Below are positions 1-53,618 of a stretch of 53,618 nt of DNA, piece after piece; position 1 is the stretch's first letter, and each line of letters starts with the position of its first letter. The stretch lies in NCBI GenBank assembly GCA_025354605.1, contig JANXMN010000276.1, positions 1 to 53,618 on the forward strand, in the 5' to 3' direction. The translations under genes and the position numbers were made by a program. Below the pieces are notes generated by a model. That model made no database searches. It worked only from the letters and a program-made list of their open reading frames with translations, and was not told where the DNA came from. Source of the stretch: Hymenobacter sp. (GTDB lineage: Bacteria; Bacteroidota; Bacteroidia; Cytophagales; Hymenobacteraceae).

Positions 1-103
1 GTACCCGGTAGGGCTCGCCCCCGCCCGTCGTTGAACGAGTGGTTCGGGTATCGTTCGCGGGGCGGGCGGGGGCAAGCCCTACCGGGTACGACCCCGCCCC
101 TAC
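1..103. repeat. GTAG-type REP doublet (palindrome), in frame inside the kinase ORF
   Basis: 1-27 and 63-89 are inverted repeats with 1 mismatch. The right end is CCCCGCCCCTAC. A related arm lies at 25930-25954. Confidence 0.8.
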
Positions 104-2392
104 TTCTTCGGCCGGGAAGCGCAGGGTGAAAGCCGCGCCTTGTCCGGGCCCGCTGGCCAGGGTGAGGGTGCCGCCCAGCAGCGTAGCCAGCTCCCGGCTT
201 AGGGCCAGGCCCAGGCCGGTGCCGCCCTGGGCCTGGTTCTGGGGGCTCTGGTAAAACCGTTCGAATACCCGCTCGTGCTCGGCCGGCGCGATGCCGGGGC
301 CGGTGTCGCGCACGGTGAGGGCATAGTAGCCGTCCGCGGCGGGCAGGGCAGCCGTGAGGGTCACCGTGCCGCCGGCGGGCGTGTGGTTCAGGGCATTGCT
401 GAGCAGGTTGGTCAGAATTTGTTCCACCTTGTCGCCATCCACCAGCAGGTACGGTGCGTCGGATAGCGGGCCAGGGCCGTGCAGCGTCAAGCCGCGCGCG
501 GCGGCCAGCGGGGCAAACTGGGCCACCAGCCGGTGCAGAAACGGGGCCACGGCCGTGGGCACGGGCTGCACCGGCAGCCGGCCGGCCTCCAGCCGCGTCA
601 GGTCCAGAATGCGGTTCACCAACTCGTTCAGGCGGCCGGCCTGGCGGTGGGCCAGGGCCACGGGGCCGCGCACGGCGGCGGGCAGCGGCCGGGCAAGGTC
701 GTTCAGCAAGGTTTCGAGCGGGGCCAGCACCAGGGTCAGCGGGGTGCGCAGCTCGTGGCTGGCATTGGCGAAAAACTGATTTTTGGCCGCATCCAGCTCG
801 CCCAGGCGCAGGGCCTGGGCTTCGAGCTGCTGCTGCTGGGCGGCGAGTAAGGCGTTGTCGCGCCGTTGGCGGCGGGTGGTACGCCAGAGCAGCACGGCCA
901 GTCCGCCCAACCCCGCTAAGCTCGCCAGCAGCCCGCCCAGGGCCGTGCGCTGCTGCCGGGCCTGCGCCGTGGCCTGCCGTTCGGTGCGGCGCAGGCGGGC
1001 CAGGCGGCTTTGCTGCGTCTGGGCGGCTTGGTCGAACTCGTAGCGGGCCACGCGCGTGGGTACCTGCGCGGCTTCCAGCGTATCGGCTAGGGCCAGGGTA
1101 GCCAGGGCGTAGGTGGCCGCCTGTGCGGGCTGGCCCTGCTGCTGCCAGCTGGCGGCCATCCCGCGCAGGTAGGCCAGGGTGAGAGCCGCCTGGCGTTCCT
1201 GCCGGGCCTGGTGCAGCGCCGTTTGCCAGGCGTGCAGGGCCTGCGCCCCCTGGCCGGTGGCCGCGTAGTAGCGGGCCCAACAGGCGTGCAGCTCACAGTA
1301 GCCGGCATACGAGCGAAGCGGCAAATGCAGGGAGTCGACCAGATGCTGGCCAGCTACGAGCAGGGGCCGGGCAGCGGCCGGGCGGCCCAGCGCCAGCAGG
1401 ATGGCACTTTCTTGCACCAGGCCCAACGCGCGGTCGTAAGGCGCGACGGTAGCCGGGGGGCGATGGGGACGCAGGGCGCGGGCATTGCAGCGCCGGGCCT
1501 CGGCGTAGCGCCCCAGCTGGAAGTAAGCGCGGGCCAGGGCGTGGTTCATGGCTGCGTAATAGGTTTCCGGCGCGAAGCCGGGCAGCGTCAGAGCTTTCCG
1601 GAGGTAAGGCAGAGCCCGGGCGTGGTTGCCCCATTCGGTGTACATGATGCCGATGGCTCCCAGCTCGTTGTAGTACCGAAAAGTCGAGCAGGTGCGAAAC
1701 AGCTCTGCCGCCCGCATCCGCTGGCTGATGGCCTGGTTGTAGTCGCCCAATGCCCCATAGTAGTTGCCCAGCATGCGGTAACAAATGGCGCTATTCATCA
1801 CGCTGCCGTGCTGCTCGTGAGCCAGCCGTTGCGTGAAGAACGTCCGGTTGGCTTCCGGCTGCTTCAGCTCTGTATTGACCTCCTTAATCCATTCCAGCAG
1901 GTATGGCTGCGGCCCTCCGCCCAGGGCGTCGTAGGCCCACAGGGCCGCGAGCAGGGTGTCGCGCATGGCCAGCAGATTTGGAACCGGCCGGAGCGCCAGC
2001 TCGTCGAAGGCCACTACCAGGCGCAGCGGTACCCGCTCGGGGTAGTGCAGCCGGGTGGCCAGCCGCAGGGCTTCGCGGTGCTCGCCCAGCAGGTCGGGCA
2101 GCGCCTCCCGCGACAGGTCCGTCAGGTGGAAGAGCTGGGTGAGGGTTTGCAGGCGCAGGGTGTCGGCGTGCTGGCCGGCCAGTACCCGGCGCAGCGAGTC
2201 GTTGGGGGCATCCCAGTAGCGGCGGTCGAAGCGCACGGTCCGCAGCCGGCGCTGGTACCCGGCCAGCTGCAACGGGCTGGGCTGGGCCCGGGCCGTCGCG
2301 AGCGGCCCCAGCAGCACGAACAGAAATAACAGCCACTTTCCCTGGGTTAGCCCGGGAAGCAGCCAGTGGAACAGCTCAGCGAAACAAGGCAT
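1..2392 (-). CDS. TPR-type sensor histidine kinase (probably hybrid), 3' end beyond the window
   Basis: Manually translated from ATG at 2392 (MPCFAELFHW...hydrophobic N-terminus). The same frame gives the H-box FFANASHELRTPL (~740-778) and HATPase FERFYQ...GGTGLGLALSRELA. The frame is open at base 1, which would explain its absence from the ORF track. The middle was only spot-checked for stops. Confidence 0.85.
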   Translation of the reverse strand, partial: MPCFAELFHWLLPGLTQGKWLLFLFVLLGPLATARAQPSPLQLAGYQRRLRTVRFDRRYWDAPNDSLRRVLAGQHADTLRLQTLTQLFHLTDLSREALPDLLGEHREALRLATRLHYPERVPLRLVVAFDELALRPVPNLLAMRDTLLAALWAYDALGGGPQPYLLEWIKEVNTELKQPEANRTFFTQRLAHEQHGSVMNSAICYRMLGNYYGALGDYNQAISQRMRAAELFRTCSTFRYYNELGAIGIMYTEWGNHARALPYLRKALTLPGFAPETYYAAMNHALARAYFQLGRYAEARRCNARALRPHRPPATVAPYDRALGLVQESAILLALGRPAAARPLLVAGQHLVDSLHLPLRSYAGYCELHACWARYYAATGQGAQALHAWQTALHQARQERQAALTLAYLRGMAASWQQQGQPAQAATYALATLALADTLEAAQVPTRVARYEFDQAAQTQQSRLARLRRTERQATAQARQQRTALGGLLASLAGLGGLAVLLWRTTRRQRRDNALLAAQQQQLEAQALRLGELDAAKNQFFANASHELRTPLTLVLAPLETLLNDLARPLPAAVRGPVALAHRQAGRLNELVNRILDLTRLEAGRLPVQPVPTAVAPFLHRLVAQFAPLAAARGLTLHGPGPLSDAPYLLVDGDKVEQILTNLLSNALNHTPAGGTVTLTAALPAADGYYALTVRDTGPGIAPAEHERVFERFYQSPQNQAQGGTGLGLALSRELATLLGGTLTLASGPGQGAAFTLRFPAEEVGAGSYPVGLAPARPANDTRTTRSTTGGGEPYRV

Positions 2393-2635
2393 AGCAGCTT
2401 CAGAACGAGCACAGTGCCCGGAGATAGATGGCCAAAAGTACGTGCTTCTAATAAGCTCTACTACCATGCACATGCACATGGTTGCGGGCGGCTACTGCAA
2501 AACCAAAGCATGCAGACCTTGCTATTCAGCCCCAAACGCCCCAACTAAAGCGGCATCAGGTCGGGTTTCTGACCATAACAGCCCATCCGGTAACAACCTT
2601 GGCCAGGCCAGGGTGCGGTTCGGCTGGGCGAGCGG

Positions 2636-3046
2636 GTGCTCTCCGATGAAAAGGATACGTGGACGGTGAGCGCTGCCGCCTTGTTTTTGTTGCGCAGCTT
2701 GGCAGTCGAACACTCGGTTGGAGACCAACTCTTGCCCTGCTGCTGCGGCTTCCTCATGTGGCCCGATGCCACGAGCAATAACGTGTTGGTGTTGGGCTGC
2801 CCGAATAGCGTCGACTGGTGGGTCGAGCACCGGGGCCAGCAGGTGCAGCTCACGGCTCCCGACGGCGAAACGGTCCTGCTTTATTTCGACGCGTATCGGG
2901 CACGAGTGCTCGCGTTTGCAGACGAATTTGAAGCTTTTTACCAGCGCAGCGCGCCTAAAAAAGTGCCCGCAGATGCCCCGGATGCGGAAGGATACGAACT
3001 CCTCTGGAACGAATGGCACGGCCGCCGAAATCAGTGGCCCCGCTGA
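2636..3046 (+). CDS. Hypothetical Cys-motif protein, probably 5'-truncated
   Basis: Protein-like ORF (WTVSAAALFLLRSL...LLPCCCG...GCPNSVDW). The frame is closed by TAA at 2591 and only a GTG start is available. Confidence 0.5.
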   Translation: MLSDEKDTWTVSAAALFLLRSLAVEHSVGDQLLPCCCGFLMWPDATSNNVLVLGCPNSVDWWVEHRGQQVQLTAPDGETVLLYFDAYRARVLAFADEFEAFYQRSAPKKVPADAPDAEGYELLWNEWHGRRNQWPR

Positions 3047-3231
3047 CCACCGTTTAAGTAGTCGCCAACACATACAGCACCTGCATCGCAATGGGCAACA
3101 CCCGCTCGGCTTGGGCTTGGGTCGCCGGCCAGTCCCAATTCGCGGATGCGCCCGAGCGCAAGTCTGCCAGGGCGGCGTGGGCTCGGTCAGTAAGCGCGTC
3201 GAGCCTGTAAACTGTTCACCCGCCGCATATT

Positions 3232-4218
3232 TCAGATGCCACCCGTGGTGAAACCAAGCACTGCTGCTTCCTCACCTTCGCCCAATTGGAAGCTTGCTTC
3301 CGCCGCCGCCATTTCGTAGTGCACCGCCACATCGGTTTCAAAGGCTACGAAGTATTCGCACAGCAGGGCCAGCGCCTTTGCGGGCCAAGCTCCGCTCAGG
3401 TAGGCTTCGAGTTCGGCAACGCTTAACCCCTGCAGGCTTACCTCCAGGGCGGGTAGGGTTTCCTGGTAGTCGCCGCCCAGCACCAGGTCGCGGCCCAAGG
3501 ACAGACTCCCAAGGGAAGTACCGCCGGTTGCTGAAGCGGTTGCCCCGGCTGGCGCCAGGGCGTGCCGCAGCGGGGCAACCACGCGCAGTTGCACGGCCTG
3601 GCCCAGCACATTCTCGAAGCATTGCTGGGTGCGTGGCAAATCGCCCACAATGCCGTGCGCCAGGGGTAGCAGGTAGAGCAGGTTGGTGAGGGGGCCGGCG
3701 GGCAGGCCCGCGTCGGCAATGCCCCAGAACCGGGCTACCGCTTCGTTGTACCAGCGGGCCGACAGGTTGGAGAAGTAGCGCCGCTCTTCCTGCTCGATGC
3801 GCACCCGGCAGCGGAAAAACTCCTGCTCGAAGGGCAGAAAAAACAAGCGGGTCGCCTTTTCTTTCCGCCGCTGCGTGCGAATGTCTTCAACCATGGCCCG
3901 CACGCCGGAAGGTGCGCTGGGCGTGCCGCTGCCTGGCTGATGAAATACCTGCTGCGGGATGGCATCGTAAAGGCCTTCGCGGTGCAGTTCGAGCACGGTG
4001 CGCACCACGGGCCGATGGGCGCGCTGGAACTCCTCGTCGCGCACGGTGCCCAAGTCGCGCCGATAGCGGCGGGCAAACAGGCCCACGGGCTGCACCAGGA
4101 AATCGTCGAACGCGTAGCCGTAGTCCAGCAGCTCGGCCAGGATTACTTCGAGGCGCAAGTCGAAGGGCTGGCGGCGCAAATTAGCCAGCAGCGCGTGTAC
4201 GGAAATGGGTTGGGGCAT
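3232..4218 (-). CDS. tssG: Type VI secretion baseplate subunit TssG (Bacteroidota subtype iii)
   Basis: LHREGLYDAIPQQVFH, TRLFFLPFEQEFF, LPLAHGIVGD motifs; adjacent to tssN/K/O; ATG at 4218 chosen as start. Confidence 0.85.
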   Translation of the reverse strand: MPQPISVHALLANLRRQPFDLRLEVILAELLDYGYAFDDFLVQPVGLFARRYRRDLGTVRDEEFQRAHRPVVRTVLELHREGLYDAIPQQVFHQPGSGTPSAPSGVRAMVEDIRTQRRKEKATRLFFLPFEQEFFRCRVRIEQEERRYFSNLSARWYNEAVARFWGIADAGLPAGPLTNLLYLLPLAHGIVGDLPRTQQCFENVLGQAVQLRVVAPLRHALAPAGATASATGGTSLGSLSLGRDLVLGGDYQETLPALEVSLQGLSVAELEAYLSGAWPAKALALLCEYFVAFETDVAVHYEMAAAEASFQLGEGEEAAVLGFTTGGI

Positions 4219-4418
4219 GGAAAAGCGGGGAAAGCGGCCAGGGGCGAAGATAAGAGAGGCGGGCTCTACGGGCGGGGCCGGGGGTTGGGAACCGTCGTTA
4301 TAGTGGTACTTCGCGGAGCATAAATTGTCGCTGACGCAAAATTTGCCGTACTTTGTTCGCTTGCCCGGAATGAAGCGGGGCGAGCGCACCTGCTTTCCCC
4401 GCACTGCTTCCTTTTCGA

Positions 4419-5273
4419 ATGCTTCCTAATCCTACCTCTCAGGCCCGTGGGGCCGCCAACAGCACCTTATCCAATCTTAGCTCGCGGGTGCAGGGCAGTA
4501 AGGTTTTTCTGAGCGTGCTGCTGTACGTGCTGGGCACAGTGCTGGCCTTCGGGCTGCTGGGGTTTGCGGCCGTGCGCAGCCCGTGGGGCTTTCCACTCAC
4601 GCTGGCGCTGCTGATGCAGGCACTTGGGCTGCTGGGCTGGCTCTACGCCGCGCAGCTGCCCAAGTGGCTCAGCTGGCTCAATCCGGAAAGCCGGGGGCAG
4701 TCGGTGCTGGCCCTGGCCCTCACGGCCGTGCTTGGGGCCGGGGCCATCGTGGCGCTGCGCTGGGTGCCCTGGGCCAAAAACTGCTTGCCCCCGGCGGGCT
4801 TTGTATCGGCTGTGCTGCCGTTTTTGCTGCCGTACTTCTTCTGGGAGTCGTACCGCGCCTGGATGGCCATCCCGTACCGGCGCTATAAGCTTTGGCGCTA
4901 CAATCCACTGGCTCCCAGCCCCGACCTCTCGCGCATGGACCTCAATCACTTCATGGTGGTGCACTTCTGGATGACCCGTCGGCTTGGGGAGGCGCTCTAC
5001 CATGACTTTTCCTCGAAAGCGCCCTATCAGATGCGGTTGAACGACTTGTTCGCCATCTTTCTCTCGGATTACAACAAGCTGAAACCCGACCAGGCCATTC
5101 AGTATCTCGACAACGAAGGGCAGTCCTTTGGCTGGCTGTTTTACGCCAAGCGCCCCTGGTGGCGCCGGCGCATGTACTACGACCCCGATTTTACCTTCCA
5201 GGACAACTTCCTGCGGCAGGGCAACATCATCGTGGCCGAACGGGTGCCGGCTGACCCGAGCACAACTCACTAG
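4419..5273 (+). CDS. tssN: TssN family T6SSiii membrane protein
   Basis: Several N-terminal TM helices followed by IPYRRYKLW, KAPYQMRLNDLF..F..DYN, YYDPDFTFQDN. Confidence 0.85.
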   Translation: MLPNPTSQARGAANSTLSNLSSRVQGSKVFLSVLLYVLGTVLAFGLLGFAAVRSPWGFPLTLALLMQALGLLGWLYAAQLPKWLSWLNPESRGQSVLALALTAVLGAGAIVALRWVPWAKNCLPPAGFVSAVLPFLLPYFFWESYRAWMAIPYRRYKLWRYNPLAPSPDLSRMDLNHFMVVHFWMTRRLGEALYHDFSSKAPYQMRLNDLFAIFLSDYNKLKPDQAIQYLDNEGQSFGWLFYAKRPWWRRRMYYDPDFTFQDNFLRQGNIIVAERVPADPSTTH

Positions 5274-5326
5274 CCTGCCCTCTTCTCCTGTGCCTTTCCC
5301 CTACCTTTCGCCTTTCCTTCGCGCCC

Positions 5327-6535
5327 ATGCTTCCTGAAATCACGCATTACCCGGTGAATTGGGTTGACGGGATGAAAATTGCCCGTCGCCACTTCGCCGA
5401 AGCCGACCACTTCACCACCGACCACCTGCGCGACGCCACCGCACTGCACCTGCGGCCCGATTACTACGGCTTGCTGCCCGCGACCAACGAGCTGGGCAGC
5501 CCCTCGTTCGAGCTGCTGCTGAACGTGGACGCGCAAAACGAGGTACAAGCCCGCCTGACGCAGTGCCGCGCCGTGACGGCCGGCGGCGTTCGCATAGAAA
5601 TTACGGCCACGAGCGCGCCGCTGGCCGCCCGCACCAACCTGGTGCAGTTGCTGAACACGTTTGGGCTACCCGCTACCGAGGGGCTGCGTTTCAGCGTAGT
5701 GCTCACCGTTAATCCGTTTGAGCGCGTGCCAACCGGCACGCCCTCGCCCGACGAGCTGCCGCCCCGGCATCCGTACACCCGCCCGGCTTATGCGCTCAGC
5801 TTCGTGCCGACGCAGCAGCTGACCGGCACGCTGGGCGTGGCGTTTGCCCTGCCGGTGGGCGAGCTGCTGCTCACCGATGGGGAGTTGCGGCCGGTGGCCC
5901 ACTTCATTCCGCCCAGCACGGCGCTGGCCAGCCATCCGGCCCTGCTGCAGGCGCTGCATCAGCTCGATTTCCAATTGACCGAGCTGGAGACCGACGCGTT
6001 CAAAATTATTCACAAAGTGAAGCTGCGCACCGACAAGCGCAGCCACTTGGCCGACCTCGTGCGCGAGCTGGCTGAACGCACCGCGTTTGCCCTGGCCCAG
6101 CAGCTCACCACGCTGCGGCTGATGGCGGCGGCCCAGCCCCCGATTTACCTGCTGGATGCCCTGCTGCGGGTAGCCAAACAAATCAAAACTTCGCTCGACA
6201 GCCTCACCGAAGCCGAGCGTGAAGAGTTGCTCAAGTATTTCGAGCAATGGTCCGAAACACTGCCCGCCACGCTGCTCGCGGCGCTGCAAACGGCCGTTAC
6301 GCTCAGCTACAATCACCAACTGGTGCACGAGCACTTGCGCCACCAGCAGTACCTGTGGCAGCTCATAGGCACCATTTTCCGGCAGCTCAGCCAACTCGAA
6401 TACATCGGCAAGAACAAAGAGGGGTGGCAGACCTTTATCAATGAAAATCCGGTGGCCAAGTCGGCCGCGGCGGGTGTTTCTGCCACAAAAGCCACGGAAA
6501 ATGACTCCGCCCGCTGGAATCCCTTCACCACTTAA
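5327..6535 (+). CDS. tssK: TssK-like T6SSiii baseplate protein
   Basis: N-terminal PVNWVDGMKI...HF motif, PPRHPY, FIPP and YNH motifs; operon context. Confidence 0.8.
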   Translation: MLPEITHYPVNWVDGMKIARRHFAEADHFTTDHLRDATALHLRPDYYGLLPATNELGSPSFELLLNVDAQNEVQARLTQCRAVTAGGVRIEITATSAPLAARTNLVQLLNTFGLPATEGLRFSVVLTVNPFERVPTGTPSPDELPPRHPYTRPAYALSFVPTQQLTGTLGVAFALPVGELLLTDGELRPVAHFIPPSTALASHPALLQALHQLDFQLTELETDAFKIIHKVKLRTDKRSHLADLVRELAERTAFALAQQLTTLRLMAAAQPPIYLLDALLRVAKQIKTSLDSLTEAEREELLKYFEQWSETLPATLLAALQTAVTLSYNHQLVHEHLRHQQYLWQLIGTIFRQLSQLEYIGKNKEGWQTFINENPVAKSAAAGVSATKATENDSARWNPFTT

Positions 6536-6567
6536 GCGGCTGCCCCCGTATCCCATCCTCCGCTCGC

Positions 6568-7467
6568 ATGAAACCCCTTAACCAACCCGAACGCCGCACG
6601 CGCCTATGGCAGTTTTCGCTGCTTTATCTGTTGGCCTTGCTGGTGCCGCTGGTGGCCTCGTATTACCTGTTTTCGAATTCCAGCATCGCCGATGAGAATG
6701 CCCGCCTGAAAAAGGAGCTCGACCGCACCCACGAGGAGCAGGAGCGGCTGGTGACTCGATTCGACACTCTTACCCAGCATCTGCGGCGTATCGATGCCGT
6801 CGACCTGCAAATGATGGCCGAGTCGAACCCAAACGTGCGTAGCGTGCTGTTGCTCAAAAACCAGGACTACGGTAATGCTATCGCCGCGCGGCTGAGCGAG
6901 CTGCGCAACGACACCGTCCAGATGCAGATTCCGGCGCATCGGCTGGTGGCTCGGAATATCCTGCGCGACTTCGACTTTTACCGCTCCACCCGCAATACCG
7001 TCGACGTGTTGCGGCAGGATGTGGCCAGGTCCGGGGAAGGGGCCCGCGGCAGCGAGCGGCTGGCCTCCGAGCTGGCCAGCGCGAAACAGGAAGCTTCGTC
7101 TGCTAAGCAGCAGGTGGTTACCCTGCAGGCGGCCCTGGCCGCTGCTTCGGCCAGAGGTGGCGGCGGGGGGGGCGGCGGGGGCGGAGCCCCTGCTGCGGCG
7201 ACGCCCAGCAACTCTTCCAAAATCCAGATAGCCCTGCTACGCGACCAGGTAGCCTTTGCGGAGGCCGATTGCCTGCGGCAACGTGCCCTTGACCATAAAT
7301 CCCGCAGCAAGGAGCGCAAGCAGCTGCTGGAACAGTCGCGTACCGCATTCATTCAGATACTGCAGGCCCCGGCCACCGATGACCTGAAGCAAAGCATCGA
7401 ACAGACGTTAGCGCCTATCAACGTAGAGCTTGGCCGGGAGCCCCGTTTTTTTGGGTTGATTAAATAG
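6568..7467 (+). CDS. tssO: TssO-like T6SSiii protein with coiled-coil and poly-Gly extension
   Basis: MKPLNQPERRTRLWQFSLLY N-terminus, a single TM helix and a coiled coil; follows tssK. Confidence 0.65.
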   Translation: MKPLNQPERRTRLWQFSLLYLLALLVPLVASYYLFSNSSIADENARLKKELDRTHEEQERLVTRFDTLTQHLRRIDAVDLQMMAESNPNVRSVLLLKNQDYGNAIAARLSELRNDTVQMQIPAHRLVARNILRDFDFYRSTRNTVDVLRQDVARSGEGARGSERLASELASAKQEASSAKQQVVTLQAALAAASARGGGGGGGGGGAPAAATPSNSSKIQIALLRDQVAFAEADCLRQRALDHKSRSKERKQLLEQSRTAFIQILQAPATDDLKQSIEQTLAPINVELGREPRFFGLIK

Positions 7468-7584
7468 TGCGCTTGTGCAAAGTCAGCGGTCCTGAATCGA
7501 GTCGACCCAACTAGCCCCCCAAAACTTGCCGCAGGCCGTGCCGCAGGCCTGCACGTCGAGCGAATTCTAAAGAAAACCTCGCTT

Positions 7585-7652
7585 TGAGATGGTCTAGCTG
7601 AAACGGAGAGTGAGAAGTCTTAACTCCGCTGTCCATGACTGAAAAACTGAAT
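7585..7652 (+). mobile_element. Isolated left end of an IS3-family element
   Basis: TGAGATGGTCTAGCTGAAACGGA resembles the termini at 7653 and 8504. It is followed by ATGACTGAAAAACTGAAT (MTEKLN) and then cut by the next element. Confidence 0.6.
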
Positions 7653-7865
7653 TGAGATGGTCCAGCTAAGTCGGACACAATTGGGACGTGGTTTTGAATT
7701 GGGTTTCGAAGTGGTTAGGCAATTAGTAACCGAGGGTCGAGTGGCGGCGTTCAGCGTTGTAATACGCGATGTAATGGCTGATTTCGAGCCGGGATTCTTC
7801 CAGTCCGGGAAAGCTGCCGCCGTCGAGCAACTCAGCTTTGAAGCGGCTACAGAACGATTCGGCGT

Positions 7866-7883
7866 GGGTCGTACCCGGTAGGG
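7866..7883 (+). repeat. 15-bp micro-insertion with GGG duplication
   Basis: GGG TCGTACCCGGTA GGG; turns YDNAHAES into YDNA-LPGTT-HAES. Confidence 0.85.
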
Positions 7884-8167
7884 CGTTGTCGTAGCAGCTA
7901 CTGCGGCGACTCGTTCTTTGCTGGGCTCCATGACGCGCCAATAGGCCCTTGAATCGGGTAACCGTGTACTGGCTGGCTTGGTCGGAGTGCACGATGAGGC
8001 CAGCCGCAGGCCGGCACACTGCCAGCGCGCGGCGCAACGCCTCACTGCCCAAGTCTTCGGGCATTGTATTGCGTACGTCCCAGCCCCCGATTTTGCGCCA
8101 GCAGCGGTCGAACCAGGCGGTCAAGTACAGTCAGGCGCCGCCTTGGCGCGGCAAGTAGGTGATGTCG

Positions 8168-8185
8168 CCCTGCCGGGTACGACCC
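8168..8185 (-). repeat. 15-bp micro-insertion with GGG duplication
   Basis: Minus strand reads GGG TCGTACCCGGCA GGG; turns WVGDITY into WVG-RTRQG-DITY. Confidence 0.85.
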
Positions 8186-8826
8186 ACCCAGCCCCGGTTG
8201 GGGGCGGTAGGGGCTGCTTCAGGCAAGCGCGCAGGACGCGTACTTCCGGGTCCCGCGCCGCTTCTTCGCTGCCTACCTCGACCATGAGCTGCGCTTGCTG
8301 CCAGCACTAGAGCCATTGGGGGCTGATGCTCAGTTGTCGCGCGGCGGCCTGCGTGCTCCGGCTTTTCGGCACCAGAAGCAGGGCCTCGGCCTTGAAGGCC
8401 TCGTCGCATTTACGCCGTTTGTCGGGCGATGCCCCGCTGGTTTTAGTTGCCAGCACAGAAGAAATATACGTCCTGCTTCTATCCGGCCTGCCTAGACCAC
8501 CTCACACAGCATGGCACGGGGGTGAGGCGCAGGCAGAGTGGCGCTGGTAGGAAGCGGAATGACCAAGCCCTGATTGCGCACGCTGAACTTTACACGCAGA
8601 ATAAATCACAAAAGGATAAAATAATATTATTAAAAATCAATCGATTGACTGATAAGTAAGTGCTTTCCACATGCTTGAGCTCCTGAGCTTAGTAAGCACT
8701 GCGGTAGGGGAAAGAGGGACGAGCCGCCGGGAAACACTGCGGGCTACTTCTCCGTCACAAGGGAGCAATAGGACTGAAAGCCTGCTGTATACTGCATTTT
8801 ATCACCCTCATTTTCCCGTTCATCAT

Positions 8827-11052
8827 ATGAAAAAGTTGCTTACCAAACCCTGGCTGGGCGTGTGTCTCGGCTCGGCGGCGTTGGCGGGCGCGTTAGTCGT
8901 AGGCGTGCGGCCCGCGCCGCTGGAGGCTTCCAGCCACCGCGAAGCCCCGCTCATCTCCTACGACCCGCTGGCCGACAACACTGACGTATATGCCTTCCGC
9001 AGTCCGGATGACCCGAACACAGTGACCATCATTGCCGATTACATCCCGTTCCAACTGCCGCAGGGCGGTCCGGTGTACTACAACTTCGGGGAGAACGTGC
9101 GCTACGAAATCCACATCAAGAACCGGCCGTCCATCCCGAACGGGTCGCCGGCCGGCACGCCGACTTCGCCCGGGGATGACATCACTTACCGTTTCACGTT
9201 TGCGCTCACCAACCAGGACCCGACCACGCACTTCCGCATCCGCAATGCTGGGGCGGGGGTGAAGGAAAACCAAAAAGCGACCTACACCTGCGAGGTGAGT
9301 CGCGACGGTGGCGCGACGTTCACTACCATCGTGACCAACGGTGTGGTGCCGCCCTACAACGTGGGGCCCCGGGCCATTTCGGATGCCACGGTGGGCTTTG
9401 GTGCCGCTAACTATCGGCAGTTGATTACCAATTCTATTCAGACGGTGGGGGCGGGGGCGAACGCTGGCACCAAAGTCTTTTGCGGCACGGCGGACGACCC
9501 ATTCTTTGTGGATATTGGAGCGGTGGAGGACCTGGGCAATATCCGGCCCACACGGGCCCGCGACGGCTTGTACCACAAGAACGTGAACAGCATCGCCCTG
9601 CAAATCCCCATCAGCCAGCTGCAGCGCGACGGCCTGCAGGTGTCGGCGGCCACCAGCATTCTGGACCCGGCGTTCGTGATTGGGGTGTGGGCTTCGGCCA
9701 GCCGCCCGGCGCTGAAAACGCTGGTGGCCCCCGATGCTAACGGCAACACGACTGGGGCCCAGACGTACTCGGGCAACTATGTGCAGGTGTCGCGCCTGGG
9801 CATGCCCCTCACCAACGAAGTGGTGAGCAACTACGGCAACAAAGACGAGTTCAACGCGCGGACCCCGTATTCGGAGAACCGGACGTATGACGTGAACTTC
9901 ACTAACCCGGAATTGGCGCTGTACATGGCGGATAATAATCCGCAGTCCCCGACTGCGCCGAAGCCGGCTGGCCAGACGTATTTTGGTGAGGCCGTGCCGG
10001 GGTTCAGCATGCTCCGTATCCAATCCAAGTCGCTGGCCGGACGGCCCAACCTGCCAGCCACGGGGTTTGACTTCCGGAACGGCGCCCCCGGTGTGTCGGG
10101 TCTGGCCGGGTCAGCGGCGGTGGCCGGCACCGCCTTAGCCCCCATTGCCAGCGGCGGCCTGGGCGAATACTTGTTGCGCCCGGGCCAGCCCCGCTCGGTC
10201 GACCTGCTGCCCCTCTTCCACACCGGCGTGCCCAACGTGCGGCCGTTCCAACTGGCCACCGGCAAAAACGGCGACCCGCTGGCCGCTGGCAAGCCCTTCA
10301 TCAACAATTTTCTGCCGGTGGGGACGGCCACGAGCGTGGGCGGCGATATGCTGCGTCTGAACATGGCCGTGCCCGTAACGCCCCGCAACTCGGCGGAGTT
10401 TAGCTCGGAAGGCCTGCTGGCCGCTGCCAAGCTAGGCCTGACTATGGCACCCTACAACACGAATTCCAACCTGGAATTTATCCCCAACATGGACGGCTTC
10501 CCCAACGGCCGCCGCTTGGAGGACGATGCGCCCCGCATCGAACTGCAGACTGTGAGCGGCGTGGTGCTGGCCTCGTTGGGCTTGTGGTACGACGACTACA
10601 CCGCCACCGCCACCAACCCCGTGACCCCGCAGCTGAACAGCGTACTGGGCTTCACGACCGGCGTGGAGCGCAACGACACCACTATTCGCGTAGCGTGGCC
10701 GTTCCTGCAAGACCCGTGGAGTGGCACCAAGGCCCAGCCGACGGTGACGTCGCAGCGGCAGGCCACGGGCCTGGGCTTGCAGCCAGCTTTGCTGGCGGCA
10801 CAGGTTTTCCCCAACCCCGTCGTCGACCAGACCACGGTACGGTACGAACTGGCGGCCCGCGCCACGCTCACTTTCACGGTAACGGACATTGCGGGGCGCA
10901 AGGTGGCGACACTGGCAACCGAGAAGACCCAGAACCCGGGCTCCTATGACCTGACGTGGAAGCCTGCGAACAACGTGGCCCCCGGCCAGTACATTCTGGT
11001 TATCTCCTCAGGCAAAACGGTGGTGCAATCCATTCATCTGGAAAAGCACTAA
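8827..11052 (+). CDS. DUF4331 family protein with T9SS type A C-terminal sorting domain
   Basis: Signal peptide, then ASSHREAP, DNTDVYAFRSP, DDPFFVD, QVSRLGMPLTNE, GFPNGRRLEDD; C-terminal VFPNP...GQYILVI. Confidence 0.9.
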   Translation: MKKLLTKPWLGVCLGSAALAGALVVGVRPAPLEASSHREAPLISYDPLADNTDVYAFRSPDDPNTVTIIADYIPFQLPQGGPVYYNFGENVRYEIHIKNRPSIPNGSPAGTPTSPGDDITYRFTFALTNQDPTTHFRIRNAGAGVKENQKATYTCEVSRDGGATFTTIVTNGVVPPYNVGPRAISDATVGFGAANYRQLITNSIQTVGAGANAGTKVFCGTADDPFFVDIGAVEDLGNIRPTRARDGLYHKNVNSIALQIPISQLQRDGLQVSAATSILDPAFVIGVWASASRPALKTLVAPDANGNTTGAQTYSGNYVQVSRLGMPLTNEVVSNYGNKDEFNARTPYSENRTYDVNFTNPELALYMADNNPQSPTAPKPAGQTYFGEAVPGFSMLRIQSKSLAGRPNLPATGFDFRNGAPGVSGLAGSAAVAGTALAPIASGGLGEYLLRPGQPRSVDLLPLFHTGVPNVRPFQLATGKNGDPLAAGKPFINNFLPVGTATSVGGDMLRLNMAVPVTPRNSAEFSSEGLLAAAKLGLTMAPYNTNSNLEFIPNMDGFPNGRRLEDDAPRIELQTVSGVVLASLGLWYDDYTATATNPVTPQLNSVLGFTTGVERNDTTIRVAWPFLQDPWSGTKAQPTVTSQRQATGLGLQPALLAAQVFPNPVVDQTTVRYELAARATLTFTVTDIAGRKVATLATEKTQNPGSYDLTWKPANNVAPGQYILVISSGKTVVQSIHLEKH

Positions 11053-11084
11053 CCGACCAAATGCGCCGAAGCACTTCATGCAGC

Positions 11085-11118
11085 AAACAGCCGGTTCCAG
11101 ATGGGGCCGGCTGTTTTT
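11085..11118 (+). terminator. Intrinsic terminator
   Basis: AAACAGCCGGTTCC-AGAT-GGGGCCGGCTGTTTTT downstream of the DUF4331 gene. Confidence 0.75.
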
Positions 11119-11130
11119 GTTAGATGTAAA

Positions 11131-11298
11131 AGACTTGTTCCCGAATGAGTAAAAAATGAAAAAAGGCCGTCATGCTGAGCTTGTCGAAGCATCTCTACTG
11201 CGCAAGTCATCCAATCGATACAACGAAGCGGTAGAGCTGCTTCGACAAGCACAGAATGACCGTCGACTTTCCGATTTTCTGTATTTAGGAACAAGTCT
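11131..11298. mobile_element. MITE-like element enclosing a CGTC-type palindrome
   Basis: Terminal IR AGACTTGTTCC (11131-41) / GGAACAAGTCT (11288-98); internal palindrome 11168-11260 nearly identical to 46574-46674. Confidence 0.7.
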
Positions 11299-11510
11299 AA
11301 AGCCTAAGGTGAGCTGGGCGGGGTCACGAATAAAGAGAGCGGGATTGAGTTGCCACTGCTGGCAGATGAATTCGGAGAGCATCGAAAAGTGTGGGGCAGT
11401 AGCAGTCAACCACCTCTTGGCTTAACCGGGGAAGCCATTCCTATCGGTGAAAGCGATGCTCCCACCCGTTGTTCCGCCTTCTGCATTCAACTTCAAACCG
11501 CCTGGCGGCA

Positions 11511-11615
11511 GTCTACCAGTTCAAGATTCGCCTTGTGTGCATCAGTCCCCACATTTACCGGCGTGTGTTTGTGTGGGACGATACGTCGCTGGCCGAACTG
11601 CACTGGGCCGTTTAG
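11511..11615 (+). pseudogene. Fragment of a pRiA4b ORF-3 (TnpR-like) family gene
   Basis: Manual translation VYQFKIRLVCISPHIYRRVFVWDDTSLAELHWAV* matches the family N-terminal pattern YQxKIxL..xP.IxRR..V....tLaeLH. Confidence 0.65.
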
Positions 11616-11799
11616 CCACCCGCTAAACCGGCTTTTCTGGGCAGCGTGCAATTCCCGCGTCCCCGCCTACTATAGGCGGAGTATACACGAAGTATACACC
11701 TACTCTACACGTGCCGGCTGTCGCCTCGCCAACGGCCAGGCGGAAAAAATCCTAGTTCAGTTATTTCCTTATCACGCGAAAGGTTTTTTGATGCTACCG

Positions 11800-11832
11800 A
11801 AACAGAGACGCAATATCTGCGTCTCTGTTTTT
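11800..11832. repeat. Perfect 13-bp hairpin (terminator-like or REP singlet)
   Basis: AAACAGAGACGCA-ATATC-TGCGTCTCTGTTT followed by TT. Confidence 0.6.
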
Positions 11833-11868
11833 GCTTGTACTCGTTGCAAAGCAGTTTGCGGGCACGGT

Positions 11869-11951
11869 GTAGAGACGCCGCCCCTCGCGTCTCGGCACTC
11901 GCGTTGTTCAATCACCGTTCAACGCGGAGACGCGATAGGTCGCGTCTCCAC
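11869..11951. repeat. GTAG-type REP doublet, second family
   Basis: GTAGAGACGC...GCGTCTC, spacer, GAGACGCG...CGCGTCTCCAC. Confidence 0.7.
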
Positions 11952-12036
11952 CGCAGCCAGCCGATTTCTGCGAGCATCCTTGGGGCACAAGTATCTTTAG
12001 CAGCCAGTGTTCCCAACCCTTTTCCGACCCGTAGAC

Positions 12037-12246
12037 ATGCTGCAATTACCCGACCTCGAAATGGTATCTGAAAAAGTGCACCAGGCTTGGCTGGAAGGCA
12101 AACAAACCCAGGGCCTGACCAGCCGCGTCAGCGAAACCGGCGAAGAGCTCATGGTCCCCTACCACCAACTATCGGAAGCGGCCAAGGAACTGGACCGCAT
12201 CACGGTGCGCACGGTATACGCCGCCATTGCCGCATTGAGCGAATGA
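12037..12246 (+). CDS. Stand-alone RyR-domain protein (69 aa)
   Basis: SEKVHQAW...LMVPYHQLSEAAKELDR matches the RyR repeat consensus H..W...LVPY..L....K..DR. Confidence 0.75.
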   Translation: MLQLPDLEMVSEKVHQAWLEGKQTQGLTSRVSETGEELMVPYHQLSEAAKELDRITVRTVYAAIAALSE

Positions 12247-12446
12247 GGTGGTTACTTGCGCGGCAATGGCCTTGTTGCCACCAGTAGCCCGGTGCCGAAT
12301 CATCCCGCCACGGCAGTAGCCTAAGCAGCCTGTGTTGCGAACTACTGCCCGTCCGTGCCGCAGGAGCACCCCATCGGTTCAATAGCGTTAGCAGGCAATT
12401 GTCGGCTGACAAAGCGCTGCCGGAGCTGCTCCGCAACCAGGGTTGT

Positions 12447-15398
12447 TTAACCATCCACCACACTAGTGGCGTGCTCAGACGGCGCGTGGCCGTGCAGCTC
12501 GCGGAAGCACTTGCTGAAATGCGACAGGTTGTTGAACCCCACCGCATAGGCCACTTCCGACACGTTGGCGGCCCCGCCGGCCAGCAGCTGAGCGGCCCGG
12601 CGCAGGCGCAGCACCCGCACAAAATCGGTAGGGGCCTGGTCGGTGAGGGCTTTGAGCTTGCGGAACAGGTGCACGCGGCTCATGGCCAGGGCGGCGGCGA
12701 AGGTTTCCACGTCGAAGTCAGGGTCGGCGAAGTGCTTTTCGACCACGGCCAGGGCCCGGGTCAGGAACACTTCGTCGGCGGAGGTGATGCTGATGTCGCG
12801 GGGGCGCAGGGTGACTTCGCGGGCGAAGCGCTGGCGCAGCAGCTGCCGCTGGGCCAGCAGGTTGGCCACGCGCACCCGCAGCTCGGCCGGCCGGAAGGGC
12901 TTGGTCAGATAGTCGTCGGCCCCAGTTTCGAGGCCCTGCACGCGGCTATCGGGCGCGGCCCGGGCCGTGAGCAGCACCACCGGAATGTGGGAAGTGCGCT
13001 CGTCGGTTTTCAGGCGGCGGCACAGCTCCAGCCCGTCGAGGTGGGGCATCATCAGGTCGGAGAGCACGAGGTCGGGCAGCAGTTCGGTGGCGCGGGCCAG
13101 ACCGGCCCGGCCGTCGGGCGCGGAGATAATGCGGTAGCCCTCTCCCAGGCAGCTGCTGAGGTAGGCACGCATGTCAGCATGGTCGTCGATGATGAGCACC
13201 AGCGGCCGCATGTCGGCCGGCGCGTCCTCGGGCAGCTCTGCATGGCCAGTTTCCGGCATGTATGCCGCCAACCGGACCGCAGCGACCGGCTCCGCCACCG
13301 CCGGGGTGGCTTGCGGCCGCAGCTGCGCGGGTTGCAGGTGCGCCGTGCCCAGCGATAGCCGCACGCTGAACGTGGTGCCCTGGCCCGCCTCGCTTTCCAC
13401 CGTCACGGTGCCGCCGTGCAGGCTCACCAGTTCTTTCACCAGGGCCAGCCCGATGCCCGAGCCTTCGTGAGCCCGGCGGGTCGAATCATCGACCTGATGA
13501 AACCGGTCGAAAATGAGCGGCAGGTGGGCGGCCGGGATACCGCAACCGGTGTCGGCCACGGTGATGACGGCGGCCGGCACGGAGCCATCTTCGGCACTTA
13601 CCCGCACGTCCACCCGCCCGCCGCCGGGGGTAAATTTCAGCGCGTTGCCCAACAGGTTGGTGAAAACCTTCTCCAACAGGTCGGCATCGAAATACACTTC
13701 CAGCGGCGGGGCAGCGGGGGGCAAGTCGAGCGTCAGGCCCAGATAGGCGGCGTGCGACTGAAAGGCAGCTACCTGCAGCCGCACGAAGCCGTGCAGGTCG
13801 TGCGGGGCCGCGTGCAGGGCCATTTGGCCGGCTTCGAGGCGGGCCACGTCGAGCAGCTGGTTGATGAGGGCCAGCAGACGGCCCCCGTGGCGGTGCATGA
13901 GGTGCAGTTCGGGGGCCACCGGCCCGGCGGCAGGAGTGTCGAGCAGTTGCTCCAGCGGCCCGAGGATGAGGGTGAGCGGGGTGCGCAGCTCGTGGCTGAT
14001 GTTGGTGAAGAAACGGGTTTTCAGCTCGTCGCGCTCGGTTAGGGTTTCGGTGGTGCGCAGGCTGGCCTGTAGGTCGGCGTAGGCGCGCTGGAGCTCGTCG
14101 GCGCGCAGGGCCAGCGAGCGGTTGGCGGCGGCCTGCACGGCTTCCTTCTCCCGCGATACGGCCAGGGCCTGGTCGAGGGCCGCGCGACGCTCCTGGCGGG
14201 CGATATTGATGCGGTCGGCGAGCCCCAGCGAAATCAGCAGCAGGTCGATAACGGAGGCAATGCGGGTGCTGTATTCGGTGAAAAAACTGGGTGGCAGCAC
14301 GTGCAGCACCCGCAGGTAGTAGCTGGTGGTGGCCGTGAGCAGGATGGCCCAGCCCGCCAGGTAGTAGCGCGCCGGCCCGTAGCCGGCCCGCACCGTGAGC
14401 ACCCCCGCCACCAGCGTCACCACCGTCCCAATCAGCGGCAGCACTACTTCCGCCCAGTTGCTCAGCCAATAGCCCCCGGGCAGGCCCACGTAAGCCAGCC
14501 CGTCGAACAGCGGCAGCAGCAGGGTCATCCAGGCCAGCACCCGCAGCAGGCGGTCGAGCCGGGGGGTGTAGGTAGCCAGCTCCATGAAAGACCGGGCCGT
14601 CTGAATGCCCAGCATCATGAGCGCCACCAGCAGCAGGTGGTTCACCCCCATATCGAACTCCGGCGAAGCCGTGGGCCACACAAACGCCCCCAGGTAGTGC
14701 ATCATGCTGGCCTGGAGCAGGCCGAAGCTGGCCACGAAGCCCACATAATACAGGTAGGCCCGGTCGCGCACGCTGAAAAACAAACCCAGGTTGTAGAGCA
14801 TGAGCGCCAGCAGAATCCCGAAGTACACGGCCTCGCGCAGGTCGCCCACGCGTGTCACCTGCAGCTCGTGGGTAAGCTCGCGCACCGCCAGCTGAAACAC
14901 GTAGCCGGTGCTGTGCACGTACACCCAGGCGCTTTGGCCGGCGGGCAGGGCCAGGCGCACGCTCGGGTGCCGGCCCGGCACGGCCTGCCCGGTGCGGGTG
15001 CGCCGGGCATCGTCCACCACGGTGCGGGCCAGGGGGCGGCCCAGCGAGTCGGTCACGTACACCTCGAATTCGTGTTCGCCAAAACGGGTATCGAGCACCC
15101 AAGCCGTGGCGGACCGCGCCCGGCTCTGCACCCGCACCCGCAGCCAGAAATCGCCCTCCAGCTCGCCGTAGTTGGGAACGCCCGCCGGCGCGGGCCGGAA
15201 CCGGGCCACCCAGGGCGGGCTCACGGCCTGGGCCAGCGACAGGGCCGTATCGACGCGCAGCAGCTGGAGATAGGGCAGCCGGAGCTGGTAGGTGGTGGTG
15301 GTATCGCGCAGCACCAGGGTGGGCGGCCCGGCCGCGCGCACCCGGCCCGCGAGCAGTAGCAGCAGGAGGGTGCACAAGAGGGCCGGGGCTGATTTCAT
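12447..15398 (-). CDS. Hybrid two-component sensor/regulator: 7TMR-DISM extracellular + 7TM + HisKA/HATPase + REC + AraC HTH
   Basis: FWLR.., YNLGLFFSVRDRAYLYY, FFTNISHELRTPL, GSGIGLALVK, LSDLMMPHLDG, VGFNNLSHFSKCF. Confidence 0.92.
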   Translation of the reverse strand: MKSAPALLCTLLLLLLAGRVRAAGPPTLVLRDTTTTYQLRLPYLQLLRVDTALSLAQAVSPPWVARFRPAPAGVPNYGELEGDFWLRVRVQSRARSATAWVLDTRFGEHEFEVYVTDSLGRPLARTVVDDARRTRTGQAVPGRHPSVRLALPAGQSAWVYVHSTGYVFQLAVRELTHELQVTRVGDLREAVYFGILLALMLYNLGLFFSVRDRAYLYYVGFVASFGLLQASMMHYLGAFVWPTASPEFDMGVNHLLLVALMMLGIQTARSFMELATYTPRLDRLLRVLAWMTLLLPLFDGLAYVGLPGGYWLSNWAEVVLPLIGTVVTLVAGVLTVRAGYGPARYYLAGWAILLTATTSYYLRVLHVLPPSFFTEYSTRIASVIDLLLISLGLADRINIARQERRAALDQALAVSREKEAVQAAANRSLALRADELQRAYADLQASLRTTETLTERDELKTRFFTNISHELRTPLTLILGPLEQLLDTPAAGPVAPELHLMHRHGGRLLALINQLLDVARLEAGQMALHAAPHDLHGFVRLQVAAFQSHAAYLGLTLDLPPAAPPLEVYFDADLLEKVFTNLLGNALKFTPGGGRVDVRVSAEDGSVPAAVITVADTGCGIPAAHLPLIFDRFHQVDDSTRRAHEGSGIGLALVKELVSLHGGTVTVESEAGQGTTFSVRLSLGTAHLQPAQLRPQATPAVAEPVAAVRLAAYMPETGHAELPEDAPADMRPLVLIIDDHADMRAYLSSCLGEGYRIISAPDGRAGLARATELLPDLVLSDLMMPHLDGLELCRRLKTDERTSHIPVVLLTARAAPDSRVQGLETGADDYLTKPFRPAELRVRVANLLAQRQLLRQRFAREVTLRPRDISITSADEVFLTRALAVVEKHFADPDFDVETFAAALAMSRVHLFRKLKALTDQAPTDFVRVLRLRRAAQLLAGGAANVSEVAYAVGFNNLSHFSKCFRELHGHAPSEHATSVVDG

Positions 15399-15667
15399 GC
15401 TACTTATTTCAGAACGCTGGTTGCCGGGGAGCTCCCGCCCGATACGCACGCGCCGGGTCGAACAGCTAACCATTGCGCGGCCCGGCAATTGGACGATTGG
15501 CCCGCATTTCCAACAAATAAAATACTAAGTCATGGCAATATCTTAAAACCGGTTTGCCACCGACGTTACATTCCAGGTAACGGCTCCTTTTCAGGGCCGG
15601 TAAAGGGGGTGATTGAGGCTGATTAACGATGGGGTAATTTACTATTTTTCAGGGAGTTATTTTTTAT

Positions 15668-15705
15668 GCAACGCTACTGCCAACATTGGTAACGTGGGCA
15701 TTAAC
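15668..15705 (+). promoter_or_regulatory. Candidate AraC-type operator (21-bp-period direct repeat)
   Basis: GCAAC-N7-CCAAC and GTAAC-N7-TTAAC offset by exactly 21 bp in the divergent intergenic region. Confidence 0.35.
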
Positions 15706-15812
15706 AGCGGGCTGGCAAGTGCCTGCTACTTGCATCGTCATTCGGCAGCGGCATCACCCCAAGCCGGCTGGCAAGCCCCGTATTCTTTTTCACCTAACCC
15801 AACCTTTTCGGT

Positions 15813-18800
15813 ATGAACACCTACTTACACACGCTGCACGCGCCCCGGCGGGGCTGGCAGCTCATCTTCCGGCGGCCCTGGCTGCTGGCCATGCTGGCGG
15901 TGCTGGCTTTCGCCGGCCTGGCTCCCCGCCGCAGCCAGGCCCAGTTGGTTTCCACCTACGCCTTCGCCGCCAGCGCGGGCACCTTCACCCCGCTAAGCAG
16001 CGGTACGCCCGTGCCCGCGCTGCTCGCCGACGAGGGCGCGACGCCGGTCATCGCCCTGGGTTTCACCTTCCGCTTCGATGGCAACGACTACACCAGCGTG
16101 TACGCCAATTCGAACGGGCTTCTTTCCTTCAGCCCGACCCCCAACACCGACTATAGTAACGACCTGAGCGCGATTCAAAGCGCCGTAGACCCGCTGGCGG
16201 CCGTGCTCTGGGACGATTTGACCGGGGCCACGCCCGGCGCGGCGGCCACCTACAGCGTAAGTGGCGCGCCCGGCAGCCGGGTGTTCACCTTCGAATGGCT
16301 GAACTGGGGCTGGGACTACAACGCTTCGGTGGCCAATATCTCGTTCCAGGTGAAGCTGCACGAGGGCAGCAACCAGGTCGAGTACGTGTACCGCCCCGAG
16401 GCTGGCACCCTGACCAGCCCCTCTGCTTCGGTGGGGCTGCGCTCGGTGGGCGGCACCGGCCCGGGCAGCTTCCTGTCGGTGAATACCCTCTCCCCGACCG
16501 CGGTAAGCAGTACCTCCGTCTCAACCAACACTATCGCGGCCAAGCCCGCGGCGGCCCTGCGGTTCACTTTTACGCCCACGCCCTGCTCGGTGCCCCCCAC
16601 CTACGCCACGCTGCCCGTGAGCCAGAGCTTCGAAACCCCCTGGACTGATGCCTGCGCGGCGCACAACGCGGCCGGGGCCAGCTGGCGCACCACCCCGCTC
16701 ATTGGGGATAACTCGTGGCGGCGCGAAGACGACGGCACCGCCGCCGCCTGGCGCAGCCCCGCCGGCTACCTGCCCACGCCGGTAGCCAGCCAGGGCAGCC
16801 ACGCGGCCATTTTCCACAGCGCCTTCACGCCGGCCGGCGTCACCGGCAACCTGGACCTGTACGTGAACCTGAGCGCGGCCGGCACGAAAGTGCTGACGTT
16901 CGACTACGTGAACGTGGACCAGAACGGCTCCACTCCCGACCAGCTCGACGTGCTGCTGAGCACTGATGGCGGCCAGACCTTTGGTTCCTCGCTGCTGACA
17001 CTGACGACGGCCAACGCCTACGGGGCGCACACGGTGGTCATTCCCAGTACCTCGGCCACCAGCGTGGTGCGCTTCCGGGGCACGGGCGACTATCAGAATA
17101 CTGACATCGGCCTCGACAATGTGCAGCTGGTAGCTACCACCTGCGCCCCGCCCACCAGCGCGGCCATCAGCGGCATCACCCCCACCACGGCAACCCTGAG
17201 CTTTACCAGCAGCGCCAGCGCCACCAGCTACACCGTGACTTACCAGGCCTCGGGCGGCCCGGTGCAAACTGTGAGCCCCAACCCCACCAGCAGCCCGGTG
17301 GCCCTGAGCGGCCTCACCCCCACCACCGCCTATACGGTAACGGTGCTGAGCAACTGCAGCGGCGGCAGCACCTCGGCCGTGGTCACGGCGAGCTTCACCA
17401 CGAGCACCCCGGCCCCGGCCAACGACCTGTGCTCGGCGGCCCCGCTGCTGACGGCGGGCAATACCTGCACCCCCGTGACCGGCACGCTGGGCGGGGCGCA
17501 GGCCGAGCTAAGCGACGGCAAGCTGGACGTGTGGTACAAGTTCGTGGCCACCGACACCGAGCAGCGCCTGGTGATAACCAATACGACCGGCTCGACGGCA
17601 ACCTTTTCGTCGGAGGTCTATGCCGGCAGCTGCCCCGGCAACAGCACTCCGACCACCTACTACAACACCCCGTTCATGGTGGGCCTGACGGTGGGCCAGA
17701 CTTACTACGTGCGCATTTACGACTTCTACAACGCACCGCTCACGCCCACGACCGGCGGCTTCAGCATCTGCCTGACCAAGCCCTACACGCCGGCACCGGC
17801 CAACGACCTCTGCACGGCTCCCCAGAGCCTGACGCCGGCCACTACCTGCGTCACGACCACGGGCACGCTGGGCGGCACGCACATCACGCCCGGACTCGAC
17901 CTGAACGACGACGTGTGGTACTCGTTCGTGGCCAGCAACACCCAGCACAGCATTACGGTACTGGCCACCGGCACCGCTACCCCGGTCACGGAGGTGTACA
18001 GCGTCGGCTGCCCCACCAGCAGCACCACGCCCCTGGCCCACAACGCCAGCAGCAGCACTACCGCCCTGACCGGGCTGACGCCCGGCACCACGTACTACGT
18101 GCGGGTTTACGAGTTCTACTCGTCGGCCGCTTCGCTGAGCCCCGCCGCCGGCGCGTTCACCATTTGCGTATTCGGCGCACCCAACAACCTAATCGTGACC
18201 AACGGCCAGAACCTGACCAACGTGCAGGGCACCTACGACAACGTGACGGTGCAAACCGGGGGCAGCGCCACGCTGGCGGGCGGCCTCGTCGTCAACCAAA
18301 CCATCACGGTACAAACCGGCGGCATTCTCAACACCAATTGCCAGCTGATTTCGGGCGCGGCCAGCTTCACGCTGAACGCGGGCGGCACGCTGGGCATCTG
18401 CAACGCGCAGGGCATTTATACCAGCGGTGCCTCGGGCACGGTGCAGGTAACGGGCGGCCGCTCCTTCAGCTCCGATGCCCTGTACGTGTACAATGGCTCG
18501 GTTCCGCAGTCGTCGGGCCCCGGCCTACCCGCCCAGGTGCGCGAGCTGACGGTCGTTAACGCCGGCAATGGCCTGACGCTGAACAACACCGGCCTCGACA
18601 TCAGCCGCGTCCTGCGCCTGACCAACGGCAACTTCCTCACCAGCAGCCTGCCGGTGCGCCTGCTGAGCAGCAACGGCGGCACCGCCCTCATCGACAACAC
18701 GGGCGGCCTGGTAACCGGCACCGTGCAGGTGCAGCGCTACGTGAACAACACCCTGAACGCCGGCCTGGGCTACCGGCACCTCAGCTCGCCGGTGGCCGGT

Positions 18801-20150
18801 GCGCCCGTCAGCCAGCTGGGCAGCGGGGGCTCGCCCATCGTCACCAACCCGCTTTTCAATGCGGCCTCGGCTACGGTGCGGCCCACCATCGTGCCCTATC
18901 CCACGGTGTTCAGCTACGATGAAAGCCAAGTGCCCGCGGGTGGCAGCACCACCCAGGCCTTCGACCAGGGCTACCAGTCGCCGGCCAGCGGCAGCTCCAT
19001 TATGGGCACCAGCCAAGGCTACACCGTGCAGGTGGGCGGCGGCCAGACCCTCAGCTTCAGCGGCCCGCAGAACAACGGCGCGGCGTCCGTCAATGGCCTC
19101 GGCTACGGCAGCGCGGGCACCCAGGCCGGCTGGCACCTGCTCGGCAACCCCTACCCCTCGCCCCTCGACTGGAGCACCTTGAGCGTGGGCACCACCGCCT
19201 CCGACAACCTCCAGAACCTGAGCGGCGCGGTGTACGTGTTCCAGAGCTCGGGGCAGTACGCCGGCACCTACCGCACCTACCAGAACGGCCAGGGCGGCGA
19301 CCCCATCATTGCCAGCGGCCAGGCGTTCTTCGTGCGCACGGCTGGGGTGGGCCAAAGCGGCACTTTCCGCACCAGCAATGCCAACCGCGTCACCACTTGG
19401 TCGGCTACCAACTCCACGCTCTACCGCGGCGGCAACGACCCGCGCCCGCGCCTCACGCTGGCCCTGAGCAGCCCCGGCTCGCCCGCCGATGCCACCACGG
19501 TATACACCGAAGCCGGGGCCACGCCCGCCGTCGATGCCCGCTACGATGCCTACAAGCTGCGCAACCCCGGCGCGGCCAGCTTCTACTCCCTGGCCGGCCC
19601 CGATGAGCTAACCATCAACGGCCTACCCCTACTGAGCACCGCCGACGTGGCCGTGCCGCTGGGCTTCTCGCTGCTGGCCGCCGGCCCCTGCGTCCTCCAC
19701 CTCGACGACCTGACCAACTTCCCCGCCACCACCGGTGTGCTGCTGCGCGACAACGTCCTCGGCACCCTCACCGACCTGCGCCAGCAGCCTACCTACGCCT
19801 TCACGGCTCCGGCTGGCAGCCTGGCCAGCACCACCCGCTTCGCGCTGGTACTGCGCCCCAGCGGGGCGCTGGCCACGCACGCCGGCCTCCAGGCCAGCCA
19901 GGTAGCCGTGTACCCCAACCCGGCCCACCAGTCGGCCACCCTGCTGCTGCCCGCCGTGGCCGATGCGCCCACTGCCACCGCCGTGCTGCTCGATGCCCTG
20001 GGCCGTACCCTGTGGCAGCGCACGCTGCCCGTCGGGCCCGCCGGCAGCAGCACTTTGCTCGACCTGCGGAGCCTGCCCACTGGCGTGTACATGCTGCGCC
20101 TGCAAGCCGGGACCAGCGCACCCGTCACCAAGCGCCTCACCGTCGAGTAA
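15813..20150 (+). CDS. Large secreted T9SS cargo (FN3 domain, two Cys-containing ANDLC repeats, adhesin-like)
   Basis: Signal peptide; Thr/Ser/Gly-rich; repeats ANDLC...GTLGG...DVWY.FVA at ~17418 and ~17799; WHLLGNPYPSPLDW; C-terminal VYPNPA...GVYMLRL...KRLTVE. Confidence 0.9.
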   Translation: MNTYLHTLHAPRRGWQLIFRRPWLLAMLAVLAFAGLAPRRSQAQLVSTYAFAASAGTFTPLSSGTPVPALLADEGATPVIALGFTFRFDGNDYTSVYANSNGLLSFSPTPNTDYSNDLSAIQSAVDPLAAVLWDDLTGATPGAAATYSVSGAPGSRVFTFEWLNWGWDYNASVANISFQVKLHEGSNQVEYVYRPEAGTLTSPSASVGLRSVGGTGPGSFLSVNTLSPTAVSSTSVSTNTIAAKPAAALRFTFTPTPCSVPPTYATLPVSQSFETPWTDACAAHNAAGASWRTTPLIGDNSWRREDDGTAAAWRSPAGYLPTPVASQGSHAAIFHSAFTPAGVTGNLDLYVNLSAAGTKVLTFDYVNVDQNGSTPDQLDVLLSTDGGQTFGSSLLTLTTANAYGAHTVVIPSTSATSVVRFRGTGDYQNTDIGLDNVQLVATTCAPPTSAAISGITPTTATLSFTSSASATSYTVTYQASGGPVQTVSPNPTSSPVALSGLTPTTAYTVTVLSNCSGGSTSAVVTASFTTSTPAPANDLCSAAPLLTAGNTCTPVTGTLGGAQAELSDGKLDVWYKFVATDTEQRLVITNTTGSTATFSSEVYAGSCPGNSTPTTYYNTPFMVGLTVGQTYYVRIYDFYNAPLTPTTGGFSICLTKPYTPAPANDLCTAPQSLTPATTCVTTTGTLGGTHITPGLDLNDDVWYSFVASNTQHSITVLATGTATPVTEVYSVGCPTSSTTPLAHNASSSTTALTGLTPGTTYYVRVYEFYSSAASLSPAAGAFTICVFGAPNNLIVTNGQNLTNVQGTYDNVTVQTGGSATLAGGLVVNQTITVQTGGILNTNCQLISGAASFTLNAGGTLGICNAQGIYTSGASGTVQVTGGRSFSSDALYVYNGSVPQSSGPGLPAQVRELTVVNAGNGLTLNNTGLDISRVLRLTNGNFLTSSLPVRLLSSNGGTALIDNTGGLVTGTVQVQRYVNNTLNAGLGYRHLSSPVAGAPVSQLGSGGSPIVTNPLFNAASATVRPTIVPYPTVFSYDESQVPAGGSTTQAFDQGYQSPASGSSIMGTSQGYTVQVGGGQTLSFSGPQNNGAASVNGLGYGSAGTQAGWHLLGNPYPSPLDWSTLSVGTTASDNLQNLSGAVYVFQSSGQYAGTYRTYQNGQGGDPIIASGQAFFVRTAGVGQSGTFRTSNANRVTTWSATNSTLYRGGNDPRPRLTLALSSPGSPADATTVYTEAGATPAVDARYDAYKLRNPGAASFYSLAGPDELTINGLPLLSTADVAVPLGFSLLAAGPCVLHLDDLTNFPATTGVLLRDNVLGTLTDLRQQPTYAFTAPAGSLASTTRFALVLRPSGALATHAGLQASQVAVYPNPAHQSATLLLPAVADAPTATAVLLDALGRTLWQRTLPVGPAGSSTLLDLRSLPTGVYMLRLQAGTSAPVTKRLTVE

Positions 20151-20249
20151 TTCATTTTCTCCTCACTTCTTTCCAGCGCGCCGGGTGGTGTATTCCGGGT
20201 CGAGCCCCGACGGCCCGGCGCGTTTGGGAAGAGCTTTCACAACCCCATT

Positions 20250-20462
20250 ATGAAATCATTTCTTGCCCACTGGGCTACCCGCGCCGCCGGCTTCTTCCTG
20301 CTGCTGGGCCTGTCCGCGCTCGCGAGCCACGCCCAGCCCAGCTCGGGCGGCCCGCAGCCCGGCCTCGCTCCCACCGCCACGCCCATCGACGGCGGCGCTT
20401 CGCTGCTACTGGTCGGCGGCATTGCCCTCGGCCTCAAAAAGCTGCGCCGACGGCCCCGCTAA
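20250..20462 (+). CDS. Small protein with PIDGG (PID-CTERM-like) C-terminal sorting signal
   Basis: Signal peptide ending ASHA, a short Pro/Gly segment, TPIDGG, a hydrophobic helix and basic tail KKLRRRPR. Confidence 0.85.
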   Translation: MKSFLAHWATRAAGFFLLLGLSALASHAQPSSGGPQPGLAPTATPIDGGASLLLVGGIALGLKKLRRRPR

Positions 20463-20478
20463 CGCCTGTTTCAACCAT

Positions 20479-20521
20479 AAAAAAGCCCCGACCGCTTGCG
20501 CGGCCGGGGCTTCCCGTTTTC
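20479..20521. terminator. Terminator between convergent genes
   Basis: A-tract, AAGCCCCGACCGC-TTGC-GCGGCCGGGGCTT. Confidence 0.7.
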
Positions 20522-20537
20522 AAAGCTGCCACTGCGA

Positions 20538-23500
20538 TTACAGCGTGCGTTTGATTTCCTTTTCTTCGAAGCCTTCAATGTTATCGCCCTCAATCAGCTC
20601 GTTGAAGCCTTTGATGGAGATACCACATTCGTAGCCCTGGCGTACCTCGCTCACGTCGTCTTTGAAACGCTTGAGGTCCTGAATGTCGCCGGTGTACATC
20701 ACGATGCCGTTGCGCACCACCCGCACCTTGGTTTTGCGGGTCAGCGTGCCTTCCGTCATCATACAGCCGGCAATGGTGCCCACTTTGGTGATGTTGAACA
20801 CCATCCGCACTTCGGCGTTGGCCGTCACCACTTCCTGCACCGTCGGGGCCAGCATGCCTTCCATGGCATCCTTCACCTCGTTGATGGCATTGTAGATGAT
20901 GCTGTACAAACGGATGTCAATCTGCTCGTTCTCGGCCAGCTTGCGGGCACTCTGCGAGGGCCGCACCTGGAAGCCGATGATGATGGCGTCGGAAGCCGAA
21001 GCCAGCAGCACGTCGCTTTCGGAGATGGCACCCACCCCTTTCGAGAGGATGTTCACCTTCACTTCCGGCGTGCTCAGTTTGAGCAAAGAGTCGGAAAGTG
21101 CTTCCACTGAGCCGTCCACGTCGCCCTTCACCAAGATATTAAGCTCCTTGAACGAACCGATAGCCAGGCGGCGACCAATTTCGTCCAGCGTGATGTGCTT
21201 CTTGGTCCGGATGGTTTGCTCGCGGGCCAGCTGCAGGCGCTGGGTGGCGATTTCGCGGGCTTCGCGCTCCGTTTCCATCACCTGGATGCGGTCGCCGGCC
21301 TGCGGGGCTCCAGTCAGACCAAGCACCTGCACCGGCGTGGCGGGCGGGGCCGATTTCATCTTCTTGCCGCGGTGGTCGGTCATGGCCTTCACGCGGCCGA
21401 AGTGCGGGCCGGCGAGGATGATGTCACCCACATTCAGCGTACCGGTTTGTACCAGCACGGTGGTCACGTAGCCGCGGCCCTTGTCGAGCGAGGCTTCAAT
21501 CACGGTGCCGATGGCGTTGCGGTCGGGGTTGGCTTTCAGGTCGAGCAGTTCGGCCTCCAGCAGCACCTTTTCCAAGAGGTCTTCAATCCCAATGCCCGAC
21601 TTGGCCGAAACCTCCTGGCTCTGGTATTTGCCACCCCACTCTTCCACTAGAATGTTAATCTGGGAAAGCTCCTCGCGGATTTTCTCAGGGTTGGCCGAAG
21701 GCTTGTCAATCTTGTTGAGGGCGATAATAATCGGTACCCCGGCCGCTTGCGCGTGGTTGATGGCTTCCTTCGTCTGGGGCATCACCGAGTCGTCGGCGGC
21801 TACCACGATAATGGCAATATCCGTCACTTTGGCACCCCGGGCCCGCATGGCCGTAAAGGCTTCGTGCCCCGGCGTATCGAGGAAGGTAATGGGCTGGCCC
21901 GATTTGGTGCGCACCTCGTAGGCCCCAATGTGCTGCGTGATACCGCCGGCTTCGCCCTTGGCCACGCTCGCATCGCGGATGTAGTCAAGCAGCGAGGTTT
22001 TGCCGTGGTCGACGTGGCCCATGATGGTCACGATGGGGGCGCGGTGCTTGAGGTCTTCCTCGGCATCGCCGGCGTCCACGTCAATCTCTTCTTCTTCGGC
22101 CGAGAGGAATTCCACGTCAAAGCCGAATTCATCGGCAATCACGGTAATGGCCTCGGCGTCGAGGCGCTGGTTGATGGACACGAACATGCCCATGCCCAGG
22201 CACACCTTAATCACCTCGTTCACGTTCACGTCCATCAGCGAGGCCAGGTCGTTAGCCGAGATGAATTCGGTGAGCTTGAGGATTTTGGCGTCGAGCTCAT
22301 TCTGCGCGCGCAGGGCCTCGCGGTCCTCCGCCAGCATGCTGCGCTTGTCGCGGCGGTACTTGGCGCGGTTCTGATTGTTGCCGCCCTTGTTGCCACCGAG
22401 CTTGGCCAACGTGGCCTTAATCTGCTCCTGAATCTGCTTTTCGGCCTGTTCGGGCGTAAGTGCCGGCGCATTCGGCTTGGGAGCCGACGACTGACCGGGA
22501 CGCTGGCCGGGGCCGCCGGGGCGGTTGCCGCCCTGGCCGGGGCCGCCACCGGGACGGTTGCCCTGGTAGCCGCCACCTTGGCCGGGCGCACCGGCCGGGC
22601 GGTTGCCTTGGTAGCCGGGGCTGGGGGGCGAGGTAGTGCTGCCGGCCGGGCCGGGCAGGCGAGTGCGTTTCTTCTGGCCGGGGCCAGCGGGCAGCCCGCG
22701 CTTGCTCACATCCGACGAAGCAATCGGACGGGGGCCGCGGCCACCCGGCCCCCGCCGGTCGTTATTAAGCGAGGAAAGGTCAATTTTACCAAGCACGGTC
22801 AACCCCTTCAGCGGGTCCGATTTCGCCACAATAGTGCTGTCGTCGGCCACCGGGGCCTCGGGTGCCGCCGTCGGCGCGGCGGGAGCCACCGCTACCGGAG
22901 CCGCCGGTGCGGCCGGAGCCGGGGCAGCGGGTGCAGCCGGGGATGGGGCCGGCGCAACGGGAGCCGCTTCAGCCTTGGGAGCAGCGGGAGCTGGGGCCGC
23001 AGCAGCTGGGACCGCAGCAGCTGGGGCCGCCGGGGCTTCTACTTTCGGCGCGACCGGGGCAGGGGTTTCCGCTTTGGGCGCTACCGGCGTAGTAGCGGCA
23101 GGAGCAGACGGGGCCGCCGCCGACGGGGCAGCAGCCGCCGGAGCGGCTACGGGCGCGACGGGTTTGGGCGGCACAACCCGGCCCTTGCTGTCGAGCTCGA
23201 TTCTGCCGAGCACCTTCAGGCCGGGCGCGCTGGGTGCTTCGGCGGTGGGGGCCGGCGTGGCAGTTGGGGCTGGGGCCGGGGCGACTACGGGAGTCGGAGC
23301 AGCGGCCACGGGAGCCACCGGCGCGGCCGGCGTGGGTGCCGGGGCGGGTGTGGCCACGGGGGCCGGACGCGGCGCATGGGCGGCCGGCTTGGGCGCAGCG
23401 TCGAGGTCGCTCTGGCGCTTGGCCTGAATGACTTTCTGGGCTTCTTGACGGTCGTGGGCAGAGGCGGCGAATTCCTTCTCCAGCGAGGCCACCTGCTCAC

Positions 23501-23630
23501 CAGTGAGCTTGGTGGTCGGCTTGTTCTCTACTTGTATACCTTTTTTGGCCAGGGCTTCGACCACCCTGTCCATTCCAATGTTCAGGTCTTTGGCCGCCTG
23601 TTGTAGCCGTTTCGGGGTTGCTTCCGCCAT
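20538..23630 (-). CDS. infB: Translation initiation factor IF-2
   Basis: [32 protein letters not shown]; follows nusA. Confidence 0.98.
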
Positions 23631-23753
23631 TCTATCTATCTCGCGTACGATACGCTTCTAAGTGCAAAGGTATTACATTAAATCTTGCCAGCAGGGCACA
23701 AACCGCGCCTGCTGGCCCGATTTGTTACCCTTGCCGTACCGGCCGCGGGGCCG

Positions 23754-25208
23754 TCATTGGGCTGGCTCGGCGGGAGAGCTCGCGCCCGCTTCCTCAGTCG
23801 CTGCGTTGGAATCTGCCTCGGCGCTGTCGGCCAGGGGCGTGTGCTCAGAGGCCGTTTCGGTGGCTGAAGCGTGCGTCACAGCAGCTTCTTCGGTGGCGAC
23901 AGCGTCGGTTTTGCCGGCGGCAACGCGGGTTTTAGCGGCTTCGAGAGTCGTGTCGTCGAGGTCCTCATCATCGGCAAACTCCTGGCGGATAATGCGGTAC
24001 ACGTCATCCACCATCTCTTCTTCGAGTTCGGTGCGACGCACGATATCTTCCTTCTTCACGGCCAGCACGGCACGGCCGGTGTCGAGGCCGATTTTCTTGA
24101 GCTCGGCCAGTACCCAGGGCTCAATCTCGTCCTGGAACTCGTCGAGCGAGATGTCTTCCTCGTAGTCGGTCGCTTCGCGGAACACGTCAATTTCCATGCC
24201 CACGAGGCGGCTGGCCAGCTTGATGTTGGCCCCGCCGCGCCCGATGGCCAGGCTCACCTGGTCGGGCTTCATGAACACGGACACGCGGCCGTTCTCCTGG
24301 TTGATTTTCATCGAGCCCACCTTGGCCGGCGACAGGGCGCGGGCAATGTAGAGCTCCAGGTTGTCGGTGTAGTTGATGATGTCGATATTTTCGTTTTCCA
24401 GCTCGCGCACCACCGGGTGAATGCGGCTGCCCTTCATGCCCACGCAGGCCCCCACCGGGTCGATGCGTTCGTCGTAGCTCTCCACGGCCACTTTGGCGCG
24501 CTCGCCGGGCTCGCGCACCACGTTCTTGATAACGATGAGGCCGTCGTAAATCTCGGGCACTTCCAGCTCGAACAAGCGCTCGAGGAAAGCCGGAGCCGCG
24601 CGCGAGAGAATGATTTTCGGCGTACCGTTAATCACTTCCACGCGGTGCACCACGGCGCGCACGGTGTCGCCCTTGCGGAACCGGTCCTTGGGAATTTGCT
24701 CGCCCTTAGGCATCACCAACTCGTTGTCGTCCTTGTCCATGATGAGGGCCTCACGGCTCCACACCTGGTACACTTCACCGGTCACGATTTCGCCCACCTG
24801 GTCCTTGTACTTTTGGTACAGGTTGTCACGCTCGAGGTCCTTCACGCGCTGAATCAGCGTCTGGCGGGCCATGAGCACGGCGCGACGGCCGAAGTCTTCC
24901 AGCTTCACGCCCTCGGCCACAGATTCACCGATTTCAAAGTCAGGCTCGATTTTCTGCGCCTCGGCCAACGGAATTTTATCGAAGTCCCAGATATCCTCCG
25001 AGTTGTCGTCGACAATCTCGCGGTTGCGCCAGATTTCGAGGTCGCCGTTGTCGGGGTTGATGATGACATCGAAGTTTTCGTCCTGGTCGTACTTCTTGCG
25101 AATCATGGTCCGGAACACGTCGTCCAGGATGCTCATCATCGTGGGCCGGTCGATGTTCTTGCTCCGGGCAAATTCGCCGAAGGATTCAATGAGTTCGTGG
25201 CTGTTCAT
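23754..25208 (-). CDS. nusA: Transcription termination/antitermination factor NusA
   Basis: FGRRA...ARQ, REPGERAKVAV, DPVGACVGMKGSRI, AIGRGGANIKLAS. Confidence 0.98.
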   Translation of the reverse strand: MNSHELIESFGEFARSKNIDRPTMMSILDDVFRTMIRKKYDQDENFDVIINPDNGDLEIWRNREIVDDNSEDIWDFDKIPLAEAQKIEPDFEIGESVAEGVKLEDFGRRAVLMARQTLIQRVKDLERDNLYQKYKDQVGEIVTGEVYQVWSREALIMDKDDNELVMPKGEQIPKDRFRKGDTVRAVVHRVEVINGTPKIILSRAAPAFLERLFELEVPEIYDGLIVIKNVVREPGERAKVAVESYDERIDPVGACVGMKGSRIHPVVRELENENIDIINYTDNLELYIARALSPAKVGSMKINQENGRVSVFMKPDQVSLAIGRGGANIKLASRLVGMEIDVFREATDYEEDISLDEFQDEIEPWVLAELKKIGLDTGRAVLAVKKEDIVRRTELEEEMVDDVYRIIRQEFADDEDLDDTTLEAAKTRVAAGKTDAVATEEAAVTHASATETASEHTPLADSAEADSNAATEEAGASSPAEPAQ

Positions 25209-25213
25209 TGGGG

Positions 25214-25295
25214 TTGCTGGTTGCTGGTTGCTGGTTGCTGGTTCCCGATGTTGGCCTGGCTAAACAACCAGAAACCAGGAACGAGAAACCAGAAA
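25214..25295. repeat. Inverted pair of heptamer tandem arrays
   Basis: (TTGCTGG)x4 at 25214-41 facing CCAGAAA-type x4 at 25268-95. Confidence 0.85.
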
Positions 25296-25296
25296 C

Positions 25297-25767
25297 TTAT
25301 TTAAAGGAGATAACTACCTTGGCTTCCTGGATAACCGCGAAGGGAAAGAAGACGGCGGGCAGGATGGTTTTCTTGGTTTTCTGTTTGATGACTTCCTCGA
25401 TTTCTACGCCTTCGGCGGTGGCGGCGGTGAGGGTGCCGGTTTTCTCGGTGCCATCGGCCAGCTTTAGGGCCAGCGAGCGGCCGATGTGGCGGGGGTACTG
25501 GCGCGGGTCGGTCAGGGGCTGGTCGGCACCCGGGCTGGTAACTTCGAGCGAGTAGGCCGATTCCTCGCCGTAGTGCTCGTCGATGCGGCGGGCCAGACGG
25601 CGGCTGATGGTAGCGCACGACTGGATGGCCAAGCCCTCGGGCCCGTCGAGGGTGACGGTAACCTTAGGCAGCACCGAGTCGGATACGGTGAGGCTCACGA
25701 TGAAGAGCTCCTGGTCGCCAATGGCGTCGCGGAGCATTTCCAGCAGCAGGGTACGGTCGAGGTGCAT
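25297..25767 (-). CDS. rimP: Ribosome maturation factor RimP
   Basis: YSLEVTSPGADQPL...QY..HIGR; first gene of rimP-nusA-infB; ATG at 25767. Confidence 0.95.
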   Translation of the reverse strand: MHLDRTLLLEMLRDAIGDQELFIVSLTVSDSVLPKVTVTLDGPEGLAIQSCATISRRLARRIDEHYGEESAYSLEVTSPGADQPLTDPRQYPRHIGRSLALKLADGTEKTGTLTAATAEGVEIEEVIKQKTKKTILPAVFFPFAVIQEAKVVISFK

Positions 25768-25787
25768 AGGGTTTGAAACAAGCGGGC

Positions 25788-25818
25788 AAAAAAAGAGGGG
25801 ACTTCGCGTCCCCTCTTT
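25788..25818 (-). promoter_or_regulatory. rimP leader hairpin (attenuator-like)
   Basis: Minus strand AAAGAGGGGAC-GCGAA-GTCCCCTCTTTTTTT between a TACCTTTG box (25844-51, minus) and the rimP start. Confidence 0.75.
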
Positions 25819-25929
25819 ATCAGATTGAATACCAACTTCGGGGCAAAGGTACGACAATCGGGGGGCGAATGCAAGATGAGAGCAATTGTGGAGGGGTAGA
25901 GGCTTCGGCGAAGCCCGCCGTAGAACAAC

Positions 25930-25954
25930 GGGCGGGGCCAAGCCCTGCCCCTAC
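25930..25954. repeat. REP arm lacking the 15-bp insert
   Basis: GGGCGGGGCCAAGCCCTGCCCCTAC aligns with 64-103 once 80-94 is removed. Confidence 0.7.
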
Positions 25955-26109
25955 CTCGCATGCCAGTATACCGCCAGAAATCCTTCCCCATTTAATAACT
26001 GCTCATGCAACTTGAGAAGCAAATGGAGTCTTTGGTAAACCCTGGAGGCGCGTTCGAAGTTTCCCGACAGCATTCCTGGCCATTTACCAAATCACTCACT
26101 TTCATTCTT

Positions 26110-26688
26110 ATGAACACTCCTTCCCTCTTTCGCCAGCTGACTTTTGGCGTGGTGGCTGCTCTGAGCATCAGCGCCGCGCACGCCCAGACAACCCCAGCCG
26201 CTACGCCAGAGAAAATGCTGCCGCCGAGTCCGCAGTCGCGGGCGCTGCTGGAGCCCAAGCCCAGCCCAGCCGCCACGGCCAAGGGCAAAATCGGCGCGGC
26301 CGACGTGGCGGTGAACTACAGCAGCCCGGCCGTGAAGGGCCGGGCCATCTGGGGCGGACTGGTGCCTTACGACAAGGTGTGGCGCGCCGGGGCCAACGAG
26401 GCGACGACGGTGGAATTTACCAAAGATATGAAAGTGGACGGCAAGGCGCTGCCAGCGGGTAAGTACGGCTTCTTCGTGCTGCCCACCGCGAAGCAGTGGA
26501 CGGTGATTTTCAACAAGGTACCCAACCAGTGGGGAGCCTTCAAGTACGACGAGAAGCAGGACGCCCTGCGCGTGGTGGTGGTGCCCCGCAAGGCGGCGGC
26601 AATGGCCGAGCGGCTGGCCTACGAGGTGCAGCCCGCTGGGCTGCTGCTGCGCTGGGAGAACCTGGAAGCGCTGGTGCCGATTAAGTAG
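26110..26688 (+). CDS. DUF2911 family exported protein
   Basis: PSP.A, YSSPAVKGR.IWGGLVPYDKVWRAGANEAT. Confidence 0.9.
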   Translation: MNTPSLFRQLTFGVVAALSISAAHAQTTPAATPEKMLPPSPQSRALLEPKPSPAATAKGKIGAADVAVNYSSPAVKGRAIWGGLVPYDKVWRAGANEATTVEFTKDMKVDGKALPAGKYGFFVLPTAKQWTVIFNKVPNQWGAFKYDEKQDALRVVVVPRKAAAMAERLAYEVQPAGLLLRWENLEALVPIK

Positions 26689-26698
26689 CGAATAGAAG

Positions 26699-26790
26699 AA
26701 CGAGTACCCCGGAATTTCATTTAGCCCCGTCCGAACGATTGGCAAAAGCTTCGTTCGAACGGGCCGAAATGGAATTTCGGAGTACTCGTT
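26699..26790. repeat. Long imperfect palindrome (MITE/REP-like)
   Basis: 40-bp arms AACGAGTACCCCGGAATTTCATTT... and ...AAATGGAATTTCGGAGTACTCGTT with about 6 mismatches. Confidence 0.8.
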
Positions 26791-26801
26791 TTAGCGGCGC
26801 G

Positions 26802-26809
26802 TACTTTTG
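26802..26809 (+). promoter_or_regulatory. Bacteroidota -7 promoter box
   Basis: TACTTTTG (TAnnTTTG) about 30 bp upstream of selD. Confidence 0.6.
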
Positions 26810-26837
26810 CAGTCTTCGCCTGCCATCAACCCAATAA

Positions 26838-27875
26838 ATGGAATATAAACTGACCCAGTACAGCCACGGCGCGGGCTGCGGCTGCAAAATCGCCCCGGCC
26901 GTGCTCGACCAGATGCTGCACACCAGCATTGCCCAGCCCCAGCACCCCAACCTGCTGGTGGGCAACGCCAGCCGCGACGACGCGGCCGTTTATGACATTG
27001 GCGGGGGCCAGGCGGTGATTTCGACCACCGACTTCTTCATGCCCATTGTCGATGACGCCTACGATTTCGGGCGCATCGCCTCGGCCAACGCCATTTCCGA
27101 CGTATACGCCATGGGCGGGCGGCCGCTGCTGGCCATTGCCGTGCTGGGCTGGCCCGTGGACAAGCTGCCGCCTGAAGTAGCGCGCCGCGTGCTCGAAGGA
27201 GCCCGCAGCATCTGCGCCGAGGCAGGCATTCCGCTGGCCGGCGGCCATAGCATCGACTCGCCGGAGCCCATTTTCGGGCTGGCCGTAACGGGCATGGTCG
27301 CCATTAAAGACCTGAAGCAGAACGATACGGCCACCGCCGGCTCGGAGCTATTTCTGACCAAGCCGCTGGGCGTGGGCATTCTGACGACGGCCCAGAAAAA
27401 GGGGATTCTGCGCGAGGAGGATGCCAACACTGCGCCCGCCCAGATGATGCAGCTCAATAAAATCGGCGCGGAGCTGAGCCAGCTGCCGGCCGTGACGGCC
27501 CTGACCGACGTAACGGGCTTTGGCCTGCTCGGCCACTTGGCCGAAGTGTGCGAAGGCAGCCACCTGACGGCGGAAATCGACTTCGCTAAGGTACCGCGCC
27601 TGGCAGCGGCCGAATCGTATCTGAAGCAGGGCAGCGTGCCCGGCGGCACCACTCGCAACTGGGCAAGCTACAGCCACAAAATCGGCCCTATCTCGGACGA
27701 GCAGCGGGCCTGGCTCTGTGACCCGCAGACCTCGGGCGGCCTGCTGGTATGCGTGGAACCAGCCGGCCGCGCGTCGGTGGAGGCCGTTTTTGCAAAGCAC
27801 GGACTGGCGCTGGAGAGCTTCGGCCACCTGCGCGCGCACGCCGACGGCGAAGCCTGGGTGCAGGTGCAGGCCTAG
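26838..27875 (+). CDS. selD: Selenide, water dikinase (Cys form)
   Basis: [58 protein letters not shown]. Confidence 0.97.
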
Positions 27876-27896
27876 GGCACAGCCCGTTTTTCCGGC

Positions 27897-28490
27897 ATGA
27901 AGTCTTCCTTTTTTCGCCCGCTGCTGGAAATTGCGGTGGTGCTGTTCGTGGTGCTGGGCGCGGCCCGGTGGCTGACCGGGCTGTTTGCCAAGCGCACCCA
28001 CGTGTATCGCCCGACGGCGGCACGGCAGCTGCGGCTGCTGTTCTGGCCGCTGCTGGCGCTGGGCGCGGGGCTGAGCGTACTGCCGGCCGTGGCCATAGGC
28101 GAGCAGCGAGTCAGTGGCTTCGAGTGGGGGCTGACACTGGGGTTTATGGCCTTTACGCTATTGCTAAGTGGCCCAGCGCTGCTGCTGCATCTGCGCTACT
28201 GGGTGCTGAACCAGAGCACCACGCTGCTGTTTCAGCCCACCGAAAACCGCTTCGAGGTGTACGAGGCTGGGCAGCGGCTGCCCTTTGGGCGGCGCGATTT
28301 GGCGCGGGTGGAGCGCGTGAGCTGCCGCGCCCGCCGCAGCTTCTGGGCAAAGTACGACTACCTGCGCCTGCACCTGCACGATGGCCGCGTCATCACCCTC
28401 ACTTCGCTGCTGACGGAGCTGGAGCCGCTGGCGGGATTTCTGCGCAGCGTGCCCACGGAGCGGCGGGCGGTGTATTGGTGCTGGACTTAA
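27897..28490 (+). CDS. Hypothetical membrane protein with soluble C-terminal (PH-like) domain
   Basis: Three hydrophobic segments followed by a beta-rich tail; 21 bp after selD. Confidence 0.7.
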   Translation: MKSSFFRPLLEIAVVLFVVLGAARWLTGLFAKRTHVYRPTAARQLRLLFWPLLALGAGLSVLPAVAIGEQRVSGFEWGLTLGFMAFTLLLSGPALLLHLRYWVLNQSTTLLFQPTENRFEVYEAGQRLPFGRRDLARVERVSCRARRSFWAKYDYLRLHLHDGRVITLTSLLTELEPLAGFLRSVPTERRAVYWCWT

Positions 28491-28496
28491 ATAGAG

Positions 28497-28567
28497 GTTG
28501 ATGGTTAGAGGTTAACGGGCATTAATCCCTAACCATTAACCGTTAATCCCTAACCATTAACCGTTAG
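28497..28567. repeat. Heptamer-based arrays between convergent genes
   Basis: GTTGATG GTTAGAG GTTAACG facing a 21-bp tandem duplication TTAATCCCTAACCATTAACCG (28522-63). Confidence 0.75.
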
Positions 28568-29977
28568 TCACTTCCGCCGGTATAGCCCCGGCGTACTCGT
28601 TGGCTGGTACGGGCCGAAAATGGCGGGTAGCAGTTGCTGCAAGCGCGGCACGAGGCGGCTTTGGTCGTACAGGTAGGTTGGTGGGACGGAGCCCATTTTC
28701 TGGGCTACGCGCACCACGGCAGCGTATTCGTTGAGGTGGCCGAAGTCGGCTTGCGAGAGGGTCCAGTCGAGGTAGGGCGTGGCGGGGCGGGTGTAGAAGT
28801 AGGGGCGCTCGTCGGGGCCGAGCACCAGGAGAGTCTGGTCGCGCAGCGCGGCGAAACGCGGGTCGGGCTCGACGCCGAAGCGGCTTTCGGCGGGCATGTG
28901 CAGCAGGCTTTCGAGGCGCGGGATATAGGCCCGGTAGCGCAGCACCCCCGTCACGTTGAGCAGCAGCAGCAGCACCAGCTCCAGCCACCAGAACTGCCGG
29001 TCGCGCTGCCACAGAAACAGGCTGAAGTAGGCCATCGGGGCCAGCAGCAGCACCAGCACGCCGGGCGCGGCCCCGTGCTCGACAGCAGCGGCCGCCCCGG
29101 CCACGACCAGCCACACCAGCATCATTTGCCGGAACTTCACTTGGAACACCAAGCCCAGCGAGGTGCCCAGCGCCCGCACCAGGCCGGCCAGCAGCACCAG
29201 CACCGGCACAATGAGCAGGCGCATTTGCAGCCCCGCCGGCAGCCCGCTCGAAATCAAGTCGCTTAAGCCGGCCCGCAGGTGCATTTCCCAGAACGCGGGC
29301 AGGGCATCCTCATAAAAGAGAAAAGTAGCCACCATAGCGTACGGAAACAGAAACCCACACAGCAGCAGCAGCGAGCTGCGGAACGAGCTGGCCGCGAAAA
29401 TCACCACCGCAAACAAACCCACCACGATGAACAAGCCCAGCGGCAGGTAGCACAGCGCCCCTAGCCCAATCAGAAACCCGGCCCGGAATAGCCGGCGGTT
29501 GTCGTAACCCTCGCGCGAAGTAGGCAGCAGCGCGCTCAGGGCAAACACGATGAAGGTGTGGCCGAGCAGCAGTGGCGAGAGCGCATCCAAATCGGTGCTG
29601 ATACTGCCCACCAGCAGGTAGGTGAGTGCCGTGACATAGCCGCGGTCAGGGTGCACGTCGTAGCGGGCAAACACCAAGTTGAGGCGCAGGGCCTGAATGA
29701 GTAGCAGGCTGAGCGCACCCAGCCGGTAGAGCCACACGGGGCGGGCCAACACGGCATCGAGCGCACCGAAGAAGGCCGCTGCCAGCGGGGCGGTACCGTT
29801 GTAGAGGTCGCGGTAGGGCAACGCCCCGCCGTGCAGGCGCTCGCCCACCAGCAGCGCGCGCAGTTCCTCGGCCGTGAGGGGCAGGCCCAGCCACAGCAGC
29901 GGCAGGCGCAGGGCCAGCACCAGCAACAGCAGCGCGATTATCTGCGCGGGCAACGAGCTTTTGAAAAAGCGTAACAA
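28568..29977 (-). CDS. Polytopic membrane protein, possibly GT-C-fold glycosyltransferase-like
   Basis: About 10 hydrophobic segments; loop GALPYRDLYNGTAPL after the first helix; TTG start. Confidence 0.65.
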   Translation of the reverse strand: MLRFFKSSLPAQIIALLLLVLALRLPLLWLGLPLTAEELRALLVGERLHGGALPYRDLYNGTAPLAAAFFGALDAVLARPVWLYRLGALSLLLIQALRLNLVFARYDVHPDRGYVTALTYLLVGSISTDLDALSPLLLGHTFIVFALSALLPTSREGYDNRRLFRAGFLIGLGALCYLPLGLFIVVGLFAVVIFAASSFRSSLLLLCGFLFPYAMVATFLFYEDALPAFWEMHLRAGLSDLISSGLPAGLQMRLLIVPVLVLLAGLVRALGTSLGLVFQVKFRQMMLVWLVVAGAAAAVEHGAAPGVLVLLLAPMAYFSLFLWQRDRQFWWLELVLLLLLNVTGVLRYRAYIPRLESLLHMPAESRFGVEPDPRFAALRDQTLLVLGPDERPYFYTRPATPYLDWTLSQADFGHLNEYAAVVRVAQKMGSVPPTYLYDQSRLVPRLQQLLPAIFGPYQPTSTPGLYRRK

Positions 29978-29982
29978 ACGGG

Positions 29983-30080
29983 TTTCTGGTTGCTGATTTC
30001 TGGTTTCTGGTTGTAAAGATGGCTCCTTGTAAATAGCCGCCCACTATAACAACGATAAACCAGCAACGAGAAACCAGCAA
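29983..30080. repeat. Inverted pair of heptamer tandem arrays
   Basis: TTTCTGG-type x4 (29983-30010) facing CCAGCAA-type x4 (30053-80). Confidence 0.8.
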
Positions 30081-30089
30081 CTGGAATCT

Positions 30090-30097
30090 TACCTTTG
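30090..30097 (+). promoter_or_regulatory. Bacteroidota -7 promoter box
   Basis: TACCTTTG about 10 bp before the rbfA ATG. Confidence 0.6.
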
Positions 30098-30106
30098 CCG
30101 GTCATT

Positions 30107-30529
30107 ATGGAAAGTAAACGACAACAGAAAATGGCCAGCCTGCTGCAGCAGGAACTGGCTGCCGTGCTTCAGCGCGATTTGCCGCACCTATTTGGCGGTG
30201 GCATGGCTCCCGGCATCAGCACGGTGAAGGTGACGCCCGACCTGGGCCAGGCCCGCGTGTACCTGAGCCTGCTGCTCGGCGGCGACGCCGAAGCCCGCCT
30301 GGCCATCATCAAGGACAACGGCAAGGAAATCCGTCACGCGCTGGCCAAGCGCATTCGCAAAACGGCCCGCGTGGTACCCGAGCTGGTTTTCTTCCACGAC
30401 GACAGCGCCGCCTACGCCGCCCACATGGATGAAATCCTCGGCACGCTCGTCATCCCGCCCGCGCCGAAGGACGAGGCTCCGGAAGAAGACGACAAGCCGG
30501 CCCGCCCGCGCTTATTCAAGAGTGAATGA
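30107..30529 (+). CDS. rbfA: Ribosome-binding factor A
   Basis: MESKRQQK, VKVTPDLGQARVYLS, RVVPELVFFHDDS. Confidence 0.95.
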   Translation: MESKRQQKMASLLQQELAAVLQRDLPHLFGGGMAPGISTVKVTPDLGQARVYLSLLLGGDAEARLAIIKDNGKEIRHALAKRIRKTARVVPELVFFHDDSAAYAAHMDEILGTLVIPPAPKDEAPEEDDKPARPRLFKSE

Positions 30530-30616
30530 GTGCATGGGTGAGTGGGTGAATAAAAATTCGGTCCCTCGCCCGTTCGTTGCTTGCATTCACTCATTCACCC
30601 ATTCGCTCATTCACCC
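30520..30616. repeat. Inverted pair of octamer tandem arrays
   Basis: GRGTGAAT-type x4 (30520-51) facing ATTCACYC-type x4 (30585-616). Confidence 0.85.
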
Positions 30617-30617
30617 A

Positions 30618-31427
30618 TTGTACTACGACCCCATTAAAAAGACGCTCGGCCAGGTATTCAACCGCACGCCTTGGCTGCGCCGGCTGTTTTATCATCTGCT
30701 CGATTTGCTGCTGCTGCGCACCTGGCACGTACACCGCGAACTGCGCCAGTGGGCGCGGGGCCGCACTCAGGAACCGCTCACCATTCTCGATGCCGGCTCG
30801 GGCTACGGCCAGTACACCTACTGGCTGAGCGGCCTGAGCGCCAAATGGAATATCCTGGCCGTGGATGTGAAGGAGGAGCAGGTGGCCGACTCCAATAACT
30901 TTTTCCGCCAGATTGGCCGCCGCAACGTGCAGTTTGCCGTGCAGGACCTCGTGCTTTACCAGGAGCCCAATACCTTCGACCTGGCCCTGTCGGTTGATGT
31001 AATGGAGCACATTCTGGAAGACGTGGAGGTGTTTCGTAACATCCACGCCTCGCTCAAGGACGGCGGCATGCTGCTGATTTCGACCCCCAGCGACCAGGGC
31101 GGCTCCGACGTGCACGACGACGGTGCCACCAGCTTCATCGAGGAGCACGTGCGCGACGGCTACAACATCCGCGAGATTCAGCAGAAGCTGAGCACCGCCG
31201 GCTTCGAGCGCATCGAGGCCCGCTACAGCTACGGCGAGCCGGGCCAGATTTCCTGGCGGCTGAGCATGAAATACCCCATTCTGATGCTGGGCCAGTCGCG
31301 CCTGTTTTTCCTGCTGCTGCCCTTCTACTACCTGCTCACGTTCCCGCTATGCCTGCTGCTGAACTGGCTCGACGCGCGCACCGTGCACGACTCGGGCACC
31401 GGCCTCATCGTGAAGGCCTGGAAATAA
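30618..31427 (+). CDS. Class I SAM-dependent methyltransferase
   Basis: ILDAGSGYGQY, VDVMEHI, LKDGGMLLISTP; TTG start chosen just after the repeat array. Confidence 0.9.
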   Translation: MYYDPIKKTLGQVFNRTPWLRRLFYHLLDLLLLRTWHVHRELRQWARGRTQEPLTILDAGSGYGQYTYWLSGLSAKWNILAVDVKEEQVADSNNFFRQIGRRNVQFAVQDLVLYQEPNTFDLALSVDVMEHILEDVEVFRNIHASLKDGGMLLISTPSDQGGSDVHDDGATSFIEEHVRDGYNIREIQQKLSTAGFERIEARYSYGEPGQISWRLSMKYPILMLGQSRLFFLLLPFYYLLTFPLCLLLNWLDARTVHDSGTGLIVKAWK

Positions 31428-31624
31428 GCAGCCATTAGCCATTGGCGGGCGAACTGCGTATCTTGGCCCTGTTCCAGCCCTAATCCCTGCCTATGTGCCC
31501 TACCTCTCTATTTCTTGCTTTGACTACTTGGGAGCATGAGAGGCGCCTAAAGCGGCTGGAAAAGTGGATGCATCGCCTGCAATCAGCCGCTTAGCGATTT
31601 TGTAATCCTGCTCCCGCTCCCCTC

Positions 31625-32857
31625 GTGAACGTTCCTTTTCTCATTGCCCGGCGTTACTTCCGCTCGAAGAATAAGCGCAACATCATCACCATCATCTCCA
31701 ACATTTCGATGATTGGCGTGGCGGTGGGCACGGCCGCGCTCATCATCGTGCTGTCGGTGTTCAACGGGCTCGAAGATTTGGTGCGCACGCTCTACGGCAA
31801 GTCGGACCCCAACCTGGTGATTTCGGCCGCCAAGGGCAAAGCCTTCGTGGTGGATGCCCCGCTGCTGGGCAAGTTGCAGAACACGCCCGGCGTGGCCCTG
31901 CTCACGCAGGTGATTGAGGACAACGCCCTGCTGCAATACCACGACCGCCAGATGGTAGTGAAGATGCGCGGCCTGAGCGACAACTACTTCGGCCAGAGCC
32001 AGATTGACGCCAACATCCGCGAGGGCGACCACCGCCTGCACCGCGACAGCCTCGACATTGCCTTGGTGGGCGCGGGCGTGCAGCACGAGCTCAGCATCAC
32101 GCTCAACAACCGGCTGGCTCCGCTCAAGCTCCTGTATCCGCGCAACATTGCCGGCCGCAAAACCCTGAGCATGAACCCCGAAAATGCCTTCAACCAGCAG
32201 GCGCTGATTGCCGGCGGCGTGTTCCTTATCGAGCAGCACATCGACGACAGCTACATTTTCGTGCCGCTGTCGTTCGCCCAGCAGCTGCTGGGCTACGGCG
32301 CGCGCCGCACCGCTCTCTACGTGAAGGTGGGCCAGAGCTTCGAGATTGAACAGGTGAAGAAGGAGCTGCGCCAGCGCCTGGGGCCGGCCTTCAAAGTGCG
32401 GGACTCCGACGAGCAGCACGTGAGCCTGTTCAAAGCCATCAAGGTGGAGAAGCTGTTCGTATTCATCACCTTCACGCTCATCCTGCTCATCGCCTCGCTC
32501 AATATTTTCTTCTCGCTCTCGATGCTGGTTATCGACAAGAAGAAGGACATTGCCGTGCTGCTGGCCATGGGGGCCAACCGGCTGGCTGTGCGCCATACCT
32601 TCCTCTACGTGGGGGCTATTGTGGCACTGGTGGGAGCCGCCGTGGGCTTGGTCACGGGGGTATCGCTGTGCTGGCTGCAGCAGCGCTTCGGGCTGGTGAG
32701 CATGGGCATGGCCACGAGCGTGGTCGAGTCGTACCCCGTGAAAATGAAGCTATCGGACCTGGTATTCACCTGCCTTTCCATCGTGGTCATTACCCTGGCC
32801 GTGAGCATCCGCCCGGCGCTGAACGCAGGCGAGCTCGACGTGCGCGAGAACCTATAG
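31625..32857 (+). CDS. LolC/E (FtsX-like) ABC transporter permease
   Basis: IARRYFRSK...VGTAALIIVLSVFNG; KKKDIAVLLAMGA; 4-TM layout. Confidence 0.9.
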   Translation: MNVPFLIARRYFRSKNKRNIITIISNISMIGVAVGTAALIIVLSVFNGLEDLVRTLYGKSDPNLVISAAKGKAFVVDAPLLGKLQNTPGVALLTQVIEDNALLQYHDRQMVVKMRGLSDNYFGQSQIDANIREGDHRLHRDSLDIALVGAGVQHELSITLNNRLAPLKLLYPRNIAGRKTLSMNPENAFNQQALIAGGVFLIEQHIDDSYIFVPLSFAQQLLGYGARRTALYVKVGQSFEIEQVKKELRQRLGPAFKVRDSDEQHVSLFKAIKVEKLFVFITFTLILLIASLNIFFSLSMLVIDKKKDIAVLLAMGANRLAVRHTFLYVGAIVALVGAAVGLVTGVSLCWLQQRFGLVSMGMATSVVESYPVKMKLSDLVFTCLSIVVITLAVSIRPALNAGELDVRENL

Positions 32858-32980
32858 GAGCTGGCTGGCCGTGGCTATTATCAAGCCAATCCAGCGGAAG
32901 AATTCTGAAAAAAACCCTGATTTTATAGGCGGATTTCCCGGCCTGGCATTACCTTGCGCATTCCGCGAGCGTGCCCGGCT

Positions 32981-35959
32981 ATGAAAGTATCTACTGCTGA
33001 ACCTTTCCAAATCGTTTATTCGCTGTTCGAGCACGAGTGTCTCGGCCACTTGTTCGCAGCCTTCGTGGTGCAGCTCGGGCCGCGCGGGCAACTCACGCTG
33101 CTGCACCAGACGGTATCAGGCAAAAACGTGCATGAGTTTAGCACCGGCCTCGATGAGACTGACTTTGAGCTGGTCGCCCTCTGCGACCAGTTGCAGCAGG
33201 AAGCGGTGGTGAAGGAGTTCTGGCCCCGCAAGATTGCCACGGCCGAGTTTTTCCTAAAAACCTACCACCCCGACAAGGGCGACAAGCCCATGCAGGAAGC
33301 CATTGCCCGGCACGTGCAGACCCGCATGGCCGCTGTGCTACCCCGCCTGGCTGGCAAGTACGTGTTTGTGATGGGCCGCGACGGCGAGCCGACCTGGAAA
33401 GAAATCGGGCTGGCCCCGGCCAAGGCCTCCATTTTGTTTCACTTTCGCCGCAACGAAGAGGGCACCCATTACTTCCCTACCATTCAGTACCAGGGGCAAA
33501 AGCTCGATTTTCAATACAAAGATGCCGTGCTGGTGTGCCTGCAGCCGGCCTGGCTGCTACTCGGCGACCTGCTCTACACCTTCCGCACCGAGGTGGATGG
33601 GCGCAAGCTGCTGCCGTTTCTCAAGAAGAAGTTCATTGTGGTGCCCCGGCAGGTGGAGGAGAGCTACTTCCAGAAGTTCGTGGCTCCGCTCATGGAGGCT
33701 TTTGAGGTGCATGCCCGGGGCTTCGACATCCGCTCGGAGCGGTTTGTGGCCCGGCCGCGCCTCACCTTCAGCGATACCCTGCCCGCCCTACCCCTGCCCG
33801 AAGCCCCGGTGCGCCCGCTGGGGCCGCCCCGCCGGGGCCGCATTCCGCAGCCCAAGCCCCTGGCCCCGGTGCTCAGCGGCCCCGAAACCGAGCAGATTCA
33901 TTTCGAGCTCAGCTTCCGCTACGGCCCGCACCTCATGCCCCTGGGCACCAGCAAGCCGGTAAGCGTGCACCTCGAAAAAACGGCCGACAGCTACGTGTTC
34001 CACCGCCTGCTGCGCAACCCCGAGCAGGAGCAGGCCACCGTGGAAGAGCTGCGCGCCCGGCAACTGCGCGTAGAGAACGGCCAGCTGACGATGCCCAAGA
34101 GCGAGGCCTTCCGCTGGCTGCACGACAACACGCCGGCCCTCACCGAGCTGGGCTACACCGTGGAAGCGGCGGCCAGCACGACCAAAAACTATTTCATTGG
34201 GCCGACTTCGGTGCAGGTCGGCATCCAGGAAGCGGGCGACTGGTTCGACGTGCGCGGTACGGTGCGCTTCGGCGACATTGAAGTGCCGTTTATTCGGCTG
34301 CGGGGGCACATTCTGCAGCGCCGCCGCGAGTTCAAGCTGCCCAACGGCCAGATTGCCATCATTCCCGAAGAGTGGTTTACTGATTACCTAGAGCTGTTTG
34401 CCTTCGGCGAGGAAACGGCCGATGGCCTGAACCTGCGCCGCCACCACCTGGCCCTGGTGGCCGACCTGCAAAGCAACGAGCTGGCCACCGTGCGCATGGG
34501 CCGCAAGCTGGCCAAGCTGCGCGACTTCGCCGAAGTGGAAGACCACCCCCTGCCTGCTGGCTTCCTGGGTGAGCTGCGCCCTTACCAGAAGGCTGGCTAC
34601 AATTGGCTGCGCTTTGTGCAGGACTACCAGTTTGGCGGCTGCCTGGCCGACGACATGGGCCTGGGCAAGACCGTGATGACGCTGAGCATGCTGCAGCAGC
34701 GCCACGAAAGCGGGGCCAACCACGGCGCGGCCTCGCTACTGGTACTACCCACGTCGCTGGTGTATAACTGGCAGAGCGAGGCGGCCAAGTTCACGCCCGG
34801 CCTGCGCGTGCTGGCCTACACCGGCACCTACCGCGACAAAAACGCCGACCGCTTCGCCGACTACGACGTGGTGCTGACCAGCTACGGCATCGTGCGCCTC
34901 GATACCGAGCTGCTGGCCAGCTACCAGTTCGACTACGTGATTCTGGACGAGTCGCAGGCCATCAAAAACCCCAGTTCTACCACCTCGCAAGCGGTGCGGC
35001 AGCTGCGTTCGCGGCACCGTCTCATCCTCACGGGCACGCCGGTCGAGAACAGCACCATGGACTTGTGGTCGCAGATGTCCTTCATCAACCCCGGGCTGCT
35101 GGGCACGCAGGCATTTTTCCGCAAGGAATTCCTCAAGCCCATCGAGAAGCACCAGGACGAAGGACGCACTCGCCGCCTGCATGCCCTCATCAAGCCGTTT
35201 ATTCTGCGCCGCCACAAAGCCCAGGTGGCCAAGGAGTTGCCCGCCAAAACCGAGCAGCTCAGCTACTGCCCCATGACCGAGGAGCAGGCCCATGCCTACG
35301 AGGAAACCAAGAGCTTCTACCGCAACAAAATCCTCCAGAACCTCGACGAGCACGGCCCGGCCAGCACGCAGTTCCTGCTGTTGCAGGGCCTGACCCGCCT
35401 GCGCCAGATTGCCAACCACCCCCGCCTGGCCGACGAGCACTACACCGGCGAGTCGGGCAAGATGCGGGAAGTGCTGCGCATGCTGCGCAACGTAGTGGCC
35501 GAGGGTCACAAAGTTTTAGTTTTCAGCCAGTTTGTTCAGCATCTATCTCTGGTTCGCGCCGCCCTCGACGAGCGCCAGATGCCCTACGCCTACCTCGATG
35601 GAGCTACCCGCGACCGCAATGGTGAGGTGACCCGCTTCCAGGAAGACGAGAGCCTGAAAATTTTCCTCATCAGCCTGAAGGCCGGTGGCGTGGGCTTGAA
35701 CCTGACCGCCGCCGACTACGTGTTTCTGCTCGACCCCTGGTGGAACCCCGCTGTGGAGGCCCAGGCCGTCGACCGGGCCCACCGCATTGGGCAGCAGCGG
35801 CCGGTGTTCACCTACAAGTTCATCACCCAGCACACGGTGGAGGAGAAAATTCTGGCCCTGCAGCGCCGCAAGCTGGCCCTCGTGAACGAGCTAATCGCCA
35901 CCGACGAGGCGGTAATGAAGCACCTCACCCGCGCCGATATCGAAGAGCTGCTGAGCTGA
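32981..35959 (+). CDS. SNF2-family (SF2) helicase/ATPase
   Basis: [52 protein letters not shown]. Confidence 0.95.
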
Positions 35960-36114
35960 CGCGGCCTATTTCCCAGCACCGTGTACCCGCCCCCGTTTGT
36001 TACCGCTGCATTTTGCCGGTTCGAAGCGGGGGCTTTGCATAGCCTGCCAGCGCTAGTCACGCCTGCACGAGTCAATTATTTAGTTTAATTATTTTTGCAT
36101 TTAATTGAAATAAA

Positions 36115-36136
36115 CCTTACGTTTGCCTTACGTTTG
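36115..36136 (+). promoter_or_regulatory. Tandem duplicated -7-like box upstream of csgE
   Basis: CCTTACGTTTG x2, each containing TAnnTTTG, downstream of an AT-rich tract. Confidence 0.5.
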
Positions 36137-36214
36137 TGTGCTGTCCGGAGTCATTCCTTCCCTTGCTCTAAGCGGTTTCTCTTCTTCACCCGACGACGCA
36201 TACCCAGCTACACC

Positions 36215-36796
36215 ATGCTCCTGGCACGTACCATTTGGCGGTTGATGCGCAAGGCTGGCTGGGCGCTGGCGCTGCTGGCCGGGCCGTTGCTGGCCAGTGC
36301 CGCCGCGCTGGGCCAAGCGCGCGGCCAGCAAGCGGTGCCCGCCACTCCGACAGCGGCCCCTACGGGCCAGCCCGCGCCCCTGGCACCCGCCAAGCTCGAA
36401 GAAGCCCTGCGCCTGCTGCTCAAAGCCGATTCGGCCGCCACACTCCGCGCCCGCCAGGAAGGCGGCCTCGAATCGCAGGGCTTGGTGCTCGACCAAGCCA
36501 TTACCAAGCTCGGGCACGACTTTTACGACGAGTTCTACAGCAAATTCGAGGAGCCGATGGGCGCGTCGAGTTACACCATCGTGATTGGTGAAAAACCCGG
36601 CCGGTCCAATTCCAACCTCGTGCTGCTCACGGTGAACGACGCTGAGCTGCTGGAGCTGCCGCTGCCCACCCGCGCCGACCAGATGCAGGAAGTGGTGGCC
36701 GCCGCCGTGCAAACCGCCCAGGGCTACCTGCAGGAAGAGCTCAACAACAGCCGCCAGCTCGAATCGGGCCAGCGCCTACCCCCCGAAAGATATTAA
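36215..36796 (+). CDS. csgE: Curli assembly protein CsgE-like
   Basis: Signal peptide; GLVLDQAITKLGHDFYDEFY; precedes csgF and csgG. Confidence 0.85.
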   Translation: MLLARTIWRLMRKAGWALALLAGPLLASAAALGQARGQQAVPATPTAAPTGQPAPLAPAKLEEALRLLLKADSAATLRARQEGGLESQGLVLDQAITKLGHDFYDEFYSKFEEPMGASSYTIVIGEKPGRSNSNLVLLTVNDAELLELPLPTRADQMQEVVAAAVQTAQGYLQEELNNSRQLESGQRLPPERY

Positions 36797-36921
36797 GTTG
36801 TTTGGCCTGGTACCATTCGCTGACTAACAATGGGCCGCGAACGACTGACAACCCACTTCCTATTGAACTACTACTAATAAGCTGCCCCTTGCGGCTTGCC
36901 ACTCATCTTTTTTCTGCACGC

Positions 36922-37341
36922 ATGAAATCTTTCCTTACGTTTTTCGCAGTATTGCTGCCGCTGCTGCTGGCCCGCCCGGCCCAGGCCCAGGACTTCACTT
37001 ACCAGCCCAAAAACCCGGCTTTTGGGGGCGGCAACCCTTTCAACGCCTCGTGGCTACAGGCGTCGGCCACGGCCCAGAACGGCTACACCGCCCCGGCGAA
37101 AACCGCCGGCGCCGTCGACCCCCTGGCGCAGTTCGCCTCCAACCTCAACCAGCAGGTGCTCTCGCAACTCACCAGCCGCCTCATCACGGCGCAGTTCGGC
37201 AGCGGCGCCATCAAGCCCGGCACATACAACGTGGGCGGCTACCAGGTGCAGGTGTCGCAGGGCTCGTCCGGTGTCGTGATTGTGGTGACCGACACGGGCA
37301 CCGGTAACCAAACCACGGTCACTATTCCTAACGGGCTGTAG
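36922..37341 (+). CDS. csgF: Curli assembly protein CsgF
   Basis: Signal peptide, then FTYQPKNPAFGGGNPFNASWL..SATAQN. Confidence 0.92.
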   Translation: MKSFLTFFAVLLPLLLARPAQAQDFTYQPKNPAFGGGNPFNASWLQASATAQNGYTAPAKTAGAVDPLAQFASNLNQQVLSQLTSRLITAQFGSGAIKPGTYNVGGYQVQVSQGSSGVVIVVTDTGTGNQTTVTIPNGL

Positions 37342-37396
37342 CACGGGCCCGCTGGCTGGCGGGGCCGGCCCATTTTCTTTTCTTCCTTTTTCTGCG

Positions 37397-38860
37397 ATGA
37401 TTTCCTGTAACCGCTTCTGGCAGGGCTTGGCACTGCTGCTCGTCCTGCCGGCCTGTACCCCGTACCTGCACCAGCACATGCTGGCCACCCAGCCGGCCCG
37501 CCTCGGGGCCGAAGTGGGGGCCAACGCGCACTGGCGCACGCTGCCACTGCCCAAAACCAGGTCAGTAGTGGCCGTGTACAAGTTCCGCGACCAAACCGGT
37601 CAGTACAAGCCCCAGGAAAACGGGTCGAGCTTTTCGACGGCGGTGACGCAGGGCGGCACCACCATTTTGCTGCGGGCCCTGGAAGAATCGGGCTGGTTCG
37701 AGCCCATCGAGCGCGAAAACCTGGGCAACCTGCTCAACGAGCGCAAAATCATTCGCTCTACCCGCGAGGAATACGCTGCCCAAACCGGCAAGAAGCAGCC
37801 GCCGCTGGCGCCACTGCTTTTCGCCGGCATCATCCTGGAAGGCGGCATCGTGTCCTACGACTCCAACATCCTCACCGGCGGGGCCGGCCTGCGCTACTTC
37901 GGAGCCGGAGCCTCGGGCCAGTACCGGCAAGACCGCGTGACGGTGTACCTGCGGGCCATCAGCACCAACTCGGGCAAAATTTTCAAGACCGTTTACACGT
38001 CCAAAACCATCTTGTCGCAACAAGTTGATGCCAGCCTGTTCCGCTTCGTCGATTTTCAGCGCCTGCTCGAAACCGAAACCGGCTTCACCTATAATGAGCC
38101 CAGCGAAATGGCCGTGAAGGAAGCCATCGAAAAAGCCGTGGTCGCGCTCATCTACGAAGGCTTCAGCGAGCGCCTGTGGGCCCCGCGCGACTCGACCGAG
38201 TACACCGGGCCCGGCATGCAGAACTACTTATATGAGAAAAGCGCCAACCTGGGCGTCGACGTGCTGGGCCGCGACCTGAAGCTGCGCCGTACGGCGGTGG
38301 CAGTGGGCGGCAGCGCCTCGGTGCAGCGTTACGAAGGCGACTATGGCACCGGCCTGCGCCGGCCGGGCGGCGAGCTCAACCTGCGCGTGCAGGTGAACCC
38401 GGCCACGAGCATATTAGCCAACGTGGGCCGCGGGCAACTGGCAGCCGGACCGAACGGCGCCCTGTTCAACCAAACCTTCAACTACGCCGAAACCGGCTTA
38501 CTCTACCGGCTGCTGCCCTACGACCGCCTCACGCCCTACGCCCTGGCGGGCGGCGGCATTACCACCCGCGCCCCCACGTTTGCCAGCAGCAGCGGGCTAC
38601 TGCCACACGTTGTGTTTGGCGTGGGCGCCGAGTTGCTGCTTAAGCCCAAGTTCGGCATCAGCGCGGGCATCGACAACCACTACTTCCTCACCGACCAACT
38701 CGACCAAGTGAAGGCCGGCCGCTACAACGACAATTACTGGAGCGGCCGCATCGGTGCGGTGTTCTACCTGGGCAAAACGGCCGAAACAAAAGCCTACGAA
38801 AAGGCCAACCCACAACCGGCCCAGGAAGCGCCCAAGTCCGTGAAAAAAAGCAAAAAATAG
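37397..38860 (+). CDS. csgG: Curli secretion channel CsgG with C-terminal beta-barrel-like extension
   Basis: Lipobox LPAC; VAVYKFRDQTGQYKP...FSTAVTQG, WFEPIERENL.NLLNERKIIR, YRQDRVTVYLR; about 190 extra residues of amphipathic beta strands. Confidence 0.93.
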   Translation: MISCNRFWQGLALLLVLPACTPYLHQHMLATQPARLGAEVGANAHWRTLPLPKTRSVVAVYKFRDQTGQYKPQENGSSFSTAVTQGGTTILLRALEESGWFEPIERENLGNLLNERKIIRSTREEYAAQTGKKQPPLAPLLFAGIILEGGIVSYDSNILTGGAGLRYFGAGASGQYRQDRVTVYLRAISTNSGKIFKTVYTSKTILSQQVDASLFRFVDFQRLLETETGFTYNEPSEMAVKEAIEKAVVALIYEGFSERLWAPRDSTEYTGPGMQNYLYEKSANLGVDVLGRDLKLRRTAVAVGGSASVQRYEGDYGTGLRRPGGELNLRVQVNPATSILANVGRGQLAAGPNGALFNQTFNYAETGLLYRLLPYDRLTPYALAGGGITTRAPTFASSSGLLPHVVFGVGAELLLKPKFGISAGIDNHYFLTDQLDQVKAGRYNDNYWSGRIGAVFYLGKTAETKAYEKANPQPAQEAPKSVKKSKK

Positions 38861-39007
38861 CGCCGGCTAAATAGTCGACCTAAACAGGCAAAAATTTATT
38901 TCATAAATTTTCTTGCTAAAACACTCATTTTTTGACGCTTTGGGATTAAATCTATAATTTTTAGAAAAATATTTTTACCTTGCTATTGACATTCTCATTT
39001 TTAATAG

Positions 39008-39015
39008 TACCTTTG
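39008..39015 (+). promoter_or_regulatory. Bacteroidota -7 box of an internal promoter for the curlin genes
   Basis: TACCTTTG within a very AT-rich 240-bp intergenic region. Confidence 0.6.
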
Positions 39016-39099
39016 AAATGTTCTTCCGGAAAGAGCAAGCCCAACCTCCATTCTTCACCCCTCATTTTTCCCACTTACTTTTTTCCCACTTACCTTATC

Positions 39100-39792
39100 A
39101 TGAAGACCCTGCAAAAAATTGCCCTAGTAGCCTTTGCCGTATTGTCGGCTGGTGCGGCTAATGCCCAATCGAACCCCTGCGTGAACTGCGCTCCCCCGGC
39201 TCGCCCGACCCCTCCCGCTCTGCGTGACCCCGGTTGTCTGACCTGTGGCAGCAGTGCCAACGCTTTCTGGTCGGTAGCTCAAGGCGCGGCGGCCCGCACG
39301 GCCACTGACAACTTCTCGAACGTGTACCAGAACGGCCACTTGCAGTATGCTTGCGTGGACCAGGCTGGTCCCGGCAACACCGCTCAGCTGAGCCAGAACT
39401 CTAATAACGACGCCAGCGACTACGGCAACAACGCCTGGCAGACCCAAGTGAACGACGGCGGGGCCGGTGGCCGCAACAGCGCCTACGGCGAGCAGCTCGG
39501 TGACCGCAGCACCATCGTGCAGAAGCAAACCGGTTCGGGCAACAACGCCCGGGCTCGTCAGGCTGACGAAGACTTCTACGTATCGTACCAGGAACAGGAC
39601 GGCCAGGGCAACCAGGCTTACTCGGACCAGGACGGCGCGTTCTACCACTACTCGATGCAGAAGCAAACCGGCGGCGGCGGCGGCGGTGCTGGCCTGAACA
39701 ACTACTCGACCGTTACCCAGCGTTCGGACCACGCCTGGAGCGCTACGGTGCAGGAAGGCCAGAACAACACGGTGGCTGTGTACCAGCACTAA
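39100..39792 (+). CDS. Curlin-repeat protein, probable major subunit (CsgA-like)
   Basis: Signal peptide; repeated Q-x-G-x-x-N-x-A-x-x-x-Q units; own promoter; N-terminal CVNC and CLTC. Confidence 0.8.
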   Translation: MKTLQKIALVAFAVLSAGAANAQSNPCVNCAPPARPTPPALRDPGCLTCGSSANAFWSVAQGAAARTATDNFSNVYQNGHLQYACVDQAGPGNTAQLSQNSNNDASDYGNNAWQTQVNDGGAGGRNSAYGEQLGDRSTIVQKQTGSGNNARARQADEDFYVSYQEQDGQGNQAYSDQDGAFYHYSMQKQTGGGGGGAGLNNYSTVTQRSDHAWSATVQEGQNNTVAVYQH

Positions 39793-39935
39793 GCTGAGCG
39801 AAGGGAACCCACGGCTTCGGCCGTGGGCCAACCTGAACTACTGCCGGACTACGGGCGGACCTCCGGGCCGCACCGGGGTCCGGCAGTAAGTGGTTCAGGC
39901 CCCTGCCAAGGCTTTTCCTTTCATTACCTTCGGTC

Positions 39936-40553
39936 ATGAAATACTCCCTGATACTGTGCCTGCTTGGCCTGGCGACCACGGCGGCTCCACAACTGGCCCG
40001 GGCGCAAGGGCAGTCGACCATCAGCGCGGCTCAGCTGCTTGCTGAAGAAATCGGGCTCGACCGCCTGCACGGAGTTAGCAACGTGTTGCCGGCGGCGGCC
40101 CGCACGCTGAGCGTGCTGCGCCAAACTGGCGACCGCAACGTGGCCGACATCGAACAGGTGGCGCTGGGCGCGGCGCCCAACCAAGCCTTCATCGTGCAGG
40201 CCGGCAACGCCAACGTCATCGGTTTCAACCAGTACGGCAGCGGCAACTCGGCCACGCTCGTGCTCACCGGCGACAGCAACACCGGCAACGTGAACCAGCG
40301 CCAAACGGCCAACTCGTTCGAAAGCGACATTCTGGGCAACCGCAACACGGTGAACCTGCTGCAAGATGGCAACAACAACCGCTCGGTGCTCAGCGCCGAG
40401 GGCAACGGCCGCACCTACGGCGTTACGCAGGTAGGCAACAACAACAACCTGGTGCAGCAGGAAGGGCTCAGCTCTTCGGCGCCCCGGGGCTACAGCGTGG
40501 AGATGCGCGGTAACGGCATCAACATGACCATTACGCAAGGCCGAGTACAATAG
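39936..40553 (+). CDS. Curlin-repeat protein, probable minor/nucleator subunit (CsgB-like)
   Basis: Signal peptide; QTGDRNVA, QAGNANVI, QYGSGNSA, QDGNNNRS, QVGNNNNL repeats. Confidence 0.8.
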   Translation: MKYSLILCLLGLATTAAPQLARAQGQSTISAAQLLAEEIGLDRLHGVSNVLPAAARTLSVLRQTGDRNVADIEQVALGAAPNQAFIVQAGNANVIGFNQYGSGNSATLVLTGDSNTGNVNQRQTANSFESDILGNRNTVNLLQDGNNNRSVLSAEGNGRTYGVTQVGNNNNLVQQEGLSSSAPRGYSVEMRGNGINMTITQGRVQ

Positions 40554-40605
40554 CTCCGGCGGCTACTTGCCTTTTCGGCTTCCGTTCTCGTTATTTTTCT
40601 GAGCT

Positions 40606-40992
40606 ATGAAATGCGTCCCGTTGGTGCTGGCAGCTTTAGTGATGCCGCCCGGCGGGACGTCTGCGCAGGGGCCGTTGCCCCTGTGCCAAGCCCGGCTGGA
40701 GCTGACGCGCCACGACCAGCTGCTGACCGTGACCGGCAGCTGCCGCAGCCTGCGGTCCGCGCCGGCCCGCTACCGCTACCAGTTGCTGGTGGTGCGCCGA
40801 AGCCCCGCCGGCCGCTCGCAAAGCGCGCAGGGTGGCGAGTTTGGCTTGGGCCCGGGGCAGGAAGCGCGGCTATCGGAAGTGCGCGTGAGCGTGCTGAGCC
40901 GTGACGAGTACCGGGTGCTGCTGCTTATTTTTGATGAAACGGGCCGGGTGGTGGCGCGCGACTCGGCCGCGCAGGGTGCCGCGCCGCGCTAA
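40606..40992 (+). CDS. csgH: Curli chaperone CsgH-like
   Basis: Two-Cys beta-sandwich pattern with YRYQL.V.R....GRSQSAQGGEF; directly after the curlins. Confidence 0.8.
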   Translation: MKCVPLVLAALVMPPGGTSAQGPLPLCQARLELTRHDQLLTVTGSCRSLRSAPARYRYQLLVVRRSPAGRSQSAQGGEFGLGPGQEARLSEVRVSVLSRDEYRVLLLIFDETGRVVARDSAAQGAAPR

Positions 40993-41070
40993 CCAGCGTG
41001 CTTTATTTACCTATAGTTTTCCTATCTTTCGTCTTCTTTTTCCCTCCTTCCCTTTTCTGCAACTACGATT

Positions 41071-42579
41071 ATGAGAGTTGGTTTATTGCTACTGGCGGCT
41101 TGGGCCGTGATTTTGGGTGCTTTGAGCGGTTGCGAAGATGCGACCGTGGCGCCTTCCACCTTCGGCAGCGTGGCCATTACGGTAGTTGATGCCCGCACCA
41201 ACCAGCCGCTACCCAACACGGGCATCAGCTCGAACCCGGCCACGGGCTCGTACGTGACCGACGCCCAGGGTAAGCTCACCATCAACGACTTGCCGACCGG
41301 GCTGGCGGCCGTTACGGCGCGGCGCACGGGCTACACCCAGCTCACCACCAACGTGAATATCGTGAGTGGCCAGACCCAAGCTATTGTGCTGCAACTAGAA
41401 AAGCCCACCACTGCGGCTGCGCCCAACGCGCCCGTGCGGCCCAGCCCGGCTACCGGCGCCACCGGCCAGCCCAGCGACGTGGCCCTGAGCTGGCACCCGA
41501 ATGGAACTACCAAAACCACAGTGCTGCGCTATGACGTGGTGCTTTTCGAAAGCAACAACCTGAACCAGCGCACGCTGCTCACCAACTCGAAAGACACGGT
41601 GGTAACAGCCACGGGTCTGCTCTACAATACCACCTACTACTGGCAAGTAACGGCCCGCGACACCATCGGAGCTAGCGCGCGCGGCCCGGTGTGGAGCTTT
41701 CAGACAGGTCCGCTGCCCGACAACCGCTACCTGTTTGCCCGCACCTCGGCCGGCAACACCGACATCTATTCTTCGGATAACACGGGCGGCAGCCTGATAC
41801 GCCTGACTTCTTCGGCCTTCGTGGAAACAGCTCCGCAACTGAGCCCGCTACGTGATATCGTAGCCTATACCTCGAACGCATCGGGCCAGTATCAGCTTTA
41901 TACCATGAACCGGGACGGCTCGAACCAGCGCCAGATTACGGCCTTGTCGGTGGAGGGCTACAGCAACGCGGGGGTTGGCTACCGGTGGTCACCCGATGGG
42001 TCGCAGCTGATTTACGCGCACTATGACCAGCTCTACCGCATCAACCGCGACGGCTCGGGGCTGACGCTATTGGCTACCGCACCCGCAGGCCGCCACTTTC
42101 GCGAGTGCGATTGGACGGCGCAGGGCAACCGCCTGGTGGTGCAAACCATTGGCGCGAATCCGTACGACTCGGAGCTCTACGTCTATAATACGGACGGCAC
42201 CAACCCGCAACTGCTGGTGAGCAACCTGCCGGGCCGGGTCGATTCGCCGAGCTTCAGCATCGACGGCCGTAGCATTGTCTTCACCCGCGATGTCGACGGC
42301 TTCAGCAGCCCCACGGGCCGGCAGCTCAACGCGCACATGTTCATCACCCGGCTCGATGGCACCAGCACCATAGACGTGACGGCCAGCACCTCGTCGGGCA
42401 GCACCAAACCGTTGGGTACCAACGACCTGACTCCGCACTACTCGCCTGATGGCTTTCGGCTGATTTTCGTGAACCGGGTGAACGACGACCTGAGCCCGCC
42501 GGAAGTCTGGACCATCAGCCTGGATGGCACCAGCCGCACCAAGCTCTTCAACAACGGCTTCCTGCCCGACTGGAAATAG
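41071..42579 (+). CDS. Lipoprotein: carboxypeptidase-regulatory-like + FN3-like + TolB-like beta-propeller
   Basis: Lipobox LSGC; TDAQGK; YNTTYYWQV; repeated WSPDG / YSPDG / MNRDGS blades. Confidence 0.85.
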   Translation: MRVGLLLLAAWAVILGALSGCEDATVAPSTFGSVAITVVDARTNQPLPNTGISSNPATGSYVTDAQGKLTINDLPTGLAAVTARRTGYTQLTTNVNIVSGQTQAIVLQLEKPTTAAAPNAPVRPSPATGATGQPSDVALSWHPNGTTKTTVLRYDVVLFESNNLNQRTLLTNSKDTVVTATGLLYNTTYYWQVTARDTIGASARGPVWSFQTGPLPDNRYLFARTSAGNTDIYSSDNTGGSLIRLTSSAFVETAPQLSPLRDIVAYTSNASGQYQLYTMNRDGSNQRQITALSVEGYSNAGVGYRWSPDGSQLIYAHYDQLYRINRDGSGLTLLATAPAGRHFRECDWTAQGNRLVVQTIGANPYDSELYVYNTDGTNPQLLVSNLPGRVDSPSFSIDGRSIVFTRDVDGFSSPTGRQLNAHMFITRLDGTSTIDVTASTSSGSTKPLGTNDLTPHYSPDGFRLIFVNRVNDDLSPPEVWTISLDGTSRTKLFNNGFLPDWK

Positions 42580-42621
42580 GGCCGGCCGGAACAAACCGGG
42601 CCGGAGCGCGTTAGGCCGGGC

Positions 42622-43062
42622 ATGCGCGTCATGCTCCATACTTCCGTTTCGCAGCCCCCGGCCCAGGTTATGGCCGGCTTCACCCGCGCCCTGTTTGTAG
42701 CGCTGGCCCCGCCGTTTCCGAAGCTGCGGGTGCTGCGCTTCGATGGCTGCCGCCAAGGCGACCAAGTGGAAATCGAGCTCAACACCGGCCTGAAGCGTCT
42801 GTCTTGGACCTCACTCATTACCGATGACGGCGTACGGCCCGACGGCACCCACTTTTTTATCGATGAGGGTCAGGTGCTCCCGCCACCACTGCGTTACTGG
42901 CGCCACCAGCACCGCATTGAGCCGGGTGAACGGGGCGGCAGCATCATTGTAGATGACCTGGAGTACCGTACGGCCTTTCGTTGGCTCGATGCGCTGCTAT
43001 TCCCGGCTATGTGGGCGCAGTTTGCCTGGCGGCAGCCCATTTACCGGCGGTGGTTTAACTAG
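42622..43062 (+). CDS. SRPBCC-superfamily protein
   Basis: FIDEG..LPPPLRYWRHQHRI...IVDDLEY pattern. Confidence 0.75.
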   Translation: MRVMLHTSVSQPPAQVMAGFTRALFVALAPPFPKLRVLRFDGCRQGDQVEIELNTGLKRLSWTSLITDDGVRPDGTHFFIDEGQVLPPPLRYWRHQHRIEPGERGGSIIVDDLEYRTAFRWLDALLFPAMWAQFAWRQPIYRRWFN

Positions 43063-43131
43063 GCTGGGCCAATGGTATGGCCCGCCCGGCTCCCGCTTCT
43101 CTATCCAACGGCCCTAGTGCCGGAGGCCGGG

Positions 43132-44442
43132 CTACGCCAGCAGCTTGCGCAGCTGGGCGGCGGCAATGGCGGGCTGCTCGCGCCAATAGTCGGCCAGCAA
43201 CGGGCCAATTTCCTGCTCGAACACTAGGCGCAGCCACGCGGCAGTTTCGGCCGGGGCAGCGGGTGGCTGGCAGAAATAGCTATGGCCGATGACGAAATCC
43301 GGCCCCAGCTCGGGGTCATCGGCAATGGCTTGGTTGAGGGCGGCCATACGGGTGCAGAGCTGCTCGATAAGCGGCGCGGGCACTTGCCGAGCCGCCAAAT
43401 ACTGCCGCAGCGGCGTGCCGAACTGCGGAGCCAGCCCCACCACGGCAAAGCGGCGACGCAGGGCGTAATCAAGCGGGCTCAGCGAGCGGTCGGCCAGGTT
43501 GAGGGTGCCGATGACGTAGAGGTTGTCGGGCACGAAAAAGCGCGAGGCTTCGGGCGGGGCGTAGGGCAGGCGCAGCGCGTGGGCGGGACCGCGCTTGTCG
43601 GCCTCCAGCAGCAGGAGGAACTCGCCGAAGATGCGCGGTACGTTGCCCCGGTTTAGCTCGTCAATCAGCAGAAAGTACGGCCGGGCGGGGTCGGCGGCGG
43701 CCCGCTGGCACAGCAGCGGCAGCACCCCCGGCACCAGCCGGAACTGCCCCCGGGCATCGGGCCGGAAGCCCAGCATAAAGTCCTCGTAGCCGTAGCTTGG
43801 ATGAAACTGCACCAGCTCGATGCAGGCCTCATCGCGCGCGCCCAGCAGCAGCCAGGCCAGCCGCCGCGCCAGAAACGTTTTGCCGGTGCCGGGCGGCCCC
43901 TGCACCAGCAGGTTGCGCCGCCGGTGCAGGCCGGCCAGGGCCGCGTCCAGCGCTGCCTCATCGATGAACAGCTCGGCCAGCGCTTCGGCCCGGGTATAGG
44001 TGGGTACGGCGTAGGGCAGGGCCGGCTCGGCCGCGCCGGCCGGGGCGGGCAGCCGTGCGGCAGCCACCAACTCGGCTACCGGGGGCAGGCCGGTGTAAAG
44101 GTCTTCGGCGTGCTGCTGGTCGGCCGCTTCGCCGTCGGTGGCCGAGCCGGGCGTGAGCACCGGCCGCCGGGTGCTGATGGTGAAATCCAGGCGTTCAAGC
44201 ACAGCGTTGGTGGCTGTGCCGGCCGGGCGGGGCCAGCGGGCAGCGGGGTTGCCGGTGGCCAGCCGCCAGGCATGCTCCGCTACGGTACGCGGGGGGTAGC
44301 GCCGGCCCCGGTACACCAGCTCGTAGACGGTGCCGGGCGGCAGCGGACGGCCTTCGCGGGCCAGTTGGCGCAAAGCGCGCAGCACGTGCTCGCGGGTGAG
44401 CACGGGGGGCGAAACCGGGGCAGCAGGTGAAGCAGCAGGCAT
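43132..44442 (-). CDS. McrB-family AAA+ GTPase/ATPase
   Basis: GPPGTGKT, VQFHPSYGYEDF, IDELNRGN, GTLNLADRS, DYALRRRF, IGHSYF. Confidence 0.9.
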   Translation of the reverse strand: MPAASPAAPVSPPVLTREHVLRALRQLAREGRPLPPGTVYELVYRGRRYPPRTVAEHAWRLATGNPAARWPRPAGTATNAVLERLDFTISTRRPVLTPGSATDGEAADQQHAEDLYTGLPPVAELVAAARLPAPAGAAEPALPYAVPTYTRAEALAELFIDEAALDAALAGLHRRRNLLVQGPPGTGKTFLARRLAWLLLGARDEACIELVQFHPSYGYEDFMLGFRPDARGQFRLVPGVLPLLCQRAAADPARPYFLLIDELNRGNVPRIFGEFLLLLEADKRGPAHALRLPYAPPEASRFFVPDNLYVIGTLNLADRSLSPLDYALRRRFAVVGLAPQFGTPLRQYLAARQVPAPLIEQLCTRMAALNQAIADDPELGPDFVIGHSYFCQPPAAPAETAAWLRLVFEQEIGPLLADYWREQPAIAAAQLRKLLA

Positions 44443-44479
44443 GTGGGCAAGGTAAGGCCGGCCGACCAAATGGCCGGGC

Positions 44480-44512
44480 AAAAAAAAGTCTCCCGGCCAG
44501 ACCGGGAGACTT
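44480..44512 (-). terminator. Intrinsic terminator
   Basis: AAGTCTCCCGG-CCAGA-CCGGGAGACTT with a T-tract on the minus strand. Confidence 0.8.
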
Positions 44513-44579
44513 GAGCAATTGGTAATACTTCACGCAAAGACAACACCCCGGGCAGGCTACCCGGCCGTTGCCGCAGGCC

Positions 44580-45422
44580 TTAGGGGGCCACGGTGAAGGT
44601 GCGCGTCACCGAGTTGTACGGGCCGGGAATCATGGTGCCGGCAGCATTTACCAGCTCCAGCTTCACGGTATTCTCGCCGGCGGGCAGGCCCTCCATCATG
44701 TAGGGTAGCCACTGGTCGAGCATGAACTCGGTGCCGTTGATGGTGGCGCGCACGCGGTTGCCGCTGGCTTCGAGGGTGGTGTTCACCAAGTAAAAATCGA
44801 GCATGATGCGACGGGCATCAGCGCCCGAATACGTGTCTTTCGGGCGGCTGTAGAAGATGGCCGGGGCCTTGGTGTCGAATGCCGGGCCGGTGAAGGGGCC
44901 AGCCCCTACTTTGAACACGCGCAGGTCGTAAGCGCCACGGTGCTTGAGACTTTCGTGGTAAGAGCGCGACAGGAACGAGAGCACCACGTGTTGGCCATCG
45001 GGAATGGCCTTGGTGAATTTGGTATCGTAGTGGGCCGTGTAGGGCTCGTTATCGACGATGTTGTGAATGTGCTGGCCTTTCATCGAGTTGGCCATCTGCG
45101 CCATGTGCGGGCCGCCGCTCATTTTGGTCAGGATGAAGTTGGTAATCTGGTAGTCGAAGGCCACCTCGCCACTCGGCACGCCAGACCCGGCAATCGGCAT
45201 GCGCAGGTTGAGCTGGGCCTCAGGGTACTTCGGCGAGTCGCTGAAGGGAGTAAGGCGAATACCGTTCGACTCCATTGCTTCACCGCTGGCGGCCGTGCGG
45301 GCCGCCGGGTTGGTGGTGCCTGCCGGGGCGCTTACATCGGTGGCGGGCTTGCTCGATTCGCAGCCGGCCAAAGCAGCCAAAGTCAGGGAGGTGCTGCACA
45401 GCAGCCAGAGAGAACGTTTCAT
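44580..45422 (-). CDS. Uncharacterised lipoprotein with His-rich motifs
   Basis: Lipobox LAGC; GQHIHNIVDN, AHY, RSYHESLKH. Confidence 0.8.
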   Translation of the reverse strand: MKRSLWLLCSTSLTLAALAGCESSKPATDVSAPAGTTNPAARTAASGEAMESNGIRLTPFSDSPKYPEAQLNLRMPIAGSGVPSGEVAFDYQITNFILTKMSGGPHMAQMANSMKGQHIHNIVDNEPYTAHYDTKFTKAIPDGQHVVLSFLSRSYHESLKHRGAYDLRVFKVGAGPFTGPAFDTKAPAIFYSRPKDTYSGADARRIMLDFYLVNTTLEASGNRVRATINGTEFMLDQWLPYMMEGLPAGENTVKLELVNAAGTMIPGPYNSVTRTFTVAP

Positions 45423-45575
45423 AAGGTTAGCGTGAAAAAAGTAGGTAGGGCAAAAAGAAATATCAGCCGTGCAAACGCCCTGCTTACGATAGTAAGCCGG
45501 TAACAGGTTTTGCTTAACTTGCGGCGTTACCCACAGATGGGGCTTGTCGGGCCTCAAAGTAAACTTAAAATTATT

Positions 45576-46550
45576 ATGCAAGACCAACTTCTTGACCAAA
45601 TTCCCTCGCTTGACTTGGCCGACTTCCGTTCCGGCGACTCCGAGCGCAAAGTCCGCTTCGTGCAGCAGCTCGGCGAGGCTTACCAGAACATCGGTTTCGT
45701 AGCCCTAAAAAACCACGGCCTCAACGACGACCAGACCAAGCAGCTGTACGCTGACGTGCAGGCGTTCTTTCAGCTGCCTGACGCCGCCAAGCAGCGCTAT
45801 GAGAAGCCGGAGCTGGCTGGCCAGCGCGGTTATATCAGCAAGGGCAAGGAGCACGCCAAGGGCCGCAACACCGGCGACCTCAAGGAGTTCTACCACGTGG
45901 GCCAGGTGGTGGAAGGCGACGACCCCATTAAGAGCGAGTACCCCGACAACATCTGGCCCGAGGAGCTGGGCACGTTCAAGGACACCGCCCTGAATACCTA
46001 CCGCACCCTGGAGTCGGCGGGTAAGGACGTGCTGCGCGCTATTGCCCTGTACCTGCACTTGCCCGAGAACTACTTCGACGACAAGGTGAAGAACGGCAAC
46101 AGCATTCTGCGCCCCATCCATTACTTCCCCATCGAAGACCCCGACGCGGTACCCGCCGATGCCGTGCGCGCCGCCGAGCACGGCGACATTAACCTGATTA
46201 CCCTGCTGATGGGCGCCAGCGCCGACGGCCTGCAGGTGAAGCGCCGCGACGACAAGTGGATTCCCATCACGGCTCTGCCCGACCAGATTGTGGTGAACGT
46301 GGGCGACATGCTCCAGCGCCTGACCAACGGCGTGCTGAAGTCCACCATTCACCGCGTGGTGAACCCGGCCCGCGAAAAAATGAACACCTCGCGCTATAGC
46401 ATCCCGTTCTTTATGCACCCGCGCTCGGAAATGAGCCTGGCCGCGCTGGAGCACTGCATCACGCCCGATAACCCCAAGAAGGAGGCCGATATTACGGCCG
46501 GCGAATTCCTGAACGAGCGCCTGATTGAGTTGGGACTGAAGAAAAAGTAA
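45576..46550 (+). CDS. Isopenicillin N synthase-like 2OG-Fe(II) oxygenase
   Basis: GFVALKNHG, HGDINLITLL (HxD), NVGDML, STIHRV, RYS. Confidence 0.93.
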   Translation: MQDQLLDQIPSLDLADFRSGDSERKVRFVQQLGEAYQNIGFVALKNHGLNDDQTKQLYADVQAFFQLPDAAKQRYEKPELAGQRGYISKGKEHAKGRNTGDLKEFYHVGQVVEGDDPIKSEYPDNIWPEELGTFKDTALNTYRTLESAGKDVLRAIALYLHLPENYFDDKVKNGNSILRPIHYFPIEDPDAVPADAVRAAEHGDINLITLLMGASADGLQVKRRDDKWIPITALPDQIVVNVGDMLQRLTNGVLKSTIHRVVNPAREKMNTSRYSIPFFMHPRSEMSLAALEHCITPDNPKKEADITAGEFLNERLIELGLKKK

Positions 46551-46573
46551 GGTTGGGTAAAACCTCCGTCAGC

Positions 46574-46674
46574 ACGTCATGCTGAGCTTGTCGAAGCATC
46601 TCTACCGCGCAAGTAATCCAATTCAATTGAGTTAGTGCTGCGGTAGAGATGCTTCGACAAGCTCAGCATGACGT
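46574..46674. repeat. CGTC-type palindromic repeat with perfect 35-bp arms
   Basis: ACGTCATGCTGAGCTTGTCGAAGCATCTCTACCGC and its exact reverse complement at 46640-74; second copy at 11168-11260. Confidence 0.9.
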
Positions 46675-46690
46675 TCTTTTTTTGTCCGGT

Positions 46691-48004
46691 ATGACTGTTC
46701 CGCCGCCCTTGCCTAATGCCCCGGCCCCGCTCGGCCCCGTTTCCCTCACGCCGCCCCCGCGGCGCTCGGGCAAGCGGACGCGGCGGGTCCGGGGCATTAT
46801 TTTTCTCAAGGACGTGGCGGGGCTATCGCTCACGGCTTTTGGGGGGCCGCAGGCGCACCTGGCCATGTTTTTCCGGCTGCTGGTGGAGAAGCGCCGCTAC
46901 CTGAGCGCGGCCGAACTGCTGGAGCTGCAGGCCCTGTGCGCCCTGCTGCCGGGGCCAACCTCGACGCAAACCATTACCGTTATCGGCTTCCGGCTGGGCG
47001 GGCCCAACCTGGCCTACCTCACCCTGCTGGTGTGGGTGGCCCCGGCCGTGACGCTGATGACCCTGGCCGCCCTCACCCTCAACCACCTCGACCCGTTGCG
47101 CCTGGCGGCGCTGGTGCAGTTTGTGCAGCCCGTGGCGGTGGGGTTCGTGGCGTTTTCGGCCTACAAGATTTCGGAGAAGGTTATTCATACCAAAACCTCG
47201 GTGGCGCTGCTGGTGGCGGCGGCCATGCTGGCCTACTTCTTCCAGCTGCCATGGATGCTGCCGCTGCTGCTGGTAGCCGGCGGGGCCGTGACGACGGTGC
47301 GCTACCGCAAGCACGCCATCGTGCAGGAGAAAAAGCCTCTGCGCGTGGAGTGGGCCAATTTTTCCCTGTGGTTCGGCACGCTGGCGGGGGCGGCCGTGCT
47401 GGGGCATTATACGCAGTGGCTACCGGTGCGCCTGTTCGAAAATTTCTACCGCAACGGCTCGCTGGTGTTCGGCGGTGGGCAGGTGCTGGCCCCGCTGCTC
47501 TACGCCGAGTTCGTCGAGTTCAAGCACTACCTCACGGGGCCGGAGTTTCTGTCGGGGCTGGGGCTGGTGCAGGCCATGCCGGGGCCCAACTTTTCGCTGG
47601 CGGCTTATATCGGGGCGCTAGCCTCACGGCCGGCCGGCGGCACCGGCACCCAGATTCTGGGGGCACTGGTGGGTGCGGCGGGCATTTTCCTGCCGGGTAC
47701 CTTCCTCATCTTCTTCGTCATTCGCTTCTGGGACCGGCTGCGGCAATACCGCGTGGTGCAGGCCTCGCTGGAGGGAATCAACGCCGTGAGCGCGGGGCTG
47801 GTGTGCGCGGCCACCTTTCTGCTTTATCACCCCCTCCCCGACCGATTAGTGATGCTGCCCTTCCACCTCGGCCCCATTCGCGCGCTACCGCTCAACCCGC
47901 TGCTAGTAGGCGTCACCTTCCTGCTGCTGCTCTGGGAGAAGGTGCCCAGCGTGGCCATTATCGCCGCCGCGCTGCTGGCTGGGACGCTGGTCGATGTGCG
48001 CTGA
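46691..48004 (+). CDS. chrA: Chromate efflux transporter (long-chain CHR)
   Basis: AFGGPQAH, LPGPTSTQ, VFGGGQVL, QAMPGPNFS, IFLPG. Confidence 0.92.
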   Translation: MTVPPPLPNAPAPLGPVSLTPPPRRSGKRTRRVRGIIFLKDVAGLSLTAFGGPQAHLAMFFRLLVEKRRYLSAAELLELQALCALLPGPTSTQTITVIGFRLGGPNLAYLTLLVWVAPAVTLMTLAALTLNHLDPLRLAALVQFVQPVAVGFVAFSAYKISEKVIHTKTSVALLVAAAMLAYFFQLPWMLPLLLVAGGAVTTVRYRKHAIVQEKKPLRVEWANFSLWFGTLAGAAVLGHYTQWLPVRLFENFYRNGSLVFGGGQVLAPLLYAEFVEFKHYLTGPEFLSGLGLVQAMPGPNFSLAAYIGALASRPAGGTGTQILGALVGAAGIFLPGTFLIFFVIRFWDRLRQYRVVQASLEGINAVSAGLVCAATFLLYHPLPDRLVMLPFHLGPIRALPLNPLLVGVTFLLLLWEKVPSVAIIAAALLAGTLVDVR

Positions 48005-48159
48005 AACGGTGAGCGGACCAATTTGGTATGGCACCATCCGTGCTGGCACGGAGATAAAAGGAGACAAAAATGCGCGCTGGCCCGGATTGTACAGCATAGC
48101 AACGGAGAATTCCTTTGTAGCAGTCCGGTAACGGGCTGTTTTCTCCACTACTTTGCTTC

Positions 48160-49140
48160 ATGACCATATCGTACGGCACTTTATGCCGGCCCACCGGCCA
48201 GTGGAACTGCGGCAGGCACTTTGGCCACTACCTGCTATTGGTAGCGGCACTGCTGCTGGCAACTGCGGCCCCCATCCCGGCATTGGCCCAATGCCTGAGT
48301 GGCGACTGCCAGAACGGCACCGGCAAACAGGACCTGGGCTACGCCACTTACGAAGGCAGCTTCCAGAACGGTGAGCCCGAAGGCCAAGGGACGATGGACT
48401 ACGGCGGCGGCGACAAGTACGTGGGCACGTGGCACCGGGGCCGGGAGCACGGCACCGGGCAACTCTACAAAAAGGGCGTGGCCACGGCCGTGGCTTACTA
48501 CAACGGCGTGCTGCAAGCCAAAACCGCCGAACCGCTGGTAGTAGGCAACCAAGCCGTGGGCAAGGAAAAAGTGCCGGGCTGCCAGCAGGGCGACTGCGTG
48601 AACGGCTACGGCGTACTAGTGTCGGTGGGCGGCAGCCAGTACGAGGGCGGATTTCGGTCGGGCCGCTTCGAGGGGCAGGGCCGGGTGGCGTTTGCGGGGG
48701 GCGACCTCTGCACGGCCAGTTTTGTAGCGGGGCTCCCGCAGGAAGGCAGCCTGTACTACGCCGCGCAGACCATCACTTTCAAGGGAACTTTCAACCCGAA
48801 TTTTTCGCCTAAAACCGGCAGCTACGTCAGCGTTGGCACCGACAATATCGTGAGCGTGCGGGACGGGGTGGTGAGTGAGGTGCGCAACCCCGTGCGGGAG
48901 GCCACTGCTGCCAAGCAGGCCGAACACGACCGGATGTGGCAAACCTGCCCGGCCTGCGGCGGCGAGGGCGGCACCGCCGTAGCCGACTACTATAACACCT
49001 CGACCCAGAGTGTGCTCTGGGGTAGCCGCGCCGTGGGGCAAACTACCTACGAAGTCGAAACCAAGCGAAACTACACCGGCACCACCCACCCCGTGCCTTG
49101 CGGCAAGTGCGGCGGCAAGGGCGAAGTGCGCCGCCGCTGA
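48160..49140 (+). CDS. Exported MORN-repeat protein with C-terminal CxxCxGxG zinc-finger-like motifs
   Basis: CLSGDCQNG / CQQGDCVNG caps, YEGSFQNG..EGQG repeats; CPACGGEG and CGKCGGKG. Confidence 0.8.
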   Translation: MTISYGTLCRPTGQWNCGRHFGHYLLLVAALLLATAAPIPALAQCLSGDCQNGTGKQDLGYATYEGSFQNGEPEGQGTMDYGGGDKYVGTWHRGREHGTGQLYKKGVATAVAYYNGVLQAKTAEPLVVGNQAVGKEKVPGCQQGDCVNGYGVLVSVGGSQYEGGFRSGRFEGQGRVAFAGGDLCTASFVAGLPQEGSLYYAAQTITFKGTFNPNFSPKTGSYVSVGTDNIVSVRDGVVSEVRNPVREATAAKQAEHDRMWQTCPACGGEGGTAVADYYNTSTQSVLWGSRAVGQTTYEVETKRNYTGTTHPVPCGKCGGKGEVRRR

Positions 49141-49213
49141 AACCACACTGATTTTGCCCTTTCCGCCGGCTTAGCTCCTGCTGGAAATCTGTCTCCCCTT
49201 ATCAACCCCTTTT

Positions 49214-50299
49214 ATGAAACGCTTTTACCCCCTGCTGGCCCTGGTGCTACCGCTGGTCAGCCTGACCGAGGCAGCCGCTCAGCCGGCCAAGCCAGTCCGG
49301 GCCACGTCGTCGCCGGCCGGTACGGGTGCCCCGGCCGCGCCCAAAGAGCCAACCGGCCCGGCCTACGCGGCGGTGCTGAAATATTACCGCAGTGGCGAGG
49401 CGGCCAAGTTTATGGAGGCGCTGCCGGCCCTGGAAAAAGCCCATCCGGCCTCGCCCTGGACGCTGTATTTCCAGTCGTTTGTGAAGCAGATGAGCCATGA
49501 GGACCCGGCCGGTGCCCTCAAGGGCTACTCCGACGTTATCCGGCTGCTGCCTGACGAGTTTGGCGATGCCTACCTGCACCGCGCCGAGCTGCTGGCCGAC
49601 AAGGGGCTGGAGGAGCGGGCCGTGGCCGATATGACCAAGGCCATCGCGCTGGCCAGTCCGAAAGTGCCGGCCTTCTACTACGAGTTGCGCGCCGACTACC
49701 AGGCCGGTAGTGGCCACGACGCGGAAGCCATCGCGGACTTTAAAAAGGCCATTGCTATCGATGGGGCCGCTGCTAAAAGCTACCAGGGCTTGGTGAACCT
49801 GAGCCAAAAAGCCGGCACCGAAACCGAAACCGCCGCCCTGCTGGTGAAGGCCCTGGCCGGTCCGCAGGCCGCCAACGCTCCCGTGCGCTTGGCCTACGCC
49901 GGCCTGCTGACCCGCACCCAGCAGTGGCCCGCGGCCGACGCTGAATACGACCGCGCCCTGGCCACAGCCGGCTTCAAGCCCACCGCCCAGGACCTGAGCA
50001 ACGCCGGGGTAGCCGCCCGCAACGTGCCGAATTTCTCCAAAGCCGAGGCCCTGCTGGAACGCGCCATCAAGCTGGACCCACGCAACGTGGACTACGTGAC
50101 CAACCGCGCCAGCCTCGCCGTGGACCAGCAGCAGTGGGAAGCCGTGCATACGTGGGCGCAGGCCGCGCTGACCGTGAACGACAACGACCCCATGGCCAAC
50201 ATGCTCATGGCCGTGGGCATCATGCGCACCAACCGGGGCCAGGCCGCTGCCGAGGCCTACGAGACCAAAGCCAAACGCTTGGAAGCCGCCCGCCACTGA
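49214..50299 (+). CDS. Exported tetratricopeptide-repeat protein
   Basis: Signal peptide; AYLHRA...AVADMTKAI, AIADFKKAI, LERAIKLDP. Confidence 0.85.
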   Translation: MKRFYPLLALVLPLVSLTEAAAQPAKPVRATSSPAGTGAPAAPKEPTGPAYAAVLKYYRSGEAAKFMEALPALEKAHPASPWTLYFQSFVKQMSHEDPAGALKGYSDVIRLLPDEFGDAYLHRAELLADKGLEERAVADMTKAIALASPKVPAFYYELRADYQAGSGHDAEAIADFKKAIAIDGAAAKSYQGLVNLSQKAGTETETAALLVKALAGPQAANAPVRLAYAGLLTRTQQWPAADAEYDRALATAGFKPTAQDLSNAGVAARNVPNFSKAEALLERAIKLDPRNVDYVTNRASLAVDQQQWEAVHTWAQAALTVNDNDPMANMLMAVGIMRTNRGQAAAEAYETKAKRLEAARH

Positions 50300-50456
50300 G
50301 TTGGCGGCTAGCAGCTACCAACCATTAGACCCCCAGTATTAGCCTCTCGCGAAGCTTCCGACCAGCAACTGCCAAGGAGCTATCCATTTATTCCATCGCC
50401 TTGCCTGATAACGAGGAGCTGACCCCTTTTTTAACCACCTCCTACTCCTTCCGATT

Positions 50457-51353
50457 ATGCGCGCCGCTCTGCGTTTACTGCTTTTGCCGCTGGCCCTGCT
50501 CACGGGCCTGGGCCGCGCCCACGGGCAGGTCCACGAGTTTGGTCTAACTGCTGACATGGTAGCCAAGCTCGACACAAGTCAGCGCGTTCAGTTCAAATCG
50601 GACGCGAACTTTTGCCGCAATGCCCTCTTTTTCGGGGATAATTTCGTTAAGAAAAAGCTGCTCAAGGCGGGCTTCACCGAGGCTGAGGTACCCATCATGC
50701 TCCGCTGGGCAGAAGAGCAGGAGTTGCCGAAGGCAATGAACGACTTCGTTTATCGGCGGCCGCTGGGGCCGCTTATGCCCCACTATCGGGCCTACGCCGT
50801 GCGCAACACGCCCCTGGTCTGGATTCCGAAAAGTAAAAACCAGCACATGCCCCCCGCCATGCGGCCCGTGGGCCCGTATGGAATGCTAGTGCTGCCCTGG
50901 TACGGCAGCACCTCGCCGGGCATAACCGTGGCGGGCACCCCGCCGCCACCCGCCCTCGTGGCCGGGTTGCTGGCTGGAGGCACCACCGGCAGCAGCAGCG
51001 AGGCATCCTCGTCCGGCACGGCCACGTCGGGCATCACGCCCGGCGGCATCCAGTACAGCACGGCCGACATGAGCATGTTTGCCAAGGATGCCAGCCACGG
51101 CACCATTGCGCTGTACTACGGCTACGGCGGCAGTATCTCGTCAGCCTACATCTACGAGCTGCTGGGGCCGGGTACCGACGGTAACAAAGCTACTATTGCC
51201 GACGCACTGGCTAGAAAAATCAACTCGTCGCAGCCCTTCATTGGCTTCGAGCAGCGGTCCGGCAACTGCGCTACTGCCGAGTCGGCCATCCGTCAAAAGG
51301 CGGGCAGCAGTGTAAGCACTCATTGTGAAGGGGAGTATCGGGCACCGCAGTAG
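50457..51353 (+). CDS. Hypothetical exported two-domain protein
   Basis: Signal peptide; Pro/Ser/Gly linker; no family recognised. Confidence 0.7.
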   Translation: MRAALRLLLLPLALLTGLGRAHGQVHEFGLTADMVAKLDTSQRVQFKSDANFCRNALFFGDNFVKKKLLKAGFTEAEVPIMLRWAEEQELPKAMNDFVYRRPLGPLMPHYRAYAVRNTPLVWIPKSKNQHMPPAMRPVGPYGMLVLPWYGSTSPGITVAGTPPPPALVAGLLAGGTTGSSSEASSSGTATSGITPGGIQYSTADMSMFAKDASHGTIALYYGYGGSISSAYIYELLGPGTDGNKATIADALARKINSSQPFIGFEQRSGNCATAESAIRQKAGSSVSTHCEGEYRAPQ

Positions 51354-51360
51354 TACGGCC

Positions 51361-51392
51361 AGCGCCCCCCTGCCAGCGCCCCCCTGCTAGCG
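51361..51392. repeat. Short 14-bp tandem repeat
   Basis: AGCGCCCCCCTGC(C/T) twice, followed by a partial copy. Confidence 0.6.
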
Positions 51393-51610
51393 CGGCTCAC
51401 CCTGCCCCACCAGTTGGCCAGGGCTATTGCCTATTCCCCATTTTCGAACCCATTCTGGGCATCAACCCTAGCCGGAACGCAGCAGTTTCCTCCGTGCCAG
51501 TACGCAGAGAAATATGCCCACCGGCACGGATTGCGGGGGGTAAGTAGAAACAGGTTCTTTGTAGTGGGCCATTTGACCGAATGGCTCTCCACCAAATTTC
51601 TGCTTGCCCC

Positions 51611-53380
51611 ATGAAAAACTCCGCTTTCGGGCGCTGGCTGCCGGCCCTGGCCGCGCTGGCCGCCGCCCTGCCCACCGCCCCGCTGCTGGCCCAGAAGCTA
51701 GCCATCGAGAAAACCCACGACGTATCGGGCAAGGCCAAGCGCGGCTTTCTCGACGACGTGCACGTGAACGAAGCCGCCAATAAGGTCGACCTCGTGTTCT
51801 GCACCAAGGCCAATAACCGCAAGGTGAAGTTCGAGACCTACCACTTCGACAGCCAGTTCAACTTCAAGAGCATGGATGAGAGTGAGGAGCCCGTGGAAAA
51901 GGTGAAGCGCTACCGGGGCGACACCTACGACGTGCCCGGCGTGACCGTGGAGCCCAACATGATGGGCACACTGGTGCTGCGTCGCAAGCAGGCCCACTAC
52001 ACCTGGGACTGGTTCTGGGGCGGCTACAACAAGAAGATTGAGATTCTGGAAAAGGTGAAGCCGCGCGGCGACAACGGCTCGTTCTACCAGTACTCGGCCC
52101 ACACCGAGTACGACCAGACCGGCAACGTGGTGGTCATCACTTCCAGCAAGGACAAGATGGGCAAGGGCACCGACCCGCTGCGCATGTTCAAGGAATATCA
52201 CATCCTGAAATTCAACAAGGACCTGGACCTGGTATCCGACACGCCCATTCAGTTCGACAAGCCGCAGTTCGTGGTGATGGCCAACAAGCTTGACCCCCGC
52301 GGCGACCAGGGTGAGGATGCCGACGACTCGGCCGACCCCGAGTACGACCTGGGCATCCTGTTCGCGCCGGTGGCCGTTCCGGGCATGAAAAAGCAGGCCG
52401 ACCCGCAGGCCACCAACTACACCTACGTGCGCGTGGGCGCCGATACCAAGCAGAAAGAGCGCGTGGCCATTGCCTCGCCCAACAGCATCTGGCTGGCCAA
52501 TGGCATGGCCACTTTCAGGGATGGAACGGTGGCCGTATTCGGCCCGGCCAACGACAAAACCGACGAGTATTTCAACGAGGACATTCCGGCCCAGGTGGCC
52601 AGCGAATCGGTCCGCGGCCCGCTAGAGGACAAGTTCAAGGCCCGGAACTTCGAGCTGCTGAAGATTAAGGACGGCGTGGTGGCCTTCATCACCAACACGC
52701 CGGTACCCGAGTTCGAGCAGAAGCTGCAAACCCCGCCCGCCCAGAAACGCACCCCCGAGTACACCGGCAAGCGCTTCAAGCTCGACGGCGGCACGGTGCT
52801 GCCCAACGGCGACTTGCTCATCAGCGGGCAGAGCTATGGGCTGGAGCGCGGGGCCTTCGGGCTGGGCGCGCCCAAAACCAGCGGCAACACGGCCGGCCTG
52901 GCCGGCGGCCTCGGCGGCCTGATGAGCGGCAAGGGCGGCACCACCATGGCCACCGCCGCCAACAACCGCCAGTACAAGGACGTGATGATGTTCCACTTCG
53001 ACCCGCAGGGCCACCTGCGCGCCCAGTACGGCGTGCGCCGCCAGGAAAACAACAAGTACAGCGAGCAGAACCCCAACGAGCAGCACCTCTACCCCGCCCA
53101 GGACGGCCGCAGTCTCTACTGGATGATTGGCGAAATCAGCGGCGTGCGCGAGCAGAGCGGCATGGAGTCGGGCTCGGCCAAGGTGCTCTACTACCCGGCC
53201 GTGTGCAAAATCGACCTGGCGGCGGCCAAGCTCAGCAACTTCGCCAAGTTTGGCAACGAACAGTACTTCCTCAACAACTCGATGCCGCAACTGCCGATGG
53301 GCGGCAAGAACAGCATCGTGTACTTCGGCGAAAACAAGAACGGCAAAACCATGTGGTTCGGCCAGATGCTGCTGGAGTAG
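51611..53380 (+). CDS. Hypothetical exported beta-rich protein
   Basis: Signal peptide ending LLAQ; strong coding bias; Gly-rich insert; no family recognised with confidence. Confidence 0.8.
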   Translation: MKNSAFGRWLPALAALAAALPTAPLLAQKLAIEKTHDVSGKAKRGFLDDVHVNEAANKVDLVFCTKANNRKVKFETYHFDSQFNFKSMDESEEPVEKVKRYRGDTYDVPGVTVEPNMMGTLVLRRKQAHYTWDWFWGGYNKKIEILEKVKPRGDNGSFYQYSAHTEYDQTGNVVVITSSKDKMGKGTDPLRMFKEYHILKFNKDLDLVSDTPIQFDKPQFVVMANKLDPRGDQGEDADDSADPEYDLGILFAPVAVPGMKKQADPQATNYTYVRVGADTKQKERVAIASPNSIWLANGMATFRDGTVAVFGPANDKTDEYFNEDIPAQVASESVRGPLEDKFKARNFELLKIKDGVVAFITNTPVPEFEQKLQTPPAQKRTPEYTGKRFKLDGGTVLPNGDLLISGQSYGLERGAFGLGAPKTSGNTAGLAGGLGGLMSGKGGTTMATAANNRQYKDVMMFHFDPQGHLRAQYGVRRQENNKYSEQNPNEQHLYPAQDGRSLYWMIGEISGVREQSGMESGSAKVLYYPAVCKIDLAAAKLSNFAKFGNEQYFLNNSMPQLPMGGKNSIVYFGENKNGKTMWFGQMLLE

Positions 53381-53518
53381 CCGCCGCGTCGCGAGCCGTC
53401 CGATTTTCTCGGGTTTTTAAACGCCCGATAATCAGCGAATCAACGTCACTGCCGCGCCAAACCGCGCGGCAGTGGCAAAATATCTCCCCTGCGGGCTTGC
53501 TTTCGAAGAAAGTCGTCG

Positions 53519-53526
53519 TACTTTTG
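53519..53526 (+). promoter_or_regulatory. Bacteroidota -7 promoter box of the tRNA
   Basis: TACTTTTG 13 bp before the tRNA. Confidence 0.65.
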
Positions 53527-53539
53527 CAGAACCAAACAG

Positions 53540-53612
<73 letters not shown>

Positions 53613-53618
53613 CCTACG

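What the first reader, a model, noticed from the sequence alone, without database searches (positions are those of the whole stretch)
7866..8185. A 15-bp site-specific micro-insertion element (GGG-TCGTACCCGG[T/C]A) occurring four times, always at GGG^C
Seen: the same unit occurs at 1-13 (cut by the window edge), 80-94 (minus), 7869-7883 (plus) and 8171-8185 (minus, one substitution). Removing exactly 15 bp restores conserved IS3 transposase motifs (YDNA[LPGTT]HAES and WVG[RTRQG]DITY, in opposite orientations) and restores the REP arm at 64-103 to the empty form seen at 25930-25954. In the three complete copies a 12-bp core is flanked by GGG on both sides and followed by C. The unit holds two overlapping mini inverted repeats (GGGT-CGT-ACCC and TACC-C-GGTA) and its length preserves frame. 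Established: very small dispersed repeats that insert at fixed motifs exist in cyanobacteria. Inference: this is a non-autonomous ultra-short mobile element, or the stereotyped excision scar of a larger one, driven by an enzyme encoded elsewhere. I saw no copy in the housekeeping genes despite many GGGC sites, which suggests purging or a target bias.
Basis: partly seen in the sequence, partly recalled or inferred. Interest (0 to 1): 0.85.

Follow-up and report, generated by a model that had tools for sequence, protein, structure and literature searches.

The report
15-base jumping DNA patch in Hymenobacter
A fixed 14-15-base piece of DNA sits as a clean insertion at GGG sites in repeats, transposons and ordinary genes of about a third of the Hymenobacter genomes searched, which makes it one of the smallest mobile-looking DNA units seen in bacteria; it likely spreads by being copied from an existing copy, by an enzyme not yet found.

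Summary
The four copies are real. The unit GGG[YCGTRCCCGG(N)A]GGG has 22 exact and about 40-50 tolerant copies in this genome. It occurs in 52 of 165 genus genomes, in named cultured strains, and in 0 of 109 genomes of sister genera, so it is no artefact. Of 25 relatives' sites with a spanning homologue here, 18 have an exactly 15-bp shorter empty form, 11 outside IS3. 'Always GGG^C' holds only for the T:A subtype, and host genes of relatives do carry copies. No driver gene was found: reverse transcriptase, IEE-like primase-polymerase, LigD polymerase and two RAYT classes fail to track it. Best reading: microhomology-primed copying from existing copies, then amplification by REPs and IS3 (0.45). 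Main rival: a 14-15-nt single-stranded circle moved by an HUH enzyme (0.25). It works like cyanobacterial small dispersed repeats but is shorter.

The parts
1..13 (+). Micro-element copy cut by the contig start, in a REP-A arm
77..94 (-). Full T:A/GGTA copy with both GGG repeats (15 bp inserted), at the stem-loop junction of a REP-A arm
64..103 (-). Filled REP-A arm, in inverted orientation to the arm at the contig start; this REP class flanks RAYT genes in relatives, where it is empty
7866..7883 (+). Full T:A/GGTA copy in the YDNA-HAES motif of the IS3 transposase remnant
8168..8185 (-). Full T:A/GGCA copy in the WVG-DITY motif of the IS3 transposase remnant
   Evidence: bridged without a difference by one unitig of run X1, which may be the source
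7653..8507 (-). IS3-family remnant with in-frame stops and an internal deletion of about 440 bp relative to the C170 copy
25930..25954 (-). Empty REP-A arm, for comparison
2..2479 (-). TPR sensor histidine kinase whose frame runs on through the filled REP; homologues stop aligning at about 102-111

Best explanation
A gene-less 14-15-base DNA unit, GGG[YCGTRCCCGG(N)A]GGG, has inserted at many unrelated GGG sites in one half of the genus Hymenobacter, and it likely spreads by copy-and-patch: a paused or nicked nascent strand ending in CCC would anneal to the right-hand GGG of an existing copy, copy 14-15 bases, and return to its own template through the new CCC. SHOWN: exact filled/empty pairs, one GGG in the empty site and two in the filled site, recurrent and serial insertion, subtypes, target bias, and strong enrichment in REP hairpins and IS3. 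INFERRED: the copying step; a role for the hairpin and the CC-G(N)NA-GG mini-hairpin in pausing the polymerase or protecting the displaced strand; use of host repair or replication enzymes rather than a dedicated transposase; and secondary amplification when REPs and IS3 copies multiply or convert one another. On this reading a genome needs only a seed copy, which IS3 or a REP can bring in.
For: (1) Subtype follows the base after the right GGG: T:A before C at 44 of 48 clusters, C:G before C at 3 of 15; 83/8 against 2/24 on a finer, less independent count. Mixed arrays mostly follow it: T,C,T then C, and C,T,C,T then C. (2) 38 target clusters outside the REP supercluster resemble the flanks of REP-borne copies more than 4000 random GGGC sites do: left run 2.26 vs 0.94, right 3.82 vs 3.10, sum p=3e-7. 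(3) Filling depends on family and genome. In G000: REP-A 14 of 39, REP-B 5 of 7, CCCTCT family 1 of 46, GCCCC-NNN-GGGGC REP 0 of 65. The last two families are filled in other genomes. (4) Both arms of a palindrome can carry the same rare variant (L281, L278, L337). (5) IS3 copies 68-88% alike are mosaics of filled and empty sites; at one site 4 of the 5 filled copies aligned share a changed flank base that the 2 empty copies lack, while a sixth filled copy lacks it. (6) 13 of 41 copies in G000 have a neighbour within 600 bp against 0.4 expected, though these are REP pairs and IS3 copies. (7) No dedicated gene: over 320 flanking regions the only strongly recurring gene family is the IS3 transposase (35 distinct sequences; the next groups have 7 or fewer). 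(8) Presence is patchy among close kin: 24 of 33 genomes at 78% or more on a marker protein carry it and 9 do not, against 3 of 45 below 60%.
Against: The stem covaries (148 of the 150 matches listed are T:A or C:G; G:C at two loci), and only the middle base of the second loop varies among amplified subtypes. Both loops form together only in a circle, which a circle model explains more directly. One IS3 orfA site holds 14-nt units in some copies and 15-nt units in others, so same-site conversion alone is not enough. The +1 rule has exceptions (T,T and C,C neighbours). The flank resemblance could be an enzyme's sequence preference, and some 'independent' sites may be diverged REPs. The model does not explain why IS3 is hit (6 of 273 GGGC sites) and DDE_Tnp_1 elements are not (0 of 242; p=0.03). 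No polymerase was identified; LigD Prim-Pol (0 of 5) and AEP-TOTE (0 of 165) were not found. No insertion event was observed.
Confidence: 0.45

Rival explanations
1. The unit is excised as a 14-15-nt single-stranded dumbbell circle (4-bp stem, loops CGT and GG(N)A) and rejoined at GGG in folded single-stranded targets by an HUH (RAYT or IS200-like) enzyme acting in trans; homogeneous arrays come from rolling-circle copying or slippage.
For: The circular fold uses all bases as one stem and two loops. Three Watson-Crick stem pairs occur. The second loop fits the DNA mini-hairpin motif (PMC13037366, section 2.3). Empty targets are more hairpin-prone than random GGGC sites (n=56, GC-adjusted p=0.003). 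The unit resembles the GCCCC-GGA-GGGG-CGACCC REP class that flanks IS200-like RAYT genes. Arrays of 8 or more units run off contig ends.
Against: The predicted circle energy is slightly positive (+0.8 kcal/mol). No copy lies in any of 42 Y1/RAYT loci examined. One RAYT class is in 19 of 52 carriers and 33 of 113 non-carriers (p=0.37). A solitary RAYT-like gene is in 108 of 165 genomes and was not found in the two highest-copy genomes. The look-alike REP is in 2 of 5 high-copy and 1 of 5 unit-free genomes, and all 65 copies of it are empty in G000. RAYTs cleave at CT/CA chosen by a GTAG guide (PMC8266576, passages), not at GGG.
Confidence: 0.25
2. The unit is the fixed scar left when a larger site-specific element inserts at GGG and leaves.
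For: Fixed ends and a direct repeat; serial units at one site could record repeated cycles.
Against: No long form was seen. Left-half-only copies in G000 are explained by deletion between two ACCC in a filled REP, and no matching right half was found downstream in the two followed. No recombinase or transposase other than IS3 recurs beside copies. Internal stem covariation is not expected of a scar. G000 is in 601 pieces, so a long form could be unassembled.
Confidence: 0.08
3. An RNA template is reverse-transcribed into nicked GGG sites, telomerase- or retron-style.
For: Unit-length additions and tandem arrays fit templated addition.
Against: RVT_1 was not found in G000 (90% complete) or in 4 of 5 high-copy genomes, one of them a single contig. 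No Rfam family reaches its threshold in window 1-9000. No conserved template locus was seen. The GGA, GGTA and GGCA loops fit the DNA motif, and of these only GGGA and GGAA fit GNRA.
Confidence: 0.07
4. IS3 transposition itself makes or captures the unit, for example during copy-out replication or through cis-acting transposase.
For: About 80-fold enrichment in IS3 in G000; at least five sites in one IS3 subfamily; IS3 is the only strongly recurring neighbour; single copies in distant genomes lie in IS3 (L003, L030).
Against: Most copies are in REPs and host genes far from IS3. The unit does not resemble the IS ends. The IEE-type family AEP-TOTE was found in 0 of 165 genomes.
Confidence: 0.08
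5. A few ancient insertions were only carried along by REP and IS3 amplification; the unit is not itself mobile.
For: 139 of 244 unique copies fall in one supercluster of REP-like contexts.
Against: 56 other target clusters exist, and 11 have an exactly 15-bp shorter homologue outside IS3. The same codon is filled in three IS3 clades. Near-identical units sit in flanks 12-30% diverged.
Confidence: 0.04

Closest known systems
Small dispersed repeats (SDR1-8, especially SDR5) of Nostocaceae (Elhai et al. 2008; paper not held; SDR5 seen only through passages of PMC4390886 and PMC13756078; the rest recalled)
   Same: Very short, gene-less, dispersed; precise insertion at a fixed motif (SDR5, 21 nt, between the third and fourth base of HIP1); function unknown; compensatory structure, nesting and residence in other repeats (recalled).
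   Different: 14-15 nt rather than 21-27 (range recalled); Bacteroidota rather than cyanobacteria; target GGG with the GGG repeated; DNA mini-hairpin loop; subtype tied to the next base; IS3 hot-spots.
REP / REPIN elements with RAYT (TnpA-REP) (PMC3116915, PMC8266576, PMC6006769; passages read)
   Same: Short hairpin DNA, gene-less, multi-copy; GYAG is present; the unit lives inside REPs and resembles one REP class.
   Different: GYAG lies 3' of the hairpin, not 5'; no copy flanks a RAYT gene; it inserts into coding DNA in all six frames; a 3-bp repeat bounds it.
DNA mini-hairpins d(GCGNAGC)/d(GCGNNAGC) (PMC13037366; passages and section 2.3 read)
   Same: The 3' part CC-GG(N)A-GG fits the motif; CC-GG stems and GNA triloops are reported as acceptable and exonuclease-resistant.
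   Different: Known as structural motifs in replication origins and promoters, not as mobile units; the GGTA and GGCA loops are not among the sequences measured in that table.
MITEs and IS200/IS605-derived palindrome elements (recalled)
   Same: Gene-less, repeated, bounded by a short direct repeat (MITEs) or built on hairpins (IS200-derived).
   Different: No terminal inverted repeats, no parent IS found, and far shorter than these elements.

Membership tests
Small dispersed repeats (SDR) | Dispersed multi-copy unit under about 30 nt with empty homologous sites | tested here: met
Small dispersed repeats (SDR) | Length 21-27 nt (recalled) | tested here: not met
   14-15 nt
Small dispersed repeats (SDR) | Conserved fold with compensatory changes (recalled) | tested here: met
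   T:A, C:G and G:C at one stem position; these are few lineages, so descent is not excluded
Small dispersed repeats (SDR) | Precise insertion at a fixed motif | tested here: met
   GGG in all; GGG^C for the T:A subtype; the motif is not HIP1
Small dispersed repeats (SDR) | Sequence or structure shared with SDR1-8 | not testable with these tools
   paper not held
REP/REPIN-RAYT | GTAG-type tetranucleotide 5' of a palindrome | tested here: not met
   GYAG is 3' of the hairpin in a single copy; it is 5' only in tandem or circular form (sequence)
REP/REPIN-RAYT | Copies flank a cognate RAYT gene | tested here: not met
   0 of 42 Y1 loci
REP/REPIN-RAYT | Cleavage by TnpA-REP | not testable with these tools
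   needs biochemistry
MITE | Terminal inverted repeats matching an autonomous IS | tested here: not met
   the core ends are not inverted repeats and do not match the IS3 ends
MITE | Target duplication | tested here: met
   one GGG in empty sites, two in filled sites; could equally be a shared core or microhomology
Retroelement or RT-templated repeat | Reverse transcriptase in carriers | tested here: not met
   RVT_1 in 1 of 6 carriers searched; divergent RTs not excluded
IEE-assisted copy-out products | IEE-like AEP gene (PF22548 used as a recalled proxy) | tested here: not met
   0 of 165

The most novel reading that the evidence does not exclude
A 14-15-nucleotide single-stranded DNA dumbbell or mini-hairpin is itself the replicating, transposing unit. 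It would be the smallest mobile genetic element known, needing no gene of its own, parasitising REPs and IS3, travelling between species inside them, and adding five-residue patches to proteins.
Probability: 0.3. Interest if true: 0.92.

Novelty: new variant of a known kind. Interest (0 to 1): 0.74.

Why it matters
How DNA far too short to hold transposase binding sites still inserts precisely has been open since the cyanobacterial small dispersed repeats were described. This unit is shorter, has marked subtypes and predictable targets, and occurs in named cultured strains, while some close relatives lack it. That makes the question directly testable by seeding, trapping and gene-content comparison. 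It also inserts in-frame five-residue patches into proteins, breaks IS3 transposases at conserved motifs, and seeds 15-bp minisatellites.

Tried and rejected
Adapter or assembly artefact: rejected; the unit is in 52 of 165 genus genomes, some in 1-4 contigs, and in named isolates. Fold-back synthesis, read into three half copies at first: withdrawn; deletion between two ACCC explains them (note 2). Reverse transcriptase, AEP-TOTE (48), LigD Prim-Pol (81), a solitary RAYT-like gene (90), the REP-A RAYT class (92, 96) and the look-alike REP class (99, 100) do not track the unit. Y2_Tnp (88) and DpnI (106): nothing rang in the controls either, so those searches show nothing. DUF559: two genes in G000, no copy beside them (89, 96). 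Pairing of the unit with the right flank beyond +1: not supported (+2 G 14, +3 A 7, +4 C 16 of 45). A DUF4331 gene as kinship marker was useless because of paralogues; a single protein's identity was used instead, which is a rough proxy. Phage contigs: 6 scattered matches, the five distinct contexts unlike the Hymenobacter sites. Rfam: nothing at threshold. Runs: no RNA holder listed; four DNA runs of one study, contigs only, so no polymorphism within a strain could be judged; two related IS3 pieces in run X4 have 15 gaps. Sister units with the same design were not found in G000. Literature: 10 searches listed no description of this unit; the library lacks most subscription papers, including Elhai 2008, whose text and supplements may bear on the comparison. 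Strand bias relative to replication was not tested.

Full report
Observation. The four copies are as described. The three whole ones read GGG-TCGTACCCGG[T/C]A-GGG-C, against 0.16 matches expected in the window. Two interrupt conserved motifs of an IS3 transposase remnant at 7653-8507, and two sit in inverted REP arms at the end of a sensor kinase gene. The genome (G000; 5.5 Mb, 601 contigs, 63% GC) has 22 exact copies, 39 within one mismatch of the degenerate consensus (reversed control 0) and 61 within two (control 11).

Range. GGGYCGTRCCCGG(N)AGGG occurs in 52 of 165 genomes of the genus, with up to 55 copies, and in 0 of 109 genomes of seven other genera of the family (tallies include two unpublished genomes, G150 and G151, on which no sequence claim rests). 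The genus name for the window is inferred from these records. With one protein's identity as a rough kinship measure, 24 of 33 close genomes carry the unit and 9 do not, against 3 of 45 distant ones. An artefact is excluded.

It is an insertion, many times over. I fetched flanks for part of the hits only: 244 unique copies, which fell into 57 target clusters, one a supercluster of 139 REP-like contexts. Of 53 other clusters tested, 25 had a homologue in G000 spanning the site: 18 had one exactly 15 bp shorter (7 in IS3, 11 elsewhere), 2 were 30 bp shorter, 1 was filled and 4 differed otherwise. Host genes hit include a HAD hydrolase, RadC (ahead of its Pfam domains), a BlaR1-type peptidase and a fatty-acid hydroxylase. 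All six frames are used among 36 coding-like contexts. The one frame that makes a stop occurs with TAG four times in IS3 and once at a gene end, and with CAG in an open host gene. The YDNA codon is filled in three well-supported IS3 clades (41-47% protein identity between the window's clade and the others), with empty copies interleaved (28 rows, a few duplicates and short rows among them). Eight IS3 copies 68-88% alike form a mosaic over five sites.

Anatomy. The unit is GGG-Y-CGT-R-CCC-GG(N)A, followed by the second GGG. Y and R covary: 22 T:A and 5 C:G of 31 exact-frame copies in G000, and 148 of the 150 matches listed for the genus. G:C occurs at two loci, but mismatched G:A and G:G copies are commoner than that and read as decay. 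The second loop is GGTA, GGCA, GGGA, GGAA or GGA; the searches fixed its first two bases and last base, so their conservation is not tested without bias. The 14-nt GGA form is mobile in its own right: 35 copies in 15 of 165 genomes, in three repeat classes and in IS3. CC-GG(N)A-GG fits the DNA mini-hairpin motif, which is exonuclease-resistant and much weaker as RNA (PMC13037366, section 2.3). The central CCC can pair with either GGG. Joined as a circle the unit folds into one stem with both loops, at +0.8 kcal/mol in a model that the same paper says cannot predict mini-hairpins. Folding of the copies in context is not better than shuffles.

Targets. GGG is invariant. The T:A subtype is followed by C at 44 of 48 clusters (background 52%), the C:G subtype at 3 of 15. 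Empty targets outside the REP supercluster are modestly hairpin-prone and resemble the flanks of REP-borne copies on both sides. In G000, IS3 regions hold 6 copies per 273 GGGC sites, about 80 times the rate elsewhere; DDE_Tnp_1 elements hold 0 per 242. Repeat families are filled very unevenly, and differently in different genomes. REP-A copies beside their own RAYT genes are empty, so the unit is an intruder in them. Arrays of three or more units occur in 8 of 165 genomes: mixed ones such as T,C,T and C,T,C,T, which imply serial events, and homogeneous ones of 8 or more units that run off contig ends.

Driver. None was found. RVT_1 is in 1 of 6 carriers, AEP-TOTE in 0 of 165, LigD Prim-Pol in 0 of 5. 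No copy lies in 42 Y1/RAYT loci, and two RAYT-like groups do not track the unit. The IS3 transposase is the only gene family that recurs strongly beside copies.

Mechanism. I favour microhomology-primed copying from an existing copy (0.45). It explains the repeated GGG, the link between subtype and next base, the flank resemblance, family-wise filling, matched palindrome arms, and patchy presence with no companion gene. It explains the structural conservation and the IS3 bias less well. A single-stranded circle handled by an HUH enzyme (0.25) explains the structure best, but no enzyme fits. Scar, RNA-templated and IS3-made readings are weaker. All mechanistic steps are inference; no insertion event was seen.

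Relation to known systems. It works like the cyanobacterial small dispersed repeats; SDR5 is a 21-nt module inserted precisely in HIP1, function unknown (passages of PMC4390886 and PMC13756078). The original paper was not held, and what I say of SDR1-8 beyond that is recalled. It fails the REP, MITE and retroelement tests. Ten literature searches listed no description of it (listings and abstracts only, except the passages cited). Earlier notes of this scan describe 19-39-nt inserts of similar habit in other genomes (unchecked); none matched this sequence.

Verdict. A real, well-supported, apparently undescribed 14-15-bp insertion unit, a new variant of the SDR kind and shorter than those compared here, with its mechanism open and testable in cultured strains. 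Interest 0.74.

Noticed in passing
G000, whole genome: GATC is almost purged: 74 sites in 5.5 Mb, about 1% of expectation. By a CCGATC count, 11 of 13 unit carriers and 6 of 24 non-carriers in the genus sample are purged, and some other Cytophagales too; probably a shared-ancestry effect. A DpnI search was uninformative.
   Followed up: partly
G000 C31, C43, C104, C226 and others; L012, L230, L232: A REP class GCCCC-NNN-GGGG-CGACCC (65 copies) that flanks IS200-like RAYT genes resembles the unit: its hairpin matches the unit's 3' part and the reverse complement of its tail matches the 5' part. It may be the unit's origin.
   Followed up: partly
G000:C301:4874-5416 (L354:2375-2917): A solitary RAYT-like gene with no flanking REPs is conserved as a single copy in 108 of 165 genus genomes and has no Pfam hit; it looks domesticated.
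   Followed up: partly
G000 REP-A family, e.g. window 64-103: Filled REP-A arms are often perfect palindromes (9 of 14) while empty ones rarely are (1 of 25; p=8e-5), possibly collapsed REP doublets.
   Followed up: partly
G000, whole genome: Other abundant repeats: GTCATGCTGAGC/GAAGCATCT palindromes (over 150 copies) and heptamer arrays of ATGAGGA and TTATGAA type, like those known from cyanobacteria (recalled).
   Followed up: no
L387-L393 (metagenome contigs): Tandem arrays of similar 15-mers (up to 9 or more units) also occur in GATC-rich, high-GC contigs that do not look like Hymenobacter; relation unknown. Two GATC-free contigs carry ordinary arrays.
   Followed up: no
L292 (G004:C128), L309 (G004:C139): Arrays of 7-8 or more units extend the frames of a fatty-acid hydroxylase and a small multidrug transporter gene with ALPGT or GPAGH repeats.
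   Followed up: no
window 3232-7467: Four genes that look like a Bacteroidota type VI secretion cluster (recalled resemblance); the two scanned had no Pfam hit.
   Followed up: no
G000:C31:32772-33116 and C383:7274-7618: Two Y1/RAYT genes carry single in-frame stops while their REPs remain.
   Followed up: no
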